Shown: one piece after another, positions 1 to 64,000 of the stretch | How the letters are laid out: the number at the start of each line of letters is the position of its first letter | How positions within the stretch are numbered: the first letter of the stretch is position 1 | DNA from: a virus | Direction: 5' to 3' (one strand) | DNA length: 64,000 nt | IMG/VR virus record: IMGVR_UViG_3300046787_000390 | Span: 1-64,000 of that record | Program-made: the position numbers and the translations under genes | Notes under the pieces: generated by a model | The model's database searches: none | What the model saw: the letters and a program-made list of their open reading frames with translations, nothing else | Told to the model about the DNA's origin: nothing

Positions 1-2360
1 TCAGGCTTGCTGTTTGTTTTTAACACGTTAACAAAATCTTTGATCACTGTGCCAGTTCTGCTATCATATACTTGTTCAGCACCGTAAAAGAAGAAACGGT
101 TTTGCAAGACAGAACCAAAGAAATATTCAAGTGCTCGCGAACTTACAGTGTATGTGCTACCGTCTGTAACAAATTGAACGAGCCAGCTTGCATCCAATCC
201 TGTGCCTGCGGTACTTCCAGCATTTGATAAACTAAAGTCAGCGCCTTGGGCTAAGTTAGTTGACGTAATCAAATACCAAGATCCAGCAGTGCCTGTGATG
301 TCGCCTTGGCTATCATATCCAATGCCAAAATTTCTGTTTAACAAAATTTGGTCAGACATTGATTTTTCAAATTCAACTGCTAAGTCAGTAATAAAAATTG
401 GAATTACATCTGTAGCAATAGCACCAGTGGGCACAAAGTTGTTTAATACTACAGGTCCGACACCACTAGGCAAATTACCTGCGCCGTTGCTGGTTCCATC
501 TAAGTATACACTAGTTGGGCTTGCCCATACTACTAATTTTTCATCAGCGCGAGTCGGAACACCAGCCTTGAGTCTGTTATTGGCGTCAAAGTAATATCCT
601 GCAGGAGGCTCAAATTTAACCAAACTACCAACTATGATATATTTTTTATTATCAGCGGTATACGGACCAACTGGCACAGGGTTGCCAATATTGTTTTTAA
701 AATATCCAGTTGTTGTGTTGGAAATTGTGGTGCTTTGATTCCAAGTTACTATCAACCCAGTTAAACTAGGTCTTGGGAATTCAGCATAGTAAAATTGCTG
801 CATTAAACTTGCACGTAGAATAGGTTGAATTCTGTTACTGATAATGTTTGCAACTTCATTACTGGTTGAGTAAGTGAACTGGAACGCTGGCAATGCATAG
901 TTCTCATACAGCGCACCGTCGCTAGAAAAATTGTTAGTAGATGCATACTTTCCAGTGCCATCCACTAACTCAAGGTATCTACTTGTGCCAATGCTTGCAC
1001 GGTTCAATGCCTTAGATTTAATAATTGAGTTGTAAGCAGTGAACGGAAAGTTGTTGTAGTCTTCGCCGTTAACCATGCGGTTTTGTGTGTAATAACGAGC
1101 AGGGGCACGTTGCTTAATCTCGTCGATTGTTTCACGTGGTTGAGCATTAGATACTGGGTTTGTGATACCGCAAGTAAATGTTATTGTCTCTAATTGTCCT
1201 GTACGACTGATGTAGCTGATTGGAATCACTACACTTTGCATTTCTTCAGGGTTAATGATATACTGTAGTCCGTTGGAAGCACGAACATAGGTTCTGAAAG
1301 TTCCAACAGGGATGGCAGAGAATACACCATCACCAAAGTTTAATGTGATTTGATCGTTAGTTCTGCTTGTGATTGAGAATAGTTTTCTAACACCAGGTTC
1401 AGTTTGTTCAGCGGCAGCGGCATATACACTTTCAACATACTTCCACTCTGATGCAACTGACCCAACATCGTCAAGTTGGTATAACCAATGATCGTCGTTG
1501 TTACATCCTTCGATGTTGATAGGCACAGCTCTGTTGCTAACACGGTCAGCTAAGTTAAAGTCTTGGCTTTGCAAGACACCTTGCTTAAACAAGAAGAAAT
1601 AACCTGTATTTGCTGAATTAAATCCCAGGGCGTCGTTACGGAATAAAATGTTAAATTCACCGTTGGGCTGTGGACTTGGTTCGTATACATATTCCTTGTT
1701 CACCGAAGTAGCATTTACTGCTTCAAACGGCATGCTTACTCCGTCAACTACCGCAGTATAAGGAATAACCGGCAGATATCCTGTTACCAAGTTAACAGTG
1801 TATTCCGATGTGTCAACACCTAAAATTTCAGTTCTGTTGCCCGGACGTCCAATACGTTGGCTGCTTACTAAGCTAGCATTGATAATAGCAGAGAACTGCT
1901 CTTGCCAGTTAAAGTTAGTTGGGTCAGCCCAATCAACCGTAACGTTAGCTAAGTTAATACCATTTACATCTGTAACATTTTCTGTTGTAGTTACAGAAAA
2001 AACTTTAAGGTAGCCAGAAGCAGATGTATTACGCTTAGGTGTATAGCTCACTAGGTTTGCTAATTTCACAACACTGTCACGACGCTCTGCTGTGTCAATG
2101 TAGCTCTCTCTTGCGTTTAAGTCGTTGCGGAAAGCTAACGATTGCCCCATAAACGCAATAACGTCGAGCAATGCGATAAATTCCGAACTTTCGATGTAAT
2201 CGTTAAAAGTTTCTGGGTAGTATAAGCGTAGATAGTCTACAAAACTTTTACGTAACGTTTCAAAGTCGTAGCTCTGGAAGTCAGCTTCACGATAAGTTTG
2301 GTAGATTCTTTTCCAATCCTCTACCCCAAAAATAGCAGTTTGTCTTGTAGTCTTAGCCAT
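1..2360 (-). CDS. gp6: Baseplate wedge subunit, T4 gp6-like (3' end runs off window)
   Basis: Not in the ORF track; read manually from ATG at 2360: MAKTTRQTAIFGVEDWKRIYQTYREADFQSYDFETLRKSFVDYLRLYYPETFNDYIESSEFIALLDVIAFMGQSLAFRNDLNARESYIDTAERRDSV, a typical gp6/baseplate J N-terminus; follows the gp25-like gene; late promoter motif upstream. Confidence 0.85.
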   Translation of the reverse strand, partial: MAKTTRQTAIFGVEDWKRIYQTYREADFQSYDFETLRKSFVDYLRLYYPETFNDYIESSEFIALLDVIAFMGQSLAFRNDLNARESYIDTAERRDSVVKLANLVSYTPKRNTSASGYLKVFSVTTTENVTDVNGINLANVTVDWADPTNFNWQEQFSAIINASLVSSQRIGRPGNRTEILGVDTSEYTVNLVTGYLPVIPYTAVVDGVSMPFEAVNATSVNKEYVYEPSPQPNGEFNILFRNDALGFNSANTGYFFLFKQGVLQSQDFNLADRVSNRAVPINIEGCNNDDHWLYQLDDVGSVASEWKYVESVYAAAAEQTEPGVRKLFSITSRTNDQITLNFGDGVFSAIPVGTFRTYVRASNGLQYIINPEEMQSVVIPISYISRTGQLETITFTCGITNPVSNAQPRETIDEIKQRAPARYYTQNRMVNGEDYNNFPFTAYNSIIKSKALNRASIGTSRYLELVDGTGKYASTNNFSSDGALYENYALPAFQFTYSTSNEVANIISNRIQPILRASLMQQFYYAEFPRPSLTGLIVTWNQSTTISNTTTGYFKNNIGNPVPVGPYTADNKKYIIVGSLVKFEPPAGYYFDANNRLKAGVPTRADEKLVVWASPTSVYLDGTSNGAGNLPSGVGPVVLNNFVPTGAIATDVIPIFITDLAVEFEKSMSDQILLNRNFGIGYDSQGDITGTAGSWYLITSTNLAQGADFSLSNAGSTAGTGLDASWLVQFVTDGSTYTVSSRALEYFFGSVLQNRFFFYGAEQVYDSRTGTVIKDFVNVLKTNSKP

Positions 2361-2405
2361 AGTAGTCCATTATTCCTTTATTTATGGCTACTAAAAACGG
2401 CTCAG

Positions 2406-2780
2406 TTAAACATAACTTGCGTTTCGTGAATTTTGATCAAAGAAGATTGACAGGCGCTCTGGCTCTGTGCTAGGGACTAAAAGTATTTCAATTTGTATGA
2501 GCATGCCATTTTCCTGCGGGAATACGTCGACCTGGGATATTTGTAATCTTGGATCGCCGCCGGCTACTCGTTGTATTTCGTTGATAATAGATTGTTCTGT
2601 TTCACTTGACTGATTGTCAAACAAACTATCCCACAATATTGTACCAACTTGTGGCCGTCCGGGAACTTGTCCTTGACGTATGTTAAGAGCGTTTAGTAAG
2701 TCACGTTTGATTAACGCCGAGTCTGTCAACGTGAACTTCTTGAATTGTCCTTGTGTATTAAAACCAATAAATGCAGGCAT
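2406..2780 (-). CDS. gp25: Baseplate wedge subunit, gp25/GPW-like
   Basis: 124 aa; LIKRDLLNALNIRQGQVPGRPQVGT..LFD and DPRLQI motifs typical of gp25; position between hub/spike and gp6. Confidence 0.8.
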   Translation of the reverse strand: MPAFIGFNTQGQFKKFTLTDSALIKRDLLNALNIRQGQVPGRPQVGTILWDSLFDNQSSETEQSIINEIQRVAGGDPRLQISQVDVFPQENGMLIQIEILLVPSTEPERLSIFFDQNSRNASYV

Positions 2781-2788
2781 GTGTATAT

Positions 2789-5206
2789 TTACCCTTGATT
2801 GTTACCTGGAGCAAAGCGGAATAACCCATCTTCTTCAGTTGTAGTTGGCTTATTAACTTTAATTAATGCACCATCGGCTTGTATAACCGTTTCTGTAGTA
2901 TTAGTAAATTCTGTAGGAGTCTCAGTGTACTGAGGTACTGGTACTTTAGGGTTGTCGATAATCTCGGCCATGTCCTGATCAACAACTTCTCGTTCGGTTG
3001 TTCCCTCTGCAGGCACGTTTACCAGGTCAATCTCCTCACCGTAATACTCAACAAAATCTATTGCAAACTGCCCTTGACGTGCTGCAATTTTTATTTCTGT
3101 TGTTTCTTCTGGCGTTGCGAATCCATCAACCCATTTTACAACATCAGTAACACCATATTCTGTAGCTGGTTGTAACAATGTAGCAACTAGCCTAGGATCT
3201 TCGTTTTCACTTACTGCACCAGAATCAACTAATCCAACAAATGCTGCGGCCATAAGTCCAACTTGCACAATATTTTGTATAGGCTTGCTGCTCAAGTAGT
3301 CTAATATACCACTAATGCCATATTGCCCAGACCAAACAGAATCAGAACTTAGCACTGTTGAAGGTGCCGCGCCACCACTGATTAATTTAAGAGACGACGA
3401 TTTAACAAATCCAGTGGATACCAAACCCTCGACGCTTTGTCCATAAACCCCGACACCCCTGCCGGGTTTGCCCAAGTCAGGGCCAACATATACAGGATTG
3501 TTGTCCTCAGTTAGTTGCCACCCTGGCATTAGATTGCCGTCGTCGTCATATGCAGGAAATTGCGCGGCCTTTGCGTGTGCTGTTTGAGCCGTTAACGCAG
3601 TTACTTGTGCAACCGATAATGGGCCAACCGCCGATACTGCAACTGGTTCAGCTACTAACTTTTCTAATGTCACACCGTTTTGAACTGGCTGTGCATTAAT
3701 TTCTTCGTAGGCTTTTCTAATAATACTATTTGAATCTGGAACATCGACTTTAACTGGATTCATATTAGTAGTAACATCTGCGCCTCGATTATGACCAAAA
3801 TAAGGTTCGTGTGACGGAGCTCTATTACAAACTGTCATCAGTGATGCATCTTTAATTGTCCATCCCTTACCTGTTATATATTCGGTGTCAGGAAGATTAT
3901 ATTCCGGTAACCCAGGGAACGCCGGCACCGGAATACTTTGACCACCGTTGAGATTTATCATTTTGCCAGTGAAATTAAGTTGAGAGTCGCTTCTTGCACT
4001 TACCATTTTTCCTTGCAGAGCAAGAGTTCCGTCACTTCTTAGTCCCAACGTTTGTGACGATGATAATAGTGCAAAGTTTTCTCCTTTCATCAGTAGTTTG
4101 TCATCACTTTCGACAATCATGGTTTGCTTACTTTTGATTCTAAAGTTTCCGCCGGAGAACATGTTTATGCCTTTGTCGCCATGGAAGTTAAGCACACCTT
4201 CGGATCTAAGATTAATAGAATTTGTAGAATAAACATCAACTGTTCCTTGTTTGCCAAGCTCAATCCAGGTCTGGCCGTTGGCATGGGTAATATAGAAGGC
4301 GTCACCGTCGTCACTCATTGTAATCTGATGGCCTTTAGCAGTGCGAATACGAACTAGTGTATCATTGCCATCAATATCTCCGTCGTCCATAACAAATGTA
4401 TGGCCGCCCTGCCGACCGACTACAGCGATGTCTTGTAGTTTAACTTGGCCTTTTTCAAATGCTGCCTTTAACGCCTTGTCTGTGCCACCGCCCTGATAGA
4501 TTGGCTTACCAGGTGTTGAAATGCCGTAACAGTTAGACGGGCTTTCTCGTTGAGCACTACTTTTAATTGGGCCACGGATAGGATCTTTATTTAGACCTTG
4601 CTGATATAAAATTGCTTCTACAGTGCTTTGTACTGGCTTTTCTTTGTCAAAGAATCTTGGATCGTCTGTAAATTTTGGATCAATGTCATTGACTTCTGCA
4701 ACCGGTGCCGCAGTAGTACCAGCAAGAAGTTGTTGTTGTGATGTACTATTTGCGCTGTAGTTAGACACTGCACCGATAGCAGGAATCATTCTGTTAATAC
4801 CGTCTTCTGGTATACACCCGAGATAATAGCCGCCAATTGTTGGGTCGCCGCCTACAAAGAAACATAAGACTCTTGTGCCAAGTTCCGGTGGGGTAAACCA
4901 CATACCATAACTATTTCTGTTTCCTGGATACGACCCTACTCCTGATGACCCAGACTGCTTTGTTGCTCCGTAAAATGGAGAGATGTATCTAACAGTTCTC
5001 CAGGTAGTTGGATCGTCTAAGTTTGGGCTTCCGTCAGCAGACACAGCACCAAATTGCTGAATCCAAACTTGAAGTCTTCCTGACCTTGTGTTGTCAATGT
5101 TGTTCACAACAATGCCTACAAACGGTCCCATTTCAACAGGGTTGCCGCCGCGGTCAAATTTGTATTCTTCGGGACGACCTAAACTTCTCTGTAAATTATC
5201 TGCCAT
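2789..5206 (-). CDS. gp5: Baseplate central spike/hub, gp5/VgrG-like
   Basis: N-terminal OB-fold signature (GIVVNNID..RSGRLQVWI; YGMWFTPPELGTRVLCFF), GHTFVMDD..RIRTAKGHQITMSD and beta-helix repeats. Confidence 0.75.
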   Translation of the reverse strand: MADNLQRSLGRPEEYKFDRGGNPVEMGPFVGIVVNNIDNTRSGRLQVWIQQFGAVSADGSPNLDDPTTWRTVRYISPFYGATKQSGSSGVGSYPGNRNSYGMWFTPPELGTRVLCFFVGGDPTIGGYYLGCIPEDGINRMIPAIGAVSNYSANSTSQQQLLAGTTAAPVAEVNDIDPKFTDDPRFFDKEKPVQSTVEAILYQQGLNKDPIRGPIKSSAQRESPSNCYGISTPGKPIYQGGGTDKALKAAFEKGQVKLQDIAVVGRQGGHTFVMDDGDIDGNDTLVRIRTAKGHQITMSDDGDAFYITHANGQTWIELGKQGTVDVYSTNSINLRSEGVLNFHGDKGINMFSGGNFRIKSKQTMIVESDDKLLMKGENFALLSSSQTLGLRSDGTLALQGKMVSARSDSQLNFTGKMINLNGGQSIPVPAFPGLPEYNLPDTEYITGKGWTIKDASLMTVCNRAPSHEPYFGHNRGADVTTNMNPVKVDVPDSNSIIRKAYEEINAQPVQNGVTLEKLVAEPVAVSAVGPLSVAQVTALTAQTAHAKAAQFPAYDDDGNLMPGWQLTEDNNPVYVGPDLGKPGRGVGVYGQSVEGLVSTGFVKSSSLKLISGGAAPSTVLSSDSVWSGQYGISGILDYLSSKPIQNIVQVGLMAAAFVGLVDSGAVSENEDPRLVATLLQPATEYGVTDVVKWVDGFATPEETTEIKIAARQGQFAIDFVEYYGEEIDLVNVPAEGTTEREVVDQDMAEIIDNPKVPVPQYTETPTEFTNTTETVIQADGALIKVNKPTTTEEDGLFRFAPGNNQG

Positions 5207-5219
5207 TGTATACTACCTA

Positions 5220-8024
5220 TTATTGATCTTTAACTATTTTTTGCGGCCCGGTTCTAATACCCGGTGCTGCAAAATTAGCTGCATTGTTAGTTCCAGCAGC
5301 AAACGATGATTTTGCCGCTTCTAGTGCTGCCGCAGGCGTTGCGCCGCCTCTTCGTGCTTGTATATACACTGGACTTGCCTGGAGCTGACTTAAACTTGGA
5401 TTGTCTGCTTGCACAGCCGGTGTCAGGAGTTGCTGTGTTCCTTTGGCCAACGACGACGATGGAGTCGGATCTGTAACAGTTGATCTTGTGTACTGCCATG
5501 GTATAGTCTTGGGATTTTGAGGTACACCCCTATTAGCAGCCGTTCTAATATCTTGAGGCGCTGGGCGACCTTCGCCCTTGCCCGGTGGGTAAAATACCAT
5601 CAACGACCCTTTAATCTCCTGTGTAAACTTACCTTTGTTAAAACTGCTGTTAAGTTCCTTGGCAATGTAAATTCTACTAAATTGTGCGTTCTCTGGCGTT
5701 TGTGTATATTGATTAGATTGTGTTGTAGAGTTTAATTTATCGGCACTGGGCTGAATTAAGCCTGTTGCTAAGTTATAGTCTCTAGGTGCGTTAAAGGCAA
5801 CTTCAAACAAGATTTGCTGACTGTCAAAATTGATTGTGCCATCAGAAAGGAACGCTCTAAAATAATAAGGATCGCCTTTGGGCAAAGATACAAACGCTTC
5901 CCCTTGTTGTAGCCAAGCAGGATCTCCCACAATCGACATATTACATTCTTTTAAGTCACCAGGATTGTACAGTTGATCCGATGCGTTGGCTGCTGGTTCG
6001 TTTGCCCGGCCTTCGGCACCCGATGTTGGCTGTCCGCTAGTAGTGCTTGGTGCGTATTTTAATAATTCGTTGATGTTTTCTGCGCCGCTCACTGAACTAG
6101 TCCCGGTTAGGTTTGTATTAGTCAGAACAAGATAGTACAGGCCATTCAAATTCTCTTCATAGCTCAAAACAGAATTATTTTGCCCAGTAAACCAATATTT
6201 GTAACTTTTATGAACACCATTATAAACTGGAGGTTTAAAATAGGTGCTGTTTAGCTGAGATACTTTGTATGGCGCAATAGTATAGGTTATCTTGTAAGCG
6301 TAGTCATTTCGTTTTTCGTCATACTGATCATATTTTGGTTCTGCCTTGAAACCAATTTTATACCAAGCAGTATTTTTTAAGTTTACACCTGGGCCAGCAG
6401 ATTCCTTGCCGTTGTTGGCATTAATAATAAGAGTTTGCTGGTCTCTAATGTAGCTACTATTTTTAATCTGGTTGTCAATAAACTGAACAATTTGTTGGCC
6501 AGCAGTAGCAGCGATTGTCTGCGAATTAGGATCCATGCTTTGCTTTGATCCAAGTTTCTGATCAGCCGCAGTACCCGGAGTTGACATCGAAGTTGCACTT
6601 TTATTTAGGCCAGGATTTATAATAGTAGCAGATGACATGCTATCAAGGATGAACTCAATATTGTATTCATCTGGATATTGGATTACGCCGTCATTTTTTA
6701 ATTTTTGTTGGTACTCGTTTAATGCTGTGACTAAACTTTGTCTAACTGTTTTTTTGTTAGTAGTAGCAGCGGGTGCGTTAGCAGGTGCAGTACCGTTTGC
6801 AGGTAGCCCCGATCCGCCAAGTACATCTTTAAGAGTTTTGCCGCTAAATTCTACGTTGTAGGGAATAGTACCTCGTTGAGAACTTGCATTAATTTGATAC
6901 GGAGGCGCCTTGGCAACAATTTCGTATTCAACTGCTTTGTTTGCAATTCTAAATCCTACTTTAGAAAAAATCAACGGATACCATTTTTCAACAAATGCGT
7001 TAGGATCGCTAGTACCGTTTTTGGCTGTGCCGCCACGTACTAAATTACCTTGAGCATCGTACCCATAGAATCGTACAACAAACAAATAAATCTGACTGGT
7101 AAAATTTCTTTTTTTGTTTTCTGCACTACCTAAAAATTGTTGCACCGCTGCATCAAGATTTTGTATGAAGCTTATGCCATTTGGTTCAACAATAGTCATT
7201 GAGATTTCTTTGACGTTATGTGACAACCGAACAGCCTTGCCAGCAATAAAACTTTTAATATCAAATCTGTCAATGTAGTAATCTAAATTAAAGAAATCGT
7301 TTCTGCCAGCTCCTTGCGGAGCTCCGCCAGTTTGTACCAATAGTTTTGCATTGGCTAAACTTTTACTACCTGTATTAATAGATTGCTGGTAAGAGTTTTT
7401 ATCCATCAAATACAAACTAGCCTGATAGGTATAGCTTGAATATTGATCGAGCACATTTGGCTGAGGGTTTATTTTATCTTCCCAGTCAATTGCATTCAAC
7501 GCCGACACAATCGGGCTGCTGCTGGCACCGCCGTCATCACCTGCTGCACCTACCCCTGGTCTGCCGCCCGGCTGTGGTGTTGTTGAATTAGCCCTTGTTG
7601 GGCCCGTGCTTGCATTTTGGCCGCCTGATGTTGCCGACGGGCTTTGTGTTTGTATGTAAGGTCGTAACTCAGCATCTGTGCCGAAGTCATTAATTTTAGT
7701 TGGATCAAACTTGATTGCATTTGACCCCGAAGTAGTGTCCGGTGCTGGCTTTATTCTACCGTTGTTAGACGTTAATATTCCGCCGCCAGGGTTAATCTCG
7801 TTGGCTCGGTCAACTTGTGCAGCTTGATCATCACGAACAACAGTCCCTGAGCTTGCAGTAGCCTGCAATGATTCAAGTTGTGTGAGAGTTACTCGTATTT
7901 GAGAATTTAAATCCTTTATCTGTGGTAACAGATCTTTTTCACCAGCTTCATATCGTGCGCCTAGTGCATCTCTCTCAGCAACCAATCGTTGATATTTGAC
8001 TTCTAGTTCGGCTATGCTCGACAT
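5220..8024 (-). CDS. Baseplate hub/tail-associated protein (934 aa)
   Basis: Long ORF between the gp53-like and gp5-like genes; NVLDQYSSYTY and IVGDPAWL motifs resemble hub proteins of related myoviruses. Confidence 0.55.
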   Translation of the reverse strand: MSSIAELEVKYQRLVAERDALGARYEAGEKDLLPQIKDLNSQIRVTLTQLESLQATASSGTVVRDDQAAQVDRANEINPGGGILTSNNGRIKPAPDTTSGSNAIKFDPTKINDFGTDAELRPYIQTQSPSATSGGQNASTGPTRANSTTPQPGGRPGVGAAGDDGGASSSPIVSALNAIDWEDKINPQPNVLDQYSSYTYQASLYLMDKNSYQQSINTGSKSLANAKLLVQTGGAPQGAGRNDFFNLDYYIDRFDIKSFIAGKAVRLSHNVKEISMTIVEPNGISFIQNLDAAVQQFLGSAENKKRNFTSQIYLFVVRFYGYDAQGNLVRGGTAKNGTSDPNAFVEKWYPLIFSKVGFRIANKAVEYEIVAKAPPYQINASSQRGTIPYNVEFSGKTLKDVLGGSGLPANGTAPANAPAATTNKKTVRQSLVTALNEYQQKLKNDGVIQYPDEYNIEFILDSMSSATIINPGLNKSATSMSTPGTAADQKLGSKQSMDPNSQTIAATAGQQIVQFIDNQIKNSSYIRDQQTLIINANNGKESAGPGVNLKNTAWYKIGFKAEPKYDQYDEKRNDYAYKITYTIAPYKVSQLNSTYFKPPVYNGVHKSYKYWFTGQNNSVLSYEENLNGLYYLVLTNTNLTGTSSVSGAENINELLKYAPSTTSGQPTSGAEGRANEPAANASDQLYNPGDLKECNMSIVGDPAWLQQGEAFVSLPKGDPYYFRAFLSDGTINFDSQQILFEVAFNAPRDYNLATGLIQPSADKLNSTTQSNQYTQTPENAQFSRIYIAKELNSSFNKGKFTQEIKGSLMVFYPPGKGEGRPAPQDIRTAANRGVPQNPKTIPWQYTRSTVTDPTPSSSLAKGTQQLLTPAVQADNPSLSQLQASPVYIQARRGGATPAAALEAAKSSFAAGTNNAANFAAPGIRTGPQKIVKDQ

Positions 8025-8025
8025 A

Positions 8026-8328
8026 TTAGAATCCTAATGTTTCTTGAAGCGTTGTGATCTTTGGCAAGTATATCAATGTTCCTGTTTTAAAATCCAGTGG
8101 CGGTGCTTGTAATGTATTAGGGTTTCGTTGATAGAATACCCACCATAATGTTGACGTCTGATATAAGTCATATGCCAACAAATCTGGTCTGTATTGATAT
8201 GTTTCTGTAATAACCCAATCCTGGTCGTCTTGAAATTTAGGAATAGGCCTGTTTACCATAACATCAAGATAAAATTGTGTGTATCCTGTATTAAAATACG
8301 GACTTGTTGATTCGTAACTTGTTGCCAT
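8026..8328 (-). CDS. gp53: Baseplate wedge protein, gp53/LysM-like
   Basis: YQYRPDLLAYDLYQTSTLWWVF..RNP motif. Confidence 0.7.
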   Translation of the reverse strand: MATSYESTSPYFNTGYTQFYLDVMVNRPIPKFQDDQDWVITETYQYRPDLLAYDLYQTSTLWWVFYQRNPNTLQAPPLDFKTGTLIYLPKITTLQETLGF

Positions 8329-11186
8329 TACCAGTATCCACCTTTTAGTAAATTACCATTTGCAAATTCCTTGACACTGAAGTTATTACTTATTTGTGAA
8401 CGGCTTTGTATTGGTAATAATGTAATTGATATTTCCATCTTAGTCGGCACATAGGTCGGAGTCGAAGATGCTAAATTATTCGCTTGTGACAGAGGTGAAT
8501 TTGTTAATGCGCCTGCTACTAAGCTGCTGTTTAGTAAACGATTCACACTGTATGACAGCGGGTTATTTGAAAGAGGATTTCTTAACCGACTGTTAAGTCT
8601 GTTGGTATTATTCTGAAGGGTGCTTTGACAACGGATGTAATCAACATCCGGCGGCAATGTATAGTTAAATTGACTTACAACGCAAGGATGCTCGGCAAAT
8701 TGATAATCGCCGTAACCATTTAAGTAAACCAAAGGCGGTGGCGATCCACGTTGGGTGTCTTGGCCATAAAACATTTTGGTGCAGCTACGGAAGAAGTGAA
8801 TCACGGCCAACAAGTAATCGCCTTCTTTTGTATCCTGGGCTGTGAATGTTCCGCGGATGTTAACTGCATCAACATAACTGCCTTTGTAAAAGTAACCTCT
8901 GTAGTTTGAGTGTGTTAAATCGTATGGATCATAATTTGCTTTGTACGCTGTTTCGATAGATGGTGTATAAGGAAATATCACACCGTCAGTGAGTTTCAAC
9001 GCTGATAAAATTCCAGGTTGCGGAGCATTATACAAATAATTGCTGTTTGGCGCCAGGCGCAAGCGCACACGCCAATCTGTAGATTGTGCTTTGGTGTTCC
9101 TTAGCTCTCTAATTGTTTGTTGAGCTCTTGCCTGGTTGGTCTGTGCAACTGTAATCGTATTGGTTGTAGATGTTGCATTGGCGCCATCGGGTCCAGTAAA
9201 CAAATTAGTTATACTTGATATTGCATTTGCACCGGCACCCACGATTCCGGATGCAATAGCAGATACTGATGCAGCTACACTAGTCAATGTAATACCGCTA
9301 GAAATATTTAAATTATTTTCAGCCGCGGTAGCTTGTTGCTGTGTTAGCCCTGTTTGTACTGTTTGCCCAGTTCTGCTATCAAAAACAGAAAAAGTTTTGG
9401 TTACTGAATCGTATGCTGTTTTAAATTTGCTAGCGCCTGCATCAAATACCGCAGCAGCCTGCCCTAGTACGCTTGTATCTGTAGATGCAACAACTTTTGC
9501 TGCTGAATCTCTTGCAGCAGTTACCGCTTCAGTAGCAGCATTAGTTTGTTCCAATACCTTTTGTGTTTCAGATAATTTAACGTACTCGCCTTTTAATTGT
9601 TCTTCGAGAATTGCACGTTCTTCTGCGGTGGTATTTGGATTTTCAAGTCGTTGATTAATATTGTAGATATTGTCTGAAGTTTTAACAATATCTGCTGTTG
9701 CTACTTTTCTATCGTTCTCGTACTGTTTTAATGCAGCATTTGTTGAATCAACTGTTGCCTTGGCTTGATTATATGTTTCTGACTTCTCTGGTGTTCCGCT
9801 TACTGCGGCTGGAGAAAAAATTGAACTAGATGCTGTCCCAGCAACAACTTTTGCTGCTGAATCTCTTGCAGTTGTAACTGCCGCGGTTGCAGCATTAGTT
9901 TGTTCCAGTACCTTTTGTGTTTCAGATAATTTAACATACTCACCTTTTAACTGATCTTCGAGTATTGCTCTTTCTTCTGCACTAGTATTTGGATTTTCAA
10001 GTCGTTGATTGATATTGTAGATATTGTCAGACGTCTTGACGATATCTGCTGTTGCTACTTTTCTATCATCATCGTATTGCTTCAGTGCAGCATTTGTCGA
10101 ATCAACAGTTGCCACAGCTTGATTGTATGAATCCGATCTTGTTATCACAACAAGACCAGAGCTATCCACTGTGTAAGGTGCTTTAATTGATTTTAAATCA
10201 GTTGTTGCAACTACCTTTGCAGCCGAATCTCGTGCTGTTGTTACTGCCTCAGCAGCAGCATTAGTTTGTTCCAATGACTTCGACGAAACTGCTAACTTAT
10301 CGTATTCACCTTTTAACTGTTCCTGGGCAACTGCTCTTTCTTCTTCGGAGATATTAGGATCTTCGAGTTTATTCTGAATAGCATAAATGTTGTCTGAGGT
10401 GCGTACAATATCGGCTGTATACGTTGCTTTCTCAGAGTCATATTGTTTAAGTGCTGTGTCAGTAGATTCGACAGTTTTTACAGCTTGGTTATATGTTTCG
10501 GCTTTTTCTGTCGGGCTAGGGCCAAAAAAGTCAGATATAGACGAGCCTGTTTTCCGGGCACTGTCGATGCCACTAGAAACGCCGCCGGCTGCACTGGCTG
10601 CTCCACCAACAACAGAAACTGCGGCTGTCAACGGTTGTATAATCTGATTGATTGGGTTTTGAATTCCCAATGCGTTTGTGGCAGCATTAACAGCCGGTGC
10701 TATTTTTTGATATGATGCCAATACCTTCTGTGCGTCTTTGGCAATTGTCCCTACTTCTTTAGATACAGTGTCGGCTACTGATTTGATTTTATCCAGCGAC
10801 GGCAGTGAATCCTTAACTGCGGTATAACCTGCCGAAATAGAGTCTCCCAATGACTTAGCACCGTCAGTGAATGAACTGAGTGATGGAAAGGAATCTGTTA
10901 TGGAACTAAAACTAAAATCCCCAACGCTAGGAATTGAACTTAAAATAGATCCAGAGTTAAATGTGTCAAACCAATCTGCGCTGCCTGCAAAACTACCGGT
11001 TGCAGACCAGGCGTCAATGCTTGCAAGATCACTAATAGGAACGTCAAACGTTGTGCCAAAATCACCAACTGCTCCAATACTAGATAAGAATTCTGTACCT
11101 GATGTGTCAACAACAGAAGTTACGCTACTAAAGTCAAAGGTGCTACCGAAGTCAATGGAATCAAACGAAATAAAATCAAAGGGCAT
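8328..11186 (-). CDS. Baseplate/tail-tube cap-like protein with long repetitive N-terminal extension
   Basis: C-terminal DWRVRL..GVIFPYTPSI..PPPLVYLNGYG..PTKMEISITLLPI domain; three ~95-aa internal repeats. Confidence 0.55.
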   Translation of the reverse strand: MPFDFISFDSIDFGSTFDFSSVTSVVDTSGTEFLSSIGAVGDFGTTFDVPISDLASIDAWSATGSFAGSADWFDTFNSGSILSSIPSVGDFSFSSITDSFPSLSSFTDGAKSLGDSISAGYTAVKDSLPSLDKIKSVADTVSKEVGTIAKDAQKVLASYQKIAPAVNAATNALGIQNPINQIIQPLTAAVSVVGGAASAAGGVSSGIDSARKTGSSISDFFGPSPTEKAETYNQAVKTVESTDTALKQYDSEKATYTADIVRTSDNIYAIQNKLEDPNISEEERAVAQEQLKGEYDKLAVSSKSLEQTNAAAEAVTTARDSAAKVVATTDLKSIKAPYTVDSSGLVVITRSDSYNQAVATVDSTNAALKQYDDDRKVATADIVKTSDNIYNINQRLENPNTSAEERAILEDQLKGEYVKLSETQKVLEQTNAATAAVTTARDSAAKVVAGTASSSIFSPAAVSGTPEKSETYNQAKATVDSTNAALKQYENDRKVATADIVKTSDNIYNINQRLENPNTTAEERAILEEQLKGEYVKLSETQKVLEQTNAATEAVTAARDSAAKVVASTDTSVLGQAAAVFDAGASKFKTAYDSVTKTFSVFDSRTGQTVQTGLTQQQATAAENNLNISSGITLTSVAASVSAIASGIVGAGANAISSITNLFTGPDGANATSTTNTITVAQTNQARAQQTIRELRNTKAQSTDWRVRLRLAPNSNYLYNAPQPGILSALKLTDGVIFPYTPSIETAYKANYDPYDLTHSNYRGYFYKGSYVDAVNIRGTFTAQDTKEGDYLLAVIHFFRSCTKMFYGQDTQRGSPPPLVYLNGYGDYQFAEHPCVVSQFNYTLPPDVDYIRCQSTLQNNTNRLNSRLRNPLSNNPLSYSVNRLLNSSLVAGALTNSPLSQANNLASSTPTYVPTKMEISITLLPIQSRSQISNNFSVKEFANGNLLKGGYW
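9485..10505 (-). repeat. Three ~290-nt intragenic repeats (approx. 10205-10505, 9840-10135, 9485-9785)
   Basis: Repeat unit YNQA..TV(D/E)ST..ALKQY...K...ADIV(K/R)TSDNIY.I...LE.PN...EERA....QLKGEY.KL......LEQTNAA..AVT.ARDSAAKVVA occurs three times. Confidence 0.9.
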
Positions 11187-11192
11187 AAATTA

Positions 11193-11915
11193 TCAATCCT
11201 TTAAAATCACTGTTTGTTCCAGCGACTCAATATCTTTAGCATCTGTAGCATGTATGCAAAACCAAACGCTGTCCTCTAGTGCAAGAATAGTGTGAGTAAT
11301 GTCTTTTTCAATTTCAATCATTGCAGGAGCAATGTACTCTTGAATTACTACACCGACTGCAACTCTAACACGCCCTTGCGCTAATATACTCAGATGATTG
11401 TAAGCATGTTTGTGTGTTGGAACTTTTGTTCCCTTTGGGATTACCATTTTTCTAGCATATACGCCTTCGGTAAAAAAATGTTCTATTTCCGAAGCTTCTT
11501 CATCTAGCGGTACTATCTTTTGATAGTGCTGTCCGATGCCGTAGCAAATAACGTCATCTAGCGTGATAATATCAACTGGCACTCCTTTAGGGAGAATAAA
11601 ATGCGCTGGCGCAACGGCCTTGAAACCTTTACTTGAATCGCCGTCGATTAACACTGCAACTGTTCCTTGACTTACAACAACTACTCGTTCTCTTGTTGCG
11701 GACTTTAGTTGCAATTTTTTACCTTTTGGAATATTCAAAGCATGCACATCCATATCATGCCCTTCGGTTAGTGTTTTTAATACTCGTTGCTCAGGAGGCA
11801 GCTCATTGGATGTCGCAGTGTTATCTGCAACTAATGCAATGTCAACATGATCAGACTCTGATAGTGCAGGGTCGTCATTGAAAGTATCAGTAGGGTTGTA
11901 GGTTTGGTTATGCAT
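11193..11915 (-). CDS. Tandem cupin-domain protein
   Basis: C-terminal cupin motif HFFTEGVYARKMVIPKG...HKHAYNHLSILAQG...HTILALEDSVWFCIH with a degenerate N-terminal copy; start moved to ATG 11915, 5 nt after TAAATA. Confidence 0.7.
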   Translation of the reverse strand: MHNQTYNPTDTFNDDPALSESDHVDIALVADNTATSNELPPEQRVLKTLTEGHDMDVHALNIPKGKKLQLKSATRERVVVVSQGTVAVLIDGDSSKGFKAVAPAHFILPKGVPVDIITLDDVICYGIGQHYQKIVPLDEEASEIEHFFTEGVYARKMVIPKGTKVPTHKHAYNHLSILAQGRVRVAVGVVIQEYIAPAMIEIEKDITHTILALEDSVWFCIHATDAKDIESLEQTVILKD

Positions 11916-11959
11916 AGCTTTATTTACCCAGATCAATATCTGCCCAGTTTATCTAACTG

Positions 11960-11987
11960 TTGACATGTAGTGCTTTTGTGTTATAAT
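11960..11987 (+). promoter_or_regulatory. Sigma70-type promoter for gp55
   Basis: TTGACA-16 nt-TATAAT with TG extension; AGGAG RBS before the GTG start at 12015. Confidence 0.75.
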
Positions 11988-12014
11988 AAGTAATCTATTA
12001 GGAGACTTTTCCCT

Positions 12015-12914
12015 GTGTCAACAACATTAACAAGAACGCCTGCCAAGGTAAATTACCTCAACAATCGCGACATTTTAAAAGAAATTCATTTAAGCAAGAA
12101 CACATATTGCTGGTATCAAGATCGTGTAAACGACCACCAATACGACATTATTTTACCTAGCTTGAGCAAGATAAATCAGCGTACAATAGCCGAAGCACGC
12201 CGAAACAGGGTTGATCGAATCAAACGTGAAACCGGTGAAGTACTAAACGAAAAGAAAATCCCGCACAGCGAGTTGGTATTCCGCATTACTTGTTGGGATC
12301 ATGTCCCGGCAGCACCTAAAAAAATTCCAAAAACACAAGCCAAGAAGAAAAAAATTGAAGATATCTTAGAGTTCGAAGAACTAATTGAGAACGAAGATGG
12401 TCTCGACGAAACGCTAGAAGTGCCAGTGCAAGATACTGCCAAGATGCGTCTTAACTTCCCTCCATTTGAGCATTATCGATTAGACGAAGAAAAGGTTCCT
12501 CAGCTGGTAGGTCGTAGTCACTGGAAGGGCGATTTGAAAACCGGCGAGTTCTCAAAGGAGCATGGGAACATGACCAAGAAGCTTGCCCTAATGTTTATGA
12601 AATTGTGTGAACGATATGCTACTCGTTCAAACTGGCGTGGGTATACTTACAATGAGGAAATGCGTGGACAGGCTCTACTACAACTATCTCAAATTGGTCT
12701 ACAGTTTGACGAATCCAAAAGCCAGAATCCCTTTGCATATTACACTGCCGCCATTACTAACAGCTTTACAAGAATTCTCAACATCGAAAAGAAGATGCAA
12801 AATATCAGAGATGACATTTTGGAAATAAACGGTTTGAACCCAAGTTGGACAAGACAAAACTCGGGAACGGGCAACTATGCGTCCGGACCGGTTGTATCTA
12901 CCTACAGTGAGTAG
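12015..12914 (+). CDS. gp55: Late-transcription sigma factor, T4 gp55-like
   Basis: NYLNN, NWRGYTYNEEM, FDESKSQNPFAYYT motifs; precedes gp47/gp46 as in T4; ends in TAG. Confidence 0.85.
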   Translation: MSTTLTRTPAKVNYLNNRDILKEIHLSKNTYCWYQDRVNDHQYDIILPSLSKINQRTIAEARRNRVDRIKRETGEVLNEKKIPHSELVFRITCWDHVPAAPKKIPKTQAKKKKIEDILEFEELIENEDGLDETLEVPVQDTAKMRLNFPPFEHYRLDEEKVPQLVGRSHWKGDLKTGEFSKEHGNMTKKLALMFMKLCERYATRSNWRGYTYNEEMRGQALLQLSQIGLQFDESKSQNPFAYYTAAITNSFTRILNIEKKMQNIRDDILEINGLNPSWTRQNSGTGNYASGPVVSTYSE

Positions 12915-12920
12915 TATACT
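12892..12920 (+). promoter_or_regulatory. Probable sigma70 promoter for gp47 (leaderless)
   Basis: TTGTAT-17 nt-TATACT, ATG 6 nt downstream. Confidence 0.45.
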
Positions 12921-12926
12921 GTATAG

Positions 12927-13943
12927 ATGAGTAATCTATTTAAAAAAGCTGCAATCTTCACTGACATCCATTTTGGCTTAAAGTCAAACAGTATTCTCCA
13001 CAACGAGGACTGTTTGTCTTTTGTCAAGTGGGCAACTGCCAAAGCAAAAGAGGAAGGGTGCGAAACTTGTTTGTTCCTCGGCGATTGGCACAACAATCGA
13101 TCGACTATTAACATTGTTACACTCAACTACAGCCTGCAAGCACTGGAACACCTAAATGCTAATTTTCAACGTGTGTATTTTATTCCTGGTAACCACGATT
13201 TATATTATCGCGATAAACGTGACATTCAAAGCGTGGAGTTTGCAAAGCACCTCCCTCGTGTTCAAATCTGCAATGATTGGTTCAGCGATGGTAATGTCAC
13301 TATTGCCCCTTGGCTATGTGGAGATGATCATAAACGCCTGGCCAAACTAAAAGGTGATTACTTGTTTGGGCACTTTGAGCTGCCCGGTTATTTGATGAAC
13401 GCAATGGTGGAGATGCCGGATCATGGGGAATTGCAACGAGATCAGCTTGGGGGCTTCGGTCATGTGTTCACTGGGCACTTCCACAAGCGACAGACTAAAA
13501 AGAACATTACCTACATCGGTAATGCGTTCCCTCACAATTATGCAGATGCTGGCGACGACGAACGAGGCCTCACTATTCTGGAGTGGGGACAAGCGCCTAC
13601 TTTTCATCAATGGCCTGATCAACCGACCTATAGGGTATACGGTCTTGCGAACCTTATCGACAACGCTGAAACACTTCTTAAAGCCAAAATGCACGTTCGT
13701 GTCAATCTAGACATTGAGATCAGTTACGAAGAAGCAGGCTTTATCAAAGACAACTTCATCACAAATTACAACTTGCGGGAAATGTCGTTGATTCCGAACA
13801 AAGCGGTTGGAGTTGATGAGGACATGGCACCCGGAGATGTCAAGTTTGAATCAGTGGATCAAATTGTCACTGATCAGATTACTAATATTGAATCAGAATT
13901 CTACGATAACAAACTTCTACTAAAGATTTACCAAAATCTATGA
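12927..13943 (+). CDS. gp47: Recombination endonuclease subunit (Mre11/SbcD-like)
   Basis: Metallophosphoesterase motifs DIHFG, GDWH, GNHD, GHF, GHFH. Confidence 0.9.
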   Translation: MSNLFKKAAIFTDIHFGLKSNSILHNEDCLSFVKWATAKAKEEGCETCLFLGDWHNNRSTINIVTLNYSLQALEHLNANFQRVYFIPGNHDLYYRDKRDIQSVEFAKHLPRVQICNDWFSDGNVTIAPWLCGDDHKRLAKLKGDYLFGHFELPGYLMNAMVEMPDHGELQRDQLGGFGHVFTGHFHKRQTKKNITYIGNAFPHNYADAGDDERGLTILEWGQAPTFHQWPDQPTYRVYGLANLIDNAETLLKAKMHVRVNLDIEISYEEAGFIKDNFITNYNLREMSLIPNKAVGVDEDMAPGDVKFESVDQIVTDQITNIESEFYDNKLLLKIYQNL

Positions 13944-14749
13944 TCTACTGTGTTTGGTATCCCAGCGGAGGGTTTGGGCACTTTGTTAATGCAGTGCTAA
14001 CGTTGCACGGCGACGGATTTGCAAGACCAAAAAACGACGTTAAATTTAGTGCAGTCGGCGATTTACATTATCTTGATTTAGTGTTACCAAAATATCTTCA
14101 CAATTATAATTACAATTATAATTTAGAAACTGTTGACCTAAACAAAAATTATTCTGTACTAATCGATAACGGTATCAACGACGAATCAACACTGTTCCGT
14201 GAAAAATTTAAAAATTCAGAAGTTATCAAAATATGTTATACTGATCGCAGTTGGCCAATAGTTGCAAAAACATCGATTATCAAAGCATTAAAAACTCAGC
14301 TCGATAGCGAGTTGCCACTAGAGAATAACTGGGAGTTGGACAACAACTGGGCGGTTAGAGAAAAGTATTTTCTCTATCTCAAGGATCATCCAAACCGGCA
14401 TGCGTGGAGACCGAGTCCTGCTAGCCACACATTATCAGTTGAATCGTTGCTTGACTACGAGTTGTTTGTAGAATTACTACTGTCATTTGGGATCAACTGC
14501 ACTGATTTTAAAAGTTTACACAGTGAGATGTTGAAGAACAACTGCCAACATTTTTCTGGGTTCCATTCTTCAGATAAAATTATCAATGCAATTAAAACCA
14601 ATGATCATATAAACATCGCCGATGTTACCGATCTGTGGGATCAAGCAGTTGTAAATTATTTTTTATATCTCGAGTTTGGGGTTGAGGTACCAGCAAACAC
14701 GTATGCTAACTGGTTTACCAACACTTCAGAAATTAGTAAAATACTTTAA
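13940..14749 (+). CDS. Hypothetical protein (possible P-loop/sulfotransferase-like fold)
   Basis: 269-aa ORF overlapping the gp47 stop; N-terminal YPSGGFGHF glycine-rich loop. Confidence 0.5.
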   Translation: MIYCVWYPSGGFGHFVNAVLTLHGDGFARPKNDVKFSAVGDLHYLDLVLPKYLHNYNYNYNLETVDLNKNYSVLIDNGINDESTLFREKFKNSEVIKICYTDRSWPIVAKTSIIKALKTQLDSELPLENNWELDNNWAVREKYFLYLKDHPNRHAWRPSPASHTLSVESLLDYELFVELLLSFGINCTDFKSLHSEMLKNNCQHFSGFHSSDKIINAIKTNDHINIADVTDLWDQAVVNYFLYLEFGVEVPANTYANWFTNTSEISKIL

Positions 14750-14757
14750 CAATTTTT

Positions 14758-15375
14758 ATGTCAATGAATACTATAACACCAAATATACTGTACCGCAATG
14801 ATAAATTTTTATCGTTGAGTGAAGTTACTCACTATCAAAATTTATTGAAAAACAGAAATTGGGGACTCTCTGACACGCCAACCTTAGATACACTGCAATA
14901 TGTTAGTCAAGACTTGTACAACCATTACAAGTGGGACGGAAATTGGGACGATGCTAGATGGCTAGATTCAACGCCAGCAGATTGGGAACATTTATACAAT
15001 AAAATTGCTACTCATTTGCCGCCGCATTATGTACACTGGGTCGACGTTAAACTGACTGGATCTCTTCAAGGCGGAACTCCTATTCACAAAGATGCAGGTC
15101 CCGATCGATCTGGTGGTGACACAACAAAATTTAGCGAGTCGTTAACTGTATTGTGTAACTTAAACACTGGTTGGGACCCTCTGTGGGGCGGAGGATTAGT
15201 AGTTTATCAAACTTCAGTTGATTCTAATAATCATCAAGTAGCCGAAACAATACCGATTGTGCCCGGACAGTTGTTGATTGTTAATAACTGTTATCATTCT
15301 ATCGAATTAATTACTGAACCGTCCAAATGTAGAGTGTCTTTCATACTACATGTGTTAAAATATAAGCAATCATGA
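14758..15375 (+). CDS. 2OG-Fe(II) oxygenase (prolyl-4-hydroxylase-like)
   Basis: HxD (IHKD), WDPLWGGGL, distal H (YHSI) and R-x-S (RVSF). Confidence 0.8.
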   Translation: MSMNTITPNILYRNDKFLSLSEVTHYQNLLKNRNWGLSDTPTLDTLQYVSQDLYNHYKWDGNWDDARWLDSTPADWEHLYNKIATHLPPHYVHWVDVKLTGSLQGGTPIHKDAGPDRSGGDTTKFSESLTVLCNLNTGWDPLWGGGLVVYQTSVDSNNHQVAETIPIVPGQLLIVNNCYHSIELITEPSKCRVSFILHVLKYKQS

Positions 15376-17453
15376 TCAAATTTAAAAATTTAACTGTTAA
15401 AAACTTTATGAGTGTAGGTAACGCTACACAAGGCATCGACTTTGATCGTAAGGATCTTACCCTTGTGCTAGGCGAAAACTTAGACCTAGGCGGCGACGGT
15501 AGCCGCAATGGCACTGGCAAGACTACAATTATCAATGCATTAAGTTATGCCCTGTACGGCAATGCTCTAAGTAATATTCGTAAAGATAATCTTGTGAACA
15601 AAACTAACGGCAAGGCTATGCTGGTTAGTTTAGAGTTCGATGTTAACGGTAAAGAATACAAAATTGAACGTGGTCGTAAGCCCAACGTGCTAAAGTTCTA
15701 CGTTAATCACGAAGAACAAGCAGCAACAGACGAAGCACAGGGCGAAAACAAAGAGACACAAGAAGCAATTGAACGTATCCTAGGCATGAGTCATGACATG
15801 TTCAAACATGTGCTAGCCCTTAACACCTACACCGAACCGTTTCTAAGTTTAAAAGCCAATGAGCAGCGCACTATTATCGAGCAGTTGCTAGGCATTACAT
15901 TACTTTCGGAACGTGCCGACAAGATCAAAGAACTTAACAAGCAGACCAAAGACGGTATTGCACAAGAAGAGTTTCGTGTCCGGGCTGTACAAGAAGCAAA
16001 CAAACGTATTGAAGAACAAATCGAAAGTCTGCGCCGTAGACAAGGGCTATGGCAAAAGAAAGTAGACAGTGACTTAACCTATCTAGCTGCTCAATATACC
16101 GACCTGTCAAAAATTGACATCGAAGCTGAACTGCAAGCACATAAAGATCTAGCAGTATGGTCGGCTAAAAAGTCTCAACAAGATATATACAACTCTCTGG
16201 TTGCAAGAGAAACTGCCTGGCGACAAAAACACACATCTGAAGTTGCTGCTGCTGGGCATGCATACCTAGACAAGAATCGAATCAATATCGAAACTGAGCT
16301 CGAAGCGTGGGTAGCGTTGGCAGCATACAACCAAAAAGCCAAAGACATTGCAGATCTTGAAAAATTAATTGCTCGCTGTGTTTCCGACGAAGCTAAAGAA
16401 CAAAAAATTATCAATAAGTTAAAAGCCGAAGTGGAAGAGCTTAAAGCCCACAAGTGTTATGCGTGTGGGCAAGACTTCCATGACACCAATCACGAAACTG
16501 TGTTAGCTGCAAAAGAAAAAGCGTTGCAAGAAGCTGCGTTGCAAGCATTAGCAACTAACAGTCAATGGTTAGAAAATACAGATGCGTTAACAGCTCTAGG
16601 TGAATTAGGACCAAAGCCGGTAACACACTACAGCACAGAAGCCGAAGCTATTCGCCACTCAAGTGAGTTGAACAGCTTGAAGCAAGTGTTAGATGCCAAG
16701 GAAGCAGAAACAAATCCGTTCTCTGAACAAATTGAAGAATTAGAAGAAGTTGTTGTTCCTCCACAACCCACAACGCACTACGATACTGAAACAGAAGCAG
16801 TTGAGCACCGCAGCCGAGTAAACAACTTGTTAGATCAGATTGCCAAGAAGGGCGAAGAGAAGGATCCGTATACTGAGCAAATTGACGACATGCAGAAACA
16901 AGCTCTACAAAAAGTTGATTACGATAGAATCAACGAGCTTACACGCTTACAAGAACATCAAGACTTCTTGCTCAAGTTGTTAACTAGCAAAGACTCGTTT
17001 GTTCGCAAGAAGATCATCGATCAAAATTTAGCGTACCTAAATCAACGATTAACTCATTACTTAGATCGTATCGGATTGCCGCACACAGTTAAATTTAATA
17101 ACGATCTGTCTGTTAGCATTGAAGAGCTTGGTCGTGAACTTGACTTTGACAACTTGAGTCGAGGAGAGCGCACACGTTTGATTTTGTCAATGTCATGGGC
17201 CTTCCGAGATGTGTGGGAATCACTGTATCACCCGATCAACTTGCTGTTCATCGACGAATTAATTGACAACGGTTTAGACACAGCTGGTGTTGAAAACGCA
17301 CTAGGCCTGCTGAAGAAAATGAGCAGAGAGCGTCACAAGTCAATTTGGTTAGTATCACACAGAGACGAACTAGCCGGACGAGTAGAGAACATTCTCAAAG
17401 TAATTAAAGAGAATGGGTTCACATCATACAACACTGATATAGATGTCGCGTGA
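15372..17453 (+). CDS. gp46: Recombination ATPase subunit (Rad50/SbcC-like)
   Basis: Walker A NGTGKTT, zinc hook CYAC, signature LSRGE, Walker B LLFIDE, H-loop VSH. Confidence 0.92.
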   Translation: MIKFKNLTVKNFMSVGNATQGIDFDRKDLTLVLGENLDLGGDGSRNGTGKTTIINALSYALYGNALSNIRKDNLVNKTNGKAMLVSLEFDVNGKEYKIERGRKPNVLKFYVNHEEQAATDEAQGENKETQEAIERILGMSHDMFKHVLALNTYTEPFLSLKANEQRTIIEQLLGITLLSERADKIKELNKQTKDGIAQEEFRVRAVQEANKRIEEQIESLRRRQGLWQKKVDSDLTYLAAQYTDLSKIDIEAELQAHKDLAVWSAKKSQQDIYNSLVARETAWRQKHTSEVAAAGHAYLDKNRINIETELEAWVALAAYNQKAKDIADLEKLIARCVSDEAKEQKIINKLKAEVEELKAHKCYACGQDFHDTNHETVLAAKEKALQEAALQALATNSQWLENTDALTALGELGPKPVTHYSTEAEAIRHSSELNSLKQVLDAKEAETNPFSEQIEELEEVVVPPQPTTHYDTETEAVEHRSRVNNLLDQIAKKGEEKDPYTEQIDDMQKQALQKVDYDRINELTRLQEHQDFLLKLLTSKDSFVRKKIIDQNLAYLNQRLTHYLDRIGLPHTVKFNNDLSVSIEELGRELDFDNLSRGERTRLILSMSWAFRDVWESLYHPINLLFIDELIDNGLDTAGVENALGLLKKMSRERHKSIWLVSHRDELAGRVENILKVIKENGFTSYNTDIDVA

Positions 17454-18306
17454 TATAAAGATCTTACACTTAGAAACAACGGATGTGTGCCAAGCAGCAT
17501 GTCCGTTGTGTGCTCGTGAGACTGATCCAGAGTTCAACAAGAGTACAAAGCATCATCTTGACATGAATAAAATCATGCAGGTGTTTGATGCTGCACAAAT
17601 TTCTAAATTAGATAAAATGTTCATGTGTGGTAACTACGGTGATCCAGCTGCGGGCAAACACACGCTAGACATATACCGAGAGTTTCGCAAACTTAACCCC
17701 GACATTGTATTAGGAATGAATACAAATGGTGCATTGCGAACTTCAAAGTGGTGGGGTGAACTTGGAAGTATATTAAATCAAACACAAGACTATGTTGTGT
17801 TTAGTATCGACGGACTAGAAGATACCAATCACATCTATCGCAAAAATGTAAACTGGGATAACTTGATAACAAATGTTAATGCATTTGTTGCTGCTGGCGG
17901 TTCAGCACACTGGGACATGTTGGTGTACCAGCACAACGAACATCAAGTTGACCAATGCCTGCAACTTGCACGTGACTTGGGATTTAAGTGGTTTAGATCC
18001 AAGGTATCGTTGCGTAAGCTAACAGATAATTTAAGTTGGCCAACAGGTTGGTTGCAATCTAAACAAAACAGTAGTACAATACATTGTCATGCATTAGAAG
18101 AGCAAAGTCTTTTCATTGATGCACAAGGTCGGGTAAGTGTTTGTGCCTGGTTAGGGGCAACGCAAGGAGATACCATAAGTGATGTTGAACAAGTTAGGTC
18201 TACCTGGACATCAAGTAAGCCTCATCCTATTTGTTCAAGAATGTGTTCAGTGCAGTCATCTGGTACAAACTTTACCAACCAATGGAAATACGAAATAGAA
18301 CTATGA
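17443..18306 (+). CDS. Radical SAM protein with Cys-rich C-terminus (Twitch/SPASM-like)
   Basis: CQAACPLC (CX3CX2C), GNYGDP, TNG, FSIDG; C-terminal cysteines. Confidence 0.85.
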   Translation: MSRDIKILHLETTDVCQAACPLCARETDPEFNKSTKHHLDMNKIMQVFDAAQISKLDKMFMCGNYGDPAAGKHTLDIYREFRKLNPDIVLGMNTNGALRTSKWWGELGSILNQTQDYVVFSIDGLEDTNHIYRKNVNWDNLITNVNAFVAAGGSAHWDMLVYQHNEHQVDQCLQLARDLGFKWFRSKVSLRKLTDNLSWPTGWLQSKQNSSTIHCHALEEQSLFIDAQGRVSVCAWLGATQGDTISDVEQVRSTWTSSKPHPICSRMCSVQSSGTNFTNQWKYEIEL

Positions 18307-19334
18307 CTGCGAAGATTGTTAAGATTACTCCTACAGAGGACTTGTTCTCTATTACTTGGAGCATGCACAAAAGATGCAACAACGACTGCATGTACTGCGG
18401 CGACTTCTTGCACGACAACACTTCCCCAGTTAGACCACTTGCTGAATTGCAAGAACATTGGTTGCAGGTATTTGAGAAAACAAAGCATCTTGGACTCAAA
18501 TACAAGATCTCAATCACAGGCGGTGAAGCGGTAATCAACAAGGACTTTAGACCGTTTGTTGACTGGCTTACTGACAACTACAGCAGCAATATTCAAGTTA
18601 TCGGGCTAACTAGCAACGGAACTTCTAGTAAAAACTACTATCTAGGTCTACTCGAAAAAGTAACATTTTTAACATTGAGTACCCATACTGAAACAATGGA
18701 TGTAGAAAGATTTGTCGATACAGCTATTGCATGCAACACATATTCACAAAATACACCTGGTAAATTTTTCATGGTTAACATCATGGAAGAGTACTGGGCA
18801 CTCGACACAATTAAGCATCTTATTGATGTTTGCAAAGCCAACCAAATACGATATAGCATTAACAAGATCGATTACTACCGGTCTGGGTCAAAAGAGTATC
18901 CTGTGTTTGTAATTAACAAACAAAACGTTCCTCGCCCAGATTTGCAAAAGTCGCCAGAAGTAATAGAAGCAGCACATCGTGTGATTCAGGATTATGCTAA
19001 CTTGCACACAGTTCCTACTGATTACTATTACAACGTAGAAGTTGGGTACGACGATGATTCGTCTATTAATACGTATGCTACAAGACTCAAGTTTTTGGGT
19101 TTTAGCCAATTCAAGGGCTGGCAATGTTCAGCAGGCTATAAACGGATTTCTATTGCATCAGACACTTCGGTATACAGTGGCGAATGCAATAATCGATTGT
19201 TGGGTAAACTTTCAGATAACAGTTTTCAACTTTTACAGGCACCGGATATATGTTTACAGCGTACATGTACCGGCAACCCAGACGATCTAATGATAAACAA
19301 ACAAATTTTAGGTGACGACCCCCGGCAATCATAA
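18303..19334 (+). CDS. Radical SAM protein with Cys-rich C-terminus
   Basis: CNNDCMYC, ITGGEA, TSNG; C-terminal CSAG...C...C....C; ATGA overlap with the previous gene gives start 18303. Confidence 0.85.
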   Translation: MTAKIVKITPTEDLFSITWSMHKRCNNDCMYCGDFLHDNTSPVRPLAELQEHWLQVFEKTKHLGLKYKISITGGEAVINKDFRPFVDWLTDNYSSNIQVIGLTSNGTSSKNYYLGLLEKVTFLTLSTHTETMDVERFVDTAIACNTYSQNTPGKFFMVNIMEEYWALDTIKHLIDVCKANQIRYSINKIDYYRSGSKEYPVFVINKQNVPRPDLQKSPEVIEAAHRVIQDYANLHTVPTDYYYNVEVGYDDDSSINTYATRLKFLGFSQFKGWQCSAGYKRISIASDTSVYSGECNNRLLGKLSDNSFQLLQAPDICLQRTCTGNPDDLMINKQILGDDPRQS

Positions 19335-19343
19335 TTACTGTTA

Positions 19344-19775
19344 ATGTCGTGGCAATATCAAAATCAACTCGTAGAAACTTTACCAGAAGACTGTGTTGGC
19401 TTTGTATATCTAATCACTAACATTACTACTCAACGCAAATACATAGGCAAAAAACTAGCAAAATTTAAGAAAACAACTTACAAAACAGTTAAACTTAAAA
19501 ACGGCACAAAGAAAAAAAAGAAAATTAGAGGAAGCATTGATTCTGACTGGCGAGAGTATTACGGTTCTAGCCCAGAATTAACCAAAGATGTACTAGCATT
19601 AGGCACAGCAAACTTTACTCGTGAAATATTGTTTTACTGCAAATCAAAAGCAGAATGCAGTTATATCGAGGCTAGAGAACAGTTTGCAAGGCGTGTGCTA
19701 GAATCAGCAGATTATTACAACGGGCATATTCAAGTACGTGTACACGGAAGTCACGTAATAGGTAAAATTAAATGA
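19344..19775 (+). CDS. Short GIY-YIG nuclease-family protein
   Basis: GFVYLITN...KYIGKK, YYGSS, conserved E and YYN; no C-terminal DNA-binding domain. Confidence 0.75.
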   Translation: MSWQYQNQLVETLPEDCVGFVYLITNITTQRKYIGKKLAKFKKTTYKTVKLKNGTKKKKKIRGSIDSDWREYYGSSPELTKDVLALGTANFTREILFYCKSKAECSYIEAREQFARRVLESADYYNGHIQVRVHGSHVIGKIK

Positions 19776-20560
19776 CAGTATCTCTATTCGTAGGATGTTC
19801 TTTTACTTCAGGTAAAGGGTTTGATCTTGAAAAAGACGAGCCAGGCCTATGGGTAAATCAAGTACATTCAACTAACAAAGATCTACAAAAAACCGAACTT
19901 GTTAATCACGGCGTCTCCGGAGCTTCAAATTCAGAAATTTTCTACAATGCAGTTAGCGGGTTAGTTAACTTCACTCCTAAGTATATGTTTGTTCAGTGGA
20001 CTCGAAGCCCACGATACAGAGTACAATTAGGTGTTGAATCTTATGTTGCTAGTCAGTACTTTGGTATGGACGGCGAAGTATTTGACCACAACTTGCACAG
20101 TATAAATTACACCGCTGGGTATCTCGAAGATGTAAGAAATAGATTTCTATCGTTACATCATCCGCAAGGCGGAATAGTAGAGATAATTAAGTACACAAAC
20201 ACTCTTATAAATCTTTCAAAAACTACAAACACTAAAGTATTTTTTATCAACGGACTATGTCCGTGGGATGATCAATTTTTTAATAAAATTAACGGCAACA
20301 CTCCAAGCGATTACACCAAATACACACAGTATCTACTAGATTCAGACACTAGAAGCGACCAAGAAGTTTTTACACTTTACAATAAAATACATAACGAATA
20401 CTCACAAGCTGGCAGCATACAAGAGCAGTACTGGATTAATTTATATAATTCTTTCACTGACAACAAAATCGACGTTAACAACGATAATACACACCCAGGC
20501 ATCAAATCCAATCAGCTGTATTTTGACATCGTCAACCAATTCTTAACAAACACAATTTAA
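19772..20560 (+). CDS. SGNH/GDSL-like hydrolase-fold protein
   Basis: GCSFT (block I), GVSGASN (block II), DNTHP (DxxH). Confidence 0.65.
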   Translation: MTVSLFVGCSFTSGKGFDLEKDEPGLWVNQVHSTNKDLQKTELVNHGVSGASNSEIFYNAVSGLVNFTPKYMFVQWTRSPRYRVQLGVESYVASQYFGMDGEVFDHNLHSINYTAGYLEDVRNRFLSLHHPQGGIVEIIKYTNTLINLSKTTNTKVFFINGLCPWDDQFFNKINGNTPSDYTKYTQYLLDSDTRSDQEVFTLYNKIHNEYSQAGSIQEQYWINLYNSFTDNKIDVNNDNTHPGIKSNQLYFDIVNQFLTNTI

Positions 20561-21030
20561 GCAGTTACGACTCGCACAGGTCAATATCATGTGCCTAGAG
20601 ACAACTCGATAAAAAGAGGGACGGAAGCCTCGCCGCGCTAGCGAGCACTCAATCACTATCCTTAACAGGACGACGATCGCTTAACACCTGCGGTTTGATT
20701 GTTTGAACAGAATTTTAAAAGGGAAAAAGACGTAGCAGTGATGCTACACGATCAGTATATGTGTTAGCGTATGTATATTGACCCGCCGTTGTTATAAAGA
20801 CGCAACTCGAGGTACCGGACAACCGCCTCTGTAATGTTGTAACGCTATGTGGCTGTATGAACTCAGATGAAGTTCCAGTTTTTATCTTTGCCCTGTGCGG
20901 GCAAAGTGTGACCATTGAATCTAGATGAAGCATTAAATCGCTTCGCTCTTGCTTCTTTACTACTTCTTAAAAAAACTGTTGTTGAGCGATAGCGATAACA
21001 ACAGATGTCTGTAAGACATCTTCCAGTGTG
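20561..21030 (+). ncRNA. Candidate large structured non-coding RNA (strand inferred)
   Basis: ~470 nt without a credible ORF; at least 10 hairpins, a multibranch junction and a long-range closing stem; G-U pairs and a GNRA loop favour the + strand. Confidence 0.5.
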
Positions 21031-21037
21031 TTACTAG

Positions 21038-21274
21038 TTAGAAGAAGGGTAATCCTGACTTCTTAGTTGTTTCCATGTTGTCTTTGATGATAGAACTAAT
21101 AATTTTTCTTTCCTCTTGACTTAGGTTGAGTGCGTGGTCGTAGGTAATGCCTCCTCGCATAAACCATGACATTTTCAAAGCCTCCTGTCTTATCGCGTTA
21201 CAATCGGATTCCATTTGGTCAACGATTTGCGAAATTGTGTCTGAGTCGGATGTCAGGAGGCGGGAGCGAAAAAA
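21038..21274 (-). CDS. Small baseplate/tail assembly protein; possibly the -1 frameshift extension of the upstream gene
   Basis: ORF ...FFRSRLLTSDSDTISQIVDQMESDCNAIRQEALKMSWFMRGG...GLPFF overlaps the end of the upstream gene at a T TTT TTC heptamer. Confidence 0.6.
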   Translation of the reverse strand, partial: FFRSRLLTSDSDTISQIVDQMESDCNAIRQEALKMSWFMRGGITYDHALNLSQEERKIISSIIKDNMETTKKSGLPFF

Positions 21275-22092
21275 TTGGACATGTCTAATGTAAGCATCTG
21301 TTGGTACTCTTTGGTACATTCGTGACAGGTCATGTTCATTGGTTGTATTTCAGCTTTTGATTTTTCAGAAACAATGTGATCCTTGATTTGATTAAACAAC
21401 GCACGATCGGCATTTTTAAGAAAGTCAACAAGGTACATCGGGTCATTGACTAAGGCATTTGGTGTTTTAATCGCTGCAATACTTTGTGCTAATGCCTCTA
21501 CAGTAACTTCAGTGATCTGCTTTAGTGCTTGAGTAAGCGCATTGATTTTTACATCTTCGTTGCCTTCGGTTAGATCTAAACTTTGCAGCTTGCGTTGTTC
21601 TGCAAACTGCTTTTGATTGTTATCGTTGAGATTCTGATAAGACATTGGCTTGAAGTAAATTTCCATGTCTCTAAATTTGATAATTTTATTGTAGTCTGGA
21701 CTTTTAATAGTGTCAAGGACTGTGCGCAAATCAATGCCATAGGTGGCTTCATTGCCGCAATGCGGGCATCGACTTTCTAGTTCCATTTTATGTCCGTAGC
21801 TGGCGATACGAATACTAACCAAGATGGTATCAACGTCTGTTGCTGGTATTGCCCAGGGATTTCTAATTCCCGGAATACAGCTTTGAATTACACTCGTAGT
21901 AGCACTGCCGTTAAACAGAGCATCTGGTGTGCGATATGTAATCTCGTCAATTGCTGTCATTGGGTATACAGGAACTTCGCCAGTGGGCGGCATATCAAGC
22001 GAACCCTCGGGATAGAACTCACCGCCGCTGGGCAGTTTGATGTGAATAGCAGGTTGTCTAAAATACTGCTGTAGTGGGTTGTTATGGATCAT
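21253..22092 (-). CDS. gp26: Baseplate hub assembly protein, gp26-like / tail assembly chaperone
   Basis: NPLQQYFRQP..LPSGG.FY, MTAIDEI, two CxxC pairs; GAGG RBS before ATG 22092. Confidence 0.65.
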   Translation of the reverse strand: MIHNNPLQQYFRQPAIHIKLPSGGEFYPEGSLDMPPTGEVPVYPMTAIDEITYRTPDALFNGSATTSVIQSCIPGIRNPWAIPATDVDTILVSIRIASYGHKMELESRCPHCGNEATYGIDLRTVLDTIKSPDYNKIIKFRDMEIYFKPMSYQNLNDNNQKQFAEQRKLQSLDLTEGNEDVKINALTQALKQITEVTVEALAQSIAAIKTPNALVNDPMYLVDFLKNADRALFNQIKDHIVSEKSKAEIQPMNMTCHECTKEYQQMLTLDMSNFFAPAS

Positions 22093-22116
22093 TTTTTTAC
22101 CTCGGTAAATATAATT

Positions 22117-24228
22117 ATGGCTAACCAATACACCCCCGACGAAATCCAGGCAATCTTTGATCGCTATCACGAAGCAATTAACAAGGGCATACCTGTTACT
22201 AAGGAGCTGGCTGAAGAGCTAGCGGATGCAAAAAAGGGTATTAAAAACTACACTTTTACCCTGAATCAAAGTCTCAAGCAGCTGGGACAAACTACTAAGC
22301 AAACAATTGGGAATATTGCAAACGGAGCCAAGGGCGTTTCTGTATTCAATGACAATCTAAGTGCTGCTGCTGACACTGCATCTGTGGTGGCTGCTAGTTT
22401 TGGTCCTCTAGGCGTAGCAGTTGGGTTAGTTGTAAAAGCTCTAACATTCTTTGCTACTACAGCTAACAAACAAAGTGACAAGTTATTCGAAACCTTTCAA
22501 AATCTAAGTAGATCAGGTTCAGTTGGCGCACAAGGCATGACTGATGTATTCCAGAGCATGAAACGCTTTGGATATACAATTGATGAACTGGACAAAATGA
22601 CCACTGTGCTTGCAGAAAACAGCCGTGATTTTGCAATGTTCAGCGGCACTGCTGCTACAGGTGGCAAGCAATTAAGTCAGTTAGTTGACGGGTTTAAAGA
22701 TGCAAGAGTTAACTTGCAAGCCCTAGGTGTAAGCACTGATGAACAAGTTCGTGGTGCCGCCGGATACTACAAACAACTGGGACGTCTTGGCCGCGCAACT
22801 GAAGCTACTTCATCAGGTGCTCTTGCTTACATTAAAGAAATGGAGACAATGACTAGGCTAACTGGTCTCCAACGAGCTGACTTAGAAGCACAACGTGAAC
22901 AAGCAGAAGCAATTGATGCATTCCAGGCAGCACTAGCAGATGCTGGACCTGCTGCTGCTAAAAACATGGATGAAACATTTAAACGTTTGGCGGCAATCGA
23001 TCCAGAAATTGCACAAGGTTATGCAGAATCTGTAAACGGTATTATTACTGGTAGTGAAGCGCAGATGAAGTATTTGCGTTCTACCAACTTTGAAGGGCTA
23101 GAACTAGCACAACGAACAACATATGACTTGTCAATGACAGCATCCAAGGTTGGCGACTCACTGGCTGATTTGTATAAAGGCAATCAGCAATTACAAAGAG
23201 ACTTTGCTAGAGTCGGAGTTGATTATTTTGGTAAAGGTCGTTCACACACAATCTTAGCAAACAAAGAATTCTCTAAAGCAACTGGTAAAGCAACTGAAGA
23301 AGTAGAAGGCCTGTATGCAGGACTTGATGCAGCAACTAAAGCCCAGGCTGAAGCTAGAGTTTCGCAGATTGATGCGTCAAACAATATGCAGAGCTTTGTA
23401 AACATTGGAGTAGCGCCTGCAACTCGAGCACTGGCATATCTAACTGAAGTTGTTGAAAACTTAACTAGTATTCTACCTGGTGGCAGAAGCAAAGGATACG
23501 GGCAATCTGGAACAGGAACTCAAGGCGGCAGTCTTGCAGCCACAGGTGCAGGCGTAGCAGCCGGTGCCGCAGCCGGTAGTTTTCTTGGGCCATTGGGAAC
23601 AGTTGCAGGTGGCGCAATTGGTGGCCTGGCAGGATTTGCTGGATATCAAATGCACGGCGGAGCAGGCGGTACTACAGCAGGCTTGAGAATAAAAAGTCCC
23701 GAAGCAACTGCTGGTGGAGAAGCAAACGCAAATCTTTATGCGTTAGCACAACGAATTCAAAATCAACTCGGCGGAGATCTACACCATTTTAGTGCGTTTA
23801 ATGACAGTTATCATCAAGGAACCAACAGCGCACATACCCGAGGTACCGCACTTGATTTTACATTAACTGATCCTAGTAAGGCTGCACAAATTGCCGGAGT
23901 CCTCCGTGGCATGCCTGGCGTAGCAAAAGTTCTAGACGAGTATACTAATCCTAGCAGTAGAGCAACTGCCGGGCACATCCATGCTGAAATTAACGGATTT
24001 GCTGGATTCAGAGGATCTTTATCTGGGCCAATGAGTGGATACAGTCCTAACGTTTTAATGCATGGCAACGAAGAATTGTCTATTAGACCAGCTGGTGGTT
24101 CGTCAAATTCAAATTCGGGTGCAAGTGAAGGCACTATGATGAAGCTGATTGAACGAGTGGATGACTTGATTTATTTGAACAAGAGCCAACTCAGCACAGC
24201 CGAGAAAATGTTAAAGTATCAACAGTAA
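22117..24228 (+). CDS. Tape-measure-like tail protein with C-terminal peptidase M15/LAS-like domain
   Basis: Helical Ala-rich body, Gly-rich hydrophobic segments, SAHTRGTALDF...GHIHAE zinc-peptidase motif; start ATG 22117 after TAAATA. Confidence 0.6.
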   Translation: MANQYTPDEIQAIFDRYHEAINKGIPVTKELAEELADAKKGIKNYTFTLNQSLKQLGQTTKQTIGNIANGAKGVSVFNDNLSAAADTASVVAASFGPLGVAVGLVVKALTFFATTANKQSDKLFETFQNLSRSGSVGAQGMTDVFQSMKRFGYTIDELDKMTTVLAENSRDFAMFSGTAATGGKQLSQLVDGFKDARVNLQALGVSTDEQVRGAAGYYKQLGRLGRATEATSSGALAYIKEMETMTRLTGLQRADLEAQREQAEAIDAFQAALADAGPAAAKNMDETFKRLAAIDPEIAQGYAESVNGIITGSEAQMKYLRSTNFEGLELAQRTTYDLSMTASKVGDSLADLYKGNQQLQRDFARVGVDYFGKGRSHTILANKEFSKATGKATEEVEGLYAGLDAATKAQAEARVSQIDASNNMQSFVNIGVAPATRALAYLTEVVENLTSILPGGRSKGYGQSGTGTQGGSLAATGAGVAAGAAAGSFLGPLGTVAGGAIGGLAGFAGYQMHGGAGGTTAGLRIKSPEATAGGEANANLYALAQRIQNQLGGDLHHFSAFNDSYHQGTNSAHTRGTALDFTLTDPSKAAQIAGVLRGMPGVAKVLDEYTNPSSRATAGHIHAEINGFAGFRGSLSGPMSGYSPNVLMHGNEELSIRPAGGSSNSNSGASEGTMMKLIERVDDLIYLNKSQLSTAEKMLKYQQ

Positions 24229-24247
24229 CCGACGGTAAATACTATCT

Positions 24248-26032
24248 ATGACATGGCGTAAATATTTCAAAGTTGCAAACCCTAACGGGGACATGAGTCC
24301 GATATCGGGCACGAACCAATTTGGTTTGCCTGGCTACGGCAAAACTGGTAATGCAGGTGGTGCAAACGGCGGGCTTTATACAGCCAACGACTTTGCATAT
24401 CGCAACTATGCCAGCAGACTACCAGAAGTTTATTCTGGACATCCGAACCGTGTTGAACGTTATAACCAATATGAAAATATGGATTGCGATTCAGAGATCA
24501 ATGCATGTTTAGATATTATTGCAGAGTTCTCCACTCAAACAAACCAAAACAACGACACACCGTTTGATATCAAGTTTACTGATACTCCAACTGATCACGA
24601 AGTTGAATTAATTAAAAAGCAACTCCAACAATGGACTAAGCTCAACAAGCTAGACCAGCGCATGTTCAAGTTGTTCCGTAATTCGATCAAGTACGGTGAC
24701 CAGATTTTTGTACGTGACCCAGAAACATTTGAAATGATGTGGGTCGATATGACCAAACTTAGTCGTATTATTGTTAACGAATCAGAAGGCAAGCGCCCAG
24801 AGCAATACGTTATCCGCGACCTGAATCCTAACTTTGAAAACATGACAGTAGCTGCTAAAACAGCACAGGACTTTGCAGTTAACCCTAGTGTCGGTGGCAG
24901 TATCACTAATCAAGGTAACTATACATCACCGTCAGGTGGCGGCGGTTTGTCTGGTAATAGCCGCTTTGCTAGAACAGTTAACGAAGCTACACTAGATGCA
25001 AAGCATGTGATTCACATCAGTTTATCAGAAGGCTTAGACGTATTTTGGCCTTTTGGTAAAAGCATTTTAGAGAACATTTTCAAGGTTTACAAGCAAAAAG
25101 AACTGCTAGAAGACGCTGTTCTTATCTATCGCGTGAGCCGAGCGCCAGAACGACGCATCTTTAAAATTGACGTTGGTAACATGCCATCACACATGGCCAT
25201 GGCGTTTGTTGAGCGTGTTAAAAACGAAATGCACCAACGTAGAATCCCTACTATGAGCGGTGGTGGACAAAACACAATGGATGCTACATATAATCCACTT
25301 AGCATCAACGAAGATTACTTCTTCCCACAAACAGCAGACGGTCGAGGCAGCTCAGTTGACACACTACAAGGTGGTCAAAACCTTGGCGAAATTGATGACT
25401 TGAAGTACTTCAATAACAAAATGGCCCGTGGTTTGCGTGTGCCTAGTTCATACTTGCCAACAGGCCCAGATGAAAGCTCACAAGCAGTTAACGATGGTAG
25501 AGTCGGGACAGCATTGATTCAAGAATACCGTTTTAACCAATATTGCGAACGTTTACAAAAGCTGGTTATTCAAAAGTTAGATGACGAATTCAAGATGTTC
25601 TTGCGCTGGAGAGGTTTTAACATTGATGCAGGATTGTTTAACCTAAGTTTCTGTGCTCCTCAGAACTTTGCAGCCTACCGTGAAATTGAATTAGACACAA
25701 GCCGTGTAAACACATTTACTGCACTTGAACAAGTTGCTTATTTGAGCAAGCGTTTTATGCTTAAACGCTACTTGGGCCTAAGCGAAGAAGAGATTGTAGA
25801 AAACGAAAAAATGTGGCGTGAAGAACGTGACCAACCTGAGTTGCAAACTACTCAAGGACAAGACTTACGTTCGATTGGCATTACCCCAGCTGGTCTTGAA
25901 ACTGATATATCAACAGGCGAAGACTTGTCGGGGCTTGCTCCAATGGGTGCAGAAGCTGGCGTAACAGGTGGCGCTCCTGGTGCTGCCCCTGCTCCTGGTG
26001 CTGCTCCTGTGGCACCTCCCCCTGCAGGATAA
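24248..26032 (+). CDS. gp20: Portal protein
   Basis: LEDAVLIYRVSRAPERRIFKIDVGNMP, EDYFFP, GGQNLGEIDDLKYF motifs. Confidence 0.95.
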   Translation: MTWRKYFKVANPNGDMSPISGTNQFGLPGYGKTGNAGGANGGLYTANDFAYRNYASRLPEVYSGHPNRVERYNQYENMDCDSEINACLDIIAEFSTQTNQNNDTPFDIKFTDTPTDHEVELIKKQLQQWTKLNKLDQRMFKLFRNSIKYGDQIFVRDPETFEMMWVDMTKLSRIIVNESEGKRPEQYVIRDLNPNFENMTVAAKTAQDFAVNPSVGGSITNQGNYTSPSGGGGLSGNSRFARTVNEATLDAKHVIHISLSEGLDVFWPFGKSILENIFKVYKQKELLEDAVLIYRVSRAPERRIFKIDVGNMPSHMAMAFVERVKNEMHQRRIPTMSGGGQNTMDATYNPLSINEDYFFPQTADGRGSSVDTLQGGQNLGEIDDLKYFNNKMARGLRVPSSYLPTGPDESSQAVNDGRVGTALIQEYRFNQYCERLQKLVIQKLDDEFKMFLRWRGFNIDAGLFNLSFCAPQNFAAYREIELDTSRVNTFTALEQVAYLSKRFMLKRYLGLSEEEIVENEKMWREERDQPELQTTQGQDLRSIGITPAGLETDISTGEDLSGLAPMGAEAGVTGGAPGAAPAPGAAPVAPPPAG

Positions 26033-26040
26033 ATAAAAGT

Positions 26041-26262
26041 ATGATCTTAAACGAACTTTACCAACGTCAACCTGAGGGATTGCAAGACCTGAGTCAAGAT
26101 AACTCACAGCCTCAGATTGGCGATTTGCGTAAAACTCATTTGACGTTGCGCCAGCTTCGTAAATTAAGAATGATGAACGACGTTAGAACTTACGAGTATA
26201 AAGAAAAACTTGCATTGATTCGAAAACAGTATGCACCGCCACCTGCACCACCAGGATTGTAA
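26041..26262 (+). CDS. Small head-assembly region protein
   Basis: 73-aa ORF after the portal, with its own TAAATA motif. Confidence 0.6.
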   Translation: MILNELYQRQPEGLQDLSQDNSQPQIGDLRKTHLTLRQLRKLRMMNDVRTYEYKEKLALIRKQYAPPPAPPGL

Positions 26263-26271
26263 AAAATTTAA

Positions 26272-26298
26272 AGAAACTGCCTTTTTAGGCAGTTTTCT
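26272..26298 (+). terminator. Possible intrinsic terminator/hairpin
   Basis: AAACTGCC-TTTTTA-GGCAGTTT(T) inverted repeat. Confidence 0.45.
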
Positions 26299-26367
26299 GC
26301 ATGTAAACACCCAATATTTTAAATTATATGTAAATAAAATTACGAGCCATACTTTACGGAGGATATT

Positions 26368-27168
26368 ATGACATCGAAATTTGAACAGTTGATCGAATAT
26401 GTGATCAATGATGAAGAGGCGAAAGCCAAAGAACTTTTCCACGACATCGTGGTTGAAAAGTCACGTGAAATCTACGAAAACCTCATGCAAGAGGAAGCAG
26501 ATGATATCGAAGAATCTGCAGACGAAGACTTAGACGAAGGTCTTGAAAACGTTGATGAATTTGGTGGCGATGCTGCACAAGAATTCATGGACGAAGTTGA
26601 AGTTGAAGAAGAAGGCATGATGGAAGGCGACGACGAAATTGAAATCGACGGCGAAATCACAGGCGACGACATGGGCGATGCCGGCGAAGCTGACGAAGGC
26701 AATCTTGAAGACCGCGTTGTTGACTTAGAAGACAAGCTAGACGAACTCATGGCCGAATTCGAAGACCTAATGGGCAGCGAAGGCAACAGCGACATGGGCG
26801 TTGATGGTGGTGACGAACTAGAAATGGACGACACTGAAGAATTCAGCGACGAAGAAGGTGAAGAAGAATTTGAACTTGCTGAAGGTATTGACCTTAAAGC
26901 AGCTCCAAAGCCAACAACTTCTGAAGAAGGTTCTGTAAACAAGAAGTCTACTGTAAAAGCTAACTCAGGCGCAGCCGGTGCAATGGCTCAACCAGTTAGA
27001 GCTACAGGTACAGAAGCTAAAGGCCGTCCAGCTCCATCTGTTGGTAACTTGTCTGGTGCAACACCAACACAAGATGCAGGCAGCAAAGCATTTAAAACCG
27101 CAGCACCTAAACCAGTTACTACACAAGCAGCTGGTGTAAATGCTCGCACACCTTTCCCTAAAGGTTAA
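26368..27168 (+). CDS. Acidic prohead core/scaffold-like protein
   Basis: Very Asp/Glu-rich; between portal and prohead protease (gp67/68 position). Confidence 0.6.
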   Translation: MTSKFEQLIEYVINDEEAKAKELFHDIVVEKSREIYENLMQEEADDIEESADEDLDEGLENVDEFGGDAAQEFMDEVEVEEEGMMEGDDEIEIDGEITGDDMGDAGEADEGNLEDRVVDLEDKLDELMAEFEDLMGSEGNSDMGVDGGDELEMDDTEEFSDEEGEEEFELAEGIDLKAAPKPTTSEEGSVNKKSTVKANSGAAGAMAQPVRATGTEAKGRPAPSVGNLSGATPTQDAGSKAFKTAAPKPVTTQAAGVNARTPFPKG

Positions 27169-27177
27169 ACGTAAGAT

Positions 27178-34617: not shown

Positions 34618-37600
34618 ATGGCTGTAACACGTATTAACAACAACCAGATTTCGGATGCAAGTGCAGGTAATGCCTATGTGGGTATTAACGCTGCAACTAA
34701 ACTTCAGCCGTATAGTATCACTGCTACAAAGTTAGCTAATAATTTAACTTATGGATCGGATTTTACAGTCACTGGTAACCTAACAGTCCAAGGCAATACA
34801 ACAGCAATTGATACGACTTACACAACAGTCGAAGATCCAATTCTATTATTGGCATCAAATCAAACAGGTGCTCCGTCAGTTGATATTGGTTTTGTTGGGC
34901 AACGAGGAACGTCGGATAACATTGCATTTGTTTGGGACGAAAGTGCAGACGAATTCGTTACTGTGTTTACTACAACTGGTGAATCGAACACTGTTGTTTC
35001 TATTTCCAACTACGCCAATCTCCACACAGGCAATTTAACAGTTACAGGGTCAATAACACATTCAGGTAACGTTATTGGTAATTTAAACGTATCGGGCAAC
35101 ATTGCAGGCGGAAATTTATTAACACCTGGTTTAGTTAGTGCAGCTGGCAACATAAACGGCGCAGGCGCAGCATTTACAGGTAATGTTACAGCTCTGAACT
35201 TCATTGGTAATATTATTGGTAATATTACTGGTAATGTTGACGCTGGCGGCGCAAACACTCAAGTGCAATTTAACGATAATGATATTTTAAATGGCACAGC
35301 TGGATTTACATTTAACAAAACGTCTAACGCCGCTACTATTACAGGTAACGTAACAGGTGGTAACTTATTAACAGCTGGTCTAATTTCTGCGTCTGGTAAT
35401 GTGTATACACCAAGAGTGCTCAATGGCAGCACTGGAATGTATATGGATGCAGGCTTTCCGGGCTATATCCAATTCTTTAATAGTTACGGTATTACAGTTA
35501 CAATCGGCGACGATGGCAACGTAAATTCGATTGCTAATATTACCGGTGCTAATATTCTAACAGGTGGTGTTGTAACTGCAACTGGAAACATTACATCAAG
35601 TGCTAACGTATCAGGTGCTAATGTAATTGCTACAGCTAACTTGGTATCAGTGGGTGCTGTAGTATCGGGTAACATTACAGGTGGTAACTTATTAACTGCT
35701 GGCCAACTATCTGCAACTGGCAACGTAACTGGCGGAAACTTATTAACTGCTGGATTAGTATCAGCAACTGGCAATATTACATCAAGTGCAAACGTTGCAG
35801 GTGCAAACTTAGTTGCAAGTGCTAACTTAGTATCAGTAGGTGCTGCGGTATCGGGTAACGTAACAGGTGGCAATTTATTAACTGCTGGGCAAGTAGTTGC
35901 AACCGGAAACGTATCCGGTGGTAATGTCAACGCTACTGCTAACTTAGTATCTGTTGGAGCGGTAGTAAGTGGTAACGTCACTGGTGGTAACTTATTAACA
36001 GCAGGTAGAGTCATTGCCACAGGTAACATTCAGTCCAGTGCTAACGTCACTGGTGCTAACTTAGTTGCAAGTGCGAACTTGGTATCAGTTGGTGCAGTCG
36101 TAAGTGGCAACATTACAGGTGGTAACTTATTAACAGCTGGATTAATAGCCGCAACTGGTAACATTACATCGGCAGCAAATATTGCAGGCGGTAACTTAAC
36201 AATTACTTCTGCTATTAACACAGGAACATTAAACACAACAGGCAACGCAGTTATTGCTGGTAACTTGTTTGTGTTAGGTAACATTACATACAATAACGTT
36301 AATGACTTGCGAATTGAAGATCCGGTTATTATCTTAGGAACTGGACCAAACGGTGCTCCACTAACAAGCCCTGACAGTTATGACCGCGGCACGTTTATGG
36401 AGTATTACACTTCGGCTCGTGGTAATGCCTGGATGGGTTGGCAAAATAGTTCCGGTAATATGATTGCCGCGGCAAACGTATCGTTCTCGGGCAACGACAT
36501 TGTGTCAGTTAATGCCTACGGTACATTCCAAGCAGGCAATATCTATGCTCAAAGTGCTGTTACAACAGGTAACGTCACTGGTGGTAACTTATTAACTGCT
36601 GGCTTAGTATCTGCAACTGGAAACGTAACTGGAGGCAACTTATCAGCAGGCTCGGGCATTATCACAACTACTGGTAACATTAACGGTGGAAACTTAAATG
36701 CAACAACTGGTATTCGAGCAGCAACTGGTTATTTTACAGGTAACGTTGATGTTCTTGGTAACTTAAATGCGTCTATTGGTATTGTATATGCTAACTCTGG
36801 TATTTTCTACGGTAACTCAGTTACAGGTAATGCTGCAATTTATGCTGGTATTCCCGGCTACACAATTCTAGGCTCCAACGTTGTAGCTCAATTTGCTGGT
36901 AACGCTAACAGCTATAGTCAAATAAATTTTGAAAATACCAGCAACGGAACATCTGCATCAACAGACTACATTGCTACTGCTGACAATGGGACAGACAGCA
37001 CTTATTACCTTGACATGGGTATTAACTCGAGTAACTTTAACGATCAGATAAACTATCCAGGATTTGGGCCAAACGATTCATATGTTCACAACCATGGTGG
37101 TAACTTGATCCTTAATCCAGAAAGTGCTGGCAAAGTTATCAAGTTTATGGTAGGCGGCACAGCTAATACTAACGTCACTGCTAACGTAACTTCTACCGGT
37201 GTTAACGTAACCGGTACAGTTGTGACCACAGGTAACATCACCGGCGGTAACTTATTAACAGCTGGATTAGTATCTGCAACTGGCAACATTACATCAAGTG
37301 CAAACGTAGCCGGGGCTAACATTATTGCAAGTGCTAACATTGTTGCTGTAGGTGCTGCTGTTTCGGGTAACATCACTGGCGGTAACTTATTAACAGCTGG
37401 ATTAGTATCTGCAACAGGTAATGTAACAGGCGGTAACGTAATTGCTACTGCTAACTTAGTATCAGTTGGTGCTGTTGTATCAGGTAACGTCACAGGCGGT
37501 AACATATTAACAGCAGGTAGAGTCATTGCTACAGGTAACGTGCAGTCAAGTGCTAACGTTACTGGAGCCAATTTAGTAGCAAGCGCAAACGTTGTTTCTG

Positions 37601-39204
37601 TAGGTGCTGCTGTAAGTGGTAACATCACAGGTGGTAACTTATTAACAGCGGGATTGATATCTGCAACTGGTAATATTACTGGTGGTAATCTTATAACTCC
37701 AAACTTGGTATCTGCTGCTACAATAATAGCAACAGGCAATATCACTGGTGCAAACATCAGCACCAGTAGCTTAACACTTAATGGTAGCAACATCAATTCA
37801 AATGCTGCTAGAATTACAATTAATCAAATTGATGCCGATGTCGACTTTGCAGTTGATGGCGATACTGTTGCTAACGTATTCTATGTTGATGCAGGAACTG
37901 GTACTGTAAGCATCGGTAACTCAACACAAACCACTAATGCAATCCTGTCATTGAATGCTACTAACTCGTTCTTGATGCCAGTAGGTAACACTGCACAACG
38001 ACCAGGCACTGGTGTAATGGGCATGTTGCGATTTAACTCAACACTAGATGCAGTTGAAGTTTATGATGCTGATGGATGGGCAACAGTTGGTACACCAAGT
38101 TTTACAATTATTTCAGACGAGCAGTTTAACGGTGATAGTGTAACAGTTGCATTTACGTTATCGGCTGCAACAACAACAAATTCAACTATTGTGAGTATCA
38201 ACGGTATTGTTCAAATACCAACTATTGCTTACTCAGTTGGCGGTGTAGGCAGCGATACGTTAACATTTACAGAAGCTCCTGAGACTGGTGATATTATTGA
38301 TGTTAGAATACTAACTACTACCACTCAGGTTACTACAATTAGTAACTCTCCAGGCAATGCAGTAGTTGCAGTTAATCCAACTATTAACGAAGTGAACATT
38401 ACTGGCAACTTAGTTCCTGTTAGTAATGCTGTTCAAAGTTTAGGATCTCCAACTGCACAGTGGAAAGACGTTTATGTTGCTGGCAACACAATTTATCTTG
38501 GCGGCTTACAATTAGAAGCAAGCGGAAATACATTTGTAGTTTATACTTCAGACGGTGTGACACAAGCTAATATTGATGTTGGTAACGTCGATGTGAGTGC
38601 AATCAATAGTGGTACAAGCATTATTGGTATTTCTGCACCAAACGGCAATGCTTACATTACTGTTGGCGGCACATCTAACGTGATAGTAGCAAGCACAACA
38701 GGTGCAAATATTACAGGTATTCTTTCTGTATCGGGCAACATTGTGTCAACTGGGTCAAACGGAGTTGCTAACATCGGTAGTGCGACTACTTACTTTAACA
38801 CAGTTCATGCCAAAGCAACGTCGGCGCAATACGCTGACTTAGCAGAAGTTTATTCAGCAGATACTGGATACGAACCAGGAACTGTATTAAGTTTTGGTGG
38901 AACGCAAGAAGTTACAATTTCTACCATAACAGGCGATGCTAGAATTGCTGGTGTTGTGTCTACTAACCCAAGTTATGTAATGAATGCAACTCTGAATAGT
39001 GAGCATGTTGCAGTAGTTGCTCTAACAGGCCGTGTTCCGACCAAAGTATCTGGTGAAGTTTCTAAAGGTGATATGATGGTATCAGGTGGAAATGGACGAG
39101 CAGTAGCTTGTGCTACGCCATCAATGGGAACAGTCATTGGTAAAGCACTTGAAAATCATGCAGGTGGTGATGGTGTAATCGAAGTTGTAGTTGGTAGACT
39201 ATAA
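34618..39204 (+). CDS. Large tail-fibre-like protein with GN(I/V)TGGNLLTAG repeats
   Basis: 1528 aa; dozens of beta-helix-like repeats; C-terminal AQYADLAE...IEVVVGRL domain. Confidence 0.75.
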   Translation: MAVTRINNNQISDASAGNAYVGINAATKLQPYSITATKLANNLTYGSDFTVTGNLTVQGNTTAIDTTYTTVEDPILLLASNQTGAPSVDIGFVGQRGTSDNIAFVWDESADEFVTVFTTTGESNTVVSISNYANLHTGNLTVTGSITHSGNVIGNLNVSGNIAGGNLLTPGLVSAAGNINGAGAAFTGNVTALNFIGNIIGNITGNVDAGGANTQVQFNDNDILNGTAGFTFNKTSNAATITGNVTGGNLLTAGLISASGNVYTPRVLNGSTGMYMDAGFPGYIQFFNSYGITVTIGDDGNVNSIANITGANILTGGVVTATGNITSSANVSGANVIATANLVSVGAVVSGNITGGNLLTAGQLSATGNVTGGNLLTAGLVSATGNITSSANVAGANLVASANLVSVGAAVSGNVTGGNLLTAGQVVATGNVSGGNVNATANLVSVGAVVSGNVTGGNLLTAGRVIATGNIQSSANVTGANLVASANLVSVGAVVSGNITGGNLLTAGLIAATGNITSAANIAGGNLTITSAINTGTLNTTGNAVIAGNLFVLGNITYNNVNDLRIEDPVIILGTGPNGAPLTSPDSYDRGTFMEYYTSARGNAWMGWQNSSGNMIAAANVSFSGNDIVSVNAYGTFQAGNIYAQSAVTTGNVTGGNLLTAGLVSATGNVTGGNLSAGSGIITTTGNINGGNLNATTGIRAATGYFTGNVDVLGNLNASIGIVYANSGIFYGNSVTGNAAIYAGIPGYTILGSNVVAQFAGNANSYSQINFENTSNGTSASTDYIATADNGTDSTYYLDMGINSSNFNDQINYPGFGPNDSYVHNHGGNLILNPESAGKVIKFMVGGTANTNVTANVTSTGVNVTGTVVTTGNITGGNLLTAGLVSATGNITSSANVAGANIIASANIVAVGAAVSGNITGGNLLTAGLVSATGNVTGGNVIATANLVSVGAVVSGNVTGGNILTAGRVIATGNVQSSANVTGANLVASANVVSVGAAVSGNITGGNLLTAGLISATGNITGGNLITPNLVSAATIIATGNITGANISTSSLTLNGSNINSNAARITINQIDADVDFAVDGDTVANVFYVDAGTGTVSIGNSTQTTNAILSLNATNSFLMPVGNTAQRPGTGVMGMLRFNSTLDAVEVYDADGWATVGTPSFTIISDEQFNGDSVTVAFTLSAATTTNSTIVSINGIVQIPTIAYSVGGVGSDTLTFTEAPETGDIIDVRILTTTTQVTTISNSPGNAVVAVNPTINEVNITGNLVPVSNAVQSLGSPTAQWKDVYVAGNTIYLGGLQLEASGNTFVVYTSDGVTQANIDVGNVDVSAINSGTSIIGISAPNGNAYITVGGTSNVIVASTTGANITGILSVSGNIVSTGSNGVANIGSATTYFNTVHAKATSAQYADLAEVYSADTGYEPGTVLSFGGTQEVTISTITGDARIAGVVSTNPSYVMNATLNSEHVAVVALTGRVPTKVSGEVSKGDMMVSGGNGRAVACATPSMGTVIGKALENHAGGDGVIEVVVGRL
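35330..37760 (+). repeat. Degenerate tandem coding repeats (GGTAACTTATTAAC(A/T)GC core)
   Basis: Repeated 16-aa-period units (S/T)GN(I/V)TGGNLLTAG(L/Q/R)(V/I)(S/I)AT in two blocks. Confidence 0.85.
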
Positions 39205-39217
39205 TTAGCAACGCATG

Positions 39218-39245
39218 TAATAGGGCTTTCGGGCCCTATTATTTT
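39218..39245 (+). terminator. Rho-independent terminator
   Basis: TAATAGGGC-TTTCGG-GCCCTATTA then TTTT. Confidence 0.75.
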
Positions 39246-39273
39246 AACTAAATATTCAGTATTAGGAAAACAA

Positions 39274-41859
39274 ATGGCGTTAACCAGACCACGGGCATAT
39301 CAGATTTATGACATAGACTACAAGCAAGCAGTGCGTGTGGTTGCAATAACAAACGTTACACTTTCTGGCGGAGCACCAAATTCAGTTGACGGAGTCAGTC
39401 TAAGCCTTAATGATCGTGTGCTTGTCACCGGACAAAGTAGTGCAGTTCAAAATGGTATTTACTATGTAACTACTGTGGGCTCGGGAGCCAATGGCACGTG
39501 GGCACGAAGCACTGACACAAACACCACTGGGGAATTGTTATCTGGGACTATTGTTATGGTTACAGAAGGTTCTACCTATGCTGACACTCAATGGAAACTA
39601 ACAACCAATGATCCAATTACAATAGGATCAACTGCATTAACATTTGTTCAAAACTATTTGGCAAACTCGATTAGCTTTGGGCAGACTAGTTTTGCAATTG
39701 GATCATCGAATGCTAACGCTACTGTAAGTGTAGCTGGCGTTTCTAATGTTGCGGTATTCACTACACAAGGCGCAAACATTACTGGTAACGTAATCTCAAG
39801 TGGTAATATATCGGGCACATATCTATTGGGCAACGTTTATTATGCCACTGGATTTTCTGCTAGCAAGATTTATAATGGTACCTCGGAAATAAACATTGGT
39901 ACCTCGGGTGGCGCAGCAAACATCAGTATTGGTGGAACAAGTAATGTGGCTGTATTTTCGTCAACTGGTGTAGCAATTACTGGAGATTTGAGTGTTAGCG
40001 GTAATGCAACTCTAAGTGGTAATATTTTAGGTGATAGGCTACAAAACGGAACCACAAGTATTGATATTCAAACTGCTAGTGGCAATGCAAATATATCAGT
40101 TGCCGGCACAAGTAATGTTGTAGTGTTTAGCAGCTCTGGACAAAACGTTACTGGTTATCTAACTGCAAGTGGAAACGTTACATCAAGTGGAAACGTAGTA
40201 GGCACATACCTATTAGGTAACGTTTATTACGCCACTGGATTCTCAGCAAGTAAAATTTACAACGGGACGTCGGAAGTAAACATTGGTACCTCAGGCGGCG
40301 CAGCAAATATCAGCATTGGGGGAACGTCAAATGTAGTTGTAGTTTCGTCAACTGGTGCAAACATTACTGGCACTTTGGGAGTGTCGGGAAACACTACAGT
40401 TGGAAATATTACAGCTACGATTGGTACATTTACAACCTTTACCTCGGCGCAAGGTGGTAACGTAACAGGCACCTTGATTGCAACGTCTGCTAATGCACAA
40501 TTTATTAACCAAACAAACCCAGCAGGCTATCTAACCGCAGCGGGATATGCAACTGTCACAGGTAATATAACTGGCGGAAACTTATTAACTGCTGGACTAA
40601 TATCTGCAACTGGCAACATTACCTCAAGTGCAAACGTCGCAGGCGTAAACATTCTAGGTAATGGTCGCAATTTAACTGGCATTAACACATTCTCAAGTCT
40701 TGCTGTTACTGGTAGCGACACTATTACAGCCAACAGTATTGCCACAGGACTAACATTTACTGGTGATACTAGTATTGTTGTAACAGCAAATGCCGCAACA
40801 AACACTGTTAGTTTTGCATTTGGTGGTGCAGGCGACAGTATATTTTCTACTGGTGGCACAATGGGGCTTGTTGACGAAGCTCCGTTAACTGAAGAAGATC
40901 TTGGGTTGGTAACTGATGCAGTTACTGAAGAATATGACTTGGGTGGATTCTTCTTAGATGGACTAGTTGGCAACGATAACTTCTTAGTAAACTCAATCAA
41001 CGGTAACATACTAGCAGCTAATGCAGTAATCACTACAACTGGTAATATTACAGCCGGTAACTTAATCGCAACAGCAAACTTAGTATCAGTCGGTGCTGTT
41101 GTGTCAGGTAACGTAACAAGCGGCAATTTATTAACTTCTGGACAAGTGGTATCAACTGGCGCTGTTTATTCTAATTTCAATACCAATACTGCCAACACTG
41201 CATCGTTTAATGCCACAGGTGGCAATACCAAAGGCGGCACAGGATACTTGGATTTCTTAGTAGCACAAAACACCAGCGGTGGAGCAACTAATCCATTTAA
41301 ATGGTTCCGAACAAACATCACCGGTGGCCTGGAAATTATCAACAGTGCATACAATAATCTATTATTGAGTCTGACAGATGCCGGTGCATTAAGTGTCGCA
41401 GGCTCAATATCTGTAGCTGGTAAAAAAGCAGTTAACGGTCCTGCGTTTAGAGCCAGTATAGCTGTGGGCCAAACAATAACATCGGGTACACAGCAAAAAG
41501 TAACATTTGGCACAGAAACATTTGATACTGACGGCAACTTTGCTTCAAGCCGCTTTACACCCACAACAGAAGGATATTATCAACTCAACAGCACAGTTCG
41601 TATTGCTGGTGGGTCAAGCACTGGTGAGTATATGCTTGTTATTTGGAAAAACGGCAGCGAATATAGCCGAGGTAGCAACGGTTCGGGTACTGAGATTGGC
41701 GCCAGTTTCTATTCGTTACAGGTATCCGACATCGCCTACGCCAACGGCACTACAGACTATTTTGAGATTTACATACAGCAAACTAGTGGCGCCAGCAAAG
41801 ATACCACAGCCGGGCCACAGATCTCATACTTCAGCGGTGTGATGGTGCGCGGCGCATAA
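39274..41859 (+). CDS. Tail fibre/adhesin-like protein with C-terminal C1q/TNF-like domain
   Basis: N-terminal DYKQAVRV..DRVLV.GQ...QNGIY..WARSTD; C-terminal PAFRA...FDTDGNF..RFTPTTEGYYQ...FSG. Confidence 0.7.
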   Translation: MALTRPRAYQIYDIDYKQAVRVVAITNVTLSGGAPNSVDGVSLSLNDRVLVTGQSSAVQNGIYYVTTVGSGANGTWARSTDTNTTGELLSGTIVMVTEGSTYADTQWKLTTNDPITIGSTALTFVQNYLANSISFGQTSFAIGSSNANATVSVAGVSNVAVFTTQGANITGNVISSGNISGTYLLGNVYYATGFSASKIYNGTSEINIGTSGGAANISIGGTSNVAVFSSTGVAITGDLSVSGNATLSGNILGDRLQNGTTSIDIQTASGNANISVAGTSNVVVFSSSGQNVTGYLTASGNVTSSGNVVGTYLLGNVYYATGFSASKIYNGTSEVNIGTSGGAANISIGGTSNVVVVSSTGANITGTLGVSGNTTVGNITATIGTFTTFTSAQGGNVTGTLIATSANAQFINQTNPAGYLTAAGYATVTGNITGGNLLTAGLISATGNITSSANVAGVNILGNGRNLTGINTFSSLAVTGSDTITANSIATGLTFTGDTSIVVTANAATNTVSFAFGGAGDSIFSTGGTMGLVDEAPLTEEDLGLVTDAVTEEYDLGGFFLDGLVGNDNFLVNSINGNILAANAVITTTGNITAGNLIATANLVSVGAVVSGNVTSGNLLTSGQVVSTGAVYSNFNTNTANTASFNATGGNTKGGTGYLDFLVAQNTSGGATNPFKWFRTNITGGLEIINSAYNNLLLSLTDAGALSVAGSISVAGKKAVNGPAFRASIAVGQTITSGTQQKVTFGTETFDTDGNFASSRFTPTTEGYYQLNSTVRIAGGSSTGEYMLVIWKNGSEYSRGSNGSGTEIGASFYSLQVSDIAYANGTTDYFEIYIQQTSGASKDTTAGPQISYFSGVMVRGA

Positions 41860-41893
41860 AGTTAACTAGATAAATATCAACAAGGAATAAAAG

Positions 41894-42856
41894 ATGAGTA
41901 CACAAGTTCAATACCGCCGAGGCACAGCAACACAAAACAATTCGTTTACAGGTGCCCTGGCCGAAATTACCGTGGATACAACTAACTGGACATTACGTGT
42001 TCATGATGGTGTAAGTGCAGGCGGCGGTGGCAACATTGCTACTGTGGCGTATGTAACAGCTCAATTAGCTGCATTAAGCGCCAACGCTATTACTTTTGGC
42101 ACGTCAAATGTTCAAATTCCTAGCTCGGGTAGTAATGTTCGTGTTAACGTAGGCGGAACTTCAAACGTGGCAGTTTTTACTACCACTGGAGTAGAGATCA
42201 CAGGCGATCTAAGCGTCAGCGGCAATGCTACTCTAAGCGGTAACATTTTAGGCGATAGAGTACAAAACGGAACTACGAGTATTGATATTCAAACTCCAAG
42301 TGGTAATGCAAATATATCAATTGGCGGAACGTCAAACGTTGCAGTGTTTAGCACCGCTGGAATGACTATTAATGGTGGTATTACTAATGGTGGTGCAAAC
42401 GGTGTTGGTAATATCGGTAGCTCAACCACTTACTTTAACACTGTGTTTGCCAAAGCAACTTCAGCACAATATGCTGACTTGGCAGAAATGTATCAAGGCG
42501 ATGAATCTTACATGCCTGGTACAGTAGTTGAGTTTGGTGGAACACACGAAGTAACAATAACAACAACAGAGTCGAGCACTCGAATCGCAGGTGTTGTTTC
42601 TACTAACCCAAGTTATCTCATGAATAGTGGACTTGATAATTTAAATGCAGTACCAGTGGCACTAACAGGAAGAGTTCCGTGTCAGGTTCTCGGCCCTGTT
42701 AAAAAAGGCGACAGGCTGGTGAGTAGTGTGTTTCCTGGAGTTGCACAGGCTCTAGACAACAGCACATATCAACCAGGCTGCATGATTGGAAAATCATTAG
42801 AAGATTGGTCGGATGCATCTGTTAAGCTGATAGAAGTTGTAGTAGGAAGATTATGA
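41894..42856 (+). CDS. Fibre-like protein with Mtd-N-like N-terminus
   Basis: QVQYRRGT..N.SFTGALAEITVDT...RVHDG; C-terminal ADLAEMY domain shared with the large fibre. Confidence 0.7.
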   Translation: MSTQVQYRRGTATQNNSFTGALAEITVDTTNWTLRVHDGVSAGGGGNIATVAYVTAQLAALSANAITFGTSNVQIPSSGSNVRVNVGGTSNVAVFTTTGVEITGDLSVSGNATLSGNILGDRVQNGTTSIDIQTPSGNANISIGGTSNVAVFSTAGMTINGGITNGGANGVGNIGSSTTYFNTVFAKATSAQYADLAEMYQGDESYMPGTVVEFGGTHEVTITTTESSTRIAGVVSTNPSYLMNSGLDNLNAVPVALTGRVPCQVLGPVKKGDRLVSSVFPGVAQALDNSTYQPGCMIGKSLEDWSDASVKLIEVVVGRL

Positions 42857-43518
42857 TCTCTGAACGATATCGCAAAGACTACACTGGCGAATTTATTATC
42901 CTGAATACATCTTGGTCAGGTGGGAAAAAACGTACCCAACGTGAGTGGATGCCAAACCCTTTGCAAAATCATCACATCTCTGGTAGAGCAGCATGCATTG
43001 GCAGCACTGTTGATCGAGTTAAATTTGATTTCACAATGTTGCAAAATCACAAAGGTGGTCTGCTTGGTAGTAAAAAATTGCAAACTTATGGTGTAGGTGA
43101 AGTTGCAAAAACAATGCGTCTTGATTTTGCTATTGAAAAAGACGACGCTATCTTACACGAGTTGTTTGACTCTGGGTACTATAAAAATAATACCATTTAC
43201 ACTACCCCAAAAAATTGTATTAAACACCCTGGAGTGTTTTATATTGTGCCTTACAATCCGCCAATGGTTACTGAAGTTTTGTTAGCATATATTGCAGCAT
43301 TTGATGGGCACAAGGAAGTATTTTTGTTAGGCTACCACGAAGGTGCAAATATTGGGCAAAGCAATTGGGTAAATCAAATGAGCCAGGTGATAGAAAAATA
43401 TCCATCGACTCATTTTTATCATGTGTCACATGCTCCACAAACACCCAACGAATGGAAAAATTACAGCAATTTTTCTCAGTTAACTCATCGAGAGTTTATA
43501 CATCACGCTGATGTATAA
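42853..43518 (+). CDS. Hypothetical protein
   Basis: 221-aa ORF; AAFDGHKEVFLLG motif reminiscent of 31931..32518. Confidence 0.55.
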   Translation: MISERYRKDYTGEFIILNTSWSGGKKRTQREWMPNPLQNHHISGRAACIGSTVDRVKFDFTMLQNHKGGLLGSKKLQTYGVGEVAKTMRLDFAIEKDDAILHELFDSGYYKNNTIYTTPKNCIKHPGVFYIVPYNPPMVTEVLLAYIAAFDGHKEVFLLGYHEGANIGQSNWVNQMSQVIEKYPSTHFYHVSHAPQTPNEWKNYSNFSQLTHREFIHHADV

Positions 43519-43940
43519 ATCTTCTTTAACGAATTAACTTTTTCCTGAACCACATCAAAGTTTATTGTAGACCAAAGTCCTGGATGCAATGGCTTTGGCC
43601 AACTGCCTGCACTAATCCACGCCCATCCACTGTGCTCGTCATTTAATGTTGGAATAAACTCATTTGCAATTGTGCAAAAGAATGTGTGGTATACAAATTT
43701 ACCGTCTGCAGAAGTAAACTTTTCTAACGGAATTAGTTTTTCGTAAACAGGGACCAATCCCATTTCTTCGACACATTCTCTTTTGATTGCATCTATTAGT
43801 GTTTCGTTGCCGTCGACTTTGCCACCAGGTAACCCCCAAGTATTTGGGTGTCGCGGATCGTTCCTAAGTAGATACAAATATCTGTCAGTTGATGTAGAAT
43901 AAAACCAAACGCCCACTGCGTTTATAATACCAGACTCCAT
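43503..43940 (-). CDS. NUDIX hydrolase
   Basis: Nudix box GGKVDGNETLIDAIKRECVEEMG; start uncertain (43940 or 43979). Confidence 0.85.
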   Translation of the reverse strand: MESGIINAVGVWFYSTSTDRYLYLLRNDPRHPNTWGLPGGKVDGNETLIDAIKRECVEEMGLVPVYEKLIPLEKFTSADGKFVYHTFFCTIANEFIPTLNDEHSGWAWISAGSWPKPLHPGLWSTINFDVVQEKVNSLKKIYTSA

Positions 43941-45316
43941 GTGCCTCCGGGGTAAAGTCCCTGATAACTCTTGACCCAACTACTACCATTCCATTCGTAC
44001 TGCAATTCAGTAGTTAAGTTTGTTACATATTGTTTATTCAAATCGCTGTTCGTGCTGTTAAAAACAACAACCCATCTTGCACCGTCGTATTCGACAATAT
44101 CATTTGATTTTGCAATTAATATTTGCCCTAATGTGCCGGCCCAAGCGTCGGCGTAACTGTTGTCGCTGCCAGTGGACTCAGTTAACAAGTAACGCTGACC
44201 AGTAGATGCCGCTGGTATTCCAATACCAGGGCCATTGAGTAATGGGTTGATTACTGCATTAACTGGGCTTAGTGTGTTTGATGGTACAGTATCGGCGTCT
44301 ACAGAAAACAACAAGAATCTATCATCGGTTGGATCGTATGCAACAGTACCAATAACTTCAGACCCGTCTTCCTGTTCGAGTTTTACAGTACTGATACCTT
44401 CTCTAAGCACGCCTAAATCCCCAATCACAGCATGCCACAATAGATTACTGTCAGGAGAGTCTGCTGGAGCTAGACTGGAATTAGATTGATCAACAACTTG
44501 TTGATTTCTTAGAGCTTGCAGTTTGTTATTGATTAACAAGACTTGATAGTTGAACGGAGTAAACACCTGTCTAGTGCCCATTAACAAATCATTGTCAGTA
44601 ATTGCAACTGATGCATCGCCGTTAGCATCAAACACAGAAGCAACAATACGTTCGACCACTCCGAGTTTCTTGACTTTGGCAGGTGATGTAATCCAGATTG
44701 GAATTTTAAAAGTTAGTGTAGCAACATCAATAGGATCTTCGGTGCCCACTGGGATAGTCCTGCTACTCCACTTTGACGATTCTAATTCAACTACAGACAA
44801 CGAAGTCCAGTCAATAAAGTTATCAGTTGATTGAATTTCCAATGCTGGATTAAACAGTGGAATAATTTGTTCAAGCAGTTGAAACTTTTGGTTTGTGTTT
44901 GATGTCCAAATGTCTAAGTTAATTGTTAAACTGTAAGGAACAGGCATTAGACGCTCAATGGTAAACGCATTGCCTTGCGTAGTTTCATAAGTGTCTGTGG
45001 TAGTGTCGTAATAGCGTTGACGAACATTCATTTTACTCACATGGTACGGCTCTTGCATACGAGGACGATCGTAGTCCAGTGATGTAATGTAAAATGTCAT
45101 TAACGGAGTTGACGGCATTGCGTTAGGCGAGTTATTTTGAATAACTGTTTGAGCTTGTCTACTTGAATCACCGTAACGAACAGGCACACGCATTAGTGTA
45201 TGCTCTGTGCCTTCTTCATTGCGCCCATACTCGACATTGAAGTTAGAAAATATTCTAGCAAATTGTAGTAAGAATCGACGAATTTGTTCGTCGTAGAAAA
45301 ATAGTGGACCTGCCAT
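43922..45316 (-). CDS. gp15: Tail sheath stabiliser/terminator, gp15-like
   Basis: FFYDEQIRR, VPVRYG, PVPY.L...L.IW, EQIIPLFNP. Confidence 0.75.
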   Translation of the reverse strand: MAGPLFFYDEQIRRFLLQFARIFSNFNVEYGRNEEGTEHTLMRVPVRYGDSSRQAQTVIQNNSPNAMPSTPLMTFYITSLDYDRPRMQEPYHVSKMNVRQRYYDTTTDTYETTQGNAFTIERLMPVPYSLTINLDIWTSNTNQKFQLLEQIIPLFNPALEIQSTDNFIDWTSLSVVELESSKWSSRTIPVGTEDPIDVATLTFKIPIWITSPAKVKKLGVVERIVASVFDANGDASVAITDNDLLMGTRQVFTPFNYQVLLINNKLQALRNQQVVDQSNSSLAPADSPDSNLLWHAVIGDLGVLREGISTVKLEQEDGSEVIGTVAYDPTDDRFLLFSVDADTVPSNTLSPVNAVINPLLNGPGIGIPAASTGQRYLLTESTGSDNSYADAWAGTLGQILIAKSNDIVEYDGARWVVVFNSTNSDLNKQYVTNLTTELQYEWNGSSWVKSYQGLYPGGTWSLVL

Positions 45317-45319
45317 TGG

Positions 45320-46621
45320 TTAGCCTCCGTTATCGGCGTTGGGTTTAAGAATTTGTGACAAACTTTGTCGACTTGGTATTGTACCTCGGTCATTAGTTTG
45401 TACAGTATCTGTGTTGTTAACAAAGCTGGCACGAAGAGTTTTTGCATTTTCTGCAAAGTCGAGACCTGTGCGAACGTTGTCTTCAATTTTAGACCAACTA
45501 GCACCGTTAAATCTAAAAAGTCTATTTGGGAAGTAATCTAATCGTAAACAGTAGTCGCCGGAAACAGGGTTAGTCGGGAAGCTAACACCTGGAGTAACTG
45601 GCAGTCCGTTTGGAGCAATGCCGTCTCCTGTTAAGTAACTTAATGTATACCCGTCACCTCTTGGAGTAGTTCCTTCGCCGCCTAGCGTGTCATCGACTGA
45701 CACATACGAATCATCAGTAGTTAATCCAGTTTGCGCAGGTTGCCCATCTTCTGTTGTGGGCAAAATATAAAACTTCACAGTGTCATATCCACTTAGTGGA
45801 AGCTCTACTTCGGCTTGAATTAGTATAGCATCGTTAATTTGTAAATCTTTTAGTCTGGTTGATGCTTGGTCAGAAATAGTTGTAGGATTCGTCTTCTCAC
45901 TCCAGTATGTGGTATCAGTAATAGGAGTTCCTGGCGGAACATTTCTAATTGCTGTGTAATATGTATCACCGTCGAGTACAGTAGATCCTGTTGGGTAGAA
46001 ATTGCCATTGTCCCAAATGTTATCGGGTTCAAACGGCTTGTCTAGAATGTCATTGTATTCTTGTGCATTAACCAGCGGAGTCGCTTTGACACGCCAAATA
46101 TGCGGTAACCAAGTTTGTGAAAAGCCTTCGCTACCAAAGTTAGCTTCTTGGATTACATAGTAGCGAGGCAACGCTTTGTTAAGAGTTGTGTTTAACGGAT
46201 GATAGTCTATTAAGTTCGGCAACTCGAGTACATCACCGCTCATTAGCTTGCGGCCAAAAGCGTCGATCATGTTGTTGTAATGGAAGCTAATAAACAGTGT
46301 GTCGTTGTTTAAAAACAATCCAAACTGACTCAAGTTAAAATCGATGTCTTGTTGTCTGTATACGCCGCGCATGATGTACACATCTTGATCGTATTTGCGA
46401 TCACGGTTTTCGAGCAGCAACAAGTCTTCGATAAACAACGGGTTTGACTGATCGTAGACTGGTAGCGTTGCGTCAGCATCGCCTGCATCACCGGTTGCTG
46501 GCCCCATGTATTTGTGAACATACATGTCCATTCCGCCAACAGTGAACATCTCACTGATGGTACGATCAAAAAATTGATAATCGTTTGTGCGATTAGGTCT
46601 GTATAAACTTAGGCGTGGCAT
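45320..46621 (-). CDS. gp14: Neck/head-closure protein, gp14-like
   Basis: LSQFGLFL..D, GDVLELP motifs; adjacent to the gp15-like gene. Confidence 0.6.
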   Translation of the reverse strand: MPRLSLYRPNRTNDYQFFDRTISEMFTVGGMDMYVHKYMGPATGDAGDADATLPVYDQSNPLFIEDLLLLENRDRKYDQDVYIMRGVYRQQDIDFNLSQFGLFLNNDTLFISFHYNNMIDAFGRKLMSGDVLELPNLIDYHPLNTTLNKALPRYYVIQEANFGSEGFSQTWLPHIWRVKATPLVNAQEYNDILDKPFEPDNIWDNGNFYPTGSTVLDGDTYYTAIRNVPPGTPITDTTYWSEKTNPTTISDQASTRLKDLQINDAILIQAEVELPLSGYDTVKFYILPTTEDGQPAQTGLTTDDSYVSVDDTLGGEGTTPRGDGYTLSYLTGDGIAPNGLPVTPGVSFPTNPVSGDYCLRLDYFPNRLFRFNGASWSKIEDNVRTGLDFAENAKTLRASFVNNTDTVQTNDRGTIPSRQSLSQILKPNADNGG

Positions 46622-46641
46622 AACTGTTATTTATGGGTTAA

Positions 46642-46670
46642 TTGACAAGGAAAGTTTTCCGTCATAAAAT
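46642..46670 (+). promoter_or_regulatory. Sigma70 promoter
   Basis: TTGACA-17-TAAAAT; ATG 5 nt downstream. Confidence 0.75.
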
Positions 46671-46675
46671 ACAGC

Positions 46676-46930
46676 ATGGATGAACTATACCAACGAGCTA
46701 CAGATTGCGCAGAACAAATCAAAGACATAACTAATCGCATGGCTCGCCGTGATCTATTGCGTATGTTAAAAGCAGTGGACTCTGCCCTAAATCACTTGGA
46801 CTCAGAAAGCGTAGAATGTCGCAGGTTAAACAAAAGTACTAGTCGCTACGAAACGCTGAAAAAACAAGCAGAAGAGCAAGTACTAAACCTGGAAAAGCAC
46901 TTGACACTAGCACGACTAATGTACACTTGA
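46676..46930 (+). CDS. Hypothetical early protein
   Basis: 84-aa helical ORF behind a sigma70 promoter. Confidence 0.65.
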   Translation: MDELYQRATDCAEQIKDITNRMARRDLLRMLKAVDSALNHLDSESVECRRLNKSTSRYETLKKQAEEQVLNLEKHLTLARLMYT

Positions 46931-46955
46931 CCAATAATTCCCATTCTGCTATAAT
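46927..46955 (+). promoter_or_regulatory. Sigma70 promoter
   Basis: TTGACC-17-TATAAT with TG extension; ATG at 46962. Confidence 0.75.
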
Positions 46956-46961
46956 TTGGTT

Positions 46962-47237
46962 ATGAAAATAGTTAAGTTAAATCGTCGCTTCAAACAGTTC
47001 AAAGAAAACGGGCACACAGTGGCCTTGCGATTCGAATCCTATCAACCCAAGAAAATTTCTGCTTACGAAAAAGTTTGTCGGGAACGCCTAAAGGGCCACG
47101 GTTATACCCGCGAAGGGGATTGGTCCGGCTATTTTGGACATGCCCCGAACAGTAATTGTTATCGCCCATACTGGATTACATTCCGCAACGAAGCAGATCT
47201 TACTTTAGTATTACTTTCTGTTGACTTGACCAATTAA
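46962..47237 (+). CDS. Hypothetical early protein
   Basis: MKIVKLNRRF...; start moved to ATG 46962. Confidence 0.65.
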   Translation: MKIVKLNRRFKQFKENGHTVALRFESYQPKKISAYEKVCRERLKGHGYTREGDWSGYFGHAPNSNCYRPYWITFRNEADLTLVLLSVDLTN

Positions 47238-47254
47238 CCAAAATCAGCTATAAT
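47226..47254 (+). promoter_or_regulatory. Sigma70 promoter
   Basis: TTGACC-17-TATAAT; ATG at 47261. Confidence 0.75.
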
Positions 47255-47260
47255 ACTCAT

Positions 47261-47494
47261 ATGTATAAATTAATAAACAAAGCAGGCGCAGAACTAGACG
47301 GGTTTGAAACCCTGGATTCTGCTATGCAGGCCGCAAAGGCGGTAGGATTCTTTGTAACAATCAAAGGGCCCGACTTTGAAGTTTGCGGTTGTTTTGGAGT
47401 TGACAGCGTCAAAGACGGCAAGTGCCCAGATGGCGTTGCATATGACTGGAACAAAGCGAGCCGCATTGGCCGCGTTAAAAAGGAGCGTGTATGA
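47261..47494 (+). CDS. Hypothetical early protein
   Basis: 77 aa; FGVDSVKDGKCPDG..YDW. Confidence 0.65.
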   Translation: MYKLINKAGAELDGFETLDSAMQAAKAVGFFVTIKGPDFEVCGCFGVDSVKDGKCPDGVAYDWNKASRIGRVKKERV

Positions 47495-48618
47495 AAGTTT
47501 CCCTCAAGCCATTGAATCCTCGAAGCCCGGATACCAAGTATGTGGGTCTGGAACCCACCTGGGCTATTCAGCCCACTGAGGAACGTTTTACCGCCATGAC
47601 TCGTGCATTTAGCTGGTACAACTATTTCTACGGCAAGAAGGAAGCCAAGGAATTTGTTTGCGTTTACTTAGATGCACATGACCGCACCAAGGACGCAAAA
47701 AAGATTCGCGCCCTTAATGATAGCCAAGTGCGCCTAACAACAGGTTGGTTGGCCCGTATGAGCCTCATGGGGTTGCAACTTACAGACACAGAGCAAATCA
47801 AGCTCGACAACTTGGTTAAAGAACTGCTAGAGCTTAAAGAGCAAGCAGTAGCTGAAGTAGTTGAGGATGACGGCATTCCTAAAGTTACTATTCAAGATCG
47901 TTTGCGTGAAAAAGTAAGCGAGTGTCTCGGCGAGATGGACGGCTTGTTTGACGAATTTATTGTTTCAGGTGCCAAGCTCAATGCAGACTACAAACCTGTG
48001 GTTCTAATGCGCTCACTGAACATTGCACCGCAAATGGTATCTGTTATCAAAGACACATGGACTAAAAAACTTGCTGAGTTTGAAGAAGCAGTAGAGGGCA
48101 AGGACCCTGATCTAGTTAAAGCATACGACTTCCTGACCAAAACACAGCTCAAGGCATGTGTAAAGTTCTGTGAGCTGGTGCTAAGTGACTGTGGATCCTA
48201 CGTACAAATCAAGAAAGTTGAACGTAAACCACGCAAGGTCAAAGCAGTGCCGCCTGAAAAGAAAGCAGCCAAGTTTAAGATTCAAGCAGAGTTCCCTGAA
48301 CTCAAACTCAAATCATTGCCGGCTGCACAGCTAGTGGACAAGTCAGAAGCATGGTTGTACGACAGCAAAAAGCGCAAGCTGATTCACCTTGTTGCAGATG
48401 AATATGCCAAAGTGTTTACAGTTAAGAACAATACTATTATTGGATTCTCAACTGTAGAAACAGTGCAAAAGACTCTGCGTAAGCCCGCAGAACAGCTCAA
48501 AGCTATTACAGGTGTTGGCAAGCCAGCAGCTCGTAAAACGTTTAAAGATATCAAAGCTACGGAAGTAGCATGGAATCCACGTGGTAGCGAAAACCTGATC
48601 GTCCTTCGCGTTTGGTAA
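47491..48618 (+). CDS. Hypothetical protein
   Basis: 375 aa; WYNYFY and KTLRKPAEQL motifs, basic C-terminal domain. Confidence 0.7.
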   Translation: MKVSLKPLNPRSPDTKYVGLEPTWAIQPTEERFTAMTRAFSWYNYFYGKKEAKEFVCVYLDAHDRTKDAKKIRALNDSQVRLTTGWLARMSLMGLQLTDTEQIKLDNLVKELLELKEQAVAEVVEDDGIPKVTIQDRLREKVSECLGEMDGLFDEFIVSGAKLNADYKPVVLMRSLNIAPQMVSVIKDTWTKKLAEFEEAVEGKDPDLVKAYDFLTKTQLKACVKFCELVLSDCGSYVQIKKVERKPRKVKAVPPEKKAAKFKIQAEFPELKLKSLPAAQLVDKSEAWLYDSKKRKLIHLVADEYAKVFTVKNNTIIGFSTVETVQKTLRKPAEQLKAITGVGKPAARKTFKDIKATEVAWNPRGSENLIVLRVW

Positions 48619-48620
48619 GC

Positions 48621-48645
48621 TAAATATAGGAACGGAGTTCCTATA
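48621..48645 (+). promoter_or_regulatory. Late promoter overlapping an RBS-sequestering hairpin
   Basis: TAAATA at 48621; TATAGGAAC-GGA-GTTCCTATA covers GGAG and the A of ATG 48645. Confidence 0.65.
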
Positions 48646-49409
48646 TGGCTGAGCAAAATACACTACAAGTTCTTAAACAAAATCTTATAAATTATGTGCA
48701 ACTGCAACTGGGCAGTGGCATGATTGACGTTGAACTTGATCCGGCGCACTATGAGGCAGCATATCAAAAAACTATTGGCACTTATCGCCAACGTGCGCAA
48801 AATGCGTATGAAGAAAGCTACAGCTTTTTAGAATTAGTCACTGACGTTGACACTTATACACTTCCGCAAGAAGTTATTAATGTACGCCAGGTGTTCCGTA
48901 GAACATTTGGAAATTCTCAAGGCCCGTATGCTTCAAACTTTGATCCATTTACTCAGGCATCGATGAACGTTTATCTGATGAACTTCAACGTTGCAGGCGG
49001 TCTTGCTACTTACGATTTCTATTCTCAATACGTTGAACTAGCAGGACGTATGTTTGGCCAATATGTTGTATATACTTGGAATCCAGTTACAAAGAAAATC
49101 CAGATGATGCGTGATTGGCGCGGCACAGGCGAAAACGTTCTGCTTTGGACAGACAACCTAAAGCCCGAAATCAACTTGCTCTCAGACTTCCAAATTAGTC
49201 AATGGATCCGTGACTACATGGTTGCTAACTGTAAGCTAATGATCGGCGAAGCTCGTGAGAAGTTTGGAACTATTGCAGGACCACAAGGTGGCGGCACACT
49301 TAACGGTGGTGCAATGAAAGCTGAAGCACAAACTCAAATGGATGCGCTAATCCTACAGCTAACAAACTACGTAGATGGCTCACAACCTTTAACTTGGGTC
49401 ATTGGCTAA
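48645..49409 (+). CDS. gp13: Neck protein, gp13-like
   Basis: LGSGMIDVELD, WIRDY..A..K..IGEAREKF..I.GPQGG.TLNG, C-terminal VIG. Confidence 0.8.
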   Translation: MAEQNTLQVLKQNLINYVQLQLGSGMIDVELDPAHYEAAYQKTIGTYRQRAQNAYEESYSFLELVTDVDTYTLPQEVINVRQVFRRTFGNSQGPYASNFDPFTQASMNVYLMNFNVAGGLATYDFYSQYVELAGRMFGQYVVYTWNPVTKKIQMMRDWRGTGENVLLWTDNLKPEINLLSDFQISQWIRDYMVANCKLMIGEAREKFGTIAGPQGGGTLNGGAMKAEAQTQMDALILQLTNYVDGSQPLTWVIG

Positions 49410-49438
49410 TTGACATCATAGTGTAATGCTGTTATAAT
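49410..49438 (+). promoter_or_regulatory. Sigma70 promoter
   Basis: TTGACA-17-TATAAT with TG extension; ATG at 49445. Confidence 0.8.
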
Positions 49439-49444
49439 AGCAGT

Positions 49445-49969
49445 ATGGCACACTTAATGATCGACTTAGAGGGGCTAGCAACTGGCCCAAACACATGTAT
49501 TCTCACTATTGCTGCTCAGTCCTTTGATCCGTTTGGCTCGGGACACTATGATCAGCATTACTATGCACGAGTAACATTGGAAAGTCAGCCTGATCGTGAT
49601 ATCGATGACGGCACAATTGAATGGTGGGCAACTCAGCCTGCGCATGCTCGAGAAGAAGCGTTCAATGAAGAAGGTAGAATTCCTCTAGATCAAGCACTAG
49701 ACGAATTAGGCAAACTAATATGGCATAGTAAACTGATCTGGGCGCAAGGTCCCACATACGACATGAATATCCTTGAGCATGCTTACAAAAGCTATCGCAA
49801 ACCACTGCCTTGGAAATACTACATGGTGCGAGACAGCCGCACAGTATTTTCATTGTGGCCTGATCAACCTATCCCTCCTACTAGCCACCATGCGTTAGAG
49901 GACTGCCGCAGACAAATTAGCATGCTACAAAATACACTTAAATACCTTAACGTTAAGGAACTCAAATGA
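49445..49969 (+). CDS. DEDDh 3'-5' exonuclease (DexA/RNase AS-like)
   Basis: MIDLE, WAQGPTYD, RDSRT, HHALED. Confidence 0.8.
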   Translation: MAHLMIDLEGLATGPNTCILTIAAQSFDPFGSGHYDQHYYARVTLESQPDRDIDDGTIEWWATQPAHAREEAFNEEGRIPLDQALDELGKLIWHSKLIWAQGPTYDMNILEHAYKSYRKPLPWKYYMVRDSRTVFSLWPDQPIPPTSHHALEDCRRQISMLQNTLKYLNVKELK

Positions 49970-50631
49970 TTATTGGAATCTGTGGACTCATTGGCTCTGG
50001 TAAAGATACCGCAGCCGATTACCTGGTTAATTTACATCACTTTCGTAGAGAAAGTTTTGCTAACACCCTTAAAGATGCTGTTGCTCAAGTGTTTGGTTGG
50101 GACAGAACCATGCTAGAAGGGCGCACTAAACATTCAAGAGAGTGGCGCGAACAAGTAGATCCTTGGTGGGCAGAACGCTTAAAAATGCCCGAGCTAACAC
50201 CACGTTGGGTGTTACAGCAATGGGGTACAAACGTTCTTAGAACAGGATTTCATGACGATATCTGGATTGCTAGTTTAGAAAACAAACTGCGTAATACCAC
50301 AGATGATGTTGTTATTACAGACTGCCGTTTCCCTAACGAAATCAAAGCAATCAAAGCAGCTGGCGGCATTGTAGTGCGCATTAGACGAGGTGATGAACCT
50401 GAGTGGTATAGCGCCGCAGTAGCATACAATCGTGGTCCTAATGGCAATAGCCAATGGGCTGTCAGCAAAAAGAAACTGGATACTCTAGGAGTCCATGCCA
50501 GCGAATACAGTTGGATTGGGACAGACTTTGATCAGATTTTAGATAACAACGGAACTCTAGATCATTTGTATACTCAAGTTATGCATCTGGCTCGAGATCA
50601 CCTGCCTTCCACGGTGAATCAGAACGTTTAA
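49966..50631 (+). CDS. gp1: Deoxynucleoside monophosphate kinase
   Basis: GLIGSGKDT, FANTLKD, TPRWVLQQWGT, ITDCRFPNE, HASE. Confidence 0.9.
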   Translation: MIIGICGLIGSGKDTAADYLVNLHHFRRESFANTLKDAVAQVFGWDRTMLEGRTKHSREWREQVDPWWAERLKMPELTPRWVLQQWGTNVLRTGFHDDIWIASLENKLRNTTDDVVITDCRFPNEIKAIKAAGGIVVRIRRGDEPEWYSAAVAYNRGPNGNSQWAVSKKKLDTLGVHASEYSWIGTDFDQILDNNGTLDHLYTQVMHLARDHLPSTVNQNV

Positions 50632-50926
50632 CTTCTTCCACACAATTTAGACAAATTGTTTTTAGATTGCGCACATCAGTATTATGTAAGTTTCCGTCTA
50701 CACAGAACACAAGTAACTGAGCTGAATATCTAGCCCTGAACCCGCATCGATCACATGCGGGTTTTTTCTTGTACCCGGCACTTTGCCAACGCGGCACAGG
50801 AGGTTTTACTTTTTTGTTTTTCTTGGCGCAGGTTTCGCATCGACTTCGATAGTGCGGCACTCCGTTTTTGTGATAGTTTACTGCACAAACACGTTGCTGA
50901 CAAGCAGGGCATATAGGTCTTTTCAT
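50579..50926 (-). CDS. Zinc-finger protein with degenerate HNH-like C-terminus
   Basis: Four CxxC pairs; VDGNLHN..NLKTICLNC. Confidence 0.65.
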   Translation of the reverse strand: MKRPICPACQQRVCAVNYHKNGVPHYRSRCETCAKKNKKVKPPVPRWQSAGYKKKPACDRCGFRARYSAQLLVFCVDGNLHNTDVRNLKTICLNCVEEVKRSDSPWKAGDLEPDA

Positions 50927-51020
50927 GATTTATTTACACAAAACCTTTGGCAAAGGGCACTGCAATGGGTTCTTTTTTGGTTAACCGATAAATATCATTA
51001 GCTAGAAAAAAGGATTTATT

Positions 51021-54000
51021 ATGGCACTAATTTCACCAGGCGTAGAAGTATCAGTAATTGACGAGAGTCAGTACATTCCTGCTGCTACCAACTCGGTACC
51101 CTATGTATTGATTGCAACAGCACAAAATAAAGTTTCAGGAACTGGAACTGGCGTTGCTGCTGGCACATTGCAAGCAAACGCAAACATCCCTTACTTGATT
51201 ACAAGTCAGCGAGATTTGTCCGCAACATTTGGCGTACCATTCTTTTACAAAACCACAGCCGGCACACCGATTAACGGTTACGAACTCAACGAATATGGTT
51301 TGCTTGCTGCATACTCTGCCCTAGGCGTTACAAACCGTTGTTATGTTCAACGTGCAGATGTTGACTTAACTGAACTTACCGCTACATTGGTTCGCCCAAC
51401 TGGCGACCCAACCAATAACGATTATTGGTTTGACACCGCCGAAACTAACTGGGGTTTGTTCCAATGGAACCAAACAACATCGGCGTTTGCAAATTACATT
51501 CCGACTGTTATCACTAATACTGACGAAGTTGTTGATTATGCAGGTGGCGACTATACTCCGTTGCAGACCATTGGGTCAATTGGTGGGTATGCTGTTAGCG
51601 CAGTATACATTCACAACCCAATTTATTACAAGCGTGGCGGCCCAAGCACAAGCACATACAGTGCAACAGTTACATATACAACAGTTGGTAGCCCGTTGCT
51701 TAGTTTGTATAACACTTGGGTATTGCTAGGCGGCGACGACTGGAAAACTGCTTGGCCAGCGATCCAAGGCACAAATGCAAGTCCAACATTAACAGTTGGT
51801 AATAGTATTGTAATTAACGGAACTACAGTTAGTATTACTACTACTGCGGTTAAAGACCTATGCGACGAGATTAACGACGCAGCTATTACTGGTATCTATG
51901 CTGGTGTTGACCAAGGTAAGTTAGTGATTTATGCAGATTCTACTGCAACTGCTGACGGTTCTACAGGCAACGAAGGCGCAGTTATCATTGAAAACGGTAC
52001 TGGTACTCCATTGACTGCATTGGGTATTACTGCTAACCCATCTGGTTCGAACATTTCTCCGTACTATGCTCCGGCATTCTACGTTGGCGCAAGCTACAGC
52101 ATTCCACGCTGGAGATCAACTGATACAGCTCCTGAGCCAACTGGTTCTGTGTGGCAAAAATCAAACAACGTTAACCTTGGTGCTAACTTAGTATTGAAGA
52201 AATATAATTCTACTCTTGGTGTGTGGGTACAACAAAGTGTTCCAATTTATCTCAACGGATTAGAATACATTTATGCTGCCGATCCGTCGGGCGGCGGGGT
52301 GAATATTCCAGCTGGCGCAACCTGGGGTAGATATAACCCTAGTTTCGATAATCCAGACACAGCTGGTATTGAAATTCTAGAAAAAGTAACAGCTGGCCCT
52401 ACTATTGTAACTGGCGATGACACATCTCCAGGTCCGTTTATAACTAGTAATGCATTTTTAATGCAAGCATCTCAGCCAGGCACTGCTACTGCAACATCTG
52501 CTACTGTTACCTTGCAAGGAACTACAGCGTCAGCATTTATTGCAGCGGTTAGCGCAGCAAACATTCCATATGTATCTGCATCTATTGATAGCGACGGCGC
52601 AATTGTGTTTACACACTCATTGGGCGGTACTATTACATTAACTAACACTGTTGGCACTCCAGTTACTACTGCTGGGTTTAATACAAGCGTTCAAGGAGTA
52701 ACACCTGGTCCAAATAATTCGTTGATCATAACACCGTTTTTATCAGCACCATGGTTTACATACACAGCAAGTGATACTACACCAAACCAGGATCCTGCAG
52801 ATGGACGTTTGTGGTTCTATAGTGCTACTACACAAGCGGACATTATGATCCAGGACAACGGAACATGGCAAGGTTATCAGAACGTGGATAACGATGTCCG
52901 TGGTTATAACTTAACTGAAACTAATGCAAGTGGCCCTATCTTTGCAACTACTGCACCAGCAACTCAAAATGATTCTGCTGAAACTCCGTTGGCATATGGT
53001 GATTTATGGATTGACACTAGCGACCTAGAAAACTATCCAGTGATTTATCGTTGGGAATTAGTCGATGCTGTTGCTCAATGGGTTCAAATTGTAAATACTG
53101 ACCAGACTACAGAAAATGGTATTTTGTTTGCAGACGCTCGCTGGGCGCCAAATGGCACTACTGATCCAATTGCAGACCCGATCCCAACTATTGCAAGTTT
53201 GCTAACAAGCGATTATCTTGACTTAGATGCTCCAGATCCTTCACTATATCCACAAGGTATGTTGTTGTTTAACACACGACGTTCTGGGTATAATGTAAAG
53301 AGTTTCCAAGTTGATTATTTCAATGGCCAAAGTTTCCCTGATGATATATTACCTTCGGTAACAAACGCTTGGGTTACACAAAGCGGAAACAAAGCTGATG
53401 GAAGCCCATACATGGGTCGCCAAGCACAACGAGCAATTATTGTTGCTGCATTAAAATCAGGTATTGATGCTTCTACTGATATCAGAGAAGAACAACGTCA
53501 ATTTAACTTGATTGCATGCCCTCAGTACCCTGAGTTGATTCCTAACATGGTTGAGTTGAATAACGATCGCAATAACACTGCATTCGTAATTGGTGACACA
53601 CCTTTGAGACTTGGCCCAGATGCTACTACAATTACATCGTGGGCAACTGACAATTCTGGAAACGGATTCCCAACAGGTGATGGTTTAACAACCAGCGATG
53701 TCTATCTTGGTGTATTCTATCCAAGTTGCCAAACTACTGACCTAAGTGGTAGCTCAGTTGTACAGCCTCCAAGTCACATGATGTTGCGCACAGTTCTTCG
53801 CTCAGACGAAGTTGCATACCCATGGTTAGCTCCAGCTGGTACACGTCGCGGTGTAATTGACAACGCACTACGTATCGGATATGTAAATTCTACCACTGGC
53901 GAATTTGCTCCTCTTGGTGTAAATCAAGGGCTACGTGACGTTCTATATGAACTTGATATTAACCCGATTACGTTTGTTCCTGGTGTTGGTATTACTAACT

Positions 54001-54380
54001 TTGGTAATAAGACATTTACTTCAGCAACATCTGCAATGGATCGAATTAACGTATCGCGTTTAATTGCGTATATCCGTAACAGATTGCAAGGTATTGGTAA
54101 AACATTCTTGTTTGAACCAAACGATCAAATTACAAGAAATGAATTTAGCAGTGCTATTAATTCATTGATGATCGACTTGGTTAACAAACGTGGTATCTAC
54201 GACTACCTTGTTGTTTGTGACTTAACTAACAACACACCAGCACGTATCGATCGCAATGAATTGTGGGTTGATATTGCAATTGAGCCAGTTAAAGCAGTTG
54301 AATTCATCTACATTCCACTACGCTTGAAGAACACTGGCGAAATTGCAAGTGGTGTAAGCACAGTATCTTCAGCAGGTTAA
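51021..54380 (+). CDS. gp18: Tail sheath protein
   Basis: SPGVEVSVIDES, WLAPAGTRRG, INPI, DRINVSRL, FEPND..TR, IEPVKAVEFIYI. Confidence 0.95.
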   Translation: MALISPGVEVSVIDESQYIPAATNSVPYVLIATAQNKVSGTGTGVAAGTLQANANIPYLITSQRDLSATFGVPFFYKTTAGTPINGYELNEYGLLAAYSALGVTNRCYVQRADVDLTELTATLVRPTGDPTNNDYWFDTAETNWGLFQWNQTTSAFANYIPTVITNTDEVVDYAGGDYTPLQTIGSIGGYAVSAVYIHNPIYYKRGGPSTSTYSATVTYTTVGSPLLSLYNTWVLLGGDDWKTAWPAIQGTNASPTLTVGNSIVINGTTVSITTTAVKDLCDEINDAAITGIYAGVDQGKLVIYADSTATADGSTGNEGAVIIENGTGTPLTALGITANPSGSNISPYYAPAFYVGASYSIPRWRSTDTAPEPTGSVWQKSNNVNLGANLVLKKYNSTLGVWVQQSVPIYLNGLEYIYAADPSGGGVNIPAGATWGRYNPSFDNPDTAGIEILEKVTAGPTIVTGDDTSPGPFITSNAFLMQASQPGTATATSATVTLQGTTASAFIAAVSAANIPYVSASIDSDGAIVFTHSLGGTITLTNTVGTPVTTAGFNTSVQGVTPGPNNSLIITPFLSAPWFTYTASDTTPNQDPADGRLWFYSATTQADIMIQDNGTWQGYQNVDNDVRGYNLTETNASGPIFATTAPATQNDSAETPLAYGDLWIDTSDLENYPVIYRWELVDAVAQWVQIVNTDQTTENGILFADARWAPNGTTDPIADPIPTIASLLTSDYLDLDAPDPSLYPQGMLLFNTRRSGYNVKSFQVDYFNGQSFPDDILPSVTNAWVTQSGNKADGSPYMGRQAQRAIIVAALKSGIDASTDIREEQRQFNLIACPQYPELIPNMVELNNDRNNTAFVIGDTPLRLGPDATTITSWATDNSGNGFPTGDGLTTSDVYLGVFYPSCQTTDLSGSSVVQPPSHMMLRTVLRSDEVAYPWLAPAGTRRGVIDNALRIGYVNSTTGEFAPLGVNQGLRDVLYELDINPITFVPGVGITNFGNKTFTSATSAMDRINVSRLIAYIRNRLQGIGKTFLFEPNDQITRNEFSSAINSLMIDLVNKRGIYDYLVVCDLTNNTPARIDRNELWVDIAIEPVKAVEFIYIPLRLKNTGEIASGVSTVSSAG

Positions 54381-54400
54381 TGCTTCAAGTTACTTCAAAT

Positions 54401-54430
54401 AAAATAGGGTCCAATGGGCCCTATTTTTTC
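54401..54430 (+). terminator. Rho-independent terminator
   Basis: AAAATAGGGTCC-AAT-GGGCCCTATTTTTT. Confidence 0.75.
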
Positions 54431-54472
54431 TTGACTAAAATAGTATAAATAAAGACATACAGGAGATATAAT

Positions 54473-55129
54473 ATGGCAGTAGCATCATTAACAAAACTGA
54501 CAGTGCCCTTAGCGAGTGATCAGAGTCAATCAACTCAGGGCTTGTTGATGCCTAAACTCAAATACAGATTTAGAGTTACATTTGATGGATTCGGCACTTC
54601 GAACAGTGCTTCACCAACAACAGAAATGACCAAGCAAGTAATGGATTTTGCTCGTCCTACTGTTTCGTTTGAAGAAATCTCAATTCCAATCTATAACTCA
54701 ACAATTAAATTAGCTGGTAAACACAGCTGGAACGATGTTACATGTACATTGCGCGATGATGCAACTGGACAGGTTACACGTTTAGTTGGCGAACAACTAC
54801 AGAAGCAATTGGACTTTGCTGAACAAGCAAGTGCAGCAGCTGGCATTGATTATAAATTTACTACAACGTTGCAAATCTTAGATGGTGGTAATGGCACTAG
54901 CCAACCAGTTGTTCTTGAACAGTGGGAACTGTATGGTTGCTACTTGAAAGAAGTTAACTATGGCGATGTAAATTACGGTTCTAGTGAGCCAGTAACAGTT
55001 GCAATGACACTATCATATGATAACGCTATGCAAATTAACTCTGTAAGCGGTCAACCTGATGGTGTTGGTTCGAGCATCGGCACACGATCACTTGGATCAG
55101 TAGCTACAGGACCTAGTAACGTAGTCTAA
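54473..55129 (+). CDS. gp19: Tail tube protein
   Basis: PKLKYRFRV, AGKHSW, WELYGC, LSYDNA; follows the sheath gene. Confidence 0.85.
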   Translation: MAVASLTKLTVPLASDQSQSTQGLLMPKLKYRFRVTFDGFGTSNSASPTTEMTKQVMDFARPTVSFEEISIPIYNSTIKLAGKHSWNDVTCTLRDDATGQVTRLVGEQLQKQLDFAEQASAAAGIDYKFTTTLQILDGGNGTSQPVVLEQWELYGCYLKEVNYGDVNYGSSEPVTVAMTLSYDNAMQINSVSGQPDGVGSSIGTRSLGSVATGPSNVV

Positions 55130-55142
55130 TAGGATCTATTAG

Positions 55143-64000: not shown

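Follow-up and report, generated by a model that had tools for sequence, protein, structure and literature searches.

This locus raises the question of what occupies a gap of 477 nt in an otherwise gene-dense phage genome. The DNA analysed, referred to here as the window, comprises 64,000 nucleotides, positions 1 to 64,000 of the IMG/VR virus record IMGVR_UViG_3300046787_000390. As a sequence-only reading had noticed when it proposed a large structured RNA or a structured replication origin at this site, the gap is the longest stretch of the window that is free of open reading frames (ORFs) of at least 80 aa. It is filled on the plus strand, from position 20560 to position 21022, by a single conserved non-coding RNA of about 460 nt, which consists of two domains (Table 1). 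The RNA is a full-length member of a family found in uncultured T4-like (Kyanoviridae-like) phages. Its identity as a structured two-domain phage RNA is held with high confidence.

A coding reading of the gap was rejected. The longest ORF within it, 72 aa on the minus strand (20715-20933), shows no protein conservation, nor do the short ORFs of the plus strand, and reading TAG as glutamine opens no frame. In 88 relatives, the longest stop-free stretch at the element has a median length of 53 aa on the plus strand and 70 aa on the minus strand. The RNA is assigned to the plus strand by the strand of its Rfam match, by the 578 G-U cells counted in its helices versus 194 A-C cells, and by its GNRA-type loops, which are correct only when read on this strand. 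The earlier statement that it is not a tmRNA, an RNase P RNA or an intron is upheld, as none of these is matched in Rfam (E<=10) and ARAGORN finds no tmRNA. A group I or group II intron was rejected also because the genes on either side are intact and vary from locus to locus.

Table 1. Features of the RNA locus and its neighbouring genes (positions in the window)
Feature	Position	Strand	Basis or remark
GIY-YIG nuclease gene, 143 aa, catalytic domain only	19344..19775	+	Pfam PF19835 SegE_GIY-YIG
262-aa gene inserted, in this lineage, behind the GIY-YIG gene and ahead of the RNA	19772..20560	+	without family match
Gene-free gap	477 nt between the stops of ORF 19772-20560 (+) and ORF 21038-21319 (-)		ORF map
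5' domain, Polynucleobacter-1 motif	20560..20707	+	RF01718 match; helices with compensatory changes
5'-domain junction closed by 20650-20655/20696-20701	encloses 20659-20670 and 20675-20695	+	
Hairpin P7, GNRA-type tetraloop (GUGA here)	20732..20747	+	covariation
Long hairpin P8; loop 20764-20769 makes the pseudoknot	20750..20783	+	covariation
Pseudoknot, loop bases 20766-20769/70 with 20842/3-20846	20766..20846	+	covariation
Three nested helices, 20802-06/20836-40, 20809-12/20826-29 and 20816-18/20823-25	20802..20840	+	outer helix covaries
Repeat module 1 (GUGRC ... AACUC-RGAURAN), heptamer 20865-20871	20849..20873	+	three variable places always match module 2
Hairpin P12, between the two repeat modules	20886..20906	+	pairing; both-side change in 1 of 8 pairs
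Repeat module 2 (GUGAC ... AAUCU-RGAURAN), heptamer 20923-20929	20908..20931	+	identity with module 1
Variable A/U-rich linker, 31% G+C	20932..20975	+	gap-rich, poorly conserved columns; length varies among relatives
Hairpin P13 with inner GAGC-GNRA-GCGA unit	20976..21004	+	covariation
Terminal hairpin P14, likely 3' end	21005..21022	+	covariation; without U-tract on the plus strand
93-aa convergent ORF, baseplate-hub (gp26-like) module	21038..21319	-	stop follows the RNA; 3' boundary

The 5' third of the RNA belongs to a catalogued motif. Positions 20569-20704 (136 nt, plus strand) match Polynucleobacter-1, RF01718, over the whole model (1-141 of 141) with 91.1 bits and an E value of 3.5e-18, the curated gathering score being 37 bits. 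The element is therefore not wholly new. The sequence-only reading had recognised no tmRNA, RNase P or intron core and had tied novelty to the outcome of an Rfam search; novelty is lost for the 5' third and retained for the remaining 320 nt or so, which are without an Rfam match. Helix covariation was scored on a MAFFT alignment (A3) of 88 sequences, from which the structure had in part been derived. Double changes occur in 5 of 5 pairs of GCACA/TGTGC (20574-78/20590-94), 3 of 5 pairs of CTCGC/GCGAG (20629-33/20641-45), 4 of 6 pairs of CAATCA/TGATTG, which closes the junction, and 3 of 5 pairs of GATCG/CGGTT (20675-79/20691-95); TCCT/AGGA is paired in 80% of cells versus 39-57% in slid controls. 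All these helices had been read from the window by eye. The proposed long-range pairing of GCAGTTAC with GTGGCTGT remains a candidate, paired in 67% of cells versus 27-40% when slid. The GCAGTTAC region has a rival partner: 20560-20565 can pair with 20698-20703, in 91% of cells, and this pairing would use bases of the 3' strand of CAATCA/TGATTG.

Absent from the catalogue, the 3' domain of about 320 nt is pseudoknotted and carries compensatory base-pair changes. In the 88 sequences, such changes were found in 41 of the 60 proposed pairs, those of the pseudoknot included, and 89.5% of cells are paired versus 72.7% in shuffled alignments (none of 500 shuffles reaches the observed value) and 32-45% in slid controls. 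Both sides have changed in 5 of 6 pairs of GTAGCA-GTGA-TGCTAC (P7) and in 13 of 14 pairs of the G-U-rich stem P8, 91.1% of whose cells are paired. The pseudoknot, formed by the P8 loop, shows both-side changes in 4 of 4 pairs (5 of 5 in a blind scan) with 98.6% pairing, and by eye the pairing is retained with other letters in a second subfamily. Inside the nested helices sits the near-invariant core, a 21-mer at 20809-20829. The outermost of these helices, GCAAC/GTTGT, has changed on both sides in 3 of 5 pairs. The two inner ones, GAGG/CCTC and CGG-ACAA-CCG, are invariant and are neither supported nor refuted, because the loci were all drawn on the very 21-mer that covers them. Further downstream, CTTTGCCC/GGGCAAAG (P12) is paired in 95.6% of cells, with a both-side change in only 1 of 8 pairs. 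The outer helix of P13, CTGTTGTT/AACAACAG, has changed on both sides in 7 of 8 pairs, with only 60% of cells paired on the alignment, and its inner unit in 2 of 2 pairs. ATGTCT/AGACAT (P14) has done so in 6 of 6 pairs and is 98.6% paired. Among the helices proposed for this domain, GAACT/AGTTC had to be abandoned, being paired in only 48% of cells. Folding energy does not set the plus strand of the window apart from shuffled sequences (z -1.50; 8 of 100 shuffles as good), contrary to what the proposal had led one to expect, and the minus strand gives a z of -3.49. The case for structure thus rests on covariation and not on folding energy.

The two repeat modules of the 3' domain contain heptamers, RGAURAN, which are identical to each other in 134 of 137 loci; 7 matched letter-combinations occur. 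The heptamers co-evolve by identity. Position 20923 changes synchronously with position 20865, for which the tree shows 16 changes; on supported branches, 8 of 8 independent pairs go in the same direction (p 0.008). Loop-loop pairing between the modules was rejected, the mean longest run being 3.14 for cognate and 3.14 for non-cognate modules. No third alignment column was found to covary with the heptamers, and the reverse complement of its own heptamer is present in only 2 of 131 RNAs. The flanking DNA shows no enrichment of the heptamer or of its complement. Likewise, no residue of the GIY-YIG protein tracks the heptamer states (best MI 0.22 of 0.99).

The exact 21-mer of the core is present in at least 120 viral contigs, in which the 3' part of the RNA aligns. 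All 121 main loci were drawn with this 21-mer, so that the invariance of the core and part of the picture of the family are shaped by the sampling. Together with the window, 108 loci that have full flanks make up the whole-element alignment; 95 of its 109 sequences are distinct, and identity is 58-76%. Loci were also sampled through the GIY-YIG protein. Among the 69 of these with enough room, nhmmer found the RNA core in 60, and 8 further loci gave weak matches to the R1 model only (17.8-22.7 bits). The 3' core occurs without the 5' domain in 20 of the 69 (nhmmer), and a scan of 20 loci, 11 of these core-only loci and 9 without a hit, gave no match to RF01718. In the complete 347-kb phage G002, too, the 3' core scores 119.9 bits and RF01718 is absent. 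Since it is found also behind a different 5' domain, the 3' domain has the wider distribution of the two within the family. The phages G000, G002 and G003 have one copy each, and no paralogues were found in them with nhmmer and model R1. A blastn search of the cultured-phage collection (word size 11) with window positions 20400-21200 found no copy of the RNA. Among species genomes of bacteria and archaea, 2 MAG contigs contain the 21-mer. One of them (L126) is a true family member with 160.4 bits; the other (L127) probably matches by chance, the match being confined to 23 nt of the model. The titles and abstracts searched on phage structured RNA and GIY-YIG, or on GOLLD and ROOL, contain no description of this RNA.

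The gene upstream of the RNA is far more constant than the gene downstream of it. A GIY-YIG gene (in the window the call is confirmed by PF19835 with an E value of 6.6e-32) precedes the RNA on the same strand in 99 of 102 loci, with a median identity of 75%; in 89 of them no more than 60 nt separate its end from the start of the RNA, and in 10 more it lies further upstream. In two loci, L117 and L120, its slot is taken by an unrelated nuclease, PDDEXK_15 (E 1e-24 to 1e-26). In 10 of the 102 loci, as in the window, the nuclease gene and the RNA are separated by other genes. The inserted 262-aa gene of the window had been labelled SGNH, for which no Pfam or PHROG family match was obtained. Its arrangement recurs in 7 of 127 loci, the SGNH-like protein is 50-53% identical in three distant loci (L003-L005), and RF01718 lies directly behind the gene in all 4 loci that were found through the protein. 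The downstream ORFs fall into many unrelated clusters; the largest (43 of 127 loci) is convergent as in the window, and the same-strand genes form unrelated clusters of 13, 7, 4 and 3 loci. Homologues of the GIY-YIG protein are present in 453 cultured-phage records, and the protein is widespread in cultured Kyanoviridae (445 records with at least 80% coverage). When the full genomes of Melnitz-3 (51% identity) and S-SRM01 (43%) were checked, the protein was present and both RF01718 and the 3' core were absent.

The element is located at the end of a block of replication and recombination genes, beside the baseplate-hub module. A sigma-70 promoter scan of window positions 20300-21400 gave no promoter-like site, and the T4 late promoter motif, TATAAATA, was found in none of 94 upstream regions. 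A terminator scan reports P14 on the minus strand only, where its complement resembles a terminator of the convergent gene. Four runs from RNA-labelled libraries yielded contigs of relatives that align to the conserved part of the RNA and little on the flanks; these contigs, possibly DNA, are uninformative on strand, ends, expression or its absence, and the flanks of relatives would not align at 80% likeness anyway. The sampled words were encountered in 19 sequencing runs, each containing less than one quarter of them.

Since the RNA begins at the stop codon of the preceding gene or overlaps it, and no promoter was found, it is most likely the 3' tail of the transcript of the replication/recombination operon, which includes gp55-, gp47- and gp46-like genes, radical-SAM genes and the nuclease gene. 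It would possibly be cut free later, with the two terminal hairpins shielding its 3' end. As to function, the best guess is a compactly folded scaffold acting in trans, in which the identical heptamers would constitute a bivalent contact site. Their partners could be a dimeric or duplicated molecule, each other, or other copies of the RNA. In a bolder reading, the heptamers would pair mutually or between molecules, and the RNA would self-assemble in the manner of ROOL and GOLLD. No heptamer partner was found, and the scaffold mechanism is offered tentatively, as a possible rather than a probable one; for identity and mechanism blended into one judgement, confidence is somewhat better than even. 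We do not regard the RNA as cis-regulatory, as a guide or as an origin of replication.

The tight linkage to a nuclease gene, seen in 99 of 102 loci, counts against the scaffold reading in so far as it would suit a functional connection which that reading does not address. The RNA might be the partner of the adjacent small nuclease, supplying it with target recognition, regulation or a scaffold. The proximity of the two genes (within 60 nt in 89 loci), the recovery of the RNA or of weak R1 matches from loci sampled through the protein, and the appearance of PDDEXK_15 in the same slot all point in this direction, as does the fact that the junction of nuclease and RNA is kept while the downstream neighbour changes; moreover, the 143-aa protein is a GIY-YIG domain alone, without a nucleic-acid-binding module of its own. 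The protein is, however, present in cultured phages in which blastn found no RNA, and Melnitz-3 and S-SRM01 carry it without either domain. Intervening genes were found in 10 of 102 loci as well as in the window, and none of the protein's residues follows the heptamer states. A guide-like variable end was not seen, the only variable letters that change together being three places in the two heptamers. Because the loci all belong to a single group of related phages, shared gene order may be explanation enough for the linkage, and such a partnership is considered unlikely. It is distinctly improbable that the knotted 460-nt RNA is the specificity or assembly subunit of an RNA-dependent system with interchangeable, catalytic-domain-only nucleases (GIY-YIG or PDDEXK), in which the fast-switching identical heptamers would read the target or hold two copies of the enzyme. 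Alternatively, the nucleases could be selfish genes of the homing type that settle beside the RNA gene and use it as a near-invariant, dependable cleavage target, in which case their linkage would be uninformative about the role of the RNA. In favour of this, two unrelated nuclease families share one slot, the Pfam family is named for the T4 homing endonuclease SegE, and the RNA core, whose exact 21-mer recurs in at least 120 contigs, shows stronger conservation than the proteins encoded beside it. Selfish genes are patchy, though, whereas the GIY-YIG gene is near-universal at these loci, conserved and widespread in cultured Kyanoviridae; furthermore, known homing enzymes carry DNA-binding modules, which this protein lacks. 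We regard the homing explanation as quite unlikely.

Two readings concern the nucleic acid itself and were weighed in the same manner. The replication origin suggested at the outset could be RNA-primed: a structured transcript would form a persistent hybrid that primes DNA synthesis, as in ColE1 RNA II and the R-loop origins of T4, and the heptamer repeats could then be protein-binding sites at the DNA level. The place of the element at the end of the replication/recombination block, the A/U-rich variable tract at 20932-20975 and the evolution of the repeats by identity, which is typical of sites bound by one protein, are consistent with this. Cumulative GC skew over the 133-kb record, however, has its minimum at about 5.3 kb and no inflection near 20.6 kb, although the test is weak for a record of 39% completeness and for a T4-like phage, since such phages replicate from several origins and by recombination. 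The gene junction at the element is convergent rather than divergent, the heptamer and its complement are not enriched in the flanks, and covariation, GNRA loops and a pseudoknot spread over 460 nt testify to selection on a folded RNA and amount to far more structure than a primer needs. An origin is accordingly judged very improbable. A cis-regulatory leader of the downstream gene, either a 5' UTR element or a riboswitch, is suggested by the table entry for Polynucleobacter-1, 'cis-reg: y, switch: ?' (Weinberg et al. 2010, Genome Biol 11:R31, PMC2864571). The next gene, however, is convergent in the window and in the largest downstream cluster, same-strand downstream genes are unrelated between loci, and 320 nt of conserved structure with two end hairpins separate the motif from whatever follows it. 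This makes a leader extremely improbable.

A motif catalogued at 141 nt as a candidate cis-regulator turns out to be the optional front part of a knotted RNA of about 460 nt. A large group of uncultured phages of fresh water, T4-like and jumbo, maintains this RNA as a single copy. The target of modelling shifts to a full-length covariance model centred on the 3' core, and the search for a function is directed to an action in trans within infected cells, perhaps involving the adjacent nuclease. The heptamers, identical through 16 independent changes, provide a sharp and testable handle.

To our knowledge, well-supported classes of bacterial or phage RNA longer than 400 nt are few, and the examples characterised so far (RNase P, group I and II introns, OLE, ROOL, GOLLD and the omega RNAs) have unusual biochemistry. 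The closest known relative is Polynucleobacter-1, whose whole model is matched and whose helices covary here, and which has no assigned function in the catalogue either. The catalogued motif has 141 positions, whereas the RNA described here is about 460 nt long; the additional 320 nt comprise the pseudoknot, the invariant core and the repeat modules, and occur also behind a different 5' domain. A place in the 5' UTR of one conserved gene family, as a cis-regulatory reading of Polynucleobacter-1 would require, is not borne out by the unrelated downstream neighbours, and the tentative cis-regulatory label does not suit the gene context found here; this affects how the motif is interpreted and leaves its assignment by the model untouched. 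The cow-rumen-2 motif, RF02947, gives a weak full-length alignment (model 1-106) on 20751-20848, at most a lead with 16.9 bits versus a cut-off of 66 (E 3.2); it includes a hairpin with a UUAGC-type loop, followed by CCGCC and nested helices.

The sequence-only reading had placed the RNA in the spirit of GOLLD, ROOL and HEARO. This is appropriate in so far as it is a large, ornate phage RNA, and fails in that no Rfam match to them is found in the whole window at the gathering score, or in 20400-21400 at E<=10. The HEARO and omega RNAs, the partners of IscB and TnpB, are likewise structured RNAs of hundreds of nucleotides directly beside a small nuclease gene. Their nucleases are of the RuvC/HNH type, however, in contrast to GIY-YIG or PDDEXK here, where no guide-like variable end was seen and the nuclease occurs without the RNA in both cultured genomes that were checked. 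GOLLD and ROOL resemble the present RNA in being large, intricately folded, phage-associated and non-coding, and in having no known function. The RNA of the window is smaller than either of them and has no tRNA cluster beside it, the single tRNA of the window being 10 kb away. GOLLD, ROOL and similar RNAs are reported in a preprint to form RNA-only multimers (bioRxiv 10.1101/2024.12.08.627333), and multimers of this kind are one possible reading of the heptamers, which covary here by identity.

The interval of 477 nt between the SGNH-like gene and the convergent ORF on its 3' side is longer than any other part of the window that lacks an ORF of at least 80 aa, in line with the sequence-only reading, which called it the largest non-coding gap. 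No conservation was found among the short ORFs within it, and the median longest stop-free stretch in 88 relatives is 53 aa for the + strand and 70 aa for the minus strand. The gap holds a real feature, an RNA, the 5' domain of which belongs to the Rfam family RF01718, Polynucleobacter-1. No other family reaches its cut-off in 20400-21400, so that the first third of the candidate is catalogued and the rest is not; the novelty earlier ascribed to the whole RNA is thereby lost for the 5' third and kept for the remainder. The neighbouring 93-aa ORF shares 67 nt, read in a different frame, with the end of the gp26-like baseplate-hub ORF; a mis-set start or a frameshift site could account for this.

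Positions of the RNA, its parts and the features discussed with it (window coordinates unless a locus is named)
Feature	Position	Strand	Detail
Oxygenase-like and radical-SAM genes among gp47/gp46-like genes	13940-19334	+	
GIY-YIG gene	19344-19775	+	
SGNH-like gene	19772-20560	+	
RNA	20560-21022	+	5' domain to about 20707
RF01718 match	20569-20704	+	91.1 bits, cut-off 37, whole model covered
cow-rumen-2 (RF02947), sub-threshold	20751-20848	+	16.9 bits, cut-off 66, E 3.2
Pseudoknot	20766-69 / 20843-46		
21-mer	20809-20829		most conserved part
Module 1	20849-20873		
Module 2	20908-20931		
Octamer AUCURGAU	20919-20926	+	in module 2
Convergent ORF	21038-21319	-	
67-nt ORF overlap	21253-21319	-	
tRNA, anticodon CUA	30840-30916	-	Rfam tRNA 53 bits
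freshwater-2 (RF02980)	30982-31064	+	73.8 bits, cut-off 49.9
ORF after freshwater-2	31062-31880		
PDDEXK_15 nuclease (PF24608), locus L117	1257-1772	+	E 1e-24 to 1e-26 (both loci)
PDDEXK_15 nuclease (PF24608), locus L120	7962-8477	+	

In each of four viral contigs found via the SGNH-like protein, RF01718 follows immediately after the gene for it, and all four align with the window over the whole gap, three of them at only 50-53% protein identity. The exact 21-mer occurs in at least 120 IMG/VR contigs; because the main loci were drawn with it, its invariance is uninformative. These loci represent a single related group. Full flanks are available for 108 of them, which align to the RNA at 58-76% identity and make up, with the window, a set of 109 sequences (95 distinct); the length of the element in relatives has a median of 442 nt and a range of 409-484. 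A search of 185,579 prokaryote species genomes gave two occurrences of the 21-mer, both in MAG contigs; one is a true family member and the other, aligning to only 23 nt of the model, is probably a chance match. No match to the element was found by blastn in 50,697 cultured-phage records.

The structure was examined in a MAFFT alignment of 88 sequences, all less than 95% mutually identical. RNAalifold predicted 65 pairs, 38 of them with compensatory changes, and a blind scan for stacked covariation recovered the helices that Rfam gives for the 5' domain. In the 3' part it found seven more, one of them a pseudoknot. A structure of 60 pairs in 10 helices was set by hand for the 3' domain only, and 41 of these pairs show changes on both sides, in agreement with the earlier claim of a large structured RNA. 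Observed pairing is 89.5% of cells, compared with 72.7% in shuffled alignments (none of 500 reaches the observed value), a control that takes no account of relatedness between sequences, and 32-45% for the slid structure, a control that favours the hand-set one since it was partly derived from the tested sequences; the covariation scores are 0.443, 0.150 and 0.05-0.09, respectively. All four pairs of the pseudoknot change on both sides, and it is 98.6% paired in the 88 sequences. The two innermost core helices, GAGG/CCTC and CGG/CCG of the sequence-only reading, do not vary in the sampled loci, so that covariation says nothing for or against them. Eleven helices of that reading are supported and one, GAACT/AGTTC, is paired in only 48% of cells. 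The long-range pairing that it draws between the 5' end and 20849-56 is a candidate only, at 67% paired (27-40% when slid); a competing pairing of the 5' end with 20698-703 is 91% paired. For the window's sequence alone, folding energy did not set the + strand apart from shuffled controls (z -1.50, equalled by 8 of 100 shuffles), the minus strand giving z -3.49. The assignment to the + strand is therefore based not on energy but on the strand-specific Rfam match, the excess of G-U over A-C cells in the helices of the 88 relatives (578 vs 194) and the GNRA-type loops, which read correctly on this strand only. Two relatives, L047 and L114, carry an extra 40-60 nt between the domains (alignment columns about 235-275), so the linker tolerates expansions.

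The 3' domain contains two similar modules, each of which ends in a heptamer RGAURAN. The three variable letters of the heptamer agree between the modules in 88, 88 and 87 of the 88 sequences, and in a wider sample they are matched in 134 of 137 loci, with seven matched letter-combinations. On a tree built without the heptamer columns, position 20865 changes 16 times and 20923 changes along with it; independent pairs on supported branches change the same way in 8 of 8 cases (p 0.008), and positions 20871 and 20929 change 14 and 13 times. The heptamers covary so as to stay identical rather than complementary, with a parallel and constant offset. A search for a third covarying column found none, a complement in cis exists in only 2 of 131 RNAs, the flanks show no heptamer enrichment and no residue of the nuclease protein tracks the letters. 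Loop-loop pairing between the modules was also sought and none was found. The identity may reflect direct homo-pairing of the two strands, binding of both heptamers by a single bivalent or dimeric partner in trans, or intermolecular contacts in an RNA multimer. The octamer of module 2 is self-complementary, perfectly if R is A and with two G-U pairs if R is G, and its positions other than R are invariant or nearly so (at least 90%) in the 88 relatives; it is possibly a dimerisation site or a palindromic protein site.

The family is modular. Eighty loci were sampled via the GIY-YIG protein, independently of the RNA, and the 69 with at least 480 nt of downstream room were scored with nhmmer profiles: 40 have both domains, 20 the 3' domain only and 9 neither. 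Rfam found no RF01718 in any of the 20 loci scanned, which comprised all 9 that lack both domains and 11 of the 20 that have just the 3' domain. An alignment reveals a second subfamily with another 5' domain, in which the 3' architecture is unchanged from core and modules to terminal hairpins and the pseudoknot is, by eye, kept with quite different letters. Its members (L159, L200, L183, L189, L172, L152 and L186), located about 150-620 nt after the GIY-YIG gene, have no RF01718 match, an extra hairpin after the core and the core loop UCAA instead of ACAA. A covariance model of the 3' core, R1 (179 positions), finds one copy in the window's record (182 bits), in a 345-kb phage with RF01718 (182 bits) and in a complete 347-kb phage without it (120 bits). 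Two cultured phages, Melnitz-3 and S-SRM01, gave no match to it. Of the nine loci that lack both domains, eight have weak R1 matches (17.8-22.7 bits, E-values only rough), which are leads; each lies downstream of the gene and on the + strand.

The window belongs to a T4-like phage (source record 133 kb, 39% complete) and encodes the late sigma factor gp55, SbcCD-like gp47/gp46, baseplate hub gp26, portal gp20, prohead protease gp21 and capsid gp23. The RNA ends a same-strand block of gp55, radical-SAM, GIY-YIG and SGNH-like genes and meets a convergent baseplate module on its 3' side. Between the gp47/gp46-like nuclease genes stand two radical-SAM genes and one for a 2OG-Fe(II) oxygenase-like protein, an unusual content for this T4 module. 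The same phage has a second catalogued RNA, freshwater-2, likewise without an assigned function in the catalogue, which ends at the start of an ORF, and a tRNA that reads the amber stop (ARAGORN label tRNA-Pyl); the window's genes are intact under the standard code and no recoding is evident.

No promoter-like site was found near the RNA or in the upstream regions, and the simplest reading is therefore that the RNA is transcribed together with the operon before it. RNA-labelled libraries, in which only contigs of relatives match the conserved part, give weak transcript evidence. Produced as the tail of the operon transcript, the RNA might, as a tentative proposal, serve as a scaffold acting in trans. 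That it is instead tied to the neighbouring nuclease as its partner is rather improbable. In its favour are the tight gene/RNA junction and the exchange of one nuclease family for another. Among 102 21-mer loci with at least 450 nt of upstream sequence, 89 have a GIY-YIG homologue that ends no more than 60 nt before the RNA; in 10 the distance is 60-1824 nt and a further gene intervenes, and 3 lack the homologue, one of which has only 564 nt of upstream sequence. In the other two, L117 and L120, a 171-aa PDDEXK_15 nuclease stands directly before the RNA, so that a nuclease of an unrelated family now occupies the slot. Against it, the GIY-YIG protein is widespread without the RNA; homologues occur in 453 cultured-phage records, mostly Kyanoviridae, and neither of the two such phages examined over their full genomes has the RNA, which is therefore not a general requirement of the protein.

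A replication origin, the alternative offered in the sequence-only reading, gains no support from GC skew or gene orientation and would leave selection on 460 nt of tertiary-looking structure unexplained. The catalogue table (PMC2864571) tentatively lists Polynucleobacter-1 as a cis-regulator, which conflicts with the gene context. Downstream ORFs of 127 loci form many unrelated clusters, the largest (43) convergent and the same-strand ones comprising 13, 7, 4 and 3 loci, which excludes a leader role for one gene family.

Among Rfam families, the best sub-threshold match in 20400-21400 is cow-rumen-2, with a full-length but weak alignment and similar loop and linker letters; a distant relationship to the 3' core is possible. 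The 5' domain thus makes the element a member of a known family, whereas the 3' domain gives it a new and larger architecture.
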